Shown here: positions 1-64,000 of the stretch, one piece after another | Layout of the letters: every line of letters begins with the position of its first letter | Numbering within the stretch: the first letter of the stretch is position 1 | From: an uncultured Acidimicrobiales bacterium | GTDB taxonomy: Bacteria > Actinomycetota > Acidimicrobiia > Acidimicrobiales > SHLQ01 | Length of the DNA: 64,000 nt | NCBI GenBank assembly: GCA_964451305.1 | Contig: CAYVHV010000017.1 | Span: 2,977 to 66,976, forward strand | Reading direction: 5' to 3' | The notes under the pieces: model-generated | Databases searched by the model: none | The model's input: the letters and a program-made list of their open reading frames with translations, nothing else | Told to the model about the DNA's origin: nothing | Made by a program: the position numbers and the translations under genes

Positions 1-1644
1 CATGTCGAGCGCTTCGCCTGAACGAATCGGCGAGTTGTAGCCGTCGGATTGCACACCGGTGTTGTAGCTATCGAGCACGCGGCCGGTCGTCATGAGCAGC
101 GGGTAGTCGTCGTTCAATTCGTCGACGTGTGGGCGCCAGGTGTTTGCGGTGAAGGGCGCTGGTTCACGGCCTCCGAGGTCGTCTTCCCACAGCCAGCCGT
201 GCAGGTACAAGGTGCCGGGGTGATCGAGTGTTGGGCATGGCCATTGGAGGCCACCTTCGGCCTCGAGCCGTTCCCAGCTCATACCCGTGTGCATGGGCGA
301 CACCGTGCGGAGTTCGTCCCACATCTCTTCGGGGCTTGGGTTGCCCCAGCCCGGTTGCATCCGCTCGGCGATCATGTTGATGATCTCGAGGTCGTCTTTG
401 GCTTCGCCGGGTGGGTCGAGCGCTTTGCGAACTCGTTGGACGCGTCGTTCGGAGTTGGTGACGGTGCCTTCGGCTTCAGCCCAGCCAGCCGAGGCTGGCA
501 GGACGACGTCGGCGAGCTTGGCGGTGCGGGTGAGGAAGATGTCTTGGACGACCAAGAGGTCGAGGCCCGAAAGGAGCGATCGGGCGTGGTTGATGTCGGC
601 TTCGGAGTCGGCGGGGTTCTCGCCAATGCAGAAGACGGTGGTGAGCTCGCCCTTTTCCATTGCCTCAAACATGAGGGTGAGGTGCTTGCCCGGTGTCGCC
701 GGGATCGTGCAATCCCACGCGGCTTCGAACTTGGCGCGGATTTCGTCATTTTCGACGTCTTGGAAGCCGGTGAGCTTGTTGGGTAGTGCACCCATGTCGC
801 CGCCGCCCTGGACGTTGTTCTGGCCGCGGACTGGTACCAGGCCCGATCCGTAGCGACCGACGTGGCCGGTGAGCAGCGACAGGTTGCAGAGCGCCATGAC
901 GTTCTCGGCGCCGGTGTGGTGTTCGGTGATGCCGAGCGTCCAACAGATCTGTGCCGAATCGGCCGTGGCGTAGGCAGTGGCGAGCTCTGCGATGGCGTAT
1001 TCGGGAAGGCCGGTCACTTCGGCGGTGCGCTCGAGGGTCCACTCGGCAATCGACTCGCTGTATTCGTCGATGTTCTGGGTGGAGTGCGCGATGAACTCGT
1101 CGTTCTGCAGGTCGTTATCGAGGATGTACTTGCCCACGCCGTTGGCGAGCGCGATGTCGGTGCCGACGTTGAGGCCCATCCAAAGGTCGGCGAACTTCGC
1201 TGTTTGGGAACGGCGAGGATCGACGGCGATCATCTTGGCGCCGTTGCGAACGCCTGCGAGGGCGTGGTGGAAGAAGATGGGGTGCGCTTCGCGAGCGTTG
1301 GATCCCCACATGATGATGAGGTCGGTGGTTTCAATCTCCTCGTAGGAGACGGTGCCGCCACCAGCACCAAAGACTGTCGCCAGACCGACGACAGAGGGAG
1401 CGTGTCAAGTTCGATTACAGGAGTCGATGTTGTTCGACCCCATGACTTTGCGGGCAAAGCGTTGCGCCGCATAGTTCATTTCGTTCGTACTCTTCGAGCA
1501 GCTAAACATGCCAAAGGCGGTCTCGCCCTTTTCCTGCACGGCGGCAAAGCCTACAGCGACTCTGTCGAGCGCTTCATCCCAGGTTGCGGGAACGAGCTCG
1601 CCATCGACACGAACGAGAGGGGTGGTGAGTCTCTGCCTTGGCAT
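1..1644 (-). CDS. fdhA: Selenocysteine-containing formate dehydrogenase alpha subunit / bis-MGD molybdopterin oxidoreductase. In-frame UGA at 1405-1407. The C-terminus runs off the window at position 1.
   Basis: ORF 1405..1644 ends ...FARKVMGSNNIDSCNRT then TGA. The same frame stays open to position 1: U-HAPSVVGLATVFGAGGGTVSYEEIETTDLIIMWGSNAREAHPIFFHH ... LLMTTGRVLDSYNTG. This is colinear with E. coli FdhF ...[26 protein letters not shown]. No ORF is listed in this frame because it leaves the window. Confidence 0.85.
1374..1407 (-). promoter_or_regulatory. UGA(Sec) codon plus SECIS-like hairpin immediately downstream
   Basis: The minus strand reads UGA CACGCUCCCU CUGUCGUC-GGUCU-GGCGACAG. This gives an 8-bp stem (one G-U pair) with a GGUCU apical loop. 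GGUC lies 19-22 nt after UGA, the same spacing I recall for the E. coli fdhF SECIS. Confidence 0.7.
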
Positions 1645-2174
1645 AGGAATCCGTTTCTTAGAGGGAACTCAAGTGGGGCGTATTGCGGTGTCTTCAGCTA
1701 CACAGAAATCGTACCGCCGAGACGGTGCGCCGACGGTCACATGCTACTCCATTCGAAGCCACCGTGTTCCGCATAGCAGGACAGTTGCACGATGCGGAAC
1801 GAGACATCCAGGCACCGTCGCGTTCGAGCACTTCCCCCTGTGTTGAGAACCTGACCCCAACGTCCGCCAGAAACGAAGCAGCCGGTTCAGTTCGTGACGT
1901 CGACCCACTTGTATTGGGACTCCGCCGTTGTCGCGCTCCCAATACGTCCAAGGCCGAAAAGGAAGTCGTGTTCGTAGTTGTCTGCCCACAACATTTTCGA
2001 CACCTCAGTCTCACGCCAACGGCGAATGAACCCATCGGTGACACACAAGGGGCTTGCACCTGTATCGAGGATCTCGTCGTCTCGAGCTAACCACGATGCG
2101 AGCTTCACACAACACAAATCGTCACTTTCTACGTTGCGATCGTACATGTGTTCGATACAATCACCGTATGGCAA
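1645..2174 (-). pseudogene. Fragmentary minus-strand ORFs upstream of fdhA. They may be decayed or frameshifted N-terminal Fe-S / ferredoxin-like domains, or an unrelated small gene at 1887..2174.
   Basis: The fdhA frame hits TGA at 1669-1671, just upstream of the Met at 1644. Three overlapping minus ORFs lie in three frames (1694..2059, 1744..1989, 1887..2174). Pieces such as DRNVESDDLCCVKL, ...ERDG...NGVACDRR and ...RRYDF weakly recall NuoG-type 4Fe-4S and Molybdop_Fe4S4 segments, but the cysteine ligands are missing. Confidence 0.3.
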
Positions 2175-3448
2175 TCGGCGGAGTACTTCACTCCAATGAC
2201 GATGTTGAGCAACTGTCGAAAGCAGTCGACGACTGCTTTCTCACTCCCCTGTCGTGCCTCTCCCTCGAAGAACTTGCCGAACGACTCATCGCCATCGAGG
2301 ACATCTCGAACCGGCTCGACGCGCTCCGAGTCCAGACGATTGCTGCCGGCGAAGCCGCGGACATTGGCTCACTCGCCGATCAACGCAACGTCGCGAACTA
2401 TCTAGCCGAACAAACCGGCGCCGACCCCAAAGCAGTCCGCGCCGATCAACGGGTCGCCAAGTGGCTTTCCGACTTCCCAGACTTCGCTAACGCCTACCAA
2501 CACGGAACCCTGTCAACCGAACACATCGACCTGCTGCGCCGCAAAGACAACGAACGCGTGCACGGCCAAATGATCGACGACCAACAACTCTTCATAAAAC
2601 TCTTCCCCACACTCGCCTTCCGTGATCTCGACGCGGTCATGGAACGTTGGCTCCTCGGAGCAGACCCCGACGGCGCCGCACCCGATGAACAAGCCAAAGA
2701 ATGCGGCCTATCGCTCAAAGTCTTGCCCGGCGGCATGCTCAAAATCGACGGCACCCTCGACCCTCTCATGGCCGCAGCCTTCAAAACAGCTGTGCTGGCC
2801 GAAGCCGAAAAACTGCGCGCACAACACAAAGTTGAAGGCATCCACTCAACCGTGCGGAGCCGAAACCTCGAAGCGCTCATGACCCTCATAACAACCGGCT
2901 TCGCAGCAGACACCTGTACCGGTGCGAAAACGTTAATCAACATTGTCATCGACCAAGACACCTACGAAGAAACACTCGACTGGCTCGAAGACCCCAACAG
3001 CAACCCGCTGCCCGACATCAACATCGAACCGACCCCCGGGTTCGATGGCCGGAAGAGTCAACTCATCGACGGCACACCAATCCACCCGCTCTATGCCGTA
3101 GCAGCATCAGTGCGAGCCGTCTTCCGAAGATTGGTCTACGACCCCGGGACCCGGGATCTCCAATATTCCTATGACAGTCGAAGTTTCCCAGAGTGGATCG
3201 CAACACTCACCCGAATCGCCACAAACGGAAAATCAGCAAACCCCATATGCGACGCCCCGTTTCACTGGCTCCAAACCGACCACATCCAACCCCACAGCCG
3301 AAACGGCGAAACCGAATACAACAACGCCCGCCCACTCTCGGGCGCCGATAACGGCTGGCGAAGTAACAACACTAAACGCGGCACCTGGCCCATGGGCGAA
3401 CCCCAATGGCCCAACGCCAACCCAACGCACATCGACCAAGACCAGTAA
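2168..3448 (+). CDS. DUF222 / HNH-endonuclease-family protein (actinobacterial 13E12-repeat type). Likely start at Met39 of ORF 2054..3448.
   Basis: The N-terminal region has the DUF222 look (LSLEELAERLIAIEDISNRLDALRVQTIAAGEAADIG). The C-terminus reads CDAPFHWLQTDHIQPHSRNGETEYNNARPLSGADNGW, an HNH-like DH...N...N core. Confidence 0.7.
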   Translation: MAIGGVLHSNDDVEQLSKAVDDCFLTPLSCLSLEELAERLIAIEDISNRLDALRVQTIAAGEAADIGSLADQRNVANYLAEQTGADPKAVRADQRVAKWLSDFPDFANAYQHGTLSTEHIDLLRRKDNERVHGQMIDDQQLFIKLFPTLAFRDLDAVMERWLLGADPDGAAPDEQAKECGLSLKVLPGGMLKIDGTLDPLMAAAFKTAVLAEAEKLRAQHKVEGIHSTVRSRNLEALMTLITTGFAADTCTGAKTLINIVIDQDTYEETLDWLEDPNSNPLPDINIEPTPGFDGRKSQLIDGTPIHPLYAVAASVRAVFRRLVYDPGTRDLQYSYDSRSFPEWIATLTRIATNGKSANPICDAPFHWLQTDHIQPHSRNGETEYNNARPLSGADNGWRSNNTKRGTWPMGEPQWPNANPTHIDQDQ

Positions 3449-3557
3449 CCGGCCCACCCCTCGCCGAACGCGAACCAACCACCCGAACCGAACCCGTTTG
3501 GAAAGAGCAGTCGTGAACGTCCTCTAGAAGTTGTGGCCAACCCCATAAGATCGTGAA

Positions 3558-5255
3558 ATGCGTTGGTCCAACCTCTTTACCCCCACCCTTCGAGAAGCAC
3601 CCGGCGATGCCGAAGCCGCGAGCCATCGACTTCTCGTTCGTGGCGGCTTCATGCGACAGCTTCACGCTGGCCACTACTCCATGCTCCCGCTCGGCTGGAA
3701 AGTCCACGAGAAGGTAGCCCAGGTCGTTCGCGAAGAAATGAATGACATCGGTGGCCAAGAGTTCCTCCTGCCAGCCATGCACCCCAAAGCACTCTGGGAA
3801 GCATCGGGCCGCTGGGAAGTCATGGGCGACGAAATGTTCCGCCTCGAAGATCGCTCGGGCACCGAGGTCGGCCTCGGCATGACCCACGAAGAGGTCTTCG
3901 CGTCGATCGCAACCGAGATCAACAGCTACAAGACACTCCCCCAGATCTGGTACCAGATCCAGTGGAAGTTCCGAGACGAACCACGGCCAAAGGCCGGCCT
4001 TCTTCGCGTCCGAGAGTTCGCAATGAAGGACAGCTACAGCCTCGACATCGATCAGGCTGGCCTCGACGCAAACTTCGACAAGCACTACGCCGCGTACCAG
4101 CGCATCTTTGAGCGCCTCGACCTCGACGCTATGCCGGTCGAAGCATCGTCGGGGGCAATGGGCGGCGCAGGGTCGATCGAATTCATGGTCGCATCTCCAA
4201 GCGGCGAAGACGACGTCGTTCGCTGCCCAGCGTGTGACTATCGAGCAAACGTCGAACGGGCCACATCGAAGGTCGACGAGATCACCGACGACCCACCACC
4301 GAGCGAACCAGAGAAATTCGCCACCCCCGGCATCCGAACCATCAAAGCGCTTGCCGAAGCTGGCGCGCCAGCCGAAAGCCAGATGAAGTCGATGATCATG
4401 GTCCTCGACGGTCAGGTCACGATCGCCGTCGTGCGCGGCGACCAGCAGCTAAACCTGCAAAAGCTCCAAGACTCCACCGGAGCGATCGATATTCGCCCAG
4501 CGACCCCCGACGAAACCGTCGAACACCTCGGCGCAAAACCCGGTTCGCTCGGCGCGGTCGGCGTCGCCGACACGATTCCGATCTACGTCGACGAATCGCT
4601 TCGTGGCCGCACCAACCTCACGACCGGCGCCAACGAAGATGACTTCCACTACCGCGGCGTCGACATCGAACGCGACGTCAACGTCACCGAGTACATCGAC
4701 CTTCGCGAAGTGCAAGCGGGCGAGAGCTGCCCACAATGTGGAACGACGATCGAGATCGTCCGCTGCATCGAAGCCGGCCACATCTTTAAGCTCGGCACCA
4801 AGTACGCGGAGGCCATGGGAGCCCAGGTCCTCGACGCCGACGGCAAGATGCAGACCATCGTCATGGGCAGCTACGGCATCGGCGTTGGCCGCAACATGGC
4901 CGCGATCGCCGAGACCCACCACGACGACAAAGGCCTCGTCTGGCCTGCGTCGATCGCCCCGTTCGAGGTCGTCATCACCATCATGAACATGAAGGACGAG
5001 GACACCGTCAACGCCGCAAACGCCTTGTACGACGAGCTTCGAGCAGCCCGAGTCGACGTCCTCATCGACGACCGAGACGCTCGTGCCGGCGTGAAGTTCG
5101 CCGACAGCGAGCTCATCGGCATTCCCTACCGAGTCACCATGGGCCCACGCGGCATCAAGGACGGCCTCGTCGAATTCACCGAACGCAAGACGATGGAAAC
5201 CCAAGAGCTCGGACTCGACGCCATCGGCCAAACCGTCATCGACGCCCTCCGCTAA
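3558..5255 (+). CDS. proS: Prolyl-tRNA synthetase (bacterial type)
   Basis: 565 aa. The N-terminus MRWSNLFTPTLREAPGDAEAASHRLLVRGGFMRQLHAGHYSMLPLG is typical ProRS. Class II core and C-terminal anticodon-binding region are present. Confidence 0.95.
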   Translation: MRWSNLFTPTLREAPGDAEAASHRLLVRGGFMRQLHAGHYSMLPLGWKVHEKVAQVVREEMNDIGGQEFLLPAMHPKALWEASGRWEVMGDEMFRLEDRSGTEVGLGMTHEEVFASIATEINSYKTLPQIWYQIQWKFRDEPRPKAGLLRVREFAMKDSYSLDIDQAGLDANFDKHYAAYQRIFERLDLDAMPVEASSGAMGGAGSIEFMVASPSGEDDVVRCPACDYRANVERATSKVDEITDDPPPSEPEKFATPGIRTIKALAEAGAPAESQMKSMIMVLDGQVTIAVVRGDQQLNLQKLQDSTGAIDIRPATPDETVEHLGAKPGSLGAVGVADTIPIYVDESLRGRTNLTTGANEDDFHYRGVDIERDVNVTEYIDLREVQAGESCPQCGTTIEIVRCIEAGHIFKLGTKYAEAMGAQVLDADGKMQTIVMGSYGIGVGRNMAAIAETHHDDKGLVWPASIAPFEVVITIMNMKDEDTVNAANALYDELRAARVDVLIDDRDARAGVKFADSELIGIPYRVTMGPRGIKDGLVEFTERKTMETQELGLDAIGQTVIDALR

Positions 5256-5276
5256 CCCAGCCACCACAACACATTC

Positions 5277-5313
5277 GTTCCACATCGTGGTTTCACGTGT
5301 TCCACATCGTGGT
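5277..5313 (+). promoter_or_regulatory. Tandem 15-nt direct repeat (GTTCCACATCGTGGT x2, 22-nt phase) just upstream of the IclR-family gene. Candidate operator.
   Basis: Exact copies at 5277-5291 and 5299-5313. Each contains the short dyad CCAC-ATC-GTGG. The repeat ends 12 nt before the ATG at 5325. Confidence 0.4.
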
Positions 5314-5324
5314 ACGCTCGCGGG

Positions 5325-6074
5325 ATGGCAGGAGTTCAATCCATCGAGCGCGCGTTCACGATCCTGCGCTCGCTATCACTCGGAGCTACCGGAGTCACCA
5401 GCTTGAGCGAGCGAACCGGGCTCCCGAAGAGCACCGTCTCCCGCCTGCTTTCGAGCCTCGAATACGAGCGCGCCGTCGCACAACTTCCCGACGGCACCTA
5501 CGAACTCGGTGAAGGCATCGGTGACCTGAGCAACAGTCTGCGCAGAGGACAAAACGCGGTCGATATTGCACGCCCGCACATGGTCGAACTGATGGAGATG
5601 ACCGGCGAAGCCGTCGGCATCAACCGCATCGACGGCAACGTCGTTCGAACGTTGCTCCAAGTCGACGACCCCGCGAGCTCGGTCGTCGTGCGCGATTGGA
5701 CGAACGAGGCCACCCCGGCACACGCCGTGCCAGCGGGACTCGCAATCTTGGCGCACTCGAGCCGCGCTGCACAGAATGCCTTCCTCGACCAAGAATTCGA
5801 AGCGCACACCGACAAGACCATGACGTCACCCGACGACCTCCGGCAACGGTTCGCCACCATTCGCGACGATGGCTATGCGTGGGTGTTCCGGGAATTCACC
5901 GACGACATCAATTCTGTCGCAGCCCCAATAGCCGACGCGAACGGACGCACCACGATGGCGCTTCACATTCACGGGCCCGCCTTCCGCTTTCCCGATGGAC
6001 TCGACCACGATGAACTCGGCACCCGCGTCGCCGCGACCGCACAACGCATCGAAGCACAGCTGCTCGGCAACTAG
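5325..6074 (+). CDS. IclR-family transcriptional regulator
   Basis: 249 aa. The N-terminal wHTH is VQSIERAFTILRSLS...GVTSLSERTGLPKSTVSRLLSSL. The C-terminal effector-domain length is typical of IclR. Confidence 0.85.
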   Translation: MAGVQSIERAFTILRSLSLGATGVTSLSERTGLPKSTVSRLLSSLEYERAVAQLPDGTYELGEGIGDLSNSLRRGQNAVDIARPHMVELMEMTGEAVGINRIDGNVVRTLLQVDDPASSVVVRDWTNEATPAHAVPAGLAILAHSSRAAQNAFLDQEFEAHTDKTMTSPDDLRQRFATIRDDGYAWVFREFTDDINSVAAPIADANGRTTMALHIHGPAFRFPDGLDHDELGTRVAATAQRIEAQLLGN

Positions 6075-6077
6075 CCG

Positions 6078-8207
6078 CTACCGGTTAAACACTCCGCTCT
6101 CACAGCTCGCACGAGTCTCAACAATGCCCTGCGGGTCGCTGAGCGTACATGCGTCGCTACCGGCACCGCCGTCCATGGCGTCTCGCCAAGCGCCACCGCG
6201 AATCACATCGCTGCCGCCTTGGCCAAAGATCGTGTCCCGTCCAACGTTGCCATAGAGCTCATCGTCATGGGGTCCGCCACGAATGACATCGTTACCGTCA
6301 CCGCCTCGAACAATGTCCGCACCGTTGCCAGCGTCGATCGTGTCGTTACCACCACCGCCGCGAATACGATCGCTGCCGTTCTCGCCGCGAATGGTGTCGT
6401 TACCCGGCCCGCCGACGAGGAGGTCGTTTCCGGCACCGCCGATGACCGTGTCATCTCCAACACCAGCCAGAACGGTGTCGAAGCCGTCACCCGCCTCGAT
6501 CACGTCATCACCCTGCAAACCACAGATCGTATCGCGCCCGCCAAGACCGTCGATCACGTCATCGCCCGGCGTTCCGAGGATCACGTCATCACCTTGCGTT
6601 GGCCGCTGACCAAGTGCCAGGTTCACCGTGACGTCCAACCCGCCACACAACCGCTCTGGCGAAACGGGGATGTCGGTGTCTTGAGCGCTACATGGGTCGA
6701 CCGACGCCGTCGATGCTTCGGTCACCTGCACCGTCGCATTCAACTCGTCGATTGGAACCACCTGTTCGCCACCTGCTGGCCAGAAGATGCGTGCGTCACC
6801 AACCGCCGAAACATCGGCATCACCAAGCCCGAAGAACACCGGAAGCTCACCCTGGTTGCCGCGGCCCTCGCCGCCACTGACGTAACGGACGAGCGTACGG
6901 TCGCCGAGATCGATCTCGACACGGGCGCCGATCGCCGAACGGTTACTCACCGTTCCGGTCAGGTCGAGGCGAAGCCAAGAGACTCCGGACTCGACGATCT
7001 CGTTGCGATACAGACGAGTCGTCTGGCCTGCGTCAGAAGAGACCGCGAGGTCGAGGTCACCGTCGAGGTCGTAGTCTGCCCATGCCACTCCCCGGCCGTC
7101 TGCTGGCAGGCCACTCAACACGGCGGTCTGGTTCGAGAACCCGGTGCCGTCAGTATTGCGAAACAAGACGCTTTCGGTGGTGTCGTCGCTGAACCCGTTC
7201 GTCACGAACAGGTCTTCCCAACCATCGCTGTCGTAGTCGCCAACAGCAGCCGAGATACCCCATCCACCGGCATCACCCACGCCGTGGCCAGCAGCCACGT
7301 CCACAAAGTTGCCGCCGTCGTTTCGGTACAGTGCATTTTCTGTGGGTTGGCCGGAGGTGCCAGGCCAGGTGGTCCAGTACAGATCGATGTCTGCATCGCC
7401 GTCGTAGTCGAACGCAACAACACCCATCCCAAGACCGGTCTGGGTAATGCCGTAGTTGTCCTCGGCCTGCTCGAAGCTCACACACGATCCGAGGAACAGG
7501 TCGTTGGGCACGTCCGGGTCATCGGACCGGTTCCCTACGAACAAGTCGACATGCCCATCACCGTTTACATCAGCGCTCACCGCTCCAACGCCGACGTTGT
7601 CTGAATCGACCCCATAGCTCGCCGCCTCGTCGACGAACGTTCCGTCACCTTGGTTGATGTACAAGATGTGCGGCCCGATCGCGGTCACGAAGAAGTCGAT
7701 CAGCCCATCGTTATTCGCATCGAGCGAAACAATGCCGCGACTACTGCGCTCAACGGCGATGCCCGCTGCAGCGCCGATCTCGGTGAAGGTGCTATCCCCA
7801 TTGTTCTCGAACAAGAGATCCTGTCCGTCGGTGAACTTCACGACATAGAAGTCGAGGTCACCATCGTTATCGATGTCCGCGAATGTCGATCCGACGTGCA
7901 ACCCGGTCGCAGCCGGAAGCCCAGCGGACGCAGTGATTTCGGTAAACGCATCCTGACCGAGGTTCGCGTCGTTTCTGAACAGCCGGAGAAGGTCCTGACC
8001 GGTCATCAGGAGATCGGCGTCGCCATCGTTGTCGATATCGGCCCACGAAACATTCTCGACAAGCTCCGACGTCTCGAGCCCAGCCGCGTTCGTCACGTCA
8101 ACAAAGCCGCCACCATCTTGAGCAGATGCAGCGCTCTGCGCTGACACCACAGCCACGATCAGCAATACCAAGCCGAACAGCGTTTTCCCATCAACATGAG
8201 CAGACAT
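6078..8207 (-). CDS. Secreted FG-GAP/VCBS (ASPIC-UnbV-like) repeat protein with C-terminal RTX-type Ca-binding nonapeptide repeats. Start at Met18 of the listed ORF.
   Basis: Signal peptide MSAHVDGKTLFGLVLLIVAVVSAQSAASA. Repeated DIDNDGD/DVNGDGHVDLF/DYDSDGWEDLF FG-GAP motifs. C-terminal GGAGNDLLVGGPGNDTIRGENGSDRIRGGGGNDTIDAGNGADIVRGGDGNDVIRGG. Confidence 0.85.
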   Translation of the reverse strand: MSAHVDGKTLFGLVLLIVAVVSAQSAASAQDGGGFVDVTNAAGLETSELVENVSWADIDNDGDADLLMTGQDLLRLFRNDANLGQDAFTEITASAGLPAATGLHVGSTFADIDNDGDLDFYVVKFTDGQDLLFENNGDSTFTEIGAAAGIAVERSSRGIVSLDANNDGLIDFFVTAIGPHILYINQGDGTFVDEAASYGVDSDNVGVGAVSADVNGDGHVDLFVGNRSDDPDVPNDLFLGSCVSFEQAEDNYGITQTGLGMGVVAFDYDGDADIDLYWTTWPGTSGQPTENALYRNDGGNFVDVAAGHGVGDAGGWGISAAVGDYDSDGWEDLFVTNGFSDDTTESVLFRNTDGTGFSNQTAVLSGLPADGRGVAWADYDLDGDLDLAVSSDAGQTTRLYRNEIVESGVSWLRLDLTGTVSNRSAIGARVEIDLGDRTLVRYVSGGEGRGNQGELPVFFGLGDADVSAVGDARIFWPAGGEQVVPIDELNATVQVTEASTASVDPCSAQDTDIPVSPERLCGGLDVTVNLALGQRPTQGDDVILGTPGDDVIDGLGGRDTICGLQGDDVIEAGDGFDTVLAGVGDDTVIGGAGNDLLVGGPGNDTIRGENGSDRIRGGGGNDTIDAGNGADIVRGGDGNDVIRGGPHDDELYGNVGRDTIFGQGGSDVIRGGAWRDAMDGGAGSDACTLSDPQGIVETRASCESGVFNR

Positions 8208-8361
8208 ATATCCCCAGCCTTTTCTTCGTTTCACCAACCGTGGTGAACCCTGCATCATGTCGGTATGACGCCACGCAACCTGTATCGGCTAGCGCAACAC
8301 CAAAGTGAGAAGTGAAGGTAAGAATCGAGATTACGTATCTGGAGTACCGTGTGCAGTAGTT

Positions 8362-9288
8362 ATGGACGCACGAATTTTCATTGAGCCACAGCAGGGCACC
8401 ACCTACGAGGAGGTGCTCGCATTCGCGAAGCGGGCTGAGGAACTCGGCTTCGATGGCTTCTTCACATCGGACCACTACCAAAAGATGGGCGATCACGTCA
8501 GCGGACTGCCCGGCCCACTCGACGCGTGGATCACGCTGGCAGGCTTGGCCCGCGATACCGAACGTCTTCGACTCGGCACGCTCGTGTCGCCAATCACCTT
8601 CCGCCATCCGGGCCAGCTCGCTATCCAGGTCGCGCAGGTCGACCACATGAGCGGCGGTCGAATCGAACTCGGCATCGGCGCCGGCTGGTTCGACGCCGAG
8701 CACAAATCACACGGCATTTCGTTCCCACCGACCATCGAACGCTTCGATCTACTCAGCGAAGGCCTCGAAATCATCACCGGTCTGTGGAAGACCCCCGAAG
8801 GCGAGTCGTTCAACTACGAGGGCGAACACTTCACGCTCGTCGACTCGCCCGCGTTGCCCAAACCTCGCCAACGCCCCACTCCCCCGATCATCATCGGCGG
8901 CCGAGGCAAACGGCGCACTCCCAGCCTCGCCAGCCAGTACGCATCGGAGTTCAACGTTCCCTTTGCATCGCCAGCGGACTGGGCCGAAATCTGCGGCCCG
9001 ACCGTCGAGGCATGCGAAGCCCGAGAGCGCGACCCCGAAACACTCGTGTGGTCAGCCGCCCAAGTCGCCGCGGTTGGCTCCACCGAAGCGGAGTTTGCGC
9101 GTCGAGCCGCCGCTATTGGCCGTGAGACCAGCGAACTTCGCCAGAACGGCGTTGCGGGCACGATCGACGAAGCTCGATCATGCCTTGCCGAGTTCGAAGC
9201 TGTGGGGTGCACGCGTATGTACCTTCAGTTCCTCGACCTCAACGACCTCGACCACCTAAGCGACATGGCGGAAGTGTTGGAACTATGA
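8362..9288 (+). CDS. LLM-class (luciferase-like) F420-dependent oxidoreductase
   Basis: MDARIFIEPQQGTTYEEVLAFAKRAEELGFDGFFTSDHY...GRIELGIGAGWFDAEH. Start chosen at Met20 of ORF 8305..9288. Confidence 0.85.
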   Translation: MDARIFIEPQQGTTYEEVLAFAKRAEELGFDGFFTSDHYQKMGDHVSGLPGPLDAWITLAGLARDTERLRLGTLVSPITFRHPGQLAIQVAQVDHMSGGRIELGIGAGWFDAEHKSHGISFPPTIERFDLLSEGLEIITGLWKTPEGESFNYEGEHFTLVDSPALPKPRQRPTPPIIIGGRGKRRTPSLASQYASEFNVPFASPADWAEICGPTVEACEARERDPETLVWSAAQVAAVGSTEAEFARRAAAIGRETSELRQNGVAGTIDEARSCLAEFEAVGCTRMYLQFLDLNDLDHLSDMAEVLEL

Positions 9289-9938
9289 GTGACGTGAACA
9301 GCGAAGACTCCGGCTGGGTAGAAACCTCGAGCGGCGGCATCGCAACCTTTGGGCGAAGCGTCGGCACGAGCGTGCTCCTCGTCGGCGCACTCTTGGCCAT
9401 CATGTGGACCATCGAGATTCTCGATACCGCCATTCTGAGCGACCGTCTTCAAGGCAACGGCATCCTTCCTCGACGCATTTCTGGTCTCGACGGCGTCCTC
9501 TGGTCACCATTCCTTCACGCCGGCTTCCCACACCTCATCTCGAACTCGATCCCGTTCGGGGTACTGAGTCTGTTGATCCTCACAGGAGGGCGAGCCCGCT
9601 ACATCAAGGCGAGCGCGCTGATCATCGTGATCGGCGGACTCCTCGTGTGGGCGTTCGCGATCGGAAGCAACGAAAACCACATCGGCGCGAGTGGATGGGT
9701 ATTCGGCATGCTCGGCTTTCTCCTCGCCGCCGCCGTCCTCGAAAAGCGACCCCTCAGCATCCTCGCCGGTTTCGTCGCCATCATCTTCTACGGCGGAACC
9801 ATCCTCATCAGCTTCGTCCCGACCGACGGAATCTCATGGGAGGGTCACCTCTTCGGGTTCATTGCCGGGATACTGGCGGCTCGACTCACCGTGCAAAAGC
9901 GGTCACTACCTTCCCTGGATCCGCCCGGAGCTAGCTAG
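9285..9938 (+). CDS. Rhomboid-family intramembrane serine protease
   Basis: Polytopic membrane protein with GASGWVFG (GxSG) and EGHLFGFIAG (catalytic His helix). The start ATG overlaps the upstream stop (ATGA at 9285-9288). Confidence 0.8.
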   Translation: MSDVNSEDSGWVETSSGGIATFGRSVGTSVLLVGALLAIMWTIEILDTAILSDRLQGNGILPRRISGLDGVLWSPFLHAGFPHLISNSIPFGVLSLLILTGGRARYIKASALIIVIGGLLVWAFAIGSNENHIGASGWVFGMLGFLLAAAVLEKRPLSILAGFVAIIFYGGTILISFVPTDGISWEGHLFGFIAGILAARLTVQKRSLPSLDPPGAS

Positions 9939-9947
9939 CGTGAAACC

Positions 9948-11135
9948 ATGAGTGCTCGGGAAACCCTCCTCGTTCGAATCAGCGGCCCAGACCAAACGGG
10001 TATCACCACCGCCGCAATGGGCATCCTCGCCGCTGCCGACGCATCGGTCCATGATGTCGAGCAGATCGTCGTTCGCGGCCAGATCACCCTCGAGATCGTC
10101 GTCGATGTCCCTCGCGGCCAAAACGTCCTAAAGGACCTGCTCCTCCTCGGCTGGGAGCGCGGCCTCAACATCGATTTCGACATGGTCGACAGTGCTCCAG
10201 CAGTCTCGGTTCCATCGCTCATCGTCTCGATCATCGGTGCCGAACTCGGCCCGACCGACCTCGAGACCGTCACCGCAGCGATCGCCAAGTCCAACGGCAA
10301 CATCGAGCGCATCCGCCGGCTCGCGAAGTATCCCGTCTGGTGCTACGAGTTCGAAGTCCACGGCGGCCACCTCGAAGAAATGCGCACCCTGCTCATCGAC
10401 AGCGCTGCCGACAACCCACGTTTCGACGTGGCCGTCCAACGATCGGGCTTGCGACGGCGTGCTCAGCGGCTGATCGTCCTCGATGTCGACTCGACACTCA
10501 TCAAGAACGAAATGATCGACCTTCTTGCCGACCAGGCCGGGGTCGGCGAACAGTGCGCCGCAATCACCGAAGCCGCAATGGCCGGCGAGATCGACTTCGA
10601 ACAATCGCTCCGCCAGCGCGTCGCCCTTCTTGCAGGCCAACCGGTCGAAATAATCGATCACGCCTACGAACAACTGCAGCTCACCGCCGGAGCGCGCACC
10701 TTCATCCGGACACTCAAACGCCTCGGCTACAAGATTGCGATCGTCAGCGGAGGGTTCGTGTCCTTCACCGACAGGCTCAAGTCCTCCCTCGAACTCGACC
10801 ATGCCTTCGCCAATGAACTCGAGGTTCGCCGAGGCGTGCTCACCGGCGAGCTCGTCGGGCCCATCATCGACCGAGCGGCCAAAGCACGCCTTCTCACCGA
10901 ACTCGCAGCGGAAGAAGACATCGATGTCGAACAGGTCGTCGCCGTCGGCGATGGCGCCAACGACCTCGACATGTTATCCGCAGCTGGCCTGGGCGTCGCG
11001 TTCTGTGCCAAGAAGGTCGTTCGCGAGGCCGCCGACGCCACCCTCAGCACGCCTCACCTCGACGCCGTGCTGTTCTTGCTCGGTGTTCGCCGGGAGGAAG
11101 TCCTCGCCGACGAGCGCGATGCCAACAGCTCTTAA
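9948..11135 (+). CDS. serB: Phosphoserine phosphatase with N-terminal ACT domains
   Basis: LLVRISGPDQTGITTAAMGILA (ACT). HAD motif I is LDVDSTLIKNEMID. The tail reads GDGANDLDML. Confidence 0.9.
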   Translation: MSARETLLVRISGPDQTGITTAAMGILAAADASVHDVEQIVVRGQITLEIVVDVPRGQNVLKDLLLLGWERGLNIDFDMVDSAPAVSVPSLIVSIIGAELGPTDLETVTAAIAKSNGNIERIRRLAKYPVWCYEFEVHGGHLEEMRTLLIDSAADNPRFDVAVQRSGLRRRAQRLIVLDVDSTLIKNEMIDLLADQAGVGEQCAAITEAAMAGEIDFEQSLRQRVALLAGQPVEIIDHAYEQLQLTAGARTFIRTLKRLGYKIAIVSGGFVSFTDRLKSSLELDHAFANELEVRRGVLTGELVGPIIDRAAKARLLTELAAEEDIDVEQVVAVGDGANDLDMLSAAGLGVAFCAKKVVREAADATLSTPHLDAVLFLLGVRREEVLADERDANSS

Positions 11136-11194
11136 TTTTGTGACTTGTACACCACGCTCGTGGACAATCTGTCCAGTCGCTCTAGGTTAATTCC

Positions 11195-12793
11195 ATGGCA
11201 CGCGTACTGATCACTGAAAAGCTCGCCGAACGAGGTCTCGACCTCCTACGAAATGCGGGACACGACGTCGACGTTCAGCTGGATCTCTCCCCTGAGCAGC
11301 TCCTCGAGGCAATCAAGGGGGCGCACGGAATCATCATCCGTTCGGCAACGAAGGTAACGAAGGAAGTTATCGAAGCTGCCGATGAACTCATGATCGTCGG
11401 ACGAGCCGGCGTCGGTCTCGACAACGTCGACACCGAAGCGGCGACCAACGGTGGTGTCATGGTCGCGAACGCACCGACGTCGAACGCGGTGTCGGCCGCC
11501 GAACACACCATGGCGATGCTCCTCGCATCGGCCCGCAATGTGCCCCAAGCCCACTCTGCACTCGTCGATGGCCGCTGGGAGCGCTCACAGTGGGGCGGCG
11601 TCGAGCTGCTCGACAAGACGCTCGGTATCATTGGTCTCGGCAACATCGGTGGTCTCGTTGCCCAACGCGCCAAGGCATTCGGGATGCGCCTCGTCGGCCA
11701 CGACCCGTTCGTCTCCCCAGAACGAGCAACCGAACTCGGCGTCGAATTGATGGAACTCGACGAGCTCATCGCCGAAAGCGACTTTCTCACCCTGCACATT
11801 GCCCGCACGCCCGAGACGGTCAACATGATCAACGCCGACCGGCTCAAGCTCGCAAAACCCAACCTTCGGGTCATCAACGTCGCCCGCGGCGGAATCATCA
11901 ACGAAGCAGATCTTGCCGACGCAATCACGAACGGCACCGTCGCCGGTGCCGCCATCGACGTCTTCGATGTTGAACCAAAGACAGACTCACCCCTCTTCGG
12001 TGTTCCCGGCGTCGTTGTAACACCGCACCTCGGAGCGAGCACCTCAGAGGCCCAAGACCGAGCCGGCGAAGTCACCGCCGAGCAGGTTCGTCTCGCGCTC
12101 GAAGGCCACTTCGTGCCATTCGCAGTCAACATTGCAGCGAAGGCAATGAACGACCAGGTCCAACCATTCCTCCCATTGGCAGAACAGCTCGGCGCCCAGT
12201 TCGCCCGACTCGTCGACGGCAACCCCCAGGCTGTCGATGTCGTATTTGCCGGAGCGATCGGCGGCCTCGACTGTCGAATGCTCGAACTCGCCGTGATCAA
12301 AGGACTCGTCGGCGAGCTCTCGAATAACCCGGTGAGCTTCGTCAATGCCGAATCGGTCGCTGCGGACAATGGCGTCACGGTAACCGCCCGCTGCACGACG
12401 AAGACCCCATCGAACCTCGTCAATGGCATCAAGCTCGAGGGCGACGGACACTCGCTCGCAGGAACCGTCAACCTTCCCTCCGGTGAGTCCCGAATCGTTG
12501 CCGTCGATGGCATCACGATCGACTTGCCCGCATCGGACAACCTGCTCCTCGTCCTCAACGACGATACGCCGGGCATGATTGGCCAGGTCGGCACGATCTT
12601 TGGCGAAGCCAAGATCAACATCGACGATATGCACCTCGGGAAGGCCAATCGTGAAGGCGGCGTCGAACAAGGCATGGCGCTCCTCGCGATCTCCACGTCG
12701 GTTCAGATCCCTGAAATTGTTGTCGCCAAGATCAGCGAGCTGCCATCGATCCATTCGGTCAAGGCAATCGGCTCGCCACTCGGCAACCAATAG
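11195..12793 (+). CDS. serA: D-3-phosphoglycerate dehydrogenase, long form with ASB and ACT domains
   Basis: 532 aa. GRAGVGLDNVD and GIIGLGNIGGLVAQRA (NAD fold). C-terminal ACT region is LLVLNDDTPGMIGQVGTIFGEAKINI. Confidence 0.95.
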   Translation: MARVLITEKLAERGLDLLRNAGHDVDVQLDLSPEQLLEAIKGAHGIIIRSATKVTKEVIEAADELMIVGRAGVGLDNVDTEAATNGGVMVANAPTSNAVSAAEHTMAMLLASARNVPQAHSALVDGRWERSQWGGVELLDKTLGIIGLGNIGGLVAQRAKAFGMRLVGHDPFVSPERATELGVELMELDELIAESDFLTLHIARTPETVNMINADRLKLAKPNLRVINVARGGIINEADLADAITNGTVAGAAIDVFDVEPKTDSPLFGVPGVVVTPHLGASTSEAQDRAGEVTAEQVRLALEGHFVPFAVNIAAKAMNDQVQPFLPLAEQLGAQFARLVDGNPQAVDVVFAGAIGGLDCRMLELAVIKGLVGELSNNPVSFVNAESVAADNGVTVTARCTTKTPSNLVNGIKLEGDGHSLAGTVNLPSGESRIVAVDGITIDLPASDNLLLVLNDDTPGMIGQVGTIFGEAKINIDDMHLGKANREGGVEQGMALLAISTSVQIPEIVVAKISELPSIHSVKAIGSPLGNQ

Positions 12794-12807
12794 CTGCCGC
12801 TGCTCCC

Positions 12808-13452
12808 CTAGGTCGAGCGGAGCTCGTGCGGGCTCATCACGACGACGGGGATCGAGATGTCGAACGCACGCGTATCGAGCGTCGTAATCTTGCGACCGGG
12901 CTGCGCTGCGTCACGTGGTTCCGAAAGGTTCTCGGCGAGCACGTGGCTCGTCGTCTGAAGGTTGCTGCTGACCAACGCAAGGCCCCAAATCCCCGTTGGT
13001 GCGGACTCGTCGATCTCGACGGGTCCCACGATCTCGATGATCACGCGACCAGCCCACAAGAAGCTCTGACGTCGTTCGCCGAGTGGGGTCATGATTTGGC
13101 TTGAACGGCGCTCGTTCATTCCGGCACTGGCAAAGGATGCGACGGTGGAATCAACGTCGCCCGTCTCCACCACGACATGGTCGATCGCAAAGACCGCATT
13201 GACGTGTTCGGTCACCGTCGCCGGCGCAAGTCCGCTCAGCGGGCTGGACGCAGCTGTGACGGTCGTAATGCCGGCGACGTCGTCGGTTACTCCAGCGAGA
13301 GACCAGCCGAGGACTCCTCGTGGACCGTCCGAACCCGCCAGCTCGACGATGACCTTTCCAAAGCGAAGCTCATCACCGTGGACCGTAAAGCCAGCGGACT
13401 TCCATGAATTAGGGTCATCTCCGATGACGATTCGTTCGAGCGCGTGGGCCAT
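12808..13452 (-). CDS. VOC (glyoxalase/bleomycin-resistance fold) family protein
   Basis: 214 aa with two modules. AIDHVVVETGDVDSTVASFASAGM is typical of a VOC metal-site strand. Confidence 0.55.
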   Translation of the reverse strand: MAHALERIVIGDDPNSWKSAGFTVHGDELRFGKVIVELAGSDGPRGVLGWSLAGVTDDVAGITTVTAASSPLSGLAPATVTEHVNAVFAIDHVVVETGDVDSTVASFASAGMNERRSSQIMTPLGERRQSFLWAGRVIIEIVGPVEIDESAPTGIWGLALVSSNLQTTSHVLAENLSEPRDAAQPGRKITTLDTRAFDISIPVVVMSPHELRST

Positions 13453-13479
13453 TTGTTGAGAGCATAGCCACCGGCGACT

Positions 13480-14943
13480 TCACGAGAGCTGCATCACACC
13501 GTCAGAAATTCGCGAGTACAACAGACTCTTCTGATCGGCAGCGAAGTTCTGATAGTTGCGCCACGGATCGCGGTCGAGCTGGCTCGGAAGCTCCGGCAAT
13601 TTTCGTTGGAGGTACCCGGCGGAGAAGTCGTCGATCCAGTCGAGCCGAGGCGCAGTACGATCCTCCGGGCGGAGCAGCGGAACACACGTCCTCGCGCCGA
13701 CTTCGCTCATCTCGTTAAGGAGACGACAGACATAACGGCTAACCATGTCGGCCCGCAGCGTCCACGACGCGTTCACGTATCCAAAGGTCGAGAACAGGTT
13801 CGGCACGCCGCTATATCCAACTCCCCGATAGGTCACCGTTTCAGAGAAATCGACGCGTTCACCATCGACGAACACGTCGATCTGTCCAACGAGGGTCAAC
13901 GCGAGCCCGGTCGCCGTTACCAGGACATCGGCAGGGACGAGTTCGCCGTTGTTGAGTTGCACTCCGGTTGCGGTGACCTTGTCGATCTCGGCGGTAACAA
14001 CCGACGCCGAACCCGACGAGATCGCGTCGAAGAAGTCGCCGTTGGGCACCAGGCAAAGGCGTTGATCCCACGGCTCGTACTCGGGGGTGAAGTGCGCTTC
14101 GGTAACTTCGGCTCCAAGCTCGTGGCGAACCCGTCGGAGCAGTTCGCGCTTGAGCAGTTCCGGACGCCGTCGGCTCACTCGGTAGATGAGTTGATCTCGA
14201 GCGATGTTGCGAGCTCGGGTCATCGCATACGCAACACGTTCGGGCAGCACGGATCGCAAACGAAGTGCGAAGGCATCGGTGTCGGGAGAGCTCACGACAT
14301 ATGTCGGCGACCGCTGCAGCATCGTGACGTGCTCTGCACTCTCAGCTAAAGCCGGCACCAACGTGACCGCAGTTGCACCAGAGCCGATGACGGTGACCGC
14401 AGCTCCGGAGACGTCGAGGTCTGCGGGCCAATGCTGCGGGTGGACGACGCGTCCTTCGAAGTCATCGATTCCGTCGAATTCAGGAGTATGTCCCGCCTCG
14501 TAGCTGTAGTAGCCAGCACAAACGAACAACACGTTGCATCGAAGACTCTCCTCGCCCGATGGTGTTTGCACCGACAACGTCCACATCTGATCAGCCGACG
14601 ACCAGTCCGCACTGGTCACTCGCTTTTCGTAGCGAATGTGTTTTCGAAGGTCGAACGCATCGACCGTCTCGTTGAGATACTCGAGGATCGCATCACCTCT
14701 CGCGATCGATTCGTCGTGGATCCACGGCGCGAACCGAAAGCCTAGGGTGTGCATATCGCTGTCGGAGCGCACACCCGGATACCGGAAGAGATCCCACGTG
14801 CCGCCGAGGTTTGCGCGCTGCTCGAGCATCGCGAACGTGCGGTCCGGGGCATTCTTCGAGAGATGATATGCGGCGCTGATGCCGGAGATTCCTGCACCGA
14901 TGATCGCAACGTCGACGTCAGGAGAGGCGGCTGTGGGTTCCAC
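13480..14943 (-). CDS. FAD-dependent Baeyer-Villiger / flavin-containing monooxygenase (EthA-like)
   Basis: VAIIGAGISGISAAY (GxGxxG), GGTWDLFRYPGVRSD, and the BVMO fingerprint FEGRVVHPQHWP (FxGxxxHxxxWP). Confidence 0.85.
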   Translation of the reverse strand: MEPTAASPDVDVAIIGAGISGISAAYHLSKNAPDRTFAMLEQRANLGGTWDLFRYPGVRSDSDMHTLGFRFAPWIHDESIARGDAILEYLNETVDAFDLRKHIRYEKRVTSADWSSADQMWTLSVQTPSGEESLRCNVLFVCAGYYSYEAGHTPEFDGIDDFEGRVVHPQHWPADLDVSGAAVTVIGSGATAVTLVPALAESAEHVTMLQRSPTYVVSSPDTDAFALRLRSVLPERVAYAMTRARNIARDQLIYRVSRRRPELLKRELLRRVRHELGAEVTEAHFTPEYEPWDQRLCLVPNGDFFDAISSGSASVVTAEIDKVTATGVQLNNGELVPADVLVTATGLALTLVGQIDVFVDGERVDFSETVTYRGVGYSGVPNLFSTFGYVNASWTLRADMVSRYVCRLLNEMSEVGARTCVPLLRPEDRTAPRLDWIDDFSAGYLQRKLPELPSQLDRDPWRNYQNFAADQKSLLYSRISDGVMQLS

Positions 14944-14970
14944 GCTCGAAGACTAGAGGGGTGGCGTGAC

Positions 14971-16365
14971 CTACGGCAGGTCGTGTGGAAGCGAACCTCG
15001 AGCGGCCCGAAGATAGGCATATGGAGTTTCGGCTCGGAAGTTTGAGACGCGAGACGTGTACACATCAGCGTACCGTTCGACCTGACGAGCAAAGAGACTC
15101 TTGTCGTTGCCCGCTCGCATCAGCGGCCCCCACACCGGGTTGCCAAGCTCCCCCGCAGCTCGGGCGAGCGGAGCGATCCGGTCGTCGAGTCTCGATGCCC
15201 GCGACGTGATCTTGTTGTACGCAGCCTGCACATCCTCGCCGCCGCCCGCAGCCCGTTGCAGACGAAGCTGCGCCTGCTTGCGATCGACGATGACCTTCTC
15301 GGCCATGAGTGACTCGAGCGTTGCTTGATCCGTTGCGAAATCGGCAGCATCGGCAATCTCGGATTCGAGACCCCGAGCAATCAACGCGGTCCTCCAGCGA
15401 AGCACGTCTTTCGAGACATGGACGTCACCGAAGAGATGGTCACCCACGTACAACGGATCATCGGCTTCGTTGCCGAACCATTCCTCTACAAGGCGGGCGT
15501 TGCCGCCGAAATAGACGTGCCCGGATTCGAGTGGCCCATCGTGAGGTAACAAGAGCGACTCGTCCTCGTCGACCACTCGATAGATCGGGTGCGACTCGAG
15601 AAAGAACCCTGGCTTGCTCGCCGAGACGATGACCAAATCGAACAGACTCCGCCAGGTGTCGGTTCCTTCGATGAAACGATCGAAACAGTACGGCATCATC
15701 TCTCGGGTGAAGGCCCAATCCGAGTTCGTGATAAGGACCAGCTTCTTGCCAGCGAGGCGTTGGTCTTGCAGCGTTGCGGCCATGTCGGGATCGAGATCGA
15801 CAAACCGCTCCTTGTCGCTCACGATCTGTGCTTTGAGCGCTCCCCCGTTGTGCGCAACAGCGAGCGCATCATCTACGGCGTCGTAGATGTCTCGGTAGCT
15901 TTTGGACCCGTCGAGCTCGCCACGATCGTGAAGTTCAATAAGTTGGGAGAACAGGCTTGCCCGGCTGAGCTCGAAGAGCGTGTTCATGAAGCGGAATCTC
16001 GGCGACGAGAGTTCGACGATGGTCGACGAGTACGCCGCCCGTTGTTGATCGAAGCTCAGAACCGATTTGCCGTGTTGAGCTCGAACAACCCGCCCGAATC
16101 GTGTTGCTTTGATGACGTTGCCGAGTTCGAGGTCGAAGACCAGCCCGACGGTAAATTCGGCCGGGTCAAAGGTGAAGTCCCCGACGGGAAGTCCACTGTT
16201 GGCAAGCGCGTGTTGAGCGTGGTTGAAAACTGCGCCTTCCCACTCCGCTGAGTGGTAGTGGATCAGCGTGTAGTCCATGTCGTATCCAACGACCGGCACG
16301 CTGCGGAGGTTCAGAGTCCTGTTTGCAAAGACGCCACGGACAGCGTCGGAGCGCGTTTGCCCCAC
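14971..16365 (-). CDS. HAD-IG family 5'-nucleotidase (cN-II-like)
   Basis: VFANRTLNLRSVPVVGYDMDYTLIHY (DxDxT motif I in the characteristic HAD-IG context). 464 aa. Confidence 0.85.
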   Translation of the reverse strand: MGQTRSDAVRGVFANRTLNLRSVPVVGYDMDYTLIHYHSAEWEGAVFNHAQHALANSGLPVGDFTFDPAEFTVGLVFDLELGNVIKATRFGRVVRAQHGKSVLSFDQQRAAYSSTIVELSSPRFRFMNTLFELSRASLFSQLIELHDRGELDGSKSYRDIYDAVDDALAVAHNGGALKAQIVSDKERFVDLDPDMAATLQDQRLAGKKLVLITNSDWAFTREMMPYCFDRFIEGTDTWRSLFDLVIVSASKPGFFLESHPIYRVVDEDESLLLPHDGPLESGHVYFGGNARLVEEWFGNEADDPLYVGDHLFGDVHVSKDVLRWRTALIARGLESEIADAADFATDQATLESLMAEKVIVDRKQAQLRLQRAAGGGEDVQAAYNKITSRASRLDDRIAPLARAAGELGNPVWGPLMRAGNDKSLFARQVERYADVYTSRVSNFRAETPYAYLRAARGSLPHDLP

Positions 16366-16370
16366 TCGGT

Positions 16371-16949
16371 TCAGCTCTCCCGGAACGTGATTTCGGTCGA
16401 ATCGAGCTTCAAACCAATCGCGCGAATCTCCTTATCGAGTGAAACGAAATCGAAATCGTCGCTTCCCGCGTAACGCTTGTCGAGTTCAAAGCGGAATCGG
16501 TTGCCCGGAGAGGTTCGGTTGACTTGTTTGAAGGGTGCCGACGGTTCACCGAACGAGTACTTCTGTGCCCACGCAACACCATCGATCATGGTGGCAAGCG
16601 ATGCAGCCGATGAGATCGCGTTCACCTCGGCGATGCTCGTCGAACACAACAGTTCTGCGTACTGCGGGTGTGGTTTGTGCTCGCCACAGCCTCCGAGGAG
16701 CGACATGATCTCTTGGGCCATCGGCTCTCGTCCGGGGAGTGCGTCGAGGGAGATACCGGGGCCATCGTCGGTGATGATGAACTCGTTGCCACTGGCAACG
16801 ACGTCAATCGTGGTGACCTCTCCCTGGTGGGCGCCGGTCAATGAAACACACAACGCGGCGCGTACGCATTGGTTGCGGATGTTGCCGTTCGTATCGAAGT
16901 GCACGCCAATTCGTGAACGTACTGTCTGGAGGTCTTTCGCCTGTACCAC
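16371..16949 (-). CDS. Stand-alone GyrB N-terminal ATPase (GHKL)-like domain protein with catalytic residues substituted
   Basis: 192 aa, colinear with E. coli GyrB residues about 15-215. Matching segments are LQTVRSRIG (cf. LDAVRKRPG), ITDDGPGIS (cf. VQDDGRGIP), DGVAWAQKYSFGEP (cf. EGKIHRQIYEHGVP) and PGNRFRFELD...FDFVSLDKEIRAIGLKLDSTEITFRE (cf. TGTMVRFWP...[26 protein letters not shown]). The E42/N46 box reads NQCVRAALCVS and the GGLHGVG ATP lid reads LLCSTSI. Confidence 0.6.
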   Translation of the reverse strand: MVQAKDLQTVRSRIGVHFDTNGNIRNQCVRAALCVSLTGAHQGEVTTIDVVASGNEFIITDDGPGISLDALPGREPMAQEIMSLLGGCGEHKPHPQYAELLCSTSIAEVNAISSAASLATMIDGVAWAQKYSFGEPSAPFKQVNRTSPGNRFRFELDKRYAGSDDFDFVSLDKEIRAIGLKLDSTEITFRES

Positions 16950-17195
16950 TAGCGCCTCTTATCCATTCTTCTTCACATCAAGAGTATTTCGTTACGGATT
17001 TCCCGTCCTCGGGGTTCTGTCGACAGTTTGGGTAGCGGAGATGAGGGTTTCACGAAAAACTTGGCGAATCGCTTCGATCGGCCGCTCGGCATGACGGAAC
17101 CCTTACTGTGTGTGCGTTTGGGTTCACGTTGGGTGAAACAAATTCTTCTACCCGACTAGCATGTAACGTTCCGTAACATTAATGTCATATTCGTT

Positions 17196-19208
17196 ATGTT
17201 TGGATCACACTCCGCGGTCACGCCCGCACGCCCAACCACGCACACCGCCCTCGGTGCCGCCTACCGCAGGTTGCCTCGACGGCCACTGCCACTTCTCGCC
17301 TTCACGCTCGCTCTCGCAGCCCTCCTCGCCGCGACGGCGCTGGTCACGCGGCCAGCGCCAGCAGCGGCGGCGCGCGCGAGCCAAGTACTCGTTCGCGCTC
17401 ACGGCATCAGCGGGGCCGAACAACTCGCCCTAACCATCAACGGAGAGGAAGTCTCGCGGTGGACGGTCTCTCGCACCCCCGATGACTACATCTTTACGAC
17501 GAACACACCCATCGAAGTCGAGACCGTCGAGGTCTCCTTCCTCAACGACTTGGGAACGACGAGAGACCTCGTCGTGGATTACGTCGATGTCGGCGGAATC
17601 GTCCTCGAGTCCGATGCCGCATCGACGGTTTCCACGGGCACCTTCCTTCGCGGCGAGGGTTGTCGAGAGCGCGCCTCGGTTTCCGAGACGCTCCACTGCC
17701 GCGGTTCCTTTATCTACGAGGTACCGCAGACCATCGCTGACGATGTTCCAGACACGACGACTACCGCGGCCGAGACTGCGGAGGCAGCGGAGACTGAGCA
17801 ACAAGAGCAAACTCCGACTCCAATCGTCATCACTCCCGATCCCACCTCGACCCCAGCGTCGACCCAGATCGACGCTCGGGTTTTTGGCAGCACGGGCAGT
17901 GAGCGCATAGAGCTTCGAATAAACGGCGAAACGGTGCTTGCCACCACCATCGATCGCGGTTGGCAGATGGTGCAACACACGATGGCAACGGCGACCACGA
18001 TCACCGACGCAGAACTGCATTTCGTCAACGATGACGGCCCCCGTGATGTCCGAGTCGACTATCTCGACGTCGACGGTGCGCACTTCGAGTCAGAAGATCC
18101 AAGCACTAGAGCCGCTGGTCTCTGGATATCGGGTCGTTGCACGGCAGGGGCATCGAACTCGGAATGGCTCCGATGCAACGGGTCGTTTCGCTACGACGTC
18201 AACAACACCGCCGCGGTCATTGCCACCCCGGACGTCGAGACACAGAACCAACCAACGCCGGCGACCGGAGCCGTCACCACCACGCCGGTCGACGATGCTC
18301 CAGCCGATACCGCCGCCCCAACAACGGCCGCCCCAACAGAAGCGCCTCCCGTGACCACCGCACCCGAGCCAGAACCCGCCCCCGAACCAACTCGGTCGGT
18401 CGGATCGCCGTCGAACGGCGCTCGGTACAGCATTGCCGAAGTCATCGACGGAACGATCGGCGCTGGCGATGGCTCGAACCCCAACGAAGAATCGCCAATG
18501 GGCCGCCACGACGCACCGCTCGCCTTGAACCAAGGCTGGAACTGGGCACAGGGCCCAACCCGCAACTCGGTATGGGGCCAGCTCGGTACCGGAAACTCGC
18601 GCTTTGCCGAATTCCGTTGCGCCGTCATCCCCGAACTCGGCCACACCCCGTCGGTACCGTTCCGAATCAACGTTCGCGAAGCCGCCTACTACCAGTACGT
18701 CAACGGCGACTGGCAGAAAGGATTCGATGTTGATCTCACCGGCGGCAACCACGGTGGATACCTGGGAACCGCTGGAGGTTCGAATAACAATCCGTTTACC
18801 TCAGGCTCGCACGGGCTGATCGAGTGGCGCCGAGAAGCCGACGGCAGTTTCTCCGCACCGTGGAACCCATCAGCGCTCATGATGCACTTCTGGGCTGCCC
18901 AGCGCCAGGCTCCAGCACCGGGCCAAACCGCGGAGTTCCTCACCAGCGAAGTTCGCCTCCAGCAACCAGATGGCCAAACCGTCGACCTTTCACAAGTCCG
19001 AGTCCTGTTCCAATGCGGCATCGACTACTACAGCACGACGGGCGGACAAGGAACCCAGGTCCCTGGACCGGGTATTGCGAAGTACCACCGCGCGACCGAA
19101 GAGTGGAACCCTGGTCTGTGGGTCACGCTGCCCCGGAACGCTCCCGCAAACTCCGTTGCAGACTTTTCGAGCTGGCTGACCAACAACACGCCACCGAACG
19201 TCGGTTAG
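17196..19208 (+). CDS. Secreted protein with two tandem CBM60/CBM36-like Ca-dependent carbohydrate-binding modules, Pro/Thr/Ala linkers and an unassigned 270-aa C-terminal domain
   Basis: Signal/TM region LPLLAFTLALAALLAATALV. Repeat 1 (nt 17382-17723) reads ...RDLVVDYVDVGG...STGTF..GEGC...SETLHCRGSF. Repeat 2 (nt 17865-18200) reads ...RDVRVDYLDVDG...AAGLW.SGRC...SEWLRCNGSF. Confidence 0.7.
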   Translation: MFGSHSAVTPARPTTHTALGAAYRRLPRRPLPLLAFTLALAALLAATALVTRPAPAAAARASQVLVRAHGISGAEQLALTINGEEVSRWTVSRTPDDYIFTTNTPIEVETVEVSFLNDLGTTRDLVVDYVDVGGIVLESDAASTVSTGTFLRGEGCRERASVSETLHCRGSFIYEVPQTIADDVPDTTTTAAETAEAAETEQQEQTPTPIVITPDPTSTPASTQIDARVFGSTGSERIELRINGETVLATTIDRGWQMVQHTMATATTITDAELHFVNDDGPRDVRVDYLDVDGAHFESEDPSTRAAGLWISGRCTAGASNSEWLRCNGSFRYDVNNTAAVIATPDVETQNQPTPATGAVTTTPVDDAPADTAAPTTAAPTEAPPVTTAPEPEPAPEPTRSVGSPSNGARYSIAEVIDGTIGAGDGSNPNEESPMGRHDAPLALNQGWNWAQGPTRNSVWGQLGTGNSRFAEFRCAVIPELGHTPSVPFRINVREAAYYQYVNGDWQKGFDVDLTGGNHGGYLGTAGGSNNNPFTSGSHGLIEWRREADGSFSAPWNPSALMMHFWAAQRQAPAPGQTAEFLTSEVRLQQPDGQTVDLSQVRVLFQCGIDYYSTTGGQGTQVPGPGIAKYHRATEEWNPGLWVTLPRNAPANSVADFSSWLTNNTPPNVG

Positions 19209-19216
19209 CGGTTCCG

Positions 19217-19690
19217 CTACGCCTCGGGGTTTCCTGAGAGGATTCCCTGCAGGACAAGTGTTCCAAAGATCGCGAATATCAACGCCCCGATGACGATCAC
19301 GATTCGTTGGAACCGTGGCCGCCCCGAGCGGAGCGCTGGAAGATTGATCATGACGGCGGCGACACCCATGACTGCGCCAGCAATACCGAAGAGCAACGGA
19401 AGGACCATCGGGGCGATCCCCAATGCCAATTCAGCACCTGGGATTGTCGGGGTTGGCTCGTAGACCTCGTCATCGATGATCACCACCGGAAGGTCGAATC
19501 CCCCCGATCGTGCTTTGAGGGTCGCCGCGATTTCATCACCATCGTCGTCGTAGACCAGACGCTCCAAAGCGCTATCACCACGATCCGCTTGTTCGGTGCC
19601 TTGCATCAACTTTGGAAGGCCGATCAACGGCGCCTTGAGCCACAACGGGTCGTCGTCAAACCCTGGAACATCCAACGGGTAGTCAGCCAC
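19217..19690 (-). CDS. Hypothetical membrane protein (acidic N-terminal half, two C-terminal TM helices)
   Basis: 157 aa. C-terminal hydrophobic stretches LALGIAPMVLPLLFGIAGAVMGVAAVMI and IVIVIGALIFAIFGTLVLQGIL. Confidence 0.55.
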   Translation of the reverse strand: MADYPLDVPGFDDDPLWLKAPLIGLPKLMQGTEQADRGDSALERLVYDDDGDEIAATLKARSGGFDLPVVIIDDEVYEPTPTIPGAELALGIAPMVLPLLFGIAGAVMGVAAVMINLPALRSGRPRFQRIVIVIGALIFAIFGTLVLQGILSGNPEA

Positions 19691-19929
19691 GGGTCATCTC
19701 CTCGCAGCGTTCATAGCGGGGTTATTCATCCATCGGAGTGTAGACAACCGCCCGGTCGACGCAAGCCTGCACACATCGAGTTCCATGGTCCAAAAGACCA
19801 AATCAGGTCGAATTTTGCTTAATTAAGTTTTCGCAGCGCCGATTCGTAAAGGACGGGGAATTGAAACGTCGATCTCCCGAGCATGCGACGGGCGAGTGCT
19901 CGCCGCAGTAACGCGATGAGAGTGCAAAC

Positions 19930-21099
19930 ATGAGTGATCAACAAACCACAAGTGTTGCCGAAGCGGAACCGGTAACGACCCCAACCATCGACAGCGAAAT
20001 CGTCGCTGAGGTTTCATGGACGGTTGGCGGCCGTCCTCCCGAGGTTGTCCTGTCTTTCCAAGGGCTCGCAGAACCTGTCGGCCTATTCGAAGAACTGCGG
20101 GCGATCGGTTGGGTTGTCCCCAACATGCCCCCACGACCGGCGAACGCGATCGACTGGACCCCTGACCCGGTTGCTGGCACCGACTACACCGTGCTCCCAT
20201 GGACCGTCACAGAGTTCCGCCTCGACGAAGGTGCGTGGTCCGTCGATCCAGAACACGTCGGCACCCGCACACTCGATGCACTCCTCAACCACGGCGGCGA
20301 GATCGAAGGAACGAGCGATCAGATCACCGCTCACGCAGCCTCATACGCCGAACGTAAGCGCACGACGGCTCCAGCACCCGCTGCTGCAACGCCGGCCCCG
20401 GCCCCGGCCGCAGAACCAGCGCAAGTGCAGCCGCTCGCCCAGGTCGCAGGTATCGGCAATCCAGCAGCAGTCGCTGCTGCAGCCGCCGCCCGAGCAGCCA
20501 CACCGATCACCCCTCAGAGCGCTCCCGCCGCAGCCCCAGCACCAGCACCAGCAGCAGCGCCAACCCCGGACCCGGCTCCCGCTGCGGCAGCCCCAGCAGC
20601 CGAGTCAGAGACAACCGAAACACCGGTAACGAGCTTCCGCACGGTCATCCTTCTCGGATTCCCCGCCGACGGCGACCCACTCCCCGGCCATGGCACATGG
20701 GTTGGCATCACCGGCCGCAAAAAGGTCCAGTGCTCGTGGAACGAACACATTATTGCGGGCGACCAACCAATTCCCGGCCATCAGGAGATGGGAGCACACG
20801 TCGCGAACGGTGCGGCCGCATGGTACGCCGAGACCGACGCTCCACTCGCCGAAGTCGCGCCGAATGGCTATCGCATTGTTCGCCTGGTCCTACCCGACAT
20901 GTCGGTCAACGACGCAAAGGTTCGCCGTCTCCACAAGGTCTTGGGCAACAACCTCCAGGTTATGCAGCTTCGATCGCTCGTGGGAACAAACCAAAGCGCC
21001 GTGCTCGTGAGCGCAACCGTTGGAGCAAACTCCTTCGAGATGCTGAATGCGAACCTGTGCCTCCGGATGCCGACAGCGGTCGTCCGGGTCAACCCATAA
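19930..21099 (+). CDS. Hypothetical two-domain protein with a long Ala/Pro-rich linker
   Basis: 389 aa with protein-like N- and C-terminal domains separated by APAPAAATPAPAPAAEPAQ...APAAAPAPAPAAAPTPDPAPAAAAPAA. No family recognised. Confidence 0.55.
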   Translation: MSDQQTTSVAEAEPVTTPTIDSEIVAEVSWTVGGRPPEVVLSFQGLAEPVGLFEELRAIGWVVPNMPPRPANAIDWTPDPVAGTDYTVLPWTVTEFRLDEGAWSVDPEHVGTRTLDALLNHGGEIEGTSDQITAHAASYAERKRTTAPAPAAATPAPAPAAEPAQVQPLAQVAGIGNPAAVAAAAAARAATPITPQSAPAAAPAPAPAAAPTPDPAPAAAAPAAESETTETPVTSFRTVILLGFPADGDPLPGHGTWVGITGRKKVQCSWNEHIIAGDQPIPGHQEMGAHVANGAAAWYAETDAPLAEVAPNGYRIVRLVLPDMSVNDAKVRRLHKVLGNNLQVMQLRSLVGTNQSAVLVSATVGANSFEMLNANLCLRMPTAVVRVNP

Positions 21100-21157
21100 C
21101 GCCCCAGTTTCTCCGCCGACAGTGCGAGGCGTGTACACAGAACCATAGGCTTGCGCC

Positions 21158-22915
21158 ATGGCCACGACACGTGACGTCCTCGCAATGCTCAGCGAACTGG
21201 TTACCCTCACCGCTCTTCATGAGGGAAGCCCACAATCGTTCAAAGTCCGAGCGTACGAAAAGGCCGGTCTCGCGCTCCAGGGCGACGGCCGCGATATTAC
21301 GACCCTTTCCGCCGCCGAGCTCGTCAAAATTGATGGGGTCGGCAAAGCAACCGCAAGCAAGATCGTCGAGTTCACCACGACGGGAAACGTTGAGAAGCTC
21401 GATACCCTCCGTGAGCTTTACCCACCCGACTTTGTCGAGCTCAGTCGTATCCCGGGGGTTGGCCCGAAGACTCTGAAGCTCCTGCGTTCCCAACTCGGCG
21501 TCGAAAACGTCGATCAGCTGCGAGAAGCGATCGCCGAAGAGAAGCTACGGACGCTTCCCGGTCTTGGTGCAACCAGTGAAGCCAAGATCAACAAGGCGAT
21601 CGAGCGGTTAGGCCTCACCGGGAAAGATCGACGCACACCGATCGCCGATGCGCTCCCGCTCGCGGAGCGACTCGTCGACGACCTTCGGTCCCTTCCCGAA
21701 ACCGAGGCCGCTCGGTTCTGCGGAAGTCTCCGCCGAATGTCGGAGACCATCGGCGACATCGATATCACCGTGGCATCCAATGCTCCGGAACGAATCATGG
21801 ATTTCGTGACCTCGCACCACGAGGTTGCGGACATCGTGGTGAGCGGAAAGACAAAGACCTCGTTTCTCACCGCCGGTGGGCTCCAGATCGATGTTCGCGT
21901 CGTGGCACCCGAACAGTACGGCGCAGCAACCATGTATTTCACTGGATCGAAGGCGCACAACATTGCGCTCCGGCAACGAGCGCTCGATCGCCAAATGCTG
22001 TTAAACGAGTACGGCCTGATCGACACCAGCGATGAGGAGCTCGAGGGCGATGACCGACCGGTGATCGCCAGTCGAACCGAACACGAGATCTACGCAGCGC
22101 TCGACCTGCCATATGTGCCCGCGCCGATGCGTGAAGCCACTGGAGAAGTCGAGGCAGCCGCTGACGGCGCCCTTCCAGAGTTGATCGAGCGCTCGCACAT
22201 TCGCGGCGATCTGCACTACCACACGGACCGGTCTGGTGATGGGCGAAGCTCGGTCGAAGACATGGTCAAAGCCGCACACGACCAAGGCTATGACTACCTC
22301 GCCATCACCGACCATGGCGTGGATCTTGCGATCAACGGATCGACCGCCGAGGAGATGCTCGAGCACCGTGACCACATTGCCGAGGTCGCAGAGGCATACC
22401 CAGACATGACGCTTCTGTGGGGGTGTGAACTCAATATCGACAGCACCGGCGGACTCGACTACGACCCGGACTTTCGAGCGCTCTTCGACTACACGGTCGC
22501 GTCGGTCCACTCGCACTATGACCAGAGCGTCGCCGCTCAAACAGACCGTCTGATAGCGGCGATCGCCGACCCGACAGTCAATTCGATCGGGCACCTAACC
22601 GGCAGGTACATCGGCCGACGCCCCGGGATCGAACTCGACTATGACGCCGTCATCGATGCGCTCGTCGAGTACGACGTCGCGCTCGAGGTCAATGGCGCTC
22701 TTCAACGGCTCGACGCAGCGTCCGACGTGGTACGCAAGGCCGTCGACCGCTCGGTCAAGCTCGTCATCAATACCGATAGTCACCACACGTCGGAACTTGG
22801 ACGAATGGAATATGGGATCCGTACAGCCCAGCGCGGCTGGGCCCCCAAGGAGCTCGTGGTGAACTCGTGGGACAAAGCTACGTTCCTCAGCTGGGCGAAT
22901 AGTCGACGGCCCTAA
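21158..22915 (+). CDS. polX: Family X DNA polymerase with C-terminal PHP phosphoesterase domain
   Basis: N-terminal 8-kDa/HhH region FKVRAYEKAGLALQ...LVKIDGVGKATASKIVEF and RIPGVGPKTLKLL. PHP motifs GDLHYHTDRSGDG and ITDHG. Confidence 0.9.
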   Translation: MATTRDVLAMLSELVTLTALHEGSPQSFKVRAYEKAGLALQGDGRDITTLSAAELVKIDGVGKATASKIVEFTTTGNVEKLDTLRELYPPDFVELSRIPGVGPKTLKLLRSQLGVENVDQLREAIAEEKLRTLPGLGATSEAKINKAIERLGLTGKDRRTPIADALPLAERLVDDLRSLPETEAARFCGSLRRMSETIGDIDITVASNAPERIMDFVTSHHEVADIVVSGKTKTSFLTAGGLQIDVRVVAPEQYGAATMYFTGSKAHNIALRQRALDRQMLLNEYGLIDTSDEELEGDDRPVIASRTEHEIYAALDLPYVPAPMREATGEVEAAADGALPELIERSHIRGDLHYHTDRSGDGRSSVEDMVKAAHDQGYDYLAITDHGVDLAINGSTAEEMLEHRDHIAEVAEAYPDMTLLWGCELNIDSTGGLDYDPDFRALFDYTVASVHSHYDQSVAAQTDRLIAAIADPTVNSIGHLTGRYIGRRPGIELDYDAVIDALVEYDVALEVNGALQRLDAASDVVRKAVDRSVKLVINTDSHHTSELGRMEYGIRTAQRGWAPKELVVNSWDKATFLSWANSRRP

Positions 22916-22924
22916 GCGCTCGCT

Positions 22925-24538
22925 TTACGAACGAAGGATCGTTCGGACAAAGGCATCCAACGCACCGAGTGATGCACTCGTTGCATCCCGCTCACCGTTG
23001 ATGATGATCGAGAACACGGCGTCGCGTCCGCTATCTGTTGTTGCGTAGCCAGAGAGCGCCCGACCACCGAAGATCGTCCCGGTCTTGGCCTGCACCCGAC
23101 CAGCGTCGCCCCCAAATCGTCGACCGAGCGTGCCCGATACTCCGCCGATAGGAAGCTGCGATTCGAAGACGTCTGCGGTGTCGCTATCCCGGATCGCCCG
23201 AAGGATCTCTTGGAACTCGCGGGCCGACCGGAAATTCGACCGGCTCAGGCCCGATCCGTCGTCCATAACACCTGCGAGCGGTACACAGAGTTCGGCGAGT
23301 TCTCGTTCGATCTGAGCAATGCCGTCTTCGAGCGTTCCTTGGCCTTCGACCAACCCGAGCTGCAACGTCATCATGTCCGCGATTTGGTTATCGCTGAAGA
23401 GCATCATGTCGCGAACGAGCGTTCCGACAGGGGCCGACGCCGATGTCCCAACGATGGTCCCAGGTCGTGCGGAGCCAACCTCGACCGTCCCGATTGCAAT
23501 GCCGGCATTGCGAAGCGCTCCAGCGAACCATTCACCGTTCAGCAACGCAGGCGATTCGAGGAACTCATCGGAGGTGTTCCAGCGATTGTCGTCGAGCATC
23601 AGCCCCGACAGCGGACCGACAAAGTTCCGGATTTGCCAGCTCTGCCAACCGGGTGCAGCCGATGGTTGCGGGAAATCCGAAACGTCGATGATCAACCGTT
23701 CCGCAGACGTCACGCCAGCTGCCGCCACCTGTGCGACGAGTTCGTTCGCTCGCCCGGTGGTGAACGTTGGATCGCCTGCAGCACGCAGCACGAGATCGGC
23801 TCCGAGGAGTTCGACGGTCGTGTCGAGCGTGCTCGACGGATCGATCAATTCGTTCGCAGCATGGGCGACGAGGATCTTCTCATTGGACGCTGGCACGAGC
23901 GGGAGATCAGGATCGCGGGTCACGACCTCCCCCCAGCCATCGATCCACACGGAGACACCAACATCGAGGTCGGCGAAATCTGGATGACGGACCGCGGCCT
24001 CAAGCGCATCGACAACCCAGGTGGGAGCGTCGGTGAGACCACTGTGGCTGGGGGCAACACAGCCGTCTTGAAGCGTTCCCGCCTCACCGATGACGCCACC
24101 GACGATGCGATCGCCGAGATCGTTGGTCAACGCGACCGCTGCATCGACCTCGTCGCTCGCGTCTTCCAGATCTTCCTCGAACGCGTCGATTCGATCCGTA
24201 GCTTCACTACTGGTCGCTGTTTCTGCTGCATCGGCACTGGTAGTGCCCGTGTCGTCCGCGCCAGAGGTTTGTGGGGCGTCGGTGGAGAGCGTCGGGGTGC
24301 GATCGACTTCGGTCGGCTCACCGTTACCTTCATCGGCGTACGATGAGCCATTGGATGCGTCACCGGCACCATCGTCACCGGCAACATCGGCGAAACTCCC
24401 GGCATCCTCGCGAGTCGCCGAGCTCGAGAGAACCGCAGTTGCATTCGCATCGACCGGCGGCGCTGACGAGCACGCTGCGGCAATAAGCGCGAAGGCAAGC
24501 AGTAATACCACGCTGCGCATCAATTTAAACATACGCAC
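22925..24538 (-). CDS. dacB: D-alanyl-D-alanine carboxypeptidase/endopeptidase (PBP4, peptidase S13) lipoprotein with an acidic disordered N-terminal region
   Basis: Lipobox LIAAACSS. Motifs PASNEK (SxxK), SGLSRSN (SxN) and KTGTIFGGRALSGY (KTG). Confidence 0.85.
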   Translation of the reverse strand: MRMFKLMRSVVLLLAFALIAAACSSAPPVDANATAVLSSSATREDAGSFADVAGDDGAGDASNGSSYADEGNGEPTEVDRTPTLSTDAPQTSGADDTGTTSADAAETATSSEATDRIDAFEEDLEDASDEVDAAVALTNDLGDRIVGGVIGEAGTLQDGCVAPSHSGLTDAPTWVVDALEAAVRHPDFADLDVGVSVWIDGWGEVVTRDPDLPLVPASNEKILVAHAANELIDPSSTLDTTVELLGADLVLRAAGDPTFTTGRANELVAQVAAAGVTSAERLIIDVSDFPQPSAAPGWQSWQIRNFVGPLSGLMLDDNRWNTSDEFLESPALLNGEWFAGALRNAGIAIGTVEVGSARPGTIVGTSASAPVGTLVRDMMLFSDNQIADMMTLQLGLVEGQGTLEDGIAQIERELAELCVPLAGVMDDGSGLSRSNFRSAREFQEILRAIRDSDTADVFESQLPIGGVSGTLGRRFGGDAGRVQAKTGTIFGGRALSGYATTDSGRDAVFSIIINGERDATSASLGALDAFVRTILRS

Positions 24539-24636
24539 TCACTTTACGCGAGCCGCCGAGGTAGAGGTGAACCGGGGCACGGCAAAGGTACGTGCCCTTA
24601 TTCTCACTGCCATCTCTCACCTTCTACACTCTCGCC

Positions 24637-25068
24637 ATGACAAGCATTACCGCTGACCTCACCTCTGGAGCCCTCGTAGAGATACGCAATGGCCGGCACG
24701 TCTGGTACGCAGACGAACCGGTGGAACTCAATGGGACAGACAAGGGGCCGAACCCGTACGAGATGTTACTTGGCTCCCTCGCTGCGTGTACGTCCATAAC
24801 CCTGTCCTATTACGCCCAGCGCAAAGGGTGGCCACTCGAGTCGGTATCGGTGAAATACGACTATGAACGCGTGCACGCAGATGACTGCGAAGAGTGCGAC
24901 GTAGAAGAGACCGGATGGCTCGACGGTGTCCGAAGCACGATCTTCATCGAGGGCACCTTCGACGATGAGCAACGCCAGCGACTGACCGAAGTCGCACAGC
25001 GATGCCCGGTCCACAAAACGCTGGCCAACGGCATCACGTTTATCGACGAGCAGATAACCGCCGGGTAG
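24637..25068 (+). CDS. OsmC/Ohr-family peroxiredoxin-like protein
   Basis: GPNPYEMLLGSLAACTSITLSYYAQRKGW...AQRCPVHKTL (two conserved Cys regions). Start at Met16 of ORF 24592..25068. Confidence 0.8.
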   Translation: MTSITADLTSGALVEIRNGRHVWYADEPVELNGTDKGPNPYEMLLGSLAACTSITLSYYAQRKGWPLESVSVKYDYERVHADDCEECDVEETGWLDGVRSTIFIEGTFDDEQRQRLTEVAQRCPVHKTLANGITFIDEQITAG

Positions 25069-26061
25069 TTACGCAGCCGCGCCCATCAGGCGTGAGCTCA
25101 CATACTGCTGAATTTGCGGCCAGGTGGCGTCTTGGAAGTAATTCATCGGGAACCGAGAGAAGCGGTCACCCATCATTGGGATGAGCGACCCTGCGTGATC
25201 CCAGTTACCCATCAAATAGTGGAGGGTGAACCAGGCGCTCAACGCCATTGCTCCCTCTGGTGTGGAGGCGTCGAACGACACATCGGCATACGACTTGTGC
25301 GCCGCCTCCCCAATGATCTCCGACTTTCCGATCATCGCCGGCAACTGACGGATGTTGTCATGGCGAACGTTCGGCTTGATGTGGCTCTCGATGAGCGCTA
25401 CCGCAACCAGCGCATGGTTCGGCGACCCAGGTTTCGCAGTTTTGTTGATCCACTCGGCGTGTTCCCACATCTCCTCGTGAGATCCTGCCCATTTGCTTGA
25501 AATCAGCTGCTGGAAGGACATGTGGCCCGAGAGCAACTCGCCGCGCTCGATATGGCGCACGTAACGATCGTCCATCTCGAGGCGGTTGACGTGAAGTCCT
25601 CGTCCACTCGTAAGCAGCTGCTGCCACGGGATTGAGCTCTCCGGCATGAGTTCGGCAGCTGCATGAAGATCATTCTCGGCACGTTCGAGAAACCGATGAA
25701 ACTCGTCGATGACTTCGGCACTCACCTCATCGCTTCGCGCGCCGGAGCGAACATTCCACGCGGTCACGATGCTCGTGGCACCCCGAAGCAGCTGCGCTAC
25801 GCCAGTCCCGGTGCCGAGGGCAACCCACGGGTCATAAGACGACGGGTCGCCCGCCATATCGCTCGCGACCGAGACCATGTGCGCCTGATCGACGAGCGAG
25901 CCTCGTGCGAACGTGGCTTCTGCGTCTTCCCAGCGCTCGTCCAGGATGTCTTGGGAGAATCGGATCGCTTCAGCGTGACCGAGCGTCTTCGACGCATCGG
26001 GAATGCTTCGCTGACTCACTTCTTCGTGGTTTACCCGCCCACTTCGCTTGAGAAAGCCCAT
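25069..26061 (-). CDS. Hypothetical protein, helical-repeat-like (possibly DUF4034-like; not confirmed)
   Basis: 330-aa ORF with balanced composition and no competing gene. No motif recognised with confidence. Confidence 0.6.
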   Translation of the reverse strand: MGFLKRSGRVNHEEVSQRSIPDASKTLGHAEAIRFSQDILDERWEDAEATFARGSLVDQAHMVSVASDMAGDPSSYDPWVALGTGTGVAQLLRGATSIVTAWNVRSGARSDEVSAEVIDEFHRFLERAENDLHAAAELMPESSIPWQQLLTSGRGLHVNRLEMDDRYVRHIERGELLSGHMSFQQLISSKWAGSHEEMWEHAEWINKTAKPGSPNHALVAVALIESHIKPNVRHDNIRQLPAMIGKSEIIGEAAHKSYADVSFDASTPEGAMALSAWFTLHYLMGNWDHAGSLIPMMGDRFSRFPMNYFQDATWPQIQQYVSSRLMGAAA

Positions 26062-26159
26062 TCGACCCTTCCTGAATCTCCAGATGCGTACGCATCCGCT
26101 CTCCAGAATGGCTATCGGCTCATTCTTCCGATCCTTTTAGAGGCTTTTGACCACTTTTC

Positions 26160-26627
26160 TCACGCAGAGCGCTGAGAGTTCGCAACCACAGGCCTCGCGC
26201 TCCCTTGAATTGCGATAATCAGGTCGAGCGCCAACGCCCCAGCGGCCTGTGCATCGCCGGCCAATGCCGCATCGGTTACCGCTTTACGTTGGGCGGCTAG
26301 GTCGATGACGTCATCGAGGACCTGTTCGGCCACCACATCGAATTCGAACCACTTCTTCAGACCAGGCTCGCTCTTGGGGACACCACGAGGAACCCAAAGA
26401 TCGATCGAGCCGGTGAAATCAGCGACCGTCAGCGCGTCTCCATCGACACAGCGCAGGCCCTTGACGACCTTGGCGAACAACGTTCCAACAACCGGACCAT
26501 CTTTTCGAGCCTCATTGAAGGCAAGAACGGTCATCGAGGTATTGCAACGCGGACCTGCGTCGGGCTCCGTTGCTTCGTGTGAAAGGTCACCGTCGTGGCT
26601 CATCCCTCCGACAGTACGAGACCCCAC
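26160..26627 (-). CDS. Hypothetical protein (start uncertain; alternative Met9 or Met32)
   Basis: 155-aa ORF in an otherwise unoccupied interval, on the same strand as its neighbours. No family recognised. Confidence 0.45.
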   Translation of the reverse strand: MGSRTVGGMSHDGDLSHEATEPDAGPRCNTSMTVLAFNEARKDGPVVGTLFAKVVKGLRCVDGDALTVADFTGSIDLWVPRGVPKSEPGLKKWFEFDVVAEQVLDDVIDLAAQRKAVTDAALAGDAQAAGALALDLIIAIQGSARPVVANSQRSA

Positions 26628-26684
26628 TCCCCTACTTCATGGGGATTTTGACGCATTCGCGATACATCCGACGAACGAACTCCG

Positions 26685-27533
26685 TCAGTTGAACTCGTTC
26701 GGGTGGGGTCCAAGTCGCTGATTTCGATCGAGGCCGTCGATCTTGGCCATATCGCGCTCGGAGAGCTCGAAATCAAAGATGTCGAAGTTCTCGATGATTC
26801 GCTCGGGCGTCGTCGACTTCGGAATCGCGATATCACCCCGTTGGAGGTGCCAGCGGAGCGCCACCTGCGTCGGGGTCTTGTCCAACGGCGCACTGATCGA
26901 CCACAAGGTCTGATCATCGAGGAGGCGGCCACGAGCGATCGGCGACCACGCTTGAGTAACGATGCCACGCTCGGCATTTGCAACCCTGATGTCATTTTGT
27001 GCGAAGTATGGATGCACTTCGATCTGGTTCACCGCAGGAACTACACCGCTCTCTTCGGCCAAGCGGTCGAGGTGTTCAGGCTGGAAGTTTGAGACGCCGA
27101 TCGACCGACACTGGCCTGAAGCCGCAATCTCTTCCAGCGCCTTCCAGGCTTCGACGTAAGTTCCGGCAGCCGGTGTCGGCCAGTGGATCAGGTAGAGATC
27201 GAGGTAGGCCACATCGAGATCGGAGAAGGTCTGTTCGAACGCCGCGAGGGCAGCGTCGTAGGACTGTGCGTCGTTCCACAGCTTGCTCGTCACAAAAATG
27301 TCGCTGCGCGATATTCCCGACTCACGAACCGCAGCGCCGACCCCACGTTCGTTTCCGTACATCCGGGCGGTATCGATCAACCGATACCCGGTGTCGAGGG
27401 CACGCAACACCGTGTCTTTCGCTATCTCGTCGTCGACCTTAAAGGTGCCGAACCCAACGGTTGAGATCGGTGACCCGTCGTTGAGCGTAAGTTGTGGTGC
27501 GTCCTGAGCTCCCGGTCTTGCTTCATTTGCCAC
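26685..27533 (-). CDS. Aldo/keto reductase (2,5-diketo-D-gluconate reductase-like)
   Basis: GYRLIDTARMYGNE (Asp/Tyr), FVTSKLWN (Lys), LDLYLIHWP (His). 282 aa. Confidence 0.9.
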   Translation of the reverse strand: MANEARPGAQDAPQLTLNDGSPISTVGFGTFKVDDEIAKDTVLRALDTGYRLIDTARMYGNERGVGAAVRESGISRSDIFVTSKLWNDAQSYDAALAAFEQTFSDLDVAYLDLYLIHWPTPAAGTYVEAWKALEEIAASGQCRSIGVSNFQPEHLDRLAEESGVVPAVNQIEVHPYFAQNDIRVANAERGIVTQAWSPIARGRLLDDQTLWSISAPLDKTPTQVALRWHLQRGDIAIPKSTTPERIIENFDIFDFELSERDMAKIDGLDRNQRLGPHPNEFN

Positions 27534-27635
27534 GTCGAATAACTCCTATACAGCTCGGAGGTCTTCTCGATTCAACCATCGGAACAATTGGTAAGGATAT
27601 GTCAGACCGCGCCCATCTTGTGCGACACTGGTCAC

Positions 27636-28040
27636 ATGTTGAGTAAGGACTCCCCTAAAGTCAGTTGGAAGCGCACCCGCACGTGCGGTATCGCTTCATC
27701 GTTTCTTCTCCTCGCGGCGGCGTGTGGCGGCTCAGGCGATGCAACGGTTGCCGATGCCGGAGCGGACAGCACCGTCGCGGCAGGTGAGGCACCCGTCTTT
27801 GACGGATGCGGAACAACCGGTGACATCGTCAACTATCAGTGGCAGATCATCGAGACACCCGAGGGCAATGCCGAGGATGCCGGCAAACTGCTTCGCGAGA
27901 CGATGAACGACTGCTCCTTCACGCTCGAGAACGTGATGGAGGTCGACGAAGTCGGCGTATGGACGATCGAGCTTTCGGTCGAAGACGCCGACGGTACGAT
28001 CGTGACCGACACGGTCGACGTCACCGTCACCGACAGCTAG
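27636..28040 (+). CDS. Small lipoprotein with a PKD/Ig-like domain
   Basis: Lipobox LLLAAACGG. The domain reads GDIVNYQWQIIETPEG...WTIELSVEDADGTIVTDTVDVTVTD. Start at Met17 of the listed ORF. Confidence 0.6.
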   Translation: MLSKDSPKVSWKRTRTCGIASSFLLLAAACGGSGDATVADAGADSTVAAGEAPVFDGCGTTGDIVNYQWQIIETPEGNAEDAGKLLRETMNDCSFTLENVMEVDEVGVWTIELSVEDADGTIVTDTVDVTVTDS

Positions 28041-28048
28041 TCGACCCG

Positions 28049-29011
28049 CTACGGGATAATCCCGTTGCACACCTCGCCGGCCAAGGCGATCATCTCCGGG
28101 TCGTGAGCGAGCGAGCACAGATTCATCGTGATGCCGTCGAGTCCGGCGTCGATCATCTCTTGTACTTGTTCGCCAAAACCATCGGGATCTCCAATCGTCA
28201 TCATTGGAGCCATATATTCGGCTGCCTCTGGGCCCCAACCATGCAGCGCCGAGTACGCATCGATCGACGCGACGGCGGCCTCATGTGTTGGAGCCACGAC
28301 ACCCATGACGAGTTTGGTGACGGTGATCTCGGATCGGTCGCGCCCCAAGCGTTCGCAATGTGCGTCTAGCGCATCGAGCTTCCGAGCGATCTCGCTCGTC
28401 GCACAGACGAGGTTGGACTCGTCGCCATATTGGGCGACCATCCGGAGCGTCTTCTTCTCTCCAGACCCGCCGATCATGATCGGCACCGTCGACAGCGGCG
28501 CGGGCGAGTTGATCGCCTCGGTCACGCGATAGTGCTCTCCGGCAAAGGTTGGCCGTTCGTCTTTGAGCATCGGAAGAATGATCTGGAGCGCTTCTTCGAG
28601 CTTCTCGAAGCGTTCGGTGAAGGTGTCGAATGTAATCCCGTACGCGTCGTGCTCGAGCTCGAACCAGCCAGCGCCGATGCCGAGCGTTGCTCGCCCTGCC
28701 GACACGACGTCGAGCGCGGTAACGGTCTTGGCGAGAACCGCAGGGTTGCGATACGTGTTCCCAGTCACCAGGGCGGAGAGCCCGATCTTGGACGTGTGTT
28801 GGGCTAAGGCGGCGAGGGTCGTATAGCACTCGAGCATGAAGTCGTCGGGATCACCAATGCCGGGCAGTTGGTAGAAGTGGTCCATCAGCAAAAGCCGGTC
28901 GAAGCCTGCTACTTCAGCAGCTTGTGCCTGTTCGACCAGCTTTCCAAAGAGACCAGCGGCGTCCACCTCTGGGTAGGTGTAGTTCGGGATCTGGTAGCCA
29001 AGACGTGTCAT
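28049..29011 (-). CDS. LLM-class F420-dependent oxidoreductase (paralog of 8362..9288)
   Basis: MTRLGYQIPNYTYPEV...FDRLLLMDHFYQLPGIG...GRATLGIGAGWFELEHDAYG. Start at Met81 of ORF 28049..29251; the upstream extension is Arg/Ser-rich. Confidence 0.85.
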   Translation of the reverse strand: MTRLGYQIPNYTYPEVDAAGLFGKLVEQAQAAEVAGFDRLLLMDHFYQLPGIGDPDDFMLECYTTLAALAQHTSKIGLSALVTGNTYRNPAVLAKTVTALDVVSAGRATLGIGAGWFELEHDAYGITFDTFTERFEKLEEALQIILPMLKDERPTFAGEHYRVTEAINSPAPLSTVPIMIGGSGEKKTLRMVAQYGDESNLVCATSEIARKLDALDAHCERLGRDRSEITVTKLVMGVVAPTHEAAVASIDAYSALHGWGPEAAEYMAPMMTIGDPDGFGEQVQEMIDAGLDGITMNLCSLAHDPEMIALAGEVCNGIIP

Positions 29012-29025
29012 GGCGTGAGCGTAGT

Positions 29026-29544
29026 TCAGCGCGCGTTGAGAGGCTTCTCGAACCAGTGTTTCGCGAACGGGTTGTCGTTGTACCGATCGATCGGCGAATA
29101 CCCCGCTGTCCCGTACATGCGAATCGCTTCGGCCAACACGCTGTGGGTGTCCAAACGAACCGTGTCGTACCCGAGTCGAACACCGTGCGTCTCGAGCGTC
29201 GACAACAAGCGACGGCCAAGCCCAATGCCGCGCCAGTCCGGGTGAACCCACATGCGTTTGATCTCGCCACAGCGGCCATCGAGATGATGCACTCCTCCAC
29301 AGGCGATCGCCGTAGCACCGAGCTCCGGGCCAGAACGGGCGATCAGGAACACGCCGTGGGGCTCATCGAAGGAGCCCGCATCGGCGACCAATGTGTCGCC
29401 AGGATCGAATCCTTCAGGGAAGCGCTCACTCAGCTCATCGAAGTATGCGGTCATCGAAGCATGAGCGTCTGCGCTCCGGGCATCGACGACCTCGAATGAA
29501 ACCGACGCCGCTCGCCGTCGCTGTTCGTCTTCGATGGTCGACAT
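29026..29544 (-). CDS. GNAT-family N-acetyltransferase
   Basis: IKRMWVHPDWRGIGLGRRLLSTLE (acetyl-CoA binding motif A). 172 aa. Confidence 0.8.
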   Translation of the reverse strand: MSTIEDEQRRRAASVSFEVVDARSADAHASMTAYFDELSERFPEGFDPGDTLVADAGSFDEPHGVFLIARSGPELGATAIACGGVHHLDGRCGEIKRMWVHPDWRGIGLGRRLLSTLETHGVRLGYDTVRLDTHSVLAEAIRMYGTAGYSPIDRYNDNPFAKHWFEKPLNAR

Positions 29545-29616
29545 GGCTCTGACACTAGCGGCCGTCTCGTTCCACGGTCCCCCTCAGCCGGTCGAGGGCG
29601 ACGCTAGATTGAGCGC

Positions 29617-30942
29617 ATGGACATCAAGACCTACGCGATGGGATTTATGTCCCGCTGGCAATCTGCAGTACTTGCCGCCGTCCGCGGCGATGACCAGGAC
29701 GATGCATTGCTCGCCTCGCAGCACCCGCTCATGGAAGCGAGCTGCGATGCCTGCCAAGTGCTCGAAGACTCCGTGGCTGCGGGGCGGAACCCGCTCGACT
29801 TTGCCGCCGATGTCTCGACCGGCGACCTCATCTCGGAGTGCGCTCGCCTCTACCTCAGCCTCGCGGTGGCCAAGACCACGCTCAATGAGGAGCGAGCACG
29901 GGAACTCGAAGCAGAAATCTCGTTCTCTGCCTGCGATCCGTTGTGGGCCAAAGCACTTCTGCACTTCGATGATGACGACACCGTCGTGCCGTACCGCCAC
30001 TACGAGGACCTCAACGACTTTATTGTTCCCCTCGAACCAGCCGTTCGCGAGAGCGACCGGGTCAAAATCGCCTTCGTTGCGGATTGGGCGACAGGAACAG
30101 AAATTGCCAAGAACGTGATGCGTTGCATCGGCGATCAACGCCCCGACATCGTGATCCACCTCGGCGATGTCTACTACTCGGGCACAAAGGCCGAGATGCA
30201 AGATCACTTCTTGTCGATCGTTCGCGAGTACCTCCCGACAGAAACGAAGGTCTTCAACCTCGCTGGCAACCACGACCTGTACGCAGGCGGCGAAGGGTAT
30301 TACTGGCTCATCGACGAACTCGGTCAGCCGGCGAGCTACTTCTGCCTCCGCAACGAGCACTGGCAGATCCTGGCCATCGGCGCACCTCCCGAGATTGGGA
30401 ACCCGATGTCGGCTCAAGCAGCCGCGCCCGACATCGACCCCAAGGAAGCCGAGTGGCATCGCCACAAGATCAACACCGCCGATGGTCGCAAGACGATCAT
30501 GACGTCGCACTATCAACTGTTCACCGCGTCGGGCAACATTGCACGCAACGCCGACAACCAGCCGCTCGCCGTGAACCCGGTCTTCATGGACTCCTTCGGC
30601 GATGATCTCGCGAACATCGATATGTGGCTCTGGGGCCACGAACACAACCTCGCGGCGTTCGAGCCATATCTCGGTCTCGAACGTGGCCGCTGCATTGGTT
30701 CTGGTTCGATACCTGTAGCCCTCCTCTGGGAGCCGTACACGACGCTCGAGAACCTTGCGTTACCCGATGAGGTCAACACCCCGCCGGTGATGAGCCCCGA
30801 TTGTCGTCTCGACCACGACGGCGATATGTACCACCACGCATTCTGCGTCCTCGATATCGACGGTGCAGACGGAGTCATGACCTACTTCCAAGTCCCCGGC
30901 GTCGATGGTGACGCCGAACCAATCCACACGGAGCAGATCTAA
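29617..30942 (+). CDS. Calcineurin-like metallophosphoesterase with an N-terminal extension of about 150 aa
   Basis: IAFVADWATG, IHLGDVYYSG (GD), LAGNHD (GNHD), WLWGHEHN (GHxH). Confidence 0.8.
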   Translation: MDIKTYAMGFMSRWQSAVLAAVRGDDQDDALLASQHPLMEASCDACQVLEDSVAAGRNPLDFAADVSTGDLISECARLYLSLAVAKTTLNEERARELEAEISFSACDPLWAKALLHFDDDDTVVPYRHYEDLNDFIVPLEPAVRESDRVKIAFVADWATGTEIAKNVMRCIGDQRPDIVIHLGDVYYSGTKAEMQDHFLSIVREYLPTETKVFNLAGNHDLYAGGEGYYWLIDELGQPASYFCLRNEHWQILAIGAPPEIGNPMSAQAAAPDIDPKEAEWHRHKINTADGRKTIMTSHYQLFTASGNIARNADNQPLAVNPVFMDSFGDDLANIDMWLWGHEHNLAAFEPYLGLERGRCIGSGSIPVALLWEPYTTLENLALPDEVNTPPVMSPDCRLDHDGDMYHHAFCVLDIDGADGVMTYFQVPGVDGDAEPIHTEQI

Positions 30943-32339
30943 TGCCTGAACACCAATACGACATCGTGATCGTCGGCGCCGGCGGTGGCGGCATCACCTC
31001 GGCGTTCGAAGCCCAGCGTCGAGGAGCCAAAGTCGCGCTCATCGAAAAGCACAAGATCGGCGGCGAATGCACGCACTCTGGCTGTGTGCCGTCCAAGGCG
31101 TTAATCGATGTGGCCAAGAGCTACACCGCCGCCCAAAACAGCACCAAACACGGCCTACATCAGCTCGATGTCGAGTCAGGGTTCGACTTCTCTCGGGCGA
31201 TGGAACATGTGAAGAGCATCATCGACGGTGTGTATTCGCACGAACAGCCAGAACGCTTTCACGGCGTCGGCATCGATACGTACATTCATCCGAGCGGAGC
31301 GAAGTTCATCGATGCCCACACCGTTCAGATCGGTGACGACCAGGTGACCGGCGACCACTTCATCATCACCACCGGCTCCGCGCCTCGGTTGCTCCCGACC
31401 GAAGGCGATCAGCCGGTCGAGTTCCTCAACAACGAGAACTTCTGGGACATCCGTGAGTTGCCTGAGACGATCGCCTTCCTCGGCGGTGGCGTGATCTCCG
31501 CCGAGCTTGGCCAGTCGCTCGCTCGCTTCGGGTCGAAGGTCAGCATCATCGACCGGAACGAACGAATCCTCGGCTCGGTCGACCCTGACGTTGCGGGCTA
31601 CCTCATCGACGAGTTTGCCGAACAGGGCATCGAGATGATCACGTCCGCCGACGCTCAGGTGTGCTCGACCACGACCGACGGCAAGATCTGCATCGACATC
31701 AAAGAAGGACCAGACGACGCAAAGGTCGACCGCAAACTTGTCGTCGACCAACTGTTCATCGCGATCGGCCGCGTCCCGAACATCAACGGACTCGACCTTG
31801 AGAATGCTGGGGTTGAATACACCCGCCATGGAATCACGGTCAACGAGGCTATGCAGACCACCGCGCCGCATATCGTCGCTATTGGCGACGTTGCATCACG
31901 GGCGAAGTTCAGCCACGTCGCGAACTTCCAGGGCGAGCGCGTTGTCCGCAACATTCTCTCTGGTGAATCGAACACGATCGACTTGAACCCTCTGCCGTGG
32001 GCTATCTTCTCCGATCCCGAGATCGGCCATGTGGGCATGACCGAAGCCGAAGCTCGCGAGGTTCACGAGGGTGTACAAACCTTCATCGTCGATGCCGCGA
32101 CCGATCGGTTCATCACCGACTCCAAGGTCGGCGGGCTGATCAAGGTCGTCATGGATAGCAACGACCGAATCCTCGGCGGATCCGGCGTCGGCGCTCATGC
32201 TGGCGAGTGGATTCAGATCCTCACCTTGGCGGTAAAGCACGGCCTGACCGCAACCGACCTTGCCGACACGATCTTTGCCTACCCGACCTACGCCGAGGTC
32301 GTGAAGAAGTCGGCATCACGATTCCTGCGGACCAAGTAG
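30942..32339 (+). CDS. FAD-dependent pyridine nucleotide-disulfide oxidoreductase (Lpd/SthA-like)
   Basis: YDIVIVGAGGGGITSA and GGECTHSGCVPSK (CxxxxC redox centre in a CTHxG context like SthA). The C-terminal FAYPTYAEV has Tyr where Lpd/GR have the catalytic His. The start overlaps the upstream stop (TAATG). Confidence 0.8.
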   Translation: MPEHQYDIVIVGAGGGGITSAFEAQRRGAKVALIEKHKIGGECTHSGCVPSKALIDVAKSYTAAQNSTKHGLHQLDVESGFDFSRAMEHVKSIIDGVYSHEQPERFHGVGIDTYIHPSGAKFIDAHTVQIGDDQVTGDHFIITTGSAPRLLPTEGDQPVEFLNNENFWDIRELPETIAFLGGGVISAELGQSLARFGSKVSIIDRNERILGSVDPDVAGYLIDEFAEQGIEMITSADAQVCSTTTDGKICIDIKEGPDDAKVDRKLVVDQLFIAIGRVPNINGLDLENAGVEYTRHGITVNEAMQTTAPHIVAIGDVASRAKFSHVANFQGERVVRNILSGESNTIDLNPLPWAIFSDPEIGHVGMTEAEAREVHEGVQTFIVDAATDRFITDSKVGGLIKVVMDSNDRILGGSGVGAHAGEWIQILTLAVKHGLTATDLADTIFAYPTYAEVVKKSASRFLRTK

Positions 32340-32349
32340 CCGAGCAGGT

Positions 32350-32964
32350 CTAGCTGGAAATTCCGTTGAACTGAGCCTGGCTACCCGTCAGTTCTTCGAG
32401 ATTTTCGTGATGCAATACACACACCGTTTCAAGGTCGCCTGCCAGCCACTCGGCTTCGGTTGGATACGGAATCGAATAGTCGAGGTCTGACGTCCAGAAA
32501 TTCTGGCCGGTGTATGCCTCTAAGTCCGCTTGACAGATCGGTGACCCGGCGAGGCGCTCAAATCGGCTCGGATACGGTGCGCCCGGGTAAAACTCGATGA
32601 GCGAATACACCTCAAAGCGGTGCGGCGCATCACACGAGACGGGTTCCAGCGACTCACCACGACCTGCAAAGCAGTCCCCGACCCGCGCATCTCGGGGAAC
32701 GCTTGACGCGACCAGGTTCTGCGAGGTCGAGATTCCCCATACGCCGATCGCGACCAACAGCACCAGTAGAACCGAAACGCCAAGTCCCACGAGCAGTGCA
32801 ATTCGCCCACCGCTCATGCCTGGCTTCGGCTGAGGTGTGCCAGCGTGAGGTGCGCCGGGATGGAACTGCGGCGGGAGCATCTGGGGTGGCGCTGGTGGTG
32901 GCGGTGTTAAGGGCATCGGCGCAGGTGCGAGCGGTGTGTTGTCCCAAGGGGTGTTGCCGTCCAT
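32350..32964 (-). CDS. Septum-formation-domain membrane protein with a Pro-rich N-terminus
   Basis: Pro-rich cytoplasmic head, one TM (IALLVGLGVSVLLVLLVAIGVWGI), then GDCF...VSCDAPHRFEVY...ICQADL...VCVL, a four-Cys pattern typical of the actinobacterial septum-formation domain. Confidence 0.6.
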   Translation of the reverse strand: MDGNTPWDNTPLAPAPMPLTPPPPAPPQMLPPQFHPGAPHAGTPQPKPGMSGGRIALLVGLGVSVLLVLLVAIGVWGISTSQNLVASSVPRDARVGDCFAGRGESLEPVSCDAPHRFEVYSLIEFYPGAPYPSRFERLAGSPICQADLEAYTGQNFWTSDLDYSIPYPTEAEWLAGDLETVCVLHHENLEELTGSQAQFNGISS

Positions 32965-33049
32965 CGAAAAGGGATCGGAGTGGATCGAGCCGCACTTGAG
33001 CGATCCTGTTGCTCTGGCTCTGTTCGGTGTAGCGATCTACAGTTCAACC

Positions 33050-33454
33050 ATGCCGATACTCGACGACCTGGCTGACTACCTGACCGAAGAAACCGCCATG
33101 ACGGTTCACGAAGCCGTCCTGTTGATGTCCGGGGAAGGCGACGAACTTCCAAAGGTTCGTTTGTTCACCGACGGGGTTACTGTTCACGGCTTCTTCCGGG
33201 CCCCTGCGGGGTTGTTCATGTGCGAGATGACCAACGTGGGTAAAGACCCCTTCTTCTCTGAACTGGAGCAGGGAAACATCGAGGTTGGCGAGGCCATCCG
33301 CCTCGACCCCAACGAAGCGTTCGTCATCGAGGGCAACTGGCCCGCAAAGAAGGTCGAGATCGACGGTCAGTACTACGCACTTCCTCGAAACTTCGCTCAG
33401 AAGTTTCAGGACCTGATCAAAGAGTCTCGGGTGAAGAAGCGGCGACGGCGCTAA
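33050..33454 (+). CDS. Hypothetical small protein with a basic C-terminal tail (KESRVKKRRRR)
   Basis: 134 aa from Met39 of ORF 32936..33454; the upstream part overlaps the divergent gene. No family recognised. Confidence 0.45.
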   Translation: MPILDDLADYLTEETAMTVHEAVLLMSGEGDELPKVRLFTDGVTVHGFFRAPAGLFMCEMTNVGKDPFFSELEQGNIEVGEAIRLDPNEAFVIEGNWPAKKVEIDGQYYALPRNFAQKFQDLIKESRVKKRRRR

Positions 33455-33460
33455 GCCCCA

Positions 33461-34228
33461 CTAGAACTCGGCGTCTTGTTCGAAGAAGAGGCTGAACTCG
33501 ATGATTCCCGTGTCTCGAACGACGATGACCGGGGTTCGTGGAGGCACGATCTCGTAGTCGGCAAAGACGACGTCGATCGATCCGGCCACCTGTACTTCGT
33601 TGCCGAACAGCCGCGCCGTGAGAGGAAACTCGACGTCGTTAGTGACACCTTTGAGGGTGAGTTCGCCGGTGACGTCGACGGTGACCGTTTCGCCGTTTTG
33701 TGGTACTTCGCCCAGGTCGATCGGTGAGGTCAGGTCAAAGTTCGCGAAGGGAAAGAGCGCGGCGTTCAGGGCTTCCCCTCGGAACGCGAAATCGCGTCCT
33801 TCTTCCCCGCTTCGAATACTTGCAATATCGACGCTGAACTGCCCGCTCGTCACGGACGTACCTTCGATCTCGAGCTGCCCGAAGACCGTCGATGTACGTC
33901 CAACCGCTTCGAATTCACTCGCCCCAACGAAGTCTTTGAAGACTCTGTAGCCAGCTACCGAATCACCAGCGATACGCCAGAGACCATCGACCGATTCGAG
34001 GTCGCTCTCGACGAGTTCTTCCTCTGCGACCACCTCTACTGCGTCGCTCTCATCATCGGGATCGGCGAAGATCAGTGCGATTGCCTCGGTAGCTCGGTCA
34101 CCGATCGAAAGTTCGACCGGGCCTTCGGCTTCGAGTCCAAGGAAGGCCGGGAGCGCAAAGAAGCCGACGATCGCGATGCCCACTACGGCGAACAGCGCGA
34201 TTGCGGCGAATTTTGCTCGACGACCCAT
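33461..34228 (-). CDS. YceI-family (polyisoprenoid-binding-like) protein with an N-terminal membrane anchor
   Basis: FSVDIASIRSGEEGRDFAFRGEALNAALFPFANF...VTGELTLKGVTNDVEFPLTA is the typical YceI signature order. Confidence 0.8.
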   Translation of the reverse strand: MGRRAKFAAIALFAVVGIAIVGFFALPAFLGLEAEGPVELSIGDRATEAIALIFADPDDESDAVEVVAEEELVESDLESVDGLWRIAGDSVAGYRVFKDFVGASEFEAVGRTSTVFGQLEIEGTSVTSGQFSVDIASIRSGEEGRDFAFRGEALNAALFPFANFDLTSPIDLGEVPQNGETVTVDVTGELTLKGVTNDVEFPLTARLFGNEVQVAGSIDVVFADYEIVPPRTPVIVVRDTGIIEFSLFFEQDAEF

Positions 34229-34302
34229 GGCATCACCATACGCACCCCAGCGGGGTTTGGGGGATTCGCCTGATGAGCTGACGGGGCGAGTGCGACGAAT
34301 CT

Positions 34303-34497
34303 ATGTGTATGAACAACATGCCTTCCCTTGGTCCATCCGCCTTCCTCAAGTTCGAGCTGTTTCCGTCGCTCATCGCGGGAATCGATCTGAGCAGTTCCGC
34401 TTTCGCAGCGGGCGTTGCCACCGTTGTGGTGTTGGGGATTGTGCTCGGCACTGCGATTCTGCTGAAGATGCCCGAAAAAGCGACGAGATTCCACTAA
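34303..34497 (+). CDS. Possible small membrane protein
   Basis: 64 aa with one hydrophobic helix (AAGVATVVVLGIVLGTAILL). It lies in the same frame as, and 9 nt upstream of, the next ORF. Confidence 0.3.
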   Translation: MCMNNMPSLGPSAFLKFELFPSLIAGIDLSSSAFAAGVATVVVLGIVLGTAILLKMPEKATRFH

Positions 34498-34506
34498 ACC
34501 GGAGGG

Positions 34507-34998
34507 ATGAGAGCCGGACAGTACACAGCGCCGCCGCCGTTACCATCGGGGCGGTCTGGATGGTTTCGGGCATGGCAGGGACTCATGGTCCTGAATCTCG
34601 TGCTGATCGCCGGAGCAGCTGCGCTCACCGTGCTCCTATTCAACTCACTCGCAAACCTCTTCGATGGATCATCGGGCGACAGCACCATCGGGTTCAGCCT
34701 CATCCCGTTGCTCGCATTCGCACCGTTCTTCTTCGGCGGGGTTGCGATCCTCGCAATCGCCACACGAAGCCGAGTCGCTGGAGCCGTTGCCAGCTCGCTG
34801 ATTCCCACAGCCGTTGCGGTGTTCATCATTCGATCGTTGCTCTCGAACCCTCTCGAACCAATTCTCTGGCTGTTGCTCCTCTATCCCGCGATCTTCTTGA
34901 GCGTTGTCGCTGGCACCGTCAACGAAGACATGCATTCCGAGCCTGACACGACGTCTACGGCGTTCCCAGGCCCGCCGCCGCCACTACGGGACCGGTAA
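34507..34998 (+). CDS. Hypothetical polytopic membrane protein
   Basis: 163 aa with four hydrophobic segments. GGAGGG lies 4 nt upstream of the ATG. It competes with the Arg-rich ORF 34176..34946, which I reject. Confidence 0.6.
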   Translation: MRAGQYTAPPPLPSGRSGWFRAWQGLMVLNLVLIAGAAALTVLLFNSLANLFDGSSGDSTIGFSLIPLLAFAPFFFGGVAILAIATRSRVAGAVASSLIPTAVAVFIIRSLLSNPLEPILWLLLLYPAIFLSVVAGTVNEDMHSEPDTTSTAFPGPPPPLRDR

Positions 34999-35032
34999 GG
35001 AAACGTGGCCTGCTCAACCTAGAGGGCCAGGA

Positions 35033-35998
35033 CTAGCCCTGGCGCTTGCGGACCTCGTCGGTGATTGCGGGAACGACCTCGTGCAAGTCGCCGATCACCG
35101 CCCACCCAGCCTTTGTCACCATGTTGGCTTCTGGGTCGGTGTTGACCGCAAGGATGTTCTTCGAGCCCATTGCGCCAACCCAGTGCTGGGTGGCGCCACT
35201 GATCCCGGTGGCGATGTAGATCTGCGGTGCGATACGAGTACCGGTCTGGCCGACTTGGTCGCTGTGAGGGCGCCAACCGTTGTTGGTCACCGCACGACTG
35301 CATCCCACCTTGCCCCCGAGAGCCTCAGCGAGCTCCTCGAGCGGCCCGAAGGCCTCTTCGGACCCAACGGCACGACCACCGGAGACCACGACCGGAGCGG
35401 TCGCAAGCGTGATTCCCTCAGAAAGGACGACTCGATCGGTCACGACGGATCGTAGGAGAATGTCGTCGATGTCGACGGCTGACTCGATCACGGTGCCAGC
35501 GGCCGGCGAAGGTGACGCCTCAACGGTGTGCGGTGCCATCGAGATGAGCTTCACATCAGCATCCAAGGTCGCGTCTTCGAGGAGTGCTCCTCCCCATTGG
35601 CTACGCGTCATCGAGGTGACGTCGGGGGCCACGTCGACACAGTTGGCCACGAAGGGCAGGTCGGCGCGAGCGGCGAGTTGTGCCATCAGTTCGTTGCCGC
35701 GATCGGTACCGCTGGCGAGAACGACGGCTGGTTGATCCGATTCGATCAGCGCCGCTAGGGCCTGTCCCCATGCTTCGGGGTTGTAGTCGCCAAGGTTGTC
35801 CGATGTCAGATGATGAATAACCTCGGCGCCGTACTCTCCAAGCGACGCGGTGGCCAGGTCGGCGCCCTCTCCCATAACCGCCGCATGTACCTCGATACCG
35901 AGGCCTCCAGCGATCGAGCGGGCCGACGTGAGCGCTTCCCGCACAGCTTCAGGCACGTGGCCACGGTCGTGTTCAACAACGACGAGAACAGCAGACAT
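35033..35998 (-). CDS. etfA: Electron transfer flavoprotein alpha subunit
   Basis: 321 aa with the C-terminal FAD signature IYIATGISGATQHWVGAMGSKNILAVNTDPEANM. Confidence 0.92.
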   Translation of the reverse strand: MSAVLVVVEHDRGHVPEAVREALTSARSIAGGLGIEVHAAVMGEGADLATASLGEYGAEVIHHLTSDNLGDYNPEAWGQALAALIESDQPAVVLASGTDRGNELMAQLAARADLPFVANCVDVAPDVTSMTRSQWGGALLEDATLDADVKLISMAPHTVEASPSPAAGTVIESAVDIDDILLRSVVTDRVVLSEGITLATAPVVVSGGRAVGSEEAFGPLEELAEALGGKVGCSRAVTNNGWRPHSDQVGQTGTRIAPQIYIATGISGATQHWVGAMGSKNILAVNTDPEANMVTKAGWAVIGDLHEVVPAITDEVRKRQG

Positions 35999-36787
35999 TT
36001 ACATCACTCCCAGTTCTTCGAGCAGATCCACAATCGCGGGCGCAGCGTCGGGGCCGGTGCCGAGGATGACGGTCTCACTGACCTTTTCGGGCGGAGACTT
36101 CAGGCGCACTAACGCCTGCCCTCCTGGGTCAGCGTCCGCGTCGATCGAGGTGAGTTCGGCCTTCTTCGACGCGAGACGACCCTTCATTGTTGGGTACCGC
36201 GGCAGGTTGATGCCCTCCTTGACTCCAACACATGCGGGGAGTGGCAGTTCGTACACTTCAAACCCACTATCGACTTCACGCCTTGCGATGATGTGGCCCT
36301 CACCAGAATCTGGGTCTTGCCCTTCGGGCAGTTCGAGACCCTTGATGCCGTTGACCATCGGGCGGCCGAGCGCGTGAGCGACGCGAATGCCGACCTGGAA
36401 GCCACCCTGATCGGCCGACTCGTTGCCGAAGATGATCAGATCGAACCGTCCATCGGCAGCCTCGAGCTCGGTGATGGACGAGATGAGTGCCGCTGCGGTC
36501 TGTTGGGGGTCCTTTGGGGTGCCATCGGTAGGCACGAGCACCATCTTTGCGATTCCGACCGAGACCGCGGCACGAAGCTGTTCAACGGATTCGGCGCTTC
36601 CCATCGACAGCACGGTGGCCTCACCGCCGTATTGCTCGACGAGTTGCACCGCTGCCTCAATTCCGCATTCTTCATGGGGAGAGATGGCATGGCCGAGGTT
36701 CTTGTCGTCGACGAGTTGCTCGTCTTCGGTGATGTTGATCCGAGCGCCCGGGGCGGGAACTCGTTTCACTAGCGTCAGAATTCGCAT
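35999..36787 (-). CDS. etfB: Electron transfer flavoprotein beta subunit
   Basis: MRILTLVKRVPAPGARI...NLGHAISPHEECGIEAAVQL. It directly abuts etfA. Confidence 0.92.
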   Translation of the reverse strand: MRILTLVKRVPAPGARINITEDEQLVDDKNLGHAISPHEECGIEAAVQLVEQYGGEATVLSMGSAESVEQLRAAVSVGIAKMVLVPTDGTPKDPQQTAAALISSITELEAADGRFDLIIFGNESADQGGFQVGIRVAHALGRPMVNGIKGLELPEGQDPDSGEGHIIARREVDSGFEVYELPLPACVGVKEGINLPRYPTMKGRLASKKAELTSIDADADPGGQALVRLKSPPEKVSETVILGTGPDAAPAIVDLLEELGVM

Positions 36788-36819
36788 GCGGCGCTCCTAC
36801 TCATTCGGGCTGGAATGCA

Positions 36820-36855
36820 GATGATATATCACCGACCATGCCCTCTGCCTATCAC
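36820..36855. promoter_or_regulatory. Candidate operator upstream of etfBA (GATGATATATCAC ... TATCAC)
   Basis: It shares the TGATATATCA core and a TATCAC element with the two sites in the dmgdh-like/GntR intergenic region. Confidence 0.35.
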
Positions 36856-36995
36856 GCCTCAAATGATGATTTCTCCTCCGGTCATTTCATGTGAACCATT
36901 CGACCGATATCACTTTACGTGTTCTTAATGTTACTTTACGTAGTATTCGCCACTACTTCACGGCGGATCCGAGTTGCAGAGAGGCCACTATTCCA

Positions 36996-38096
36996 ATGTT
37001 CCAAACTTCGAAAACGTTCGCCGCGTTCGCAAGCGTCGCGCTCGTCGCTGCCCTCTCCCCCGCCCAGGCCGGAGCCCAGGCTGCAGATATCCCGACGACG
37101 TGCAATGGCCTCGAGGCCACCCAGATCGTCACCGAGATCGACGAAGCCGACGTTGGAACCCAAGGCGACGATGTGATCGTCATCGCGATCGATGTACCTG
37201 ACGACCTACCGTTCAGCGAGCTTCCCCTGTTCCTCGCGCTCGGCGGCGACGACACGATCTGCATCAGCGGTTCCGGTTATGGCCTTTCAGTCCTCGCGGG
37301 CGCTGGCGACGACATCGTATTCGCGGACACATCGATCGCGTACCTCGACCTCTCGCTTGGATCAGGAAACGACACTGCGACCATCCAGTCCGCTAGCTGG
37401 ACCAGCCTCTCCGGTGGCCCAGGTGACGACGAGATCACCGGCGGAAGATACAACGACAGCATCGACGGCGGCCCCGGTACCGACATCCTTCGCGGCGGTG
37501 CTGGCGACGATGACATCATCGCCGGGGAAGGAAATGATGAGGTCTACGGTGGCCGCGGTCATGACTGGCTCGAGGGTGGCGAGGGTGACGACAGAATCGT
37601 TGGTTTCGAAGGCGATGACTTCATTATTGGTGGTACCGGAAAGGACGAACTTCACGGCGGTCCAGGCAACGACGTCCTTGCATCGGTCGATCCATGGCAG
37701 ATGCCTCACCAGCCGTCCTTCGTAGAAGACACGGCCGGCGATCGAATGTTCGGAGGCGTTGGCGACGACCGTCTCGTCGGCGGCGACCGATGGGATCGCA
37801 TGCAGGGCGGTCCCGGTAACGATGTTCTCCTCGGGTTCGAGGGACGTGACTTTATGCGCGGCGGTTCTGGCAATGATGAGCTCATCGGTGGAACCAACGT
37901 CGACGATATGAACGGCAACACCGGCGCCGATCGGCTCTTCCTTCGAGGCGACGACGTTGCATCGGGCGGCCTCGGCCGCGACACCTGCGGCGGGTTCTCC
38001 TGGGACGACGTCGACGTCCCCACCACATGCGAAACCGAGTTCTCAACGACGATGGCCATGGTCAACATGAACATGGCCAACGGCGCCATCGACTGA
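36996..38096 (+). CDS. Secreted RTX-type (hemolysin-type Ca-binding repeat) protein
   Basis: Signal peptide MFQTSKTFAAFASVALVAALSPAQAGAQA. Nonapeptide runs GGPGDDEITGGRYNDSIDGGPGTDILRGGAGDDDIIAGEGNDEVYGGRGHDWLEGGEGDD. Confidence 0.8.
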   Translation: MFQTSKTFAAFASVALVAALSPAQAGAQAADIPTTCNGLEATQIVTEIDEADVGTQGDDVIVIAIDVPDDLPFSELPLFLALGGDDTICISGSGYGLSVLAGAGDDIVFADTSIAYLDLSLGSGNDTATIQSASWTSLSGGPGDDEITGGRYNDSIDGGPGTDILRGGAGDDDIIAGEGNDEVYGGRGHDWLEGGEGDDRIVGFEGDDFIIGGTGKDELHGGPGNDVLASVDPWQMPHQPSFVEDTAGDRMFGGVGDDRLVGGDRWDRMQGGPGNDVLLGFEGRDFMRGGSGNDELIGGTNVDDMNGNTGADRLFLRGDDVASGGLGRDTCGGFSWDDVDVPTTCETEFSTTMAMVNMNMANGAID

Positions 38097-38104
38097 TCAG
38101 CGCA

Positions 38105-38692
38105 CTAGTGAATGGGGCTCCACACGCCAGGTGTTTGACGAGCGTAGAGGTCCTTTGCGAGTAGGTGTTCGGCGTCATCGTCCCAGAGCTTCTGGGCGGT
38201 GACGCGGAGCCTGTTCAGCGCCGAGTTGTCTTGTGCATCGCACAAACCCAAAACATCACGAGCGGGCAGTGCAGCGATCGCGCCGTTCGGGAAGTGATGG
38301 GCTAGCTGATCCCAAACCGTATCGAGCAAGATCATGCTCGCTTCGAAGTTCCCGTCGCCGGTGAGAACCAGCATCCCGCCACCTTGATGCAGTTCCATCT
38401 CGCGAAACCGGCCGGCGAGGTTCGCAAGTGCGAGCTCGTGGAGCTCTTCGACCGATAGCCCTGCCTCTTCGCGCATGGCCTCGGTGACGTAGGTGAAGTT
38501 GCTACCGTCGTCGTAGGCATAGAACACGGCCATCTCGTGGCTGAACAACCGCACCGGGAGCAACTCATCGTCACCAGCGGGCAGCGTCAAGAACGCCCCT
38601 ACAGGGGGCGACCCGGCGGATTGTTCCGACTCGACGCGGCGCAAATATGCAATCGAACTGCGAACCTGCTCATCGTTGCTTGAAACCACCAT
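38105..38692 (-). CDS. Hypothetical protein (DUF1444/YtpQ-like; tentative)
   Basis: 195 aa. ...ELHELALANL...GGGMLVLTGDGNFEASMILLDTVW... resembles the DUF1444 layout. Not confirmed. Confidence 0.5.
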   Translation of the reverse strand: MVVSSNDEQVRSSIAYLRRVESEQSAGSPPVGAFLTLPAGDDELLPVRLFSHEMAVFYAYDDGSNFTYVTEAMREEAGLSVEELHELALANLAGRFREMELHQGGGMLVLTGDGNFEASMILLDTVWDQLAHHFPNGAIAALPARDVLGLCDAQDNSALNRLRVTAQKLWDDDAEHLLAKDLYARQTPGVWSPIH

Positions 38693-38726
38693 GTGAGAGT
38701 GTGCTTTCGATCGTGTAATCGAGCGT

Positions 38727-41246
38727 TCAGCCTTTCAAGCGGACGTTCTCCGGATCGAATGCCGAGCCGGTGCCGACAACGGTACAAGGGAACAATTCGT
38801 TCATGTACATAACCTGCATTTTGGTCCCAGGTGCAGCGTGCGCTGCGGGCACGTAGCCGAGCAGCAGGTTCTTGCCCACGCTCGGCCCATAGCCAGCCGT
38901 GGTTACTCGACTGACACGGCCGTGGCCATCGACGATTCGTTCGCCGTCGGCGGTCAAGATCGGTTCATTGCCGCCCTGCATGAAGCGCTGACGACCCTGG
39001 GCATCGACATTCGAGTCGACCTGAAGCGTCACCATGTGGACCTCTGGATCGCCCGCTTCGCGAGCTGCCATGTAGGCCTCCTTGCCAATGAAATCGGCAG
39101 CCTTCACCTTCGGACGGGCAAGGCCTGCCTCGATCGGGTTGTATTCGCTCTCGAGCTCGGCGCCCATGAGGCGATAGCCCTTTTCAATGCGGCCGGTCAC
39201 CGCATACACGCCCATGCCGGTTGGGCGAAGCCCATGGTCTTTGCCAGCCTCCATGATTGCGTCCCACAACGCAGGGCCGTTGTCCCAGCCGGTGTAAATC
39301 TCCCAGCCGGTATCACCGACGTAACTCACACGGAAGAGCGTGCACGCAATGCCCGCTACTTCGACATTGGTGACCGAGCCGTATTTGTTTCCCTCGAAAC
39401 TGAGATCGGCGTTCGTGAGTTGGCTCAAGATTGCTTCGGCGTTTGGACCCCACAGTCCGAGCGTCGTCGTCGTGCGGCTGAGGTTCGTAAAGGTCACCGA
39501 CTCATCGGCCGGCAGGTACTTCTTGATCCAGTACTCATCGCGGCCGCCGTCGAACGCACCGGTGACGATGCGAACCGTGTCCTCGCCGGTCTGCATCATG
39601 GTGAGGTCGGAGTGGAACCCACCGTCTTCGTTTAGCCATGGCGTGTAGGCACTTGTGCCAATACCTTTGGCGACCTTGTTCACCGAGAGGTACTCGGCAA
39701 AGTCGATCGCGCCGGGCCCCGAAAGTTCGAACACTTGGAATGCGCTGAGGTCGAACAAGCCGGCGTTCTCCCGCATGTTGAGGTGCTCTCCATTGATGAT
39801 CGGACTCCACCATCGGTTGTCCCACTCGACTTCGCGTTCGGAAAGCCCGTACCGCTCGACGAGGTCCTGGTTGCTGCTATACCACTGCGCACGTTCCCAG
39901 ACCCGTGCCTGAAAGAACATTGCACCCAGCGCTTCTTGGCGGCTGTAGTACGGGCTCTTGACAAGGTCTCGACGACCTTCCCATTGCTCTTGAGGGTGAA
40001 CGATCCCGTAGGTCTTGTTGAAGTGCTCTTCTGCGCGTGCCCAGATGTGGTCATCGCCGCGTTCTTCATCGTAAAAGCGTGCAATGTCTGATGCGTGAGG
40101 ATCGATCACCCGCGGGTAGCCGTGCGTCATCCACTCGGCGACGACCTGAGCCATTCCTGGGCCTTCCTTGACCCATACCGCTGCCGCCGACCACAGATTG
40201 CGCACCTCGACGGTCTCGCCGAGGCATGGCATGGCGTCGGGGGTGAGCGACAAGAGCCCGTTGATGGCGTATTTGATCTCGGCGTCGCCGAGCATGTCCA
40301 TCAATTCGATGGCCTGTTCCATCTGGTCGTCGAAATCATCTGGGGTGAAGGGCATCTCTGTTGGGGTGAGTGCTGCCTCTTCGTTCGATGGGATGTCGTC
40401 GGGGTGGTGCAGGATTGGTCGGTGGGCGTATGAGCCGACCTCCATCGATCCGGCGGACTGACGCTCGTAACAGAACGTGTCCATGTCGCGAACGATCGGA
40501 TATCCAATCTCGTTGTTGGTTTCAGCGAGGATGTCCATCGGCCCAACATCGGCCATCTGGTGCACGGCGGGTACGAGTGGAATCGTCGCTCCGGCCATGT
40601 TCGCAACGCGATTGCTCCACACGCCACATGCAACGACGACGTACTCGGCTTCGATGCGGCCTCGGTCGGTGACGACCGCACTCACTTTTTGCTGGCCGTT
40701 TGGCGCATCGACCGTCTCGACGTCTTCGACCTCGGTGTTCGCGAACACCTGCAACACACCCTTTTCCATCGCTTCGTTGCGAAACAGCGTTCCGGTGTCG
40801 AGCGAGTCGACGACAGAGACTGTCGGGCAGTGGAACCCGCCCAAGATGACCTCGTCATTGATGAATGGGACGAGACCTTTGACCTCGGCCGGCGTAAGCA
40901 TCTCAGCTTCGACACCCCATGCCATCGCGCTCGTCATGCGACGGTCGAGTTCATCCATACGCTCTTGGGTCCTGGCCACCTCGACACCACCGGAGTCGAC
41001 GCTGCGATCGAGATCCCGGTATTGGTTGGCCGACTGCACACCGAGCAGTGCCATCTCTTTGTTGTGGTCGACGGGGAAGATGAAGTTCGAGGCGTGTCCG
41101 GTCGAACCGCCCGGGTTTGGTAGTGGGCCCTTGTCGATGAGGACGATGTCCTCCCAACCGAGTCGGCTCAGGTGGCCAACGAGACAGCTGCCCACGATGC
41201 CGGCGCCGATAACTACTACTTGGGCCTTGCTTGGGAACTCGCTCAT
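38727..41246 (-). CDS. Dimethylglycine/sarcosine dehydrogenase-like protein (FAD DAO domain fused to a GcvT aminomethyltransferase fold)
   Basis: 839 aa. VVVIGAGIVGSCLVGHL and GGSTGHASNFIF (possible flavin-attachment His region). The C-terminal half is GcvT-like (...GYRLMGAELESEYNPIEAGL...). Confidence 0.9.
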   Translation of the reverse strand: MSEFPSKAQVVVIGAGIVGSCLVGHLSRLGWEDIVLIDKGPLPNPGGSTGHASNFIFPVDHNKEMALLGVQSANQYRDLDRSVDSGGVEVARTQERMDELDRRMTSAMAWGVEAEMLTPAEVKGLVPFINDEVILGGFHCPTVSVVDSLDTGTLFRNEAMEKGVLQVFANTEVEDVETVDAPNGQQKVSAVVTDRGRIEAEYVVVACGVWSNRVANMAGATIPLVPAVHQMADVGPMDILAETNNEIGYPIVRDMDTFCYERQSAGSMEVGSYAHRPILHHPDDIPSNEEAALTPTEMPFTPDDFDDQMEQAIELMDMLGDAEIKYAINGLLSLTPDAMPCLGETVEVRNLWSAAAVWVKEGPGMAQVVAEWMTHGYPRVIDPHASDIARFYDEERGDDHIWARAEEHFNKTYGIVHPQEQWEGRRDLVKSPYYSRQEALGAMFFQARVWERAQWYSSNQDLVERYGLSEREVEWDNRWWSPIINGEHLNMRENAGLFDLSAFQVFELSGPGAIDFAEYLSVNKVAKGIGTSAYTPWLNEDGGFHSDLTMMQTGEDTVRIVTGAFDGGRDEYWIKKYLPADESVTFTNLSRTTTTLGLWGPNAEAILSQLTNADLSFEGNKYGSVTNVEVAGIACTLFRVSYVGDTGWEIYTGWDNGPALWDAIMEAGKDHGLRPTGMGVYAVTGRIEKGYRLMGAELESEYNPIEAGLARPKVKAADFIGKEAYMAAREAGDPEVHMVTLQVDSNVDAQGRQRFMQGGNEPILTADGERIVDGHGRVSRVTTAGYGPSVGKNLLLGYVPAAHAAPGTKMQVMYMNELFPCTVVGTGSAFDPENVRLKG

Positions 41247-41285
41247 ATCCCTCTCCCTGTCTCGCCCAGTTCGGGCGGTGAATCG

Positions 41286-41312
41286 CTGTGATATATCAGC
41301 TGTCTATCACAG
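41286..41312. promoter_or_regulatory. Candidate GntR/FadR-type operator A (CTGTGATATATCAGCTGTCTATCACAG), 40 nt upstream of the dmgdh-like start
   Basis: 8-bp inverted arms CTGTGATA/TATCACAG. It contains GTGATATATCAG + 5 nt + TATCA, as does site B. Confidence 0.45.
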
Positions 41313-41468
41313 CAGACTACGTCTGGGAGGGGCAGACCGCAAGCAGCAAAACCTCACTCGACAGGTCGTGTAGTGAGCGGTGATCGTCGCCACTGTTACG
41401 GCTCGACGGCTCGACGTGGCCAACCCAACTTCTCCGCAGCCTCGTGCGCCGATCGAACCGAGCATCCC

Positions 41469-41491
41469 GTGATATATCAGTCGTGTATCAT
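41469..41491. promoter_or_regulatory. Candidate operator B (GTGATATATCAGTCGTGTATCAT), ending 8 nt before the GntR ATG
   Basis: The 12-mer GTGATATATCAG is identical to site A, and TATCA follows with the same 5-nt spacing. Confidence 0.45.
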
Positions 41492-41498
41492 CAGCGAG

Positions 41499-42182
41499 AT
41501 GAGCACGGCCGATCCTCACGCCCCCGCATCCGAATCACTCGGCGAACAGGCATACTTCGCGCTGCGCCAGAGAATCGTCCGCCTCGACTTTGCGCCTGGG
41601 GACGTATTGAAAGAAGACGAGCTACGAGAACAGCTCGGGCTTGGACGCACCCCCATTCGTGAGGCCCTGCTCCGACTCCAACGCGAACACTTCGTGACCG
41701 TCATCCCGCGCCGCGGCATGTTCGTAAGCGGCATCGAGATCGACGAGCTTTCACTTCTGTTTGAGACTCGATCCGTCCTGGAACCCTACGCTGCCCGACT
41801 CGCGGCACTTCGCGGCACCCCAGCGCAATGGGACCTGATGGAAGACACCCTCGAACAAACCCACGACCCATCACTCGACGCCGAAGCGCAGCTGGCGCTC
41901 GATCGCCGTTGCCACGAGATCATTTGGGAGGCATCGGGAAACCGCTTCATCTCCGACACGCTCGACACGCTCTACGCCCAAAGTGACCGTCTCTGGCATC
42001 TCTATCTCTCAAACGTCTCCGACATGGCTCACGCCGTGACCGAACACGAGGCGATCTTGGCAAGCTTGCGGGCCGGCGATGCAGATGCCGTTGCGGCACT
42101 CGTCGAGGCACACGTACAGAGCTTCGACGACCAGATTCGAGACGTCGTCACCGGACAGCTCACCGCACCGCTACAGCAATAG
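41499..42182 (+). CDS. GntR-family (FadR/FCD subfamily) transcriptional regulator
   Basis: LKEDELREQLGLGRTPIREALLRLQREHFVTVIPRRGMFV (wHTH) followed by a helical FCD-type C-terminal domain. Start at Met43 of ORF 41373..42182. Confidence 0.85.
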   Translation: MSTADPHAPASESLGEQAYFALRQRIVRLDFAPGDVLKEDELREQLGLGRTPIREALLRLQREHFVTVIPRRGMFVSGIEIDELSLLFETRSVLEPYAARLAALRGTPAQWDLMEDTLEQTHDPSLDAEAQLALDRRCHEIIWEASGNRFISDTLDTLYAQSDRLWHLYLSNVSDMAHAVTEHEAILASLRAGDADAVAALVEAHVQSFDDQIRDVVTGQLTAPLQQ

Positions 42183-42317
42183 AGGTCTGCAGCGACAGAG
42201 ACCGTCTCAACATCGCACTCTCAAGTTTTTTGAGCTTCGTGACGACGACATAGGCCTAACTACCTATGTGCCCGGCAGCGGCAGTACGGCATATCGGGCA
42301 AAAGATCAGCGGAGTCT

Positions 42318-43253
42318 ATGAGAATCAACACGTCGATAGTTGGTGGAGTATTGACCGTGTTTGTTGCGGTCGGCATCGTTACGGTCCTCCCCGCCTTCAG
42401 CCAGACCACGACCGCGGCGCCGACCGAACTCGTCGACGTCCAGAACGAACAACTGCCTTTCGAACAAACCACGACATCGACCACCAGCACCACTCGCGCA
42501 CCTACGACGTCGACGCCACCCACCACGAGCACACCCACAGCCCCAACGCCAACCACGACGGTGACCTGGACCACAACGACGCCAACGACCACATCGTCAA
42601 CCACGCTTGCGCCCACGACGACCACGGTTCCATCTACAACGGTGCCATCCACCGCAGTGCCATCGACTGCAGTCCCGGCGACCACCAGCGCACCGACCAC
42701 CACCACCCCACTCGACGACGTCGTTCCCGCTGCGATCAGAGCACGCTCACAACAACACACCCTCTCTCAAGACGAGTTCGACGCCGTCGTCGCCGACGAG
42801 ATCTACCGCCTCACCAACTGCGCCCGAACAAACACTGCAACGTGGTGCATGAGCGGAGATAGCACCGGGTGGAATGTCTCGAGCGCCGAACGGAACCCAT
42901 CGGAGGTTCCACTCGCCCCGCTCGGACGGAGCGCAGCACTCGACACCACGTCGAAAGACTGGACTGAGCAACTCACCGACGTAGATCACATCTCGCACTC
43001 GCCAGCGTCGGGTGAGCAGTACGGCGAGAACGTGGCATACAACCCGCGCCTCCACGCCGAGTTCAACCTGACCATGACCAACGCTGCCGAGGCCGCGGCG
43101 GTGCTCATGCAACAGTGGATGGACAGTCCTGGGCATCGATCGCAGATCTTGTACCCGGACTATCGCCACATGGGTGTCGGTGCCGTTGTCCAGCTCGGAG
43201 CGCCATCTCCCGACACGTTCGTCGAGTGCTGGGGAACTCAGCAGTTCCAATAG
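42318..43253 (+). CDS. Secreted CAP/SCP (PR-1-like) domain protein with a Thr/Pro-rich linker
   Basis: N-terminal signal/anchor IVGGVLTVFVAVGIVTVLPAF. TTSTTSTTRAPTTSTPPTTSTPTAPTPTTT linker. C-terminal GENVAYN...MQQWMDSPGHRSQILYPDYRHMGVGAV. Confidence 0.8.
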   Translation: MRINTSIVGGVLTVFVAVGIVTVLPAFSQTTTAAPTELVDVQNEQLPFEQTTTSTTSTTRAPTTSTPPTTSTPTAPTPTTTVTWTTTTPTTTSSTTLAPTTTTVPSTTVPSTAVPSTAVPATTSAPTTTTPLDDVVPAAIRARSQQHTLSQDEFDAVVADEIYRLTNCARTNTATWCMSGDSTGWNVSSAERNPSEVPLAPLGRSAALDTTSKDWTEQLTDVDHISHSPASGEQYGENVAYNPRLHAEFNLTMTNAAEAAAVLMQQWMDSPGHRSQILYPDYRHMGVGAVVQLGAPSPDTFVECWGTQQFQ

Positions 43254-43297
43254 CGTCCCTCGCCTAACCGGGTAGCAGCGGCGTTGGCACTCACGAC

Positions 43298-44038
43298 TTG
43301 TTTTCGCCACACCGTGGCCGATGGGAACACGTGTCGACCGACCTCACACCGCTACCGGGCAGCCTGCCGCAGGGCCACGCGATCGAAGCCAAACGAACGA
43401 CGAACACCCTCGGAGGAGGAATCTTCTTTCTCTTGTTCGGCGCCACGTTTCTCATTCCGGTCATCGTGGACACACCGGTGTTGTTCAAGATCCCGTTCCT
43501 GCTCGTCTCCGTCGTCACGATCGCCATCAGCATCTCGGTCCTGACGGCGAACCTTCGAGAGAAGTCGAAGTGGCACCCAATGGAGGTGCACTTCCAGACC
43601 TATCCGCTCGCCCTCGGAGCGAGCTCGGTCATCACGATCACTCGCCGATCGAAGACACAGATTCCCGACAGCGCTCACGTCGAGCTCGAGATGACGTTGA
43701 CCTGCGAAGAAGAAGTCATCTACCGAAGCGGCTCAGGTGATGAGACCAAAGATGTTCGCGTCGACAAAACGGTCGTCGACAAATCGATCCCGGTCGTCGG
43801 CATCGTCAGCAACAACACGTTTACGGCAGCGAGCAGCATCACGATTCCGGTCGATCGAGGGGGACCGACCTTTCGCATCGATCACCACAGCATTACCTGG
43901 CAGCTCGAGCTCGCCGCCAAGAAGGTCGAAAAGATGCCCGCCGATCTCGCCGCCGAGTTCATCGTGGTTCCCGTGCTCGCTCGCGAACACATCAACTTCG
44001 TAGACGCACCACCACCGCCGGGACCTCTCGATGGGTAG
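43298..44038 (+). CDS. Membrane-anchored protein with an arrestin/Spo0M-like beta-sandwich domain (TTG start as listed; true start uncertain)
   Basis: Two TM helices (GGGIFFLLFGATFLIPVIV; IPFLLVSVVTIAISISVLTA) followed by a beta-rich domain ending ...HHSITWQLELAAK...AEFIVVPV. Confidence 0.55.
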   Translation: MFSPHRGRWEHVSTDLTPLPGSLPQGHAIEAKRTTNTLGGGIFFLLFGATFLIPVIVDTPVLFKIPFLLVSVVTIAISISVLTANLREKSKWHPMEVHFQTYPLALGASSVITITRRSKTQIPDSAHVELEMTLTCEEEVIYRSGSGDETKDVRVDKTVVDKSIPVVGIVSNNTFTAASSITIPVDRGGPTFRIDHHSITWQLELAAKKVEKMPADLAAEFIVVPVLAREHINFVDAPPPPGPLDG

Positions 44039-44477
44039 CCACTCACTTCGGTCGCCGGATCCGTCCATATCGGTACGGCTCGCGTCCGCCTTTGCCGAGG
44101 TAGGAGGAGCGTTCCACGTTTCGATCAGCCGAGCTCCTCAGGACGGAACCACCAATCGGGAGGGCGCGGGCCGGGTCCGTCATCTTCGCGTCAGTCTTGG
44201 ATACGAAACGGACGGCCGGGGCGATACCGACTCTGACAACTTCCAAAGCCTGCGCATCCCGATCGATCAATTCGGTATGGGATCAGCCGACATCGAGATC
44301 CCAGTTCCTATCGACGCCCCGATCTCGTACCGAGGTGAGCTCATGTCGTTGGCCTACTGGATCACGGTGACCACAGACGTCGAAATGAGCTTGGACCATA
44401 TCGACCACATTCCCGTCGTCGTGGTGCCGAAGAACGGCATGGGCACATACACCCTCGCCCACCCGCTGCAGCTGTAA
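44031..44477 (+). CDS. Soluble arrestin/Spo0M-like beta-sandwich protein
   Basis: 148 aa. ...HLRVSLGYETDGRGDTDSDNFQSL...ISYRGELMSLAYWITVTTDVEMSLDHIDHIPVVVVP. It overlaps the upstream gene by 8 nt (ATGGGTAG). Confidence 0.55.
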   Translation: MGSHSLRSPDPSISVRLASAFAEVGGAFHVSISRAPQDGTTNREGAGRVRHLRVSLGYETDGRGDTDSDNFQSLRIPIDQFGMGSADIEIPVPIDAPISYRGELMSLAYWITVTTDVEMSLDHIDHIPVVVVPKNGMGTYTLAHPLQL

Positions 44478-44540
44478 GGGACCGGCTCGCACAAACTGGT
44501 ATAACTCCTAGAGAGGGGTGACCGCCACGGGAGGTACGAG

Positions 44541-45344
44541 ATGGTCCACGAATACGACGTGAGCAATGCACAGGCCACGCACTTCCGGGACAACGGCTAC
44601 GTGCACCTCCCTGGGCTTCTAAGCGAACCCGAGGTCGCCGAACTCGAAAAGGTCTACGACCAATTTCTCCGCCGGGAGATCGACGTTCGGGGCAAAGACT
44701 TCTGCGATATGGCTGGCGACTACGGACGCCAACCCGAAGACTTCTCCATCATCAACGTGATGCTCCCCCGTCGCTATTACCCCGAGTGGCAAGGCAACAT
44801 CTACGAAAAACGAGCGGCCGATGTTTCGCGCCAGCTTTGTGGAGACGGCATGGCCATCGATTACGACCAACTCCTCGCCAAACAACCCAACCGTGACGAC
44901 GCGGTCTTCGCCTGGCACCAGGACATGGCGTACTGGCCTGACACTCCAGACACCCGCACCACGACCTTTTGGCTGGCCATCGATGACTCGACGGCAGAAA
45001 ATGGCTGCATGCGGTTCGTTCCGAAGACCATCGAAGAACCTTCGCTACGTCCGCACGTGCCCCAGTTCGGCGATCGGGGAGAATCTCATGCGCTCGGCAC
45101 GGATCTGCTCGATACCGACGAGGTCATCACCGTGCCAATCAAACGTGGCGACGTCACCGTGCACAACGAGAAGGTCATGCACGGTTCGGGTGGAAACACC
45201 ACAGATGGCTTCCGCCGAGCCTACGTCATTGCGTTTCGGCCAATCGAGACCATCGAGATTGAACGGGAGCTCGGTTTCACCCATAGCCACAACGATCACG
45301 ACGACGTTTTGGGTTCGGTCGGGGTCGAGGGTGAGACCCGCTAG
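44541..45344 (+). CDS. Phytanoyl-CoA dioxygenase (PhyH) family Fe(II)/2-oxoglutarate oxygenase
   Basis: FRDNGYVHLPGLLS, AWHQDMAYWP (HxD) and VHNEKVMHGSGGN (distal His). Confidence 0.85.
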   Translation: MVHEYDVSNAQATHFRDNGYVHLPGLLSEPEVAELEKVYDQFLRREIDVRGKDFCDMAGDYGRQPEDFSIINVMLPRRYYPEWQGNIYEKRAADVSRQLCGDGMAIDYDQLLAKQPNRDDAVFAWHQDMAYWPDTPDTRTTTFWLAIDDSTAENGCMRFVPKTIEEPSLRPHVPQFGDRGESHALGTDLLDTDEVITVPIKRGDVTVHNEKVMHGSGGNTTDGFRRAYVIAFRPIETIEIERELGFTHSHNDHDDVLGSVGVEGETR

Positions 45345-46438
45345 AAGAACCACTCGCTGACGGCAAAGATAAGGAAGCCGACGAGCCCTCCCACGAGCGT
45401 GCCGTTAATGCGAATGAACTGCAGATCGCATCCGACAGGGGGCTCGATTCGGTCGATCAGTTCGTCGGCGTCCCAACCCTGCACCGTGTCCGCGATCAGC
45501 TGGCCGATCTCGGCTCCACCAGCTTCGGCTACCGAGATCACCACCGACTCGATCCACGAGTCGACCTTTGCCTGAAGTTCGGCGTCGGCGAGCAGCTGGT
45601 CGGAGAGGACCTTGATCGCTGCGGCGAGCCGATCGTTGACCACCGACTCAGCGCCTTCAGCAACGCTGCCGATTCCATTTCGCACCGATAGCCAAAGGTC
45701 ACGAATCCAAGCCTCAAACTCGGGATGATCGAGAAGGTCCTGCTTGAGTTCTTCTGCTTGGGTGATGAGCCGATCGTTCGAACGCAGCCGGGCCGCCAAC
45801 GCACTCGATTGCTCGCCTCCACCATTGCCTGCGCCTCCATCGTCGAGCCCGACGAACGGGGCGACAATGTCCACAACGCGGCCCATGATCGGCACGATCG
45901 AGACCCGACGAAGCCGATCCCGAAGCAACGTGTCGGTCAGGCTGCTGACATCATCTTCCAACACCGTCATCACCGCACCCAGCGGAATCTCCAACTCCGC
46001 GACGACCTTGAGCGCATTCTCAGGCTCTCGAAGCCAAAGTCCGATTCGGCGGCTCACCTCAACGCTCTCGAGCTTCTGGGCCACCACCTCAGCGGTAAGA
46101 AAGTTGGATTGGACGAACTGGCCGAGCCCTTCACCGATCTCATCTTTTCGGGTCGGCACGATCGCGGTATGTGGGATCGGCAGACCGAGCGGGTGTTTAA
46201 ATAGTGCCGTGACGGCGAACCAGTCGGCAATGGCTCCCACCATCGCTGCTTCAGCGGTCGCCCGAACATATCCGAGGGCGGGAGTGTCCCCTTCAAAGAT
46301 CCGAGCGACGACGAACACGATCGCAGCTCCGACCAAGAGCGCTGTCGCAACCCGCTTCATCTGTTTGAGCTTGCGTCTCTGTTCGGCCTCAGCCGGTGTG
46401 TGTGCAAGTTCGATCTTCGGTGGTGTGTTTGTTTCCAC
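45341..46438 (-). CDS. DUF445-family membrane protein
   Basis: IADWFAVTALFKHPLGLPIPHTAIVPTRKDEIGEGLGQFVQ and a C-terminal LQFIRINGTLVGGLVGFLIF, a typical DUF445 layout. Confidence 0.75.
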   Translation of the reverse strand: METNTPPKIELAHTPAEAEQRRKLKQMKRVATALLVGAAIVFVVARIFEGDTPALGYVRATAEAAMVGAIADWFAVTALFKHPLGLPIPHTAIVPTRKDEIGEGLGQFVQSNFLTAEVVAQKLESVEVSRRIGLWLREPENALKVVAELEIPLGAVMTVLEDDVSSLTDTLLRDRLRRVSIVPIMGRVVDIVAPFVGLDDGGAGNGGGEQSSALAARLRSNDRLITQAEELKQDLLDHPEFEAWIRDLWLSVRNGIGSVAEGAESVVNDRLAAAIKVLSDQLLADAELQAKVDSWIESVVISVAEAGGAEIGQLIADTVQGWDADELIDRIEPPVGCDLQFIRINGTLVGGLVGFLIFAVSEWFF

Positions 46439-46521
46439 CGCCCGAACAGTAGTTGTGACGAAGGGCGGTCGCCCGGAACTACGCTAGTTCCGACTTCGAC
46501 GACCCAGATGAGAGCGGTGCT

Positions 46522-47403
46522 GTGCAGCTCGGCGTTTCCATTAGTTCAACCCACCACGAGAACGGCCCTCGATTCATGATCGAGCGTACCCGCACAGCTC
46601 ATAGCGCGGGCGTCAGTTCGCTGACGATCGGCGACCACCACAACATGGGTGTCCCATATGCACAGAACACCCCGATGCTCGGACGCATGCTCGCCGAATG
46701 GCCAGATCGGCCAGCGGGATGTTTGTTTCTCGTCCCGCTATGGCACCCGTTGTTTATGGCCGAACACATCGGCACGCTTGCCGCCATGCACGCTGGCGCC
46801 TTCATCGTGCAGACCGGCATTGGCTGGGGCGAGGACCAATTCGCTGCACTCGGTGCTGACCACTCGACGCGAGGCGCCAACATCGAGGCGGCGATTCCGG
46901 TTGTGAAGGCCCTCCTCGCGGGCGAACGGATCGATGCCCCCGAGTTCAATATGGTCGGTGCGAGGGTCGGCCTCCGACCAAACCCCGGACAGACGATCGA
47001 CTGGTGGATTGCTGGCGGCGTCGATGTGGCGATACGGCGTGCCGCCCGGATGGGGAACGCCTGGTACGCAACGGCGGGAGCCGGGGTCACGGCCACGCGC
47101 CCCGCAATGGAGCTCTATCGAAGTGTTGGCGGCCAGCGAGCCATCGTCAGACTCGATGGGCTCATCCTCGAAGACGGCGACGCCGCGCGCTCCATGGCCG
47201 CAGAGATCGTGGCCCGCGGCTACCGAGGCCAACGAATGGACCAGCTGGTGGTCGGCAGCCCCGACGACGCAGCAGAGAAGTTCGAGACCTACCGAGAAGC
47301 CGGGTTCGATGACATCATGTTCCGCTGTATGACCGCTCCTCAGGATGCTGCTCTCGAAACGCTCGAGCACCTCGGAGCGCTCAATCGCTCCATTACGGAC
47401 TGA
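46522..47403 (+). CDS. LLM-class flavin/F420-dependent oxidoreductase
   Basis: 293 aa. ...AHSAGVSSLTIGDHHN...GAFIVQTGIGWGEDQF... Confidence 0.75.
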   Translation: MQLGVSISSTHHENGPRFMIERTRTAHSAGVSSLTIGDHHNMGVPYAQNTPMLGRMLAEWPDRPAGCLFLVPLWHPLFMAEHIGTLAAMHAGAFIVQTGIGWGEDQFAALGADHSTRGANIEAAIPVVKALLAGERIDAPEFNMVGARVGLRPNPGQTIDWWIAGGVDVAIRRAARMGNAWYATAGAGVTATRPAMELYRSVGGQRAIVRLDGLILEDGDAARSMAAEIVARGYRGQRMDQLVVGSPDDAAEKFETYREAGFDDIMFRCMTAPQDAALETLEHLGALNRSITD

Positions 47404-47407
47404 GCAT

Positions 47408-47884
47408 TTACTGCCCGGAGCAGTCCTGGGGGCCAATCGGCGAGACCTCGTCGGAAGGCAGCTCGTTCGACCACGAACTCGACAAACCAACGGAGATAAT
47501 TCCGTCCTGTTCGACCCGGTCGAGCAAGCCCGTGCCCGTCTCGGGGTGCCAGTAGATCGCTGCGAGGTCGATGTCGGTGCACAGCACGGTGATGCGTTCA
47601 TAACCAGCGGCGATAAAGGCCGGGTCGAACGCTTCGAACACCTCTTGGGGCGTCGCTGAATCGACCGGAGTCCACTCGTGGATCACCGAACCCGCTTCGG
47701 ACCCGAACAGGCCAAAGCCCGGGTCCTCGACGATGATCTCGCCGAGGCGTTCGTATCCCTCAGGGGTCTCGATTGCTTCTGCGATGTCGACCGCGAGCGA
47801 TCGCCGGTCTGCATCCACCTCCCCGGCACATGCAGCGAGCACGAGAGCGAAAGCGAAGAACCAGAGATATCGGGGTGATCTCAT
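47408..47884 (-). CDS. Hypothetical lipoprotein
   Basis: MRSPRYLWFFAFALVLAACAG lipobox. 158 aa, no family recognised. Confidence 0.6.
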   Translation of the reverse strand: MRSPRYLWFFAFALVLAACAGEVDADRRSLAVDIAEAIETPEGYERLGEIIVEDPGFGLFGSEAGSVIHEWTPVDSATPQEVFEAFDPAFIAAGYERITVLCTDIDLAAIYWHPETGTGLLDRVEQDGIISVGLSSSWSNELPSDEVSPIGPQDCSGQ

Positions 47885-47966
47885 GCATAGAGTCTACGGG
47901 CACGGGTCGACTCTCCGGCCCGTGCCGGTACGCATCGGCGAGCTGACGCGTAGTACACATACAGAG

Positions 47967-49196
47967 ATGTTGGAGACTCTTCGGTCTGTTATTCAGTTGA
48001 GGTCGTTCGAGCGAGACCCAATCCAACGGCGCCTCTCGTCATGCGCCAACGTCGACGACTATCGACGAATCGCCAAGAGACGACTTCCAGCCGGAATATT
48101 CGATTACATCGATGGAGCTGCTGAAGACGAATCCGCCATGTCGCGAAACGCGTCTCGATTCACTGACCGAACTCTGGTGCCTCGGGTACTTCGCGACGTC
48201 AGTGCGGTCGACACGTCTACCGAGATTCTTGGAGCGTCGGCGTCGATGCCGTTGATCATCGCGCCGACGGGCTTTCCTCGAATTGCGCACCCTGACGGCG
48301 AGCTTGCGACCGCTCGTTCAGCGGCTCGCCACGACATTCCGTTCTCGCTCTCGACGATGGGAACTCGATCGATCGAGGAGGTCGCCTCGGTATGCCCTGG
48401 GCGAAAGTGGTTCCAGGTCTACGTCTGGCGCGATCGTGAACTGACCAAAGACATGCTCATCCGGGCGCGTGAGAACGGCTACGAGGCGCTCTTCATCACC
48501 GTCGATACCGCCGTGCTCGGTCGCCGCGAACGAGACGTTCGTCGGGGTATGGCGCTCCCTCCGAAACTCGGGCTCGATACGTTCATCGATGGAGTAAAGC
48601 GACCGGCCTGGGTGCTCGACTTCCTTCGGAGCGATCCAATCGTATTCTCGAATGTCGCCGTGTCGACTCGACGACTCGGGCATAACACCGAAGATGGCTC
48701 GTCGGCGGTCTCGCTCGCAGGCTTCATCAACAGCCAGTTCGACCCGAAGCTTTCATGGGACGATGTCGCATGGATCCGCGAACAGTGGGACGGCCCGATC
48801 ATTCTGAAGGGAATTCAGTCGGTCGCTGATGCAAAGATCGCTGTCTCCGAAGAGGTCGACGCAATTGCGCTCTCGAACCACGGCGGACGACAACTCGACG
48901 CTGCGCCGGCCATCATCGATCTGGTCGCGCCGGTAGCCGACGCGGTCTCCGGCGAGATCGAGATCTACTGCGACGGCGGCGTACGGCGGGGTTCCGACAT
49001 CGTCAAAGCTGTCGCTCTCGGCGCTGACGCGTGCATGATCGGCCGGCCTCACCTGTATGCCCTCGCAGCGGGGGGAGAGTCGGGCGTTGATCACTTGCTC
49101 GACTTCTTTCGCGACGGCATCGAACAGACCATGGCCCTCACCGGGGTGAACGCCATCGACGATATCGACCGAAGCCTTGTCGCTGACGAACGGTAA
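47967..49196 (+). CDS. FMN-dependent alpha-hydroxy-acid dehydrogenase/oxidase (L-lactate dehydrogenase-like)
   Basis: NVDDYRRIAKRRLPAGIFDYIDGAAEDE, ALSNHGGRQLD, GGVRRGSDIVKAVALGA. Start at Met79 of ORF 47733..49196; the upstream part overlaps the divergent lipoprotein gene. Confidence 0.88.
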   Translation: MLETLRSVIQLRSFERDPIQRRLSSCANVDDYRRIAKRRLPAGIFDYIDGAAEDESAMSRNASRFTDRTLVPRVLRDVSAVDTSTEILGASASMPLIIAPTGFPRIAHPDGELATARSAARHDIPFSLSTMGTRSIEEVASVCPGRKWFQVYVWRDRELTKDMLIRARENGYEALFITVDTAVLGRRERDVRRGMALPPKLGLDTFIDGVKRPAWVLDFLRSDPIVFSNVAVSTRRLGHNTEDGSSAVSLAGFINSQFDPKLSWDDVAWIREQWDGPIILKGIQSVADAKIAVSEEVDAIALSNHGGRQLDAAPAIIDLVAPVADAVSGEIEIYCDGGVRRGSDIVKAVALGADACMIGRPHLYALAAGGESGVDHLLDFFRDGIEQTMALTGVNAIDDIDRSLVADER

Positions 49197-49207
49197 GGCG
49201 AGCCACG

Positions 49208-50143
49208 GTGAACGAACCGAACGAGCACCGAACCGTCGTCCACGGACCACTCGGAACGGTCGTCGATCTCCGAGTCCGCGAGGCGAATAGCAAAGGTGAA
49301 CAGGTCAAATCGTGGGTCCTTCACGAACTCGCGCGGCTCGAATCGATCTTTAGCGTGTACGACGCGACTAGCGAACTCTGTCGTTGGCGGCGCGGCGAAG
49401 CGGTCGAAGCGTCACCGGAGTTCTGCGATCTGATGGAGCTCGTTCTGCATTGGCAGGAACGAACGAACGGTCTTTTTAACCCGTGCCTCGAAGCCTTGAC
49501 GCACGCGTGGCGCGAAGCCGAACACACCGGTGTCCCACCAGATGCCTGCCGACTCGCCACGATCGCCGCCGAGATCCAATCACCACGGTTCCAGTTCGTA
49601 CATGGCACTCCAACGCCCATTGCAGACTGCTCAACACTCAGCCTCAACGCGATCGCGAAGGGTTTCATCGTCGACCAGACGGCCGAGGCAGCAACCCAGA
49701 GGTTCCACCTCGGTTCGATCACCCTCAATATCGGTGGCGATATTCGCCACATCGGAACAAACCACGTCCGTATCGGGGTCGAGAATCCCCATCGCCCCTA
49801 CGACAACGAACCAGCGTTGACGACGATTGAACTCAGCGATGGCGCATTCGCCACGAGTGGCTCCGCACGACGTGGGTTCACGATCGATGAGCGGCGATAT
49901 AGCCATGTGCTCGATCCCCGGACCGGTCAACCCGCTGTTGGAATTGCAAGTGTGTCGGTGATCGCCCCGCTCGCCACAACCGCCGATGTCCTCGCCACCG
50001 CAGCGGCGGTCCTCGGACCGCACGACGCGATCTCTTGGCTCGCCGACATCGACGACGTCTACGGGTTCGTCGTCAGCAGCGATGGCGACCGCTTCGCAAC
50101 CCCGAGTTGGATCGACCGCTTTGGCTCGATCACGCCAGCGTGA
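49208..50143 (+). CDS. apbE: FAD:protein FMN transferase (flavinyltransferase)
   Basis: LSLNAIAKGFIVDQ, ITLNIGGDIRHIG, FATSGSARRGFTIDERRYSHVLDPRTGQP, ATTADVLATAAAVLG. GTG start. Confidence 0.85.
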   Translation: MNEPNEHRTVVHGPLGTVVDLRVREANSKGEQVKSWVLHELARLESIFSVYDATSELCRWRRGEAVEASPEFCDLMELVLHWQERTNGLFNPCLEALTHAWREAEHTGVPPDACRLATIAAEIQSPRFQFVHGTPTPIADCSTLSLNAIAKGFIVDQTAEAATQRFHLGSITLNIGGDIRHIGTNHVRIGVENPHRPYDNEPALTTIELSDGAFATSGSARRGFTIDERRYSHVLDPRTGQPAVGIASVSVIAPLATTADVLATAAAVLGPHDAISWLADIDDVYGFVVSSDGDRFATPSWIDRFGSITPA

Positions 50144-50780
50144 TCGCCACGAGCACCCCAACGACCAGCACGCCAGCTCCCGCAGTGAGAAGAGCGGATC
50201 GGCGACGTTTGCGCATGAGCAGCTGCATGGTGAGTCCGGTGATGGACAGCGTGACGAGGAATCCAGCCGTCACGTCGATCACCCAACTCCACAAGCCACC
50301 GGTGTCTTCGCCTCGGTGCAGGTCACGGAACACCGCTACCCAGCCCTCCTGAGACACGGTGAGGTCGTATGCCCCGTCCTCGACATCGAAGAGGAGATCG
50401 GCAGAAAAGCCAGCATTGCGATACGCGATCGTCCCCTCGCCGTTGCTTTCGTCGAAGCTGTCGACCTGGCCGGTGACCCCATATTCTGCTCGCACGAACT
50501 CTGAGATCGACAAGAACTGGACAACCCCATCGACATTGGTGACCTCGAACGGGAACTCGCCCTCGAACGTCTCGACCGATACTTCTTCGCCAAAGGTCCA
50601 TTCCGGGTGGTTCAGCGCAATCCCGGTCAGGCCAAAGAACATCACGATGATCAGCGTGATCATGCTCGCGTAGACGTGGATCTTGCGTGCCCACACCTGA
50701 GCGTTCTTCTTCATCGGCGAGGGTGCAGGTGACGACGGCATTGGAGTCGACGGCGCAGGCGATTCGGAAATGGCTGTCAT
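50130..50780 (-). CDS. PepSY-associated-TM-helix / PepSY-like membrane protein
   Basis: KNAQVWARKIHVYASMITLIIVMFFGLTGIALNHPEW ... FRDLHRGEDTGGLWSWVIDVTAGFLVTLSITGLTM. Start at Met103 of ORF 50130..51086. Confidence 0.7.
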   Translation of the reverse strand: MTAISESPAPSTPMPSSPAPSPMKKNAQVWARKIHVYASMITLIIVMFFGLTGIALNHPEWTFGEEVSVETFEGEFPFEVTNVDGVVQFLSISEFVRAEYGVTGQVDSFDESNGEGTIAYRNAGFSADLLFDVEDGAYDLTVSQEGWVAVFRDLHRGEDTGGLWSWVIDVTAGFLVTLSITGLTMQLLMRKRRRSALLTAGAGVLVVGVLVAITLA

Positions 50781-50814
50781 AGGGCCTCGGGTTCGCTGGT
50801 ATTGATCTAGCCGG

Positions 50815-51519
50815 TCAGATGATGAACTCGGCAGATGCAGAAACGATCTCGCTGTTCGCATCGATGGCGGTAACGAACGGGGTCTCCCCAATGGTAATTG
50901 GAGAACTGGTGATGCTGTAGGTGCCGCCGCGTCGCACACTTTCGATGAAAAGCACATAGTCGCCTTGAGACACGGGCGCTCCGGCCATATCGAGCCCATT
51001 CCAGACGACCTGGTGCTCGCCTGCGACACGCGTGGCGCTCGAGATGGTGTCGTCACCAGTCGCCGACCACCGACGCAACCGTGCAAACCAGCGTTCGGTC
51101 CGAGGGTCCGTCATGTCCTGCTGGATCCACAGGCTGATCAACGCCACGAGGTTGCCGAACGGATCCTCAACCCACGTCGCCATGTACGGGTTCTCCTGGC
51201 GATCCGGCGAACCGAATTCATAGGTGAATGCAATCGCGAGCTCAGCTCCCGGTGGGAAGGTGCCCCCGGTGACGTCGCCCGCTGTTGATTCGCGCAGTGT
51301 GGCATCGTCGGCAGGATCCGCGATGTCTGGTGCTGAAGTCGATGTCGAAGTCGAAGAGCCAACGTTCGCGAAAACCTGAGCATCGTTGTTGCCACACGCG
51401 GTGACGACAGCTGCAGCGCCTAGCCCGGCTGTCTTGGCAAGAAACGACCGACGCGAGACGGAGATAAGTCGAGGTTCCGCGGGTGCAGACTCGGCTGGGG
51501 GGTTTGAGAGGCTTTTCAT
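50815..51519 (-). CDS. DUF2271-like exported (Tat signal plus lipobox) protein with an ApbE-type flavinylation motif
   Basis: SRRSFLAKTAGLGAAAVVTAC (twin-Arg plus lipobox). PYMATWVEDPFGNLV... (DUF2271-like). DTISSAT at nt 51031-51051 fits Dxx[ST][GS]A[ST]. Confidence 0.72.
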   Translation of the reverse strand: MKSLSNPPAESAPAEPRLISVSRRSFLAKTAGLGAAAVVTACGNNDAQVFANVGSSTSTSTSAPDIADPADDATLRESTAGDVTGGTFPPGAELAIAFTYEFGSPDRQENPYMATWVEDPFGNLVALISLWIQQDMTDPRTERWFARLRRWSATGDDTISSATRVAGEHQVVWNGLDMAGAPVSQGDYVLFIESVRRGGTYSITSSPITIGETPFVTAIDANSEIVSASAEFII

Positions 51520-51642
51520 ACGATCCTGAAGGGGCTACTCGGCAACAACACCAATGTTGCGATCACAGGTTGAGAGTTTCCTGAAGATGGCCCAACAAAT
51601 GTGCTGAAATCCACTCCGCGCCCAACACTCAATGCTCAGCAC

Positions 51643-52407
51643 TCAATACAGCGGTGTAGGGCTCGATCCCACTCGAGCATTTCCGAGATCTGCGGTGTTT
51701 CCGGCATCGTTGCCCGCAGCAATGCCGGCGTAGTTCGAGACCGATGTCTTCAACCGATTGAGGTTGGTGAACTTCTCTTCGACGGCTTCATCGACCGATG
51801 CTCTCCGCGATGCCAAAACCGGCAGCACCGAATCAGGCCCGGACTCTTCGGTTGCGGCATCGGCAGCGGAGCTACGAGCCTGTTCCAACCGGCTGCTGAC
51901 CGTCCACGCAAAGCCATTTAGGAACGAACGCCGGAACGACTTCGTACGGTTGCGGCCACGCCCGTCGACCTGCGCTCCGTGGGAAAGCATGATGTTGACC
52001 GCTTGGAGCAGCAGCGATGTGAAGAGCAGCTCCACCGAGTCGAGATCGGAGTCGTAGCCAACGATCGTTGCGTAGTTACCATCTCGCGAGAACATCTCGC
52101 CGGATCGAACCATGTCTCGAAACTGCACGTCGTCGAGACCGTAGATCGCCCGACAGCCATTGGCTTGAGCTACTCCCCCGAGAAGCATGTACTTCTCTTT
52201 TGGATATGGCGCTGCAATGAAGATGATTCGGGTCGAAACGGCGCCCCGACCGGTCTTTTCTTCGATGAGTGCGAGGTCGATTGCGTGCGCTGCGATCAGC
52301 TCTTGTGCCTTTGCGGTGAGCGCAGACGCTTCGTCGGGGTAGGTGGTCGACTCGGCCTTTGCCAGTAGGGCACGGATGGTCTGGAGAATTCGGTCAGATG
52401 ATGCCAT
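51643..52407 (-). CDS. DUF2786-domain protein
   Basis: The N-terminus ILQTIRALLAKAESTTYPDEASALTAKAQELIAAHAIDLA is the characteristic DUF2786 helix pair. Confidence 0.7.
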   Translation of the reverse strand: MASSDRILQTIRALLAKAESTTYPDEASALTAKAQELIAAHAIDLALIEEKTGRGAVSTRIIFIAAPYPKEKYMLLGGVAQANGCRAIYGLDDVQFRDMVRSGEMFSRDGNYATIVGYDSDLDSVELLFTSLLLQAVNIMLSHGAQVDGRGRNRTKSFRRSFLNGFAWTVSSRLEQARSSAADAATEESGPDSVLPVLASRRASVDEAVEEKFTNLNRLKTSVSNYAGIAAGNDAGNTADLGNARVGSSPTPLY

Positions 52408-52496
52408 GGGGTAACTCTCGCGTCCGGGTGTGACAACGCCCGTTGCCTCACCCTTGGCATTATCCGCCGGGAGCCTCGTCGGCTCGCGGACCTCGC

Positions 52497-53522
52497 TCAG
52501 GATTCGAAGCCGCGAAGGATCGACGCCACGTTTTTGCCGACCTCATCCACGGCATATCCACCTTCGAACACCAAGACCGTCGGCAACGTGGCACCCTCGA
52601 TGCGCTGACCGATCTCCTCAAAGTCGCCGGACCGGAGCGTGAACTTGCTGATCGGGTCTTTCTCGAACGTGTCGACCCCTACGGAGATGACCAACGCTTC
52701 ACTGTCAATCTCCGTAGCCTTGTCGAGGCACCGGTCGAGCGCGGCGGCCCACGGTTCCCACGAGGTCCCATGCGGGAGCGGCTCGTTGTGGTTGTACCCA
52801 ACGCCTCGGCCAGCGCCGGTCTCATCTGCGTGACCAAGGAAGTATGGGAACTCCACCACGGGGTCCGCATGGACCGACAGATACGCGACGTCGTCTCGCT
52901 CATAGAAGATGTCTTGGGTGCCGTTGCCGTGGTGGTAATCGATGTCGATGATGCTGACCCGGCCCGTGCCACCATCGATGAGTTGCTGCGCGGCGATCGC
53001 TGCATTGTTGAGATAGCAGTAACCACCGAACTGGTCGGCCGACGCGTGATGACCGGGCGGACGACAGAGCGCAAAGGCTGCCCGCTCGCCACGCTGCACC
53101 GCAGAGGTTGCCGATTGCGCGAGCGCTGCTCCGCCCCGCACCGCCGACCACGTACCCGAGGTGATGGAACAATCTGCGGCGAACGAGTACCAGCCGAGCT
53201 TGCCATGGATCGACTCCGGGGGATGCGATTCGCCCATCCGACGCACGGGCCAACAAAAGCCCATCGCTGCATCGCCAGTCCCACCGGCTGCGACCCATTC
53301 GTCCCACGCCGTTTGGAGAAAATCGAGGTATCCCGCATCGTGGACGCTTCCAATGATGTTCATGTCGAGGGGCTGCACATCACCAAAGGTGTGCCCGGCA
53401 TCGATGAGTGCCGCTCGGACCACGTCCGCGCGCTCTGGCCGTTCCCACGACGGAATCAACGTGACCCCGTCGAGCTCGAGTGCGTGGTGTTGACGGTGAT
53501 CATCACTTGCGAATACGTACAT
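52497..53522 (-). CDS. Histone-deacetylase-family amidohydrolase (acetylpolyamine/acetoin-utilization type)
   Basis: CRPPGHHA, IIDIDYHHGNGTQDIF, VFEGGY. Confidence 0.88.
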   Translation of the reverse strand: MYVFASDDHRQHHALELDGVTLIPSWERPERADVVRAALIDAGHTFGDVQPLDMNIIGSVHDAGYLDFLQTAWDEWVAAGGTGDAAMGFCWPVRRMGESHPPESIHGKLGWYSFAADCSITSGTWSAVRGGAALAQSATSAVQRGERAAFALCRPPGHHASADQFGGYCYLNNAAIAAQQLIDGGTGRVSIIDIDYHHGNGTQDIFYERDDVAYLSVHADPVVEFPYFLGHADETGAGRGVGYNHNEPLPHGTSWEPWAAALDRCLDKATEIDSEALVISVGVDTFEKDPISKFTLRSGDFEEIGQRIEGATLPTVLVFEGGYAVDEVGKNVASILRGFES

Positions 53523-53549
53523 ACTGGGAGACTAGGAAAGAGAGCCCAC

Positions 53550-54035
53550 ATGCCCAGCATTGACGACGTAAAGCACTACCTGTCCACCGACACCGGCCTC
53601 GCCGTGATCAGCACAACCCAGGCCGATGGACGAGTGCTGTCAAGCCTCGTCAACTTTGGGGTCATCGATCATCCGGTTACCGGTGAACCTCGGGTGGCGA
53701 TGGTTTCGGGCGGAAGCGCAGCGCGGCTCGGCCACGTCCGTCGAGGCTCAGAGGTCACCGTGGCGGTGACCCGTGGCTGGAACTGGGTTGGGGTAACCGG
53801 TCCAGCCGAGCTCATCGGCCCCGCCGACGACGGTCCGCTCGACGCCGACGCGATCCGCCTGCTCCTTCGAGAGATCTACACCGCAGCCGGCGGCGCCCAT
53901 GACGACTTCGACGAGTTCGACCGCGAGATGGTCAAAGACGGCCGCACCGCCGTGCTGGTCGAACCATCTCGGATCATCGGCAACTCCCCGCAGGCTGACC
54001 TACCACGTATCGACGAATCTGCGTCTCTCATGTGA
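53550..54035 (+). CDS. PPOX-class (pyridoxamine-5'-phosphate-oxidase fold) probable F420-dependent enzyme
   Basis: 161 aa. DDVKHYLSTDTGLAVISTTQADGRVLSSLVNFGVI...VTVAVTRGWNWVGVTGPAELI. Only the 3' third of ORF 52443..54035 is used. Confidence 0.72.
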   Translation: MPSIDDVKHYLSTDTGLAVISTTQADGRVLSSLVNFGVIDHPVTGEPRVAMVSGGSAARLGHVRRGSEVTVAVTRGWNWVGVTGPAELIGPADDGPLDADAIRLLLREIYTAAGGAHDDFDEFDREMVKDGRTAVLVEPSRIIGNSPQADLPRIDESASLM

Positions 54036-55832
54036 GCGAGGGGGTGATGGAGGCGTTGCGGCGAGGCCCCGCAACAGCCATGTCCGGGTGTCTGCCGGGT
54101 CGATAACGGCGTCGATTTCGAGCGCTTGTGCGATCTTGATCGCTTTGCCACGCTCATAGGCCTCAGCGATGAGCTTGTCTTCGAGGTCGTGTCGGGCCTC
54201 GGGCGATTCCGCCGCGTCGAGCTCCTTTCGGAAGCCAAGACGCACCGCACCTTCAAGGCCCATCCCACCAAACTCGCCGGTCGGCCACGAGATCGTGAAG
54301 AAGGGCTGACGAAAACTGCCACCACACATGGCTTGGGCGCCGAGCCCATAACCCTTGCGAAGACAGACTGCGAAGAGCGGAACGGACAGTGATGCTCCCA
54401 CGACGAACATGCTCGATACCCGTCGCACCGCTGCCAGTTCTTCGGTCTCTGGACCGACCATGAAGCCGGGCGTATCGAAAAGCGAAACAACCGGGATGTC
54501 GAACGCGTCGCACAGCTGCAAGAACCTCGCGGCCTTCTCGGCGGCGACTGCATCGATCGCTCCGCCGAGGTGTGTCGGATTGTTCGCAATCACAGCGATG
54601 GGACGACCTTCGATGCGAGCGAAGCACGTGACTATCCCAACCCCATAAGACGGGCGCAGCTCGGTGATCGAACCACGGTCAAACACCCCAGCGATGGCGT
54701 CCCGAATATCATAGACCATCCGGCGGTCCTCGGGGACGACGTCTCGTAGCGCATCAGCATCCGGGGCGTCCCAGTCCGCCGATGAACCTTGGAAGTAGCC
54801 GAGCACCGTTCGAGCGAGCTCGGTGGCGTGCGCCTCGTCTTTGGCGAGCAAGTCGATAGCACCGTTCGCGACTTGTACCGCGCTCGGCCCGATCTCGGTT
54901 GGCCGAACCTCGCCGAGACCGCCACCTTCGATCATCGCTGGGCCACCCAACCCAATCCAACTGTCCTCGGTCGCGATCGTGATGTCGGCACAACCCCAGA
55001 TCGCCGCGTTTCCGGCGAAACAAAACCCGGATGCGATGCTGATGCGGGGAACGAGACCCGACATTGCAGCCCAGTTGGCGAAGGTCGGCACGGTCAATCC
55101 GGTCGGAACGAGGTTCGTTGCGTCGACATCGCCGGGGCGCCCTCCCCCACCCTCGGCATAGAACACGACGGGCAACCGCTGCTCGTGGGCGAGCTCGAGG
55201 ATGCGGTCGGTCTTCTCATGGCCGAAGTAGCCCTGGCTCCCCGCCAGAACCACATAGTCGTAAGCCAACACGCACGCGCGGCTGTGCTCCGGCGAAAACC
55301 GATCCGCGTTGATCGTGGCGAGGCCGGTGACGATTCCGTCGGCAGCGGTGTTGACGGCGAGGTCATCCTGATCACGTCGACTCTGCTGCGCAGCGACAGC
55401 GAGCTGACCGAATTCAACAAAGCTCCCGGAGTCGACGAGGTCCTCGATGTTCTCCCGAGCGGTTCGCTGACCACGACCATGGCGCTTGGACACGGCATCG
55501 GCGCGCGCTGGATCGAGAGCCTGAGCACGGCGAGATTCCATCTCGGCACGATCGCGGCGGACCGTTCTTTGGCCGTTATGGCTGGGCGCCTCCGTCATGC
55601 TGGTCCCGTCGACAGCGACGGCTTCCAGTCGAGCCACGAGATCGCCCACCTCGACCGCATCACCGACGGAGACGAGCAACTCCACCAGCCGAGCGGATTC
55701 GCCGGCATCGATGCGATGGTGCATCTTCATCGACTCGAGCACGATGATCTGCTGTCCAGTCTCAGCGACGTCCCCAACCGACGCGTCGATAGCGAAGACG
55801 ATTCCGGCGATGTGGCTCCGTAGCTCGATCAT
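54000..55832 (-). CDS. Fusion of a biotinyl (BCCP-like) domain and an acyl-CoA carboxyltransferase domain
   Basis: N-terminal IAGIVFAIDASVGDVAETGQQIIVLESMKMHHRIDA (MKM biotinylation motif, Lys36). A carboxyltransferase of about 510 aa follows (RGQRTARENIEDLVDSGSFVEFG ... FFTISWPTGEFGGMGLEGAV). Confidence 0.88.
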   Translation of the reverse strand: MIELRSHIAGIVFAIDASVGDVAETGQQIIVLESMKMHHRIDAGESARLVELLVSVGDAVEVGDLVARLEAVAVDGTSMTEAPSHNGQRTVRRDRAEMESRRAQALDPARADAVSKRHGRGQRTARENIEDLVDSGSFVEFGQLAVAAQQSRRDQDDLAVNTAADGIVTGLATINADRFSPEHSRACVLAYDYVVLAGSQGYFGHEKTDRILELAHEQRLPVVFYAEGGGGRPGDVDATNLVPTGLTVPTFANWAAMSGLVPRISIASGFCFAGNAAIWGCADITIATEDSWIGLGGPAMIEGGGLGEVRPTEIGPSAVQVANGAIDLLAKDEAHATELARTVLGYFQGSSADWDAPDADALRDVVPEDRRMVYDIRDAIAGVFDRGSITELRPSYGVGIVTCFARIEGRPIAVIANNPTHLGGAIDAVAAEKAARFLQLCDAFDIPVVSLFDTPGFMVGPETEELAAVRRVSSMFVVGASLSVPLFAVCLRKGYGLGAQAMCGGSFRQPFFTISWPTGEFGGMGLEGAVRLGFRKELDAAESPEARHDLEDKLIAEAYERGKAIKIAQALEIDAVIDPADTRTWLLRGLAATPPSPPRSHERRRFVDTW

Positions 55833-55854
55833 GAGCCGACACTAGACTTACAAC

Positions 55855-56532
55855 GTGCAGCCAACCTTCTCCAGACGTCACCTCATCCGCCTCGCTGGTG
55901 CGGGAACCAGCGCCGCGTTGCTGGCCGCTTGCGGAGACTCCGAGGCCGACCGCACCGTGTCGGCCAACGCCACCGGCGCCATCTTGGACTGTGTCAGCAC
56001 CCCCGAACAAGACGCCAGCGCATTCGACCTCGACACCGCCCCCGAACGCATCGACCTCACAAATGGGCGGCCCGGCTCGCTGCTCGAAATCAACTTCACC
56101 GTTCAAGACTCGGACAACTGCCTGCCGGTCCCAGGAGCACAAGTCACGCTCTGGCACGCGGACGCGTCAGGGAACTACTCAGGGTTCGGTGACGCCGCCG
56201 ACGAAGACTTCTTGCGCGGCACCCAGACGAGCAATGCGAGCGGCACCGTGCAATTCACCACCATCTACCCGGGCTGGGAGCCAGGCCGCACCACCCACCT
56301 GAACGTCAAGATTGCCTTCGACGGCGAACAACGCCTGATCACTCAGCTGTTCTTCCCCGACGACATCACCAACTCGATCTACACCAGCCACGAGGCCTAC
56401 ATCGACCGCGGCGGCAAAGATCGAACCAACGACACCGATCCTGGAGGCGCGCGCCTCGCCCGTCTCCGCATGGAAGTCATCGAGGCCAACACCGGCCACT
56501 TCGCCAGTCACGCCATCGGCATCCGTACCTGA
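55855..56532 (+). CDS. Exported intradiol-ring-cleavage-dioxygenase-like protein (Tat signal/lipobox)
   Basis: SRRHLIRLAGAGTSAALLAAC, VTLWHADASGNYSGF, TIYPGWEPGRTTHLNVKI. Confidence 0.8.
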   Translation: MQPTFSRRHLIRLAGAGTSAALLAACGDSEADRTVSANATGAILDCVSTPEQDASAFDLDTAPERIDLTNGRPGSLLEINFTVQDSDNCLPVPGAQVTLWHADASGNYSGFGDAADEDFLRGTQTSNASGTVQFTTIYPGWEPGRTTHLNVKIAFDGEQRLITQLFFPDDITNSIYTSHEAYIDRGGKDRTNDTDPGGARLARLRMEVIEANTGHFASHAIGIRT

Positions 56533-56559
56533 CCGTCATCGCCTCCCGGGGAGGCGGCG

Positions 56560-57462
56560 CTAGTCGATCAGATCGATGAGGATTTGGGCGAGCTCGGGGC
56601 TCGCGTCTTCTTGGAAGAAGTGGCCAGCGCCCGTCACCGTCGTGTGCGCTTGGCCTTCGGTGCCCAATACCCGTCCAATGAAGGCTGCTTCGCCGCCCTT
56701 GGTGATCGGATCTTCGTCGCTGAAGCAGCACAAGAACGGCTTGTCGAACGTGGAGAGAACCTCCCACGCCTCCTTTTGAGCCGTGGCTTCGGGATCATCG
56801 GGTGAGGTCGGCACCAAACTCGGCCAGATGCGGGCGCCTGCCTTGTAGCTGTCATCGGGAAACGGTGCGTCATAGGCCGCGATGACCTCATCTGACAGAT
56901 CGCTCGTGGTTGCCATGTTGATGATGAAACCAATCGGGAAATCCTCGGCGGTCTTCGAGAACTCCTGCCAGTTCGAGAAGGCCTCGGACATCTTCCCCAA
57001 CCCGTCGGGAAGGCCGGTGTTGCCAGCAGCGACGGCGGCGAAACGATCTGGCTGAGCGGTGAGCAAGCGCAGACCAATTAGGCCGCCCCAGTCCTGGCAG
57101 AACAGCGTGATCGACGACAAATCCAAGTGGTCGAAGATCAGGCTCGACATCCATGCGACATGGCGTGCATAGGTGTAATCGGACTGCTCGGTTGGTTTGT
57201 CACTGCGTCCAAACCCGACCTGGTCGGGGACGATCACGCGATATCCCGCAGCGACCAGCGGCGCCACCATGTCCCGGTAAAGGTATGCCCACGACGGTTC
57301 GCCGTGCATGAGCAGTACCGGCACGGCGTTCGGGTCTCCCTCATCGATGTAGTGGACGCGTAGCGTGCCACCGTCCTCGTCGGGGATCTCCGCATAGTTC
57401 GGCTCGAAGTCGTACCCCGGGAGGTTGTCGAAGCGGGCATCTGGGGTTCGGAGCGTTTGCAT
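56560..57462 (-). CDS. Haloalkane dehalogenase (DhlA-like, HLD-I) / alpha-beta hydrolase
   Basis: PDARFDNLPGYDFEPNY...LRVHYIDEG...VLLMHGEPSWAYLYRDMV...VPDQVGFGRSDKP, FCQDWGG (nucleophile Asp-Trp), GAGHFFQED (His). Confidence 0.82.
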   Translation of the reverse strand: MQTLRTPDARFDNLPGYDFEPNYAEIPDEDGGTLRVHYIDEGDPNAVPVLLMHGEPSWAYLYRDMVAPLVAAGYRVIVPDQVGFGRSDKPTEQSDYTYARHVAWMSSLIFDHLDLSSITLFCQDWGGLIGLRLLTAQPDRFAAVAAGNTGLPDGLGKMSEAFSNWQEFSKTAEDFPIGFIINMATTSDLSDEVIAAYDAPFPDDSYKAGARIWPSLVPTSPDDPEATAQKEAWEVLSTFDKPFLCCFSDEDPITKGGEAAFIGRVLGTEGQAHTTVTGAGHFFQEDASPELAQILIDLID

Positions 57463-57543
57463 CTCCGCAACCTACCGCACAACGGCGATTCCGATCGTCC
57501 TGCTACTGTCGCCTACGGACGCACGACAGCTTGGAGACGCGAC

Positions 57544-58416
57544 ATGTTCACCAATATCTACGCCCAACCGTTACAGGGAACGACCCGCGTGATCGAAACC
57601 GTCGATGGGGCACTTCTCCACACAGTTTCGGCTGGCGTTGGGCCTCGAACGGTCTTGCTCGCTCATGGCTTTGCCTCCGAAGCCAACGCCTGGTCGATGC
57701 TCGCCCACATGCTCCTCGAACGAGGCTTTCGAGTCATTGCATTCGACCAGAGAGGTCACGGCCAATCGACCGTCGGCAGCAGCGGCGTCAGTACGACAGC
57801 GATGTCGTTGGACTACGGAGCGGTCCTCGAGGTCTATGACCTTCACGATGTGATTCTCGTCGGGCACTCGATGGGAGGATTTCTATCCATCGCGTTCCTC
57901 CTCGAACAACACGTCGCGCTTTCACAGCGGGTGAGCGCGCTCATGTTGATGGCGTCCTTTGCCGGCAGCGTCACGAAGAACGCGCCACAAAACAATGCGC
58001 AGATTCCGATGATCAAGTCCGGTGTCCTACAGAAGATGCTGCGGTTCGGTCCGGTTCAGCAGGCATTTACCAAGTCGCTCGTTGGCGACCACTACGACAA
58101 AGCAATGGCAGACGCCTTCATCCCCGCATTCCTTCGCGCCGATCACCCCAAGCTCATCCCGATACTCGAGGCCATGGTTACCGAGGACCGGTATAAACAA
58201 CTCGGTGAGCTCAACCTTCCCTGCACCGTCGTCGTCGGCACCGAAGATCACACCACGCCACCGTTCCACTCGATCGATCTCCACAAGGGCATTGCGAACT
58301 CGCGGCGGGTCACCTTGATCGGCACTGGCCACGCGTTGAATTGGGAAGTTCCCGAGAAGATCGCGAGCCTCATCTCAGAGCTCGCCGCCATACCGACCAG
58401 CAGCTCGGTCAGCTAA
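57544..58416 (+). CDS. Alpha/beta-fold hydrolase
   Basis: VLLAHGFASEANAW, GHSMGG (nucleophile elbow), GTGHALNWE. Start at Met30 of the listed ORF. Confidence 0.8.
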   Translation: MFTNIYAQPLQGTTRVIETVDGALLHTVSAGVGPRTVLLAHGFASEANAWSMLAHMLLERGFRVIAFDQRGHGQSTVGSSGVSTTAMSLDYGAVLEVYDLHDVILVGHSMGGFLSIAFLLEQHVALSQRVSALMLMASFAGSVTKNAPQNNAQIPMIKSGVLQKMLRFGPVQQAFTKSLVGDHYDKAMADAFIPAFLRADHPKLIPILEAMVTEDRYKQLGELNLPCTVVVGTEDHTTPPFHSIDLHKGIANSRRVTLIGTGHALNWEVPEKIASLISELAAIPTSSSVS

Positions 58417-58700
58417 GCAACAACATCGACGTCGCGCCAAAAAGCGATGCGTCCGGCGACCTGCTTGCGAGCCAGAGGCCACGGGTTCTCATAGACGAAC
58501 GCAGAGTCGAGCGCGGTGTCGCTCTCCCCCTCGACGTGGAAATAGCTCGCCTTGCCCTTCCAGAAGCAGCGGCTCGTCACCGGGCTTTCGACGAGCGCTC
58601 CTTCTCGGACGCTCTCGATCGGGAAATACGTCATGCCTTCGACGATGTGAACGTCGTCGCTCTCGGCGATTACCACTCCGTCAAATATTGCGCGTGCCAT
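58413..58700 (-). CDS. DUF427-domain protein
   Basis: 95 aa. VIAESDDVHIVEGMTYFP...SRCFWKGKASYFHV...AFVYENPWP...GRIAFW is the typical DUF427 pattern. Confidence 0.8.
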   Translation of the reverse strand: MARAIFDGVVIAESDDVHIVEGMTYFPIESVREGALVESPVTSRCFWKGKASYFHVEGESDTALDSAFVYENPWPLARKQVAGRIAFWRDVDVVA

Positions 58701-58763
58701 GACTGTGAAACCACTCGACCGCTCGGAGAACTTCCCGAGAATCCGACGAGCTCCAGCGCCCGG

Positions 58764-61700
58764 CTATTGCGTTGGCCCAAAGCGGCTCGCCGCTGGGCCG
58801 ACGAGGCCCATACGAACACCCGTCGGGGTCGTTTTGCGTCGGAAGGTCACCGCGATGAGCGCAGCGAACGCGAGCGCTGCGAGCAGGCCCCAACCAAGAA
58901 GCGACTGCATGTTGACGTCGACACCGTTAAAGGCGAGCGATGGGATGACGTTCAGCTCAAGGATCACCGAGTCGTCCCCTGGGTTTACATCTCGAAGCGT
59001 GTTGCCATCGGTGCCCAAGATCTCTGCGCCGACATCGTCGACCGAGACCGAGCTGTCGATGCGGATGATGTTGTCGAAGTTGCCCGACGCTGACGCATCT
59101 GCACGGAACTCGATTCCAAAGGTCATGGATTCTCCTGGGAGAAGACGTCCACGAAGGGTGTGCATCGCCACACCGTTAAAGGTGTTCCATCCACGTTCGA
59201 CGACAGTGAACCCGTCGGGTACATCGACCGCCAGCGTGATATCCGATGAATTCACGACACCGTTGTTCAAGACGGTGACGTCGTAGGTCACCGAGTCACC
59301 GGGTTCGAAGAACGACCGTTCCGAACCGTCGGCGAGGTCAGCGAAGAGCGCAAGGTCATATTCGGGAGGAGCGGGAAAGTCGACCGACGCCGTGCTGGTG
59401 TCGTCTTCGCCGGTCGTGGGTCCATTTCCTGGGCGGGAATCGTCATCGGTGAGCCGGACACCGTCTCCGTCGACGATCGGTTCACCGAAGGAGTCGACCG
59501 CTGTTGCACTACCAACCTCGATGGTGTTCTCAATGCTTCCAAGCGCACCATCGGCAACTTCGAATCGAACCTCGACAGTGGTGGATGTGTCAGGGGCGAT
59601 CGGCTCCTCGAGCTGGATCGTCGCTGTGCCATTGCCTTGATCGGTCCAGCTTTGGCTGTCGAAGATCAAGCCCGTCTCTGGGAAGTAATCGATGAGTTCC
59701 ACGTCTCCAGCGAAGACATTGCCTTGGTTGAAGATGGTGATCTCGAAGAACACCCCATCGCCCAGCGTCAGGTCGCCCGGTTCGATATCGTCGGCGAGCT
59801 GGACCTGAAGGGCCAGATCGAAGAACGGTGGTTCGATGGTGACACCGGAGACGTCGTGGTCATCTTCAGAGGCTGCGCGGGGCACGTTTGTGCGAGCGGT
59901 CGAGGTCGTCGGAGCATTCGCTACCTCAGCGGTGTCCTCGGCGTCATCATCGGCATCGGCGACATCATTTGCTACCGATGCTGCTGGTGCTGGGGTCGCT
60001 CCCGCCTGAATTGCGTCGAAGTCGACCAAGCTGCCCGGCGTACTGTCGTAGCGAGGGTTGTTGTTGGGGAAGGAGTCCCGATCACGGGGCACCGGCGTGC
60101 TCGAATCGCCATCGGTATCAGCGCTGGCGATCTCCGCCCAGTTGTAGATCGTTCCCTCGGCGTCTGAGTTCACGATGAAGGTGATCGGCACAACGACCGA
60201 GTCTCCCGGAAGGATTGGCCCGCTCACCGGACGCTTCAACGTCGCCGTGCCGTCACCGTTGTTCTGCCAGTCTGGATCGACGAGGGTCAGTCCTGAACGG
60301 GGCAGATAGTCGGTCAGTACAACGTCTGTCGCAGGGACCGAGCCCTCGTTAGAAATTCGAAGGTTGAACACCACAGCATTGCCGATCGGTGCAATACCGG
60401 TATCACCACCGCTACCAGCGACGGTCGAGGAAAGGGCCAGGTCGAATTCACCAATACGGACGCCAGCCACGTCGTGGTCGTCTTCATCGCCGCTCGCACC
60501 GTTGATCTCATCATCGGTGGCACCGTTCGGACCTGCCGGGCGCTGGTCGTTCCCTGCGTTCCTATCGAAGGTCGAGTCGACATCACGGAACGCCCTGCCG
60601 GTTCGACTGTTGAGGAGCTCTCGGCCGCTGGAGTCGACAGCTTCGGCCGCTGAGATCTCGGCCCAGTTGTTGATCTGTCCCTGAGCATTGGACGTCGCGA
60701 CGAAATCGATGTCGACAGACGTACGAGCTCCCGGAGCGAGGCGACCAGGGATCGAGATGTCCGCAGTGCCATTGGTGCGCTCGGTCCAGGAAGGATCAGC
60801 GAGGCGCAGGCCAGCGGTCGGGAGGTAGTCCGTGATGACGATGCCAGACGCGCTGACGTCACCCTGGTTGATCACGGTGATCCGAAACGACACCCGACTA
60901 CCCGGCACGATCGTGGCCAGGTTAGAACCGTTGGAAACCTGTTTGATCAGCGCGAGGTCGAACTCGTCGGCGGGGATGGTGAAGCCAGCGACGTCGTGAT
61001 CGTCTTCGTCGCCACCAGCGTTACGAACGTCGTCGTCGGTCGCAGCTCCCGCTCCCGATGGCTGATTGTCGTTGTTGGCCTGACGGTCCGGAGTCGAGTC
61101 CCGGTCGACAAGGTTTCCTGAACCACCGTCGCTAAAGCTAACAATCTCGGCCCAGTTCTCGATCTGCGTCACCGATGCCGGAAGCGAATCGTTCCATCGC
61201 ATGACGACCGGGATGCTGACCTGCTGTCCGGTTCCAAGGGTGCCGTTTACGGTGACGATGGGGCGTTGCGGGTTGCGGGCATTCCATGACCACGAGCGTC
61301 CACCAGCCGAACCAGCAGGGTTGAGACCGGGAACAAAGTCTGCCCAAGCGCCAGCTCGGTCGTAGTCGAAGTAGTCGATGATTTGGAAGCTATCGACGCT
61401 GCGACCTTGGTTGATCACCGTCAGGTTGAACGAGATCGTCTTTGCCGAGCGGTTGATGGTGGCGGTGTCTGCTGACACGCGCAGCGCAAGGTCGTATGAG
61501 CCAAGGACCGGCGAGTTGTTGACACGGCCGGCCCGAACCGTCACGTCCCTCGACGCGAGATCAGCATTGAACGATCCGCCCGGTAGCGGGCTGGAGTTGG
61601 TGCTCGTATCGAGCCGGATGGTGTAGTTCACACCGGGCTCGACGCCCTCGGCTGGACGGAACGTGTACTGACCGTTGGCATCGGTGGTCGTCGTTGCGAG

Positions 61701-61952
61701 AACCGTGCCGGAGCCGTCGATGAGGCGGACGGTTACGCTCGCCAACGTCGGCTCTCCGCCGCTACGAGAACCATTGCCATCGAGGTCGAGGAAGACGGTA
61801 TTTCTGATGATGTTCGGCGTCGAGGTGGCTTGGCCATCGGCCTGCGCCGACGCTGCCCCCGCGGTTGCGATCAGCACGATCGCACTGATCATCGCGACAA
61901 CGACGCCGAGCGCCCACCGCGATCGAGGGGAAATACTGACGAGTTCCTTCAT
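58764..61952 (-). CDS. Large secreted surface protein with an SdrD-B-like domain plus five DUF11-type repeats and a C-terminal LAFNG-TM-RRK sorting-signal-like tail
   Basis: Signal peptide. VFLDLDGNGSRSGGEPTLASVTVRLIDGSGTVLATTTTDANGQYTF. Five units of [FY]DLAL...V.F.ITV.NQG...DY.P.GL... are separated by D.DS.P...ND...DEDDHD spacers. LAFNG lies at nt 58923-58937, followed by a hydrophobic helix and RRK. Confidence 0.85.
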   Translation of the reverse strand: MKELVSISPRSRWALGVVVAMISAIVLIATAGAASAQADGQATSTPNIIRNTVFLDLDGNGSRSGGEPTLASVTVRLIDGSGTVLATTTTDANGQYTFRPAEGVEPGVNYTIRLDTSTNSSPLPGGSFNADLASRDVTVRAGRVNNSPVLGSYDLALRVSADTATINRSAKTISFNLTVINQGRSVDSFQIIDYFDYDRAGAWADFVPGLNPAGSAGGRSWSWNARNPQRPIVTVNGTLGTGQQVSIPVVMRWNDSLPASVTQIENWAEIVSFSDGGSGNLVDRDSTPDRQANNDNQPSGAGAATDDDVRNAGGDEDDHDVAGFTIPADEFDLALIKQVSNGSNLATIVPGSRVSFRITVINQGDVSASGIVITDYLPTAGLRLADPSWTERTNGTADISIPGRLAPGARTSVDIDFVATSNAQGQINNWAEISAAEAVDSSGRELLNSRTGRAFRDVDSTFDRNAGNDQRPAGPNGATDDEINGASGDEDDHDVAGVRIGEFDLALSSTVAGSGGDTGIAPIGNAVVFNLRISNEGSVPATDVVLTDYLPRSGLTLVDPDWQNNGDGTATLKRPVSGPILPGDSVVVPITFIVNSDAEGTIYNWAEIASADTDGDSSTPVPRDRDSFPNNNPRYDSTPGSLVDFDAIQAGATPAPAASVANDVADADDDAEDTAEVANAPTTSTARTNVPRAASEDDHDVSGVTIEPPFFDLALQVQLADDIEPGDLTLGDGVFFEITIFNQGNVFAGDVELIDYFPETGLIFDSQSWTDQGNGTATIQLEEPIAPDTSTTVEVRFEVADGALGSIENTIEVGSATAVDSFGEPIVDGDGVRLTDDDSRPGNGPTTGEDDTSTASVDFPAPPEYDLALFADLADGSERSFFEPGDSVTYDVTVLNNGVVNSSDITLAVDVPDGFTVVERGWNTFNGVAMHTLRGRLLPGESMTFGIEFRADASASGNFDNIIRIDSSVSVDDVGAEILGTDGNTLRDVNPGDDSVILELNVIPSLAFNGVDVNMQSLLGWGLLAALAFAALIAVTFRRKTTPTGVRMGLVGPAASRFGPTQ

Positions 61953-62100
61953 GAGGACACCCGTCGGCGCCTCCTCGACAAAGATGAGCCAAAAGACCCA
62001 TTACTCATTTTGGGTTTCGCTCGATAGGTCCCGAGGCGCGTCCGAACGCTTTTTTTTAACGTTTGTGAGGGCCGCGGGAGGGAACCGACGCCCGGTAGCT

Positions 62101-62430
62101 CTATGCCTTCTTTACCTTGTCCTCGGTGATCACGACGGTACGACCGTAGACCTTGCCCTGAATCGGGTGATCGCCTGCGACGAGGCGGATACCTCGGACC
62201 TTCGTCCCCACCTTGATACCACCGGACTTTCCGTCGAGCTTGAGGTCTTTGATGACCACGACATCGTCACCGTCTGCGAGCAGCTTGCCGTTCACATCAT
62301 GTACCTCACGGACCTCGTCGAGATCCAACAGCCACTCATGACCACACGTGCCACACTCAAAGCCGTCCTCGGCAATCAACGGATCGGGCATTGTGCAGAT
62401 CGGGCAGTTCGGGGCAGTGCTCATGCCCAT
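62101..62430 (-). CDS. phnA: PhnA/YjdM-family zinc-ribbon protein
   Basis: CPICTMPDPLIAEDGFECGTCGHEW (zinc ribbon) and the C-terminal DGDDVVVIKDLKLDGKSGGIKVGTKVRGIRLV. Confidence 0.85.
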   Translation of the reverse strand: MGMSTAPNCPICTMPDPLIAEDGFECGTCGHEWLLDLDEVREVHDVNGKLLADGDDVVVIKDLKLDGKSGGIKVGTKVRGIRLVAGDHPIQGKVYGRTVVITEDKVKKA

Positions 62431-62433
62431 TGT

Positions 62434-63648
62434 CTACCGGTGCGAGCCCACCGGTGCGTGGATGTCTCCGGTCGCTGCTCCTGATGGAGCCGCAACCTGT
62501 CGTGGACCTGATCCAATGCGCAGGATCCGCTCGAATGGTCCCGACGTGAACATCAATCGCCAGATCAGTGCGAGAACGACAAACGATGTGTACACGAGGA
62601 TCGTGAAGATCCATTCCGCGCCGAGCGTCGTCTCGAACGTCGGAGGAACCACGTTGGTCAGCCAGCCTTGGTACACGTAGTAGGTCAGCGACATCGACCC
62701 GACAGCGATGATCGGACTCACGAGCTTGGGAACCAGCGGAGCGATGAGCAGCGAAAGCCCTAGCACCGCAATCGATGTTCCGAGCGCGCTCAGCACCCAC
62801 GCTGGCATTGCGGAATGGCCCTGCGAGTCGAGGAGTCGGGTCAGATGAAACATGCCGTCTCCAGCGTTGCCGCCAAAGTCGGTCCGAAGGTTAAACGCCG
62901 ATGCCACGTTGTTTGTCAGCACCGGGATCCCGACTCCAAAGAGGATCCCGCCGCCCGCAAACGCGGCAGCGATGCGTTCTGAACGGAGGTTGACTCGGCC
63001 GAGCACGATCCCGGTGATGAAGAAGGCACCAACAGGAAACAGCGGATAGAAGCCGTCGAACAGGAGCGACTGAATCCCCTCGCCAGAACCAAGCTCATCG
63101 AAGCGGGTCTGGACCCTCGGCTCCCCGACGACCTGGTAGGTCACCGCCCCGATAGCGGTGATGACCGGCACGAGCGCCACGAGCATCTTCGACGACAGTC
63201 GGTACAGCACCGTCGCGAGCACGAAGAAGAGGCCGTAGGACTGCAGCACGATCGCGAGCCGTGGAACGGTCTCGGTCATGACCAGGCCCAGAGCAAACAA
63301 CATGACCGCACGGATGAGGAGATCCCGTTCGGGGGTTGTGGAGCGCTTGGTGAGAAACGTGACGCCGAGCCCGCCGAGCATCATGAACAAGGGCATGGCT
63401 CGGCCACGAAACAACTCGGCGAAGGTGGCCAGGTCTGCGCCGGGTTCTTCACGAAAGTTGACGAAATGTACGACCGTCATACCGAACATGGCGATACCGC
63501 GCGCCATGTCGATGCCGATGATCCGTCCCGGCTTCTTTGGGCGATCCGGAGCGACCGGGGGTCGACTGACCGGCGCGGCGAGGAATGCCTGCGTCCGTTG
63601 GCTGATGGCATCGGATTCGTCCGCCGGTAAACCGTTCACCGTATTCAC
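62434..63648 (-). CDS. Polytopic membrane protein, YeiB/DUF418-DUF1624 (acyltransferase-3-like) family
   Basis: GRIIGIDMARGIAMFGMTVVHF followed by about 9 hydrophobic helices. GTG start. The stop lies 3 nt before the phnA start. Confidence 0.7.
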   Translation of the reverse strand: MNTVNGLPADESDAISQRTQAFLAAPVSRPPVAPDRPKKPGRIIGIDMARGIAMFGMTVVHFVNFREEPGADLATFAELFRGRAMPLFMMLGGLGVTFLTKRSTTPERDLLIRAVMLFALGLVMTETVPRLAIVLQSYGLFFVLATVLYRLSSKMLVALVPVITAIGAVTYQVVGEPRVQTRFDELGSGEGIQSLLFDGFYPLFPVGAFFITGIVLGRVNLRSERIAAAFAGGGILFGVGIPVLTNNVASAFNLRTDFGGNAGDGMFHLTRLLDSQGHSAMPAWVLSALGTSIAVLGLSLLIAPLVPKLVSPIIAVGSMSLTYYVYQGWLTNVVPPTFETTLGAEWIFTILVYTSFVVLALIWRLMFTSGPFERILRIGSGPRQVAAPSGAATGDIHAPVGSHR

Positions 63649-63798
63649 GGTACAGATCTCACCACGAGGGTGGTCTTAAGTTCTGCTGAAGCCACGGAAA
63701 GAGCACCTGGTGAAAGAAATAGGATTTCCGCGACAGCTCAGGCTCGTCCCGATCGATTGAGTAGGTGAGTAGGCGGGATCGTTGGCCAACCCAGCGAT

Positions 63799-63831
63799 GT
63801 TTCGGTCAGAGCAGCCGGCTCTGACCGAAAC
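63799..63831. other. Perfect 14-bp stem / 5-nt loop hairpin within a hairpin-rich non-coding region
   Basis: GTTTCGGTCAGAGC-AGCCG-GCTCTGACCGAAAC. Further stems: GGCCTTGG(63904-63911)/CCAAGGCC(63937-63944) enclosing GCGAC/GTCGC, and CTCAGA(63953-63958)/TCTGAG(63964-63969). Confidence 0.6.
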
Positions 63832-64000
63832 GCTGCTCAACGTCTGCGATGGAACAAATATCGCGGGGTACGCACACGCCGAGGCCATCCCAAAACGAAC
63901 AATGGCCTTGGAGCCAGCGACAGTGCGTCGCCGACCCCAAGGCCTCGTCGATCTCAGAACGAGTCTGAGATGGCTACCTACTAGAGCCCGAAGACTCCAC

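Follow-up and report, generated by a model that had tools for sequence, protein, structure and literature searches.

A stand-alone, apparently non-catalytic descendant of the GyrB 24-kDa subdomain with three conserved cysteines

Does a short gene that resembles GyrB's ATPase domain, and lies directly upstream of a 5'-nucleotidase gene, still encode an ATPase, and do the two genes form a system? The question is raised by a locus of the window, i.e. the whole stretch of 64,000 nucleotides that was analysed. The sequence-only reading of this locus described an eroded, stand-alone GyrB-ATPase-like protein coupled to a HAD-IG 5'-nucleotidase. Both ORFs are present at the coordinates collected in Table 1, and the gene of the 192-aa protein is the first of several closely packed genes on one strand, the nucleotidase gene among them. 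Its ORF begins with a GTG, with a Shine-Dalgarno-like AAGAGG 7 nt upstream, and ends with a TGA (16373..16371). A start farther upstream is excluded by an in-frame TAA, four codons 5' of the GTG.

Table 1. Features of the locus (window coordinates) and the evidence for each.
Feature	Position	Strand	Evidence
214-aa protein (orf214), final gene of the cluster	12808..13452	(-)	matches no family
Flavin monooxygenase (FMO-like), gene 3 of the cluster	13480..14943	(-)	family match
HAD-IG (cN-II-like) 5'-nucleotidase, 464 aa; lineage-specific neighbour	14971..16365	(-)	PF05761, TIGR02244
GyrB 24-kDa-like 192-aa protein, pseudo-GHKL, stand-alone	16371..16949	(-)	homology, predicted fold, dN/dS, broad family
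Cys102 codon (GyrB H116, inside the GGLHGVG phosphate loop); Cys 3 of the triad	16644..16646	(-)	family and subfamily alignments
Cys88 codon (GyrB G101, start of the ATP lid); Cys 2 of the triad	16686..16688	(-)	family and subfamily alignments
Asp61 codon (GyrB D73, adenine contact), in the kept G1 box DDGPG	16767..16769	(-)	alignments
Cys34 codon (E. coli GyrB D45, adjoining the lost Mg-binding Asn46); Cys 1 of the triad	16848..16850	(-)	family conservation, profile register
Operator- or promoter-like conserved element of ~40 nt, directly next to the start codon of CBM60	17151..17190		by eye
Secreted protein with two CBM60 modules, divergent	17196..19208	(+)	CBM60 E=1.8e-19

The resemblance to the GyrB/ParE 24-kDa subdomain concerns both the sequence, where homology is clear, and the fold, and it extends over the full length of the protein, as had been proposed. 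The NCBIfam gyrB models match it with E=1.3e-8 (residues 8-189 on GyrB 22-208) and the GyrB N-terminal fragments of the PDB with E about 1e-6. The AlphaFold2 model (pLDDT 79.8, pTM 0.80) was compared to the PDB with Foldseek: the best 50 matches are all GyrB/ParE ATPase regions, mostly 24-kDa fragments. The TM scores of these 50 range from 0.60 to 0.76, the majority between 0.67 and 0.76 and the best matches between 0.70 and 0.76. The lid is the part of the model with the lowest confidence (pLDDT 57-64 for residues 81-100, and below 50 for residues 86-89). The modelled fold is a Bergerat alpha/beta sandwich, which would place the protein in the GHKL superfamily.

The protein is nevertheless no GyrB or ParE. 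Its scores are far below the gyrB thresholds (33.7 bits for a cut-off of 740 with NF004189, 29.5 bits for a cut-off of 882 with TIGR01059), and the full ATPase/transducer/Toprim/tail architecture is missing. The C-terminus aligns to about residue 208 of E. coli GyrB, i.e. the protein ends where the transducer domain would begin, as previously noted; no Pfam match to DNA_gyraseB or Toprim was found in it. The N-terminus corresponds to about GyrB residue 10-11, so that the strand-swapped arm, with Tyr5 and Ile10, is absent. A tblastn search of the 64-kb window revealed neither a second paralogue nor a genuine gyrB or parE.

Of GyrB, the 192-aa protein keeps the G1 box (DDGxG), the xVNAxS helix that follows the lid, and the beta-strands of the C-terminal part. 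It has lost the glycine-rich lid together with K103, Y109 and K110, and neither the catalytic Glu nor the Mg-binding Asn is left. The family-anchored alignment, confirmed by the profile, puts A31, V35 and T38 at the positions of GyrB E42, N46 and D49, while a single-sequence HMMER alignment gives Q27, A31 and C34 instead. In every register tried the catalytic Glu and the Mg-binding Asn of the N box are missing. The sequence-only reading, which gave R, C and L at these positions, was right about the loss of the catalytic residues but one position off for their identity. The same is true of the lid: GGLHGVG has indeed disappeared, but it aligns with ELLCSTS and not with LLCSTSI, again one position away. 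In the G2 box Y109 is deleted and K103 replaced. The G1 box D61-D62-G63-P64-G65 is present, with D61, G63 and G65 invariant in the subfamily, and the adenine-contact Asp reported as kept is D61. The alignments agree that the residues needed for ATP hydrolysis are lacking, and they predict a loss of Mg-ATP binding.

Is this protein an isolated case? A profile search gave 872 proteins at E<=1e-3; among the 150 best cluster representatives, about 90 are 175-235 aa long and devoid of the GyrB lid. The profile of the family aligns to GyrB 24K fragments with E about 1e-48 over all its 205 positions. The conservation figures given here were obtained with 91 short family members. Across the family the Mg-binding Asn (N46) is swapped for various residues, and the lysines that bind phosphate, Tyr109 and the glycine-rich lid are replaced too, whereas D73, G75 and G77 of the adenine pocket are kept, and T165 mostly so. 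The E42 position is still a Glu in 64% of the members; it is A, S or N in the cluster nearest to the window protein. Most of the canonical members keep the N-terminal arm, including residues similar to Tyr5 and Ile10. The subfamily of the window lacks both this arm and E42.

The family spans at least seven bacterial phyla, with a scattered phylogenetic distribution: members were found in Armatimonadetes, Cyanobacteria, Myxococcota, Gammaproteobacteria (among them the isolate Lysobacter hankyongensis), Deinococcales and Acidimicrobiales. The loci of the other lineages were found with a hand-made degenerate DNA pattern followed by an HMM filter. No dedicated model was found in Pfam or NCBIfam. 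None of the six members looked up in protein clusters carries a source name, and the fragmentary member P0061 has the JGI label "DNA gyrase subunit B". In the literature on stand-alone, truncated or pseudo GyrB-like proteins we found neither a description of the family nor experiments on its members. The extensions of the longer members (P0036, P0057, P0059 and P0136) match nothing in Pfam. Viral contigs scanned with the subfamily and canonical alignments gave no relative. With a canonical member, the 25 plasmid records listed by tblastn, many of them chromosome-sized, are annotated gyrB/parE or feature-less matches of about the same identity; one Streptomyces match among those listed is labelled "ATP-binding protein". 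These stand-alone proteins of ~200 aa are thus an uncharacterised pseudo-GHKL family.

The changes are ordered and concern the whole family. Compared to GyrB, a Cys is present at the positions of D45, G101 and H116, in each case in 95% of the 91 members, and C34, C88 and C102 are all invariant in the Acidimicrobiales subfamily. Shortly after Cys88 this subfamily also has an invariant His91 and Lys92. The window protein is the most diverged branch of this Cys-triad family, i.e. a further-derived Acidimicrobiales paralogue. In GyrB structures the flank of the Mg-binding Asn and the two ends of the lid line the triphosphate site. Because the three cysteines flank this Asn and both lid ends, we infer that they lie near one another in the fold and serve as a metal or redox site at the former Mg-triphosphate position. 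There is no universally conserved fourth ligand: besides the Glu of the E42 position, a Cys equivalent to C56 is found in 60% of the members, and His91 is confined to the subfamily. The second Cys of the family is followed by a conserved Arg and Lys (C-R-x-x-K). These could bind an anionic ligand, and so perhaps a nucleotide in an altered mode.

The account that we favour, with moderate confidence, is that of a protein derived from the nucleotide-binding 24-kDa part of GyrB, no longer catalytic and converted into a metal- or redox-binding module, with the nucleotidase as an incidental neighbour. The product of the 192-aa ORF would be cytoplasmic. Its three thiols would converge where GyrB binds Mg-triphosphate, either as ligands of Zn or Fe-S or as a redox-active centre, and the site so formed would organise the former ATP lid. 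Instead of an ATPase, the protein would then be a binding module that depends on a ligand, a metal or redox state. In the window copy the catalytic Glu (here A31) and the N-terminal arm used for dimerisation are gone as well.

Such a protein differs from the known relatives of its fold. The truncated ATPase-plus-transducer paralogues recovered in the family searches (P0090, P0155, P0184 and PDB 3CWV, "DNA gyrase, B subunit, truncated") are likewise derived from GyrB without its DNA-cleavage half. But, unlike the 192-aa family, they are about 350-370 aa long, keep the transducer (Pfam DNA_gyraseB) and have no Cys triad. The SpoIIAB/RsbW anti-sigma-factor kinases (HATPase_c_2) are also small single-domain Bergerat-fold proteins, and they act through partner binding. 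They nevertheless bind ATP, keep the N and G boxes and are histidine-kinase-like, whereas the present family is GyrB-derived; the HATPase_c_2 match is weak (E=0.025) and concerns one distant family member only.

The GyrB-like gene is probably co-transcribed with the genes of the HAD-IG nucleotidase, the FMO-like oxidase and the 214-aa protein. In most subfamily loci orf214 is found downstream of the GyrB-like gene, and in the loci L001-L003 the FMO gene follows the GyrB-like gene directly. On the other side, the CBM60 gene is the only neighbour present in every subfamily locus with a readable upstream side (L001-L013). The C-terminal domain of the CBM60 protein is conserved and its family is unassigned, no match being found in the PDB or NCBIfam. 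The ~40-nt element next to this gene was recognised by eye in 11 of 11 upstream regions (consensus ATGACAnTAATGTTACGAAACGTnAT); several loci show the inverted repeat TTACG-N3-CGTAA. Hairpins occur in the 5'-leader of the GyrB-like gene in most loci; we do not claim a structured RNA because the folding z-scores range from -2.1 to +1.2. Rfam gave no match at the locus with a permissive threshold, nor in the whole window with the gathering threshold, and a tRNA scan found no tRNA. Between 14700 and 17400, no promoter-like site was found by a sigma-70 scan, and terminator-like sites are at chance level. At the scale of the family, an all-against-all BLASTP of 20 loci showed within-clade synteny only, with no neighbour conserved across phyla: in these 20 loci the family is a solo gene.

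The sequence-only reading called the protein eroded, and the 192-aa ORF might be a decaying piece of a duplicated gyrB: its catalytic residues are gone and it is shorter than GyrB. But dN/dS is about 0.04-0.19 across the Acidimicrobiales relatives, which indicates purifying selection. Among 27 homologues of ~192 aa (54-100% identity), every one of the 22 carried by contigs larger than ~1.5 kb is an intact ORF (191-211 aa), and four shorter entries are probably partial gene calls because their contigs are of a few kb or less, or the query coverage is reduced. With 58 invariant columns in the subfamily alignment, changes that are ordered and family-wide, and a spread over several phyla, the pseudogene reading is refuted, and we give it practically no credit. 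Coupling to the nucleotidase was the other claim. The neighbour is an ordinary full-length bacterial cN-II-like HAD-IG 5'-nucleotidase (5_nucleotid, PF05761: E=7e-126, 421 bits for a cut-off of 28.5; TIGR02244: 296 bits for a cut-off of 237), with the DxDxT nucleophile motif DMDYTL at residues 29-34. It starts with a GTG at 16365 and is separated from the stop of the 192-aa ORF by ACCGA, confirming both the motif and the 5-nt spacing initially noticed. Relative to other HAD-IG enzymes only its place after a GyrB-like gene is unusual. The pseudo-ATPase could sense a nucleotide or another signal and control the enzyme as an effector, e.g. for nucleotide depletion or defence; the short gap with a possible coupling Shine-Dalgarno sequence, the repetition of this arrangement in four related MAGs and the kept adenine-pocket Asp are in line with it. 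But the adjacency is restricted to five of the 12 subfamily genomes (the window and these four close MAGs). It is absent from the other seven, one of which has a relative at 75% identity: for relatives at 75% and 53-60% identity the next gene 3' is FMO, orf214, GGDEF-EAL or SerA. Four of 34 HAD-IG loci, from Actinomycetota and other phyla, show the adjacency, and in about 29 the upstream flank that could be read contains no GyrB-like gene (flank mostly 4 kb; two flanks, below 450 nt, are too short for judgement). None of the 15 family loci of other lineages has it. In Actinomycetota HAD-IG is a widespread stand-alone gene, and neither protein matches a defence model of PADLOC-DB 2.0 at E<=1. 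The survey of gene neighbourhoods across Actinomycetota that the reading had called for thus shows a pairing that is not conserved, i.e. a local, recent arrangement of one clade and not a two-gene system. Functional coupling is very unlikely, and the pairing is not worth pursuing as a defence or nucleotide-depletion system.

A partner encoded elsewhere is a further possibility. The protein could dock on the ATPase gate of GyrB or ParE and form a non-productive dimer that tunes or blocks strand passage by gyrase or topoisomerase IV; the Cys site might make such a modulator responsive to redox or metal. The family descends directly from GyrB 24K, and a solo gene without conserved neighbour fits a housekeeping partner encoded elsewhere. 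The N-terminal arm of GyrB swaps between protomers, and most canonical members keep it with its Tyr5- and Ile10-like residues. But the subfamily of the window has no arm at all, and neither gyrB nor parE is encoded within the window. Moreover, dimerisation of the N-gate is normally driven by ATP binding, while here the ATP-binding residues are gone. We hold a role as gyrase modulator to be unlikely, without being far-fetched. Its extension to the whole family, in which the Cys-triad proteins would be unrecognised metal- or redox-switched regulators of the gyrase/topoisomerase IV gate and the arm-less Acidimicrobiales subfamily would have a different partner, is a good deal more speculative; if true, docking on the ATPase gate would tie DNA supercoiling to the redox or metal state. 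The protein could also be a decoy that soaks up GyrB-directed antibiotics of the aminocoumarin type, or protein toxins directed against the lid. The residues of the adenine pocket that contact ATP-competitive inhibitors are partly kept (D73, G77 and T165), and an Imm35 immunity gene lies close to one family locus. However, R136 of GyrB is essential for aminocoumarin binding; its equivalent is an Arg in 35% of the family and an Ile in the window protein, which weakens the antibiotic version. For the toxins, the GyrB lid is a known target: Fic toxins AMPylate Tyr109. Cpe1 cuts GyrB between G101 and G102 (bioRxiv 10.1101/2024.12.30.630690). The residues targeted by Cpe1 and Fic are replaced or deleted in the 192-aa protein, which would therefore be no mimic of their substrate. 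A decoy would leave three near-invariant cysteines unexplained, and no recurrent biosynthetic or toxin genes were found near the family loci. We judge this function highly unlikely.

The favoured account, a metal- or redox-binding module made from the GyrB nucleotide-binding subdomain, can be put to the test because Lysobacter hankyongensis JCM 18204, a strain in culture, has a member of the family. Few bacterial proteins have been studied as much as GyrB, which is also a major target of antibiotics. Here a widespread family appears to use the nucleotide-binding subdomain of GyrB alone, with ATP chemistry dropped and three cysteines placed in the triphosphate site. Should these cysteines prove to be metal ligands or redox sensors, the Bergerat fold would have been re-used in a new manner, and a topoisomerase regulator or ligand sensor of a new kind could come to light.

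The window carries four closely spaced ORFs on its minus strand, the first of which encodes the 192-aa GyrB-like protein. This ORF starts with a GTG, with AAGAGG 7 nt upstream, and since an in-frame TAA stands four codons upstream no longer ORF is possible. It ends with TGA, and 5 bases separate this stop from the GTG start of the 464-aa ORF. The product of the latter matches PF05761 (E=7e-126) and TIGR02244 (296 bits, cut-off 237) and contains DMDYTL; by these matches it is an ordinary full-length HAD-IG 5'-nucleotidase, lying 5 nt away as the sequence-only reading had it. G+C content is ~57-58% over the GyrB-like and nucleotidase genes vs ~60-62% in their surroundings, i.e. without a sharp compositional break, and every gene of the neighbourhood has its closest relatives in MAGs labelled uncultured Acidimicrobiales, which makes a marine member of this order the most likely source of the window. 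All 11 leaders of the GyrB-like gene keep a short motif, YCGAY (here GTCGAC), some 60-75 nt ahead of the start codon. A hairpin of differing sequence follows it in most loci; this hairpin may be fortuitous, since folding z-scores (-2.1 to +1.2) are not significant overall.

Features of the window around the GyrB-like gene
Feature	Position	Strand	Length
GyrB-like ORF	16949..16371	-	192 aa
HAD-IG 5'-nucleotidase ORF	16365..14971	-	464 aa
FMO ORF	14943..13480	-	487 aa
orf214	13452..12808	-	214 aa
Gene gain/loss hotspot	12808-16949		
Leader stretch of the GyrB-like gene with the YCGAY motif	17002-17024		
Element abutting the CBM60 start codon	17151-17190		~40 nt
CBM60 protein ORF	17196..19208	+	
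C-terminal domain of the CBM60 protein	18393-19208	+	~270 aa

In Pfam the sole match of the 192-aa protein is a sub-threshold one to HATPase_c (E=0.067). The NCBIfam gyrB and parE models align its residues 8-189 with GyrB 22-208 (E=1.3e-8 to 7e-7), at scores far under the curated cut-offs, and phmmer against PDB sequences returns only N-terminal fragments of GyrB/ParE (E from ~1e-6). An AlphaFold2 model built with 17 homologues has a mean pLDDT of 79.8 and a pTM of 0.80, its weak part being the former ATP lid (residues 81-100). The top 50 Foldseek matches of this model in the PDB are all GyrB/ParE ATPase regions, mostly 24-kDa fragments (TM 0.60-0.76 across ~190 aligned columns). The stand-alone GyrB 24-kDa-like protein recognised by eye is thus confirmed by profiles, phmmer and predicted structure alike.

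The residue register was anchored on an alignment of the wider family of short GyrB-N-like proteins with three cysteines, the Cys-triad family. Here E42, N46 and D49 of GyrB correspond to A31, V35 and T38, D45 to C34, and the lid GGLHGVG to ELLCSTS. Each residue read by eye at these sites was therefore one position off; the absence of the catalytic Glu, the Asn and the glycine loop stands in every alignment register, and the adenine-contact Asp of DDGxG (D61) is retained.

A subfamily profile searched against 1.84 billion cluster representatives retrieved 872 proteins at E<=1e-3, of which 78 reach E<=1e-10. Of the 150 best matches, about 90 are stand-alone proteins of 175-235 aa without the GyrB lid motif. 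Aligning 91 short members with E. coli GyrB places a Cys in 95% of them at each of three positions, D45, G101 and H116 (C34, C88 and C102 in the window protein). Glu persists at the E42 position in 64%; the N46 position holds various hydrophobic residues or His, the K103 and K110 positions are acidic and Y109 is deleted. D73, G75, G77, G119, G164 and mostly T165 are kept. A family profile of 40 sequences aligns with GyrB 24-kDa fragments of the PDB over all its 205 positions (E ~1e-48). The alignment takes in the N-terminal arm, where the consensus has Tyr5- and Ile10-like residues, and it confirms the register. The same search found no PDB entry within the family itself. Distant members reach 1e-17 to 1e-37 with the NCBIfam gyrB models, among which none is dedicated to the family, and Pfam gives at most sub-threshold HATPase_c matches. 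The six members whose clusters were inspected carry no source name; one fragmentary member is named 'DNA gyrase subunit B' by JGI.

Genome assemblies were searched with a degenerate DNA pattern for C-x2-G-x-A-V-x-N-A-L and filtered with the family HMM. Members occur in Armatimonadetes, a deltaproteobacterium, two cyanobacteria, Archangium, Polyangiaceae, Arenicella, Lysobacter hankyongensis JCM 18204, another Lysobacterales, three Deinococcales and Acidimicrobiales; none was found in the viral contigs searched. On contig JAHLSW010059021.1 (locus L016, 4033-4914) ~340 nt separate the canonical, i.e. non-window-type, member P0030 from an Imm35-domain gene (polymorphic-toxin immunity), a single case not seen at other loci.

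A word-indexed search with the window protein gave 27 proteins (54-100% identity), of which the 22 from contigs above ~1.5 kb measure 191-211 aa and carry no source name; the subfamily alignment has 58 invariant columns. Against eleven related loci, codon alignments put dN/dS at 0.04-0.19, rough values because dS is saturated, though clear in direction. By these measures the ORF is a working gene, and pseudogene debris is ruled out. One Acidimicrobiales MAG with a window-type gene (L006) also carries, at an unrelated locus on CALKGG010000001.1, a canonical paralogue (L014/L077) with the motifs AEGHCGTC and ACRDHKEH. Both types in one MAG mark the window type as a derived duplicate, in which E42 and the N-terminal arm are lost as well. 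By the same token the window's organism may have a second family member outside the window.

The sequence-only reading had considered, among other possible roles, a module of the GyrB-like protein with the nucleotidase, to be judged by conservation of the pairing in related genomes. It is not conserved. The HAD-IG gene lies directly downstream only in the window and four MAGs (L006-L009, 76-84% identity). In its place are a 214-aa ORF in L013 (75%), the FMO gene in L001-L003 (57%), a GGDEF-EAL gene in L004 and L028 (HAD-IG coming only after it in L028), other DNA in L010 and L011, and serA in L012. From the HAD-IG side, among 34 loci (Acidimicrobiia, Jiangella, Hoyosella, Haloactinopolyspora, Polyangiaceae, Acidobacteria and others), only those four MAGs have the GyrB-like gene immediately upstream; in L024 a 286-aa membrane-protein ORF fills this slot. 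All-against-all ORF comparison of 20 family loci from many phyla revealed no shared neighbour, and PADLOC has no model for either protein. A GyrB-like/nucleotidase system is thus not supported by gene order.

The stretch from the CBM60 gene to orf214/serA is a hotspot of gene gain and loss (L001-L013, L024, L028), where HAD-IG, FMO, a ~820-1020-aa GGDEF-EAL protein, the 286-aa membrane protein and the GyrB-like gene come and go between close genomes. L024 (JBLIMK010000063.1) is binned as Verrucomicrobiales, yet has the Acidimicrobiales gene order, and its HAD-IG and CBM60-protein C-terminal domain are 76-78% identical to the window's; this contig is probably mis-binned. The secreted, divergently transcribed CBM60 protein is the only constant neighbour in the subfamily (11 of 11 arrangements with a readable upstream side). 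We treat this adjacency as synteny rather than as a sign of a functional link, because the clade is narrow, general synteny is strong and in L024 CBM60 is present while the GyrB-like gene is absent. In most loci covering it, the C-terminal domain of this protein shows 81-89% identity, including L001-L003 and L011 where the GyrB-like gene is only 53-57% identical. Matching nothing in Pfam, NCBIfam or PDB sequences, it probably represents an uncharacterised domain for catalysis or binding, joined to two xylan-type CBM60 modules. The element abutting the CBM60 start codon is kept, by eye, in 11 of 11 related loci (consensus ATGACAnTAATGTTACGAAACGTnAT). Several of them have a TTACG-N3-CGTAA inverted repeat, and a -10-like hexamer, TAnTGT, stands 10 nt ahead of the ATG; the element resembles a promoter plus operator for an mRNA almost without a leader.

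The fold is that of the GyrB 24-kDa domain, the chemistry of Mg-ATP binding and hydrolysis is gone, the adenine pocket is partly left and three Cys are fixed family-wide. Published GyrB structures show the triphosphate's Mg ion bound to N46, the ATP lid starting with G101-K103 and the main chain of residues 115-119 folded around the phosphates, so that positions 45, 101 and 116 each lie along the wall of the triphosphate pocket. We hypothesise, with Cys-Cys proximity taken from GyrB structures and the AlphaFold2 model least confident in the lid, that the near-invariant cysteines form one site, as the simplest account. One candidate is a Zn or Fe-S centre, perhaps with E42, His or solvent completing it; redox-active thiols are the other. 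Standing in for Mg-triphosphate, this site would fix or switch the former lid, and the protein's action would lie in binding, either of a ligand in what is left of the adenine pocket or of a partner protein.

The main rival to a metal or redox site has canonical members pairing with the true GyrB or ParE through the swap arm that they retain, which is less attractive for the window subfamily as the arm is missing. A weaker one is a decoy against GyrB-directed drugs or toxins. Fic toxins attack Tyr109 of the GyrB lid. The toxin Cpe1 attacks it at the G101-G102 bond (bioRxiv 10.1101/2024.12.30.630690). These targets are replaced or deleted here, and the equivalent of the aminocoumarin-critical Arg136 is Ile in the window protein, all of which argues against a decoy.

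Although homologous to GyrB, the 192-aa protein falls outside GyrB/ParE, having neither transducer nor Toprim domain, and the loss of the N and G2 boxes sets it apart from active GHKL ATPases. It also differs from SpoIIAB-type GHKL anti-sigma kinases and from truncated GyrB paralogues (~350 aa; PDB 3CWV; P0090, P0155, P0184), which keep the transducer. P0090, P0155, P0167 and P0184 make up a separate GyrB-like set of ~300-370 aa with ATPase and transducer, no Toprim and altered lids (HVHLR...GG(C)G); they resemble 3CWV, whose PDB title is 'DNA gyrase, B subunit, truncated'. We found no description of the Cys-triad family in the open-access library searched. Judged from its residues, the window protein works in the manner of a GHKL-derived pseudo-enzyme, and the moderately interesting finding is at the level of the family: stand-alone Cys-triad GyrB-like proteins as yet without a dedicated model or name.
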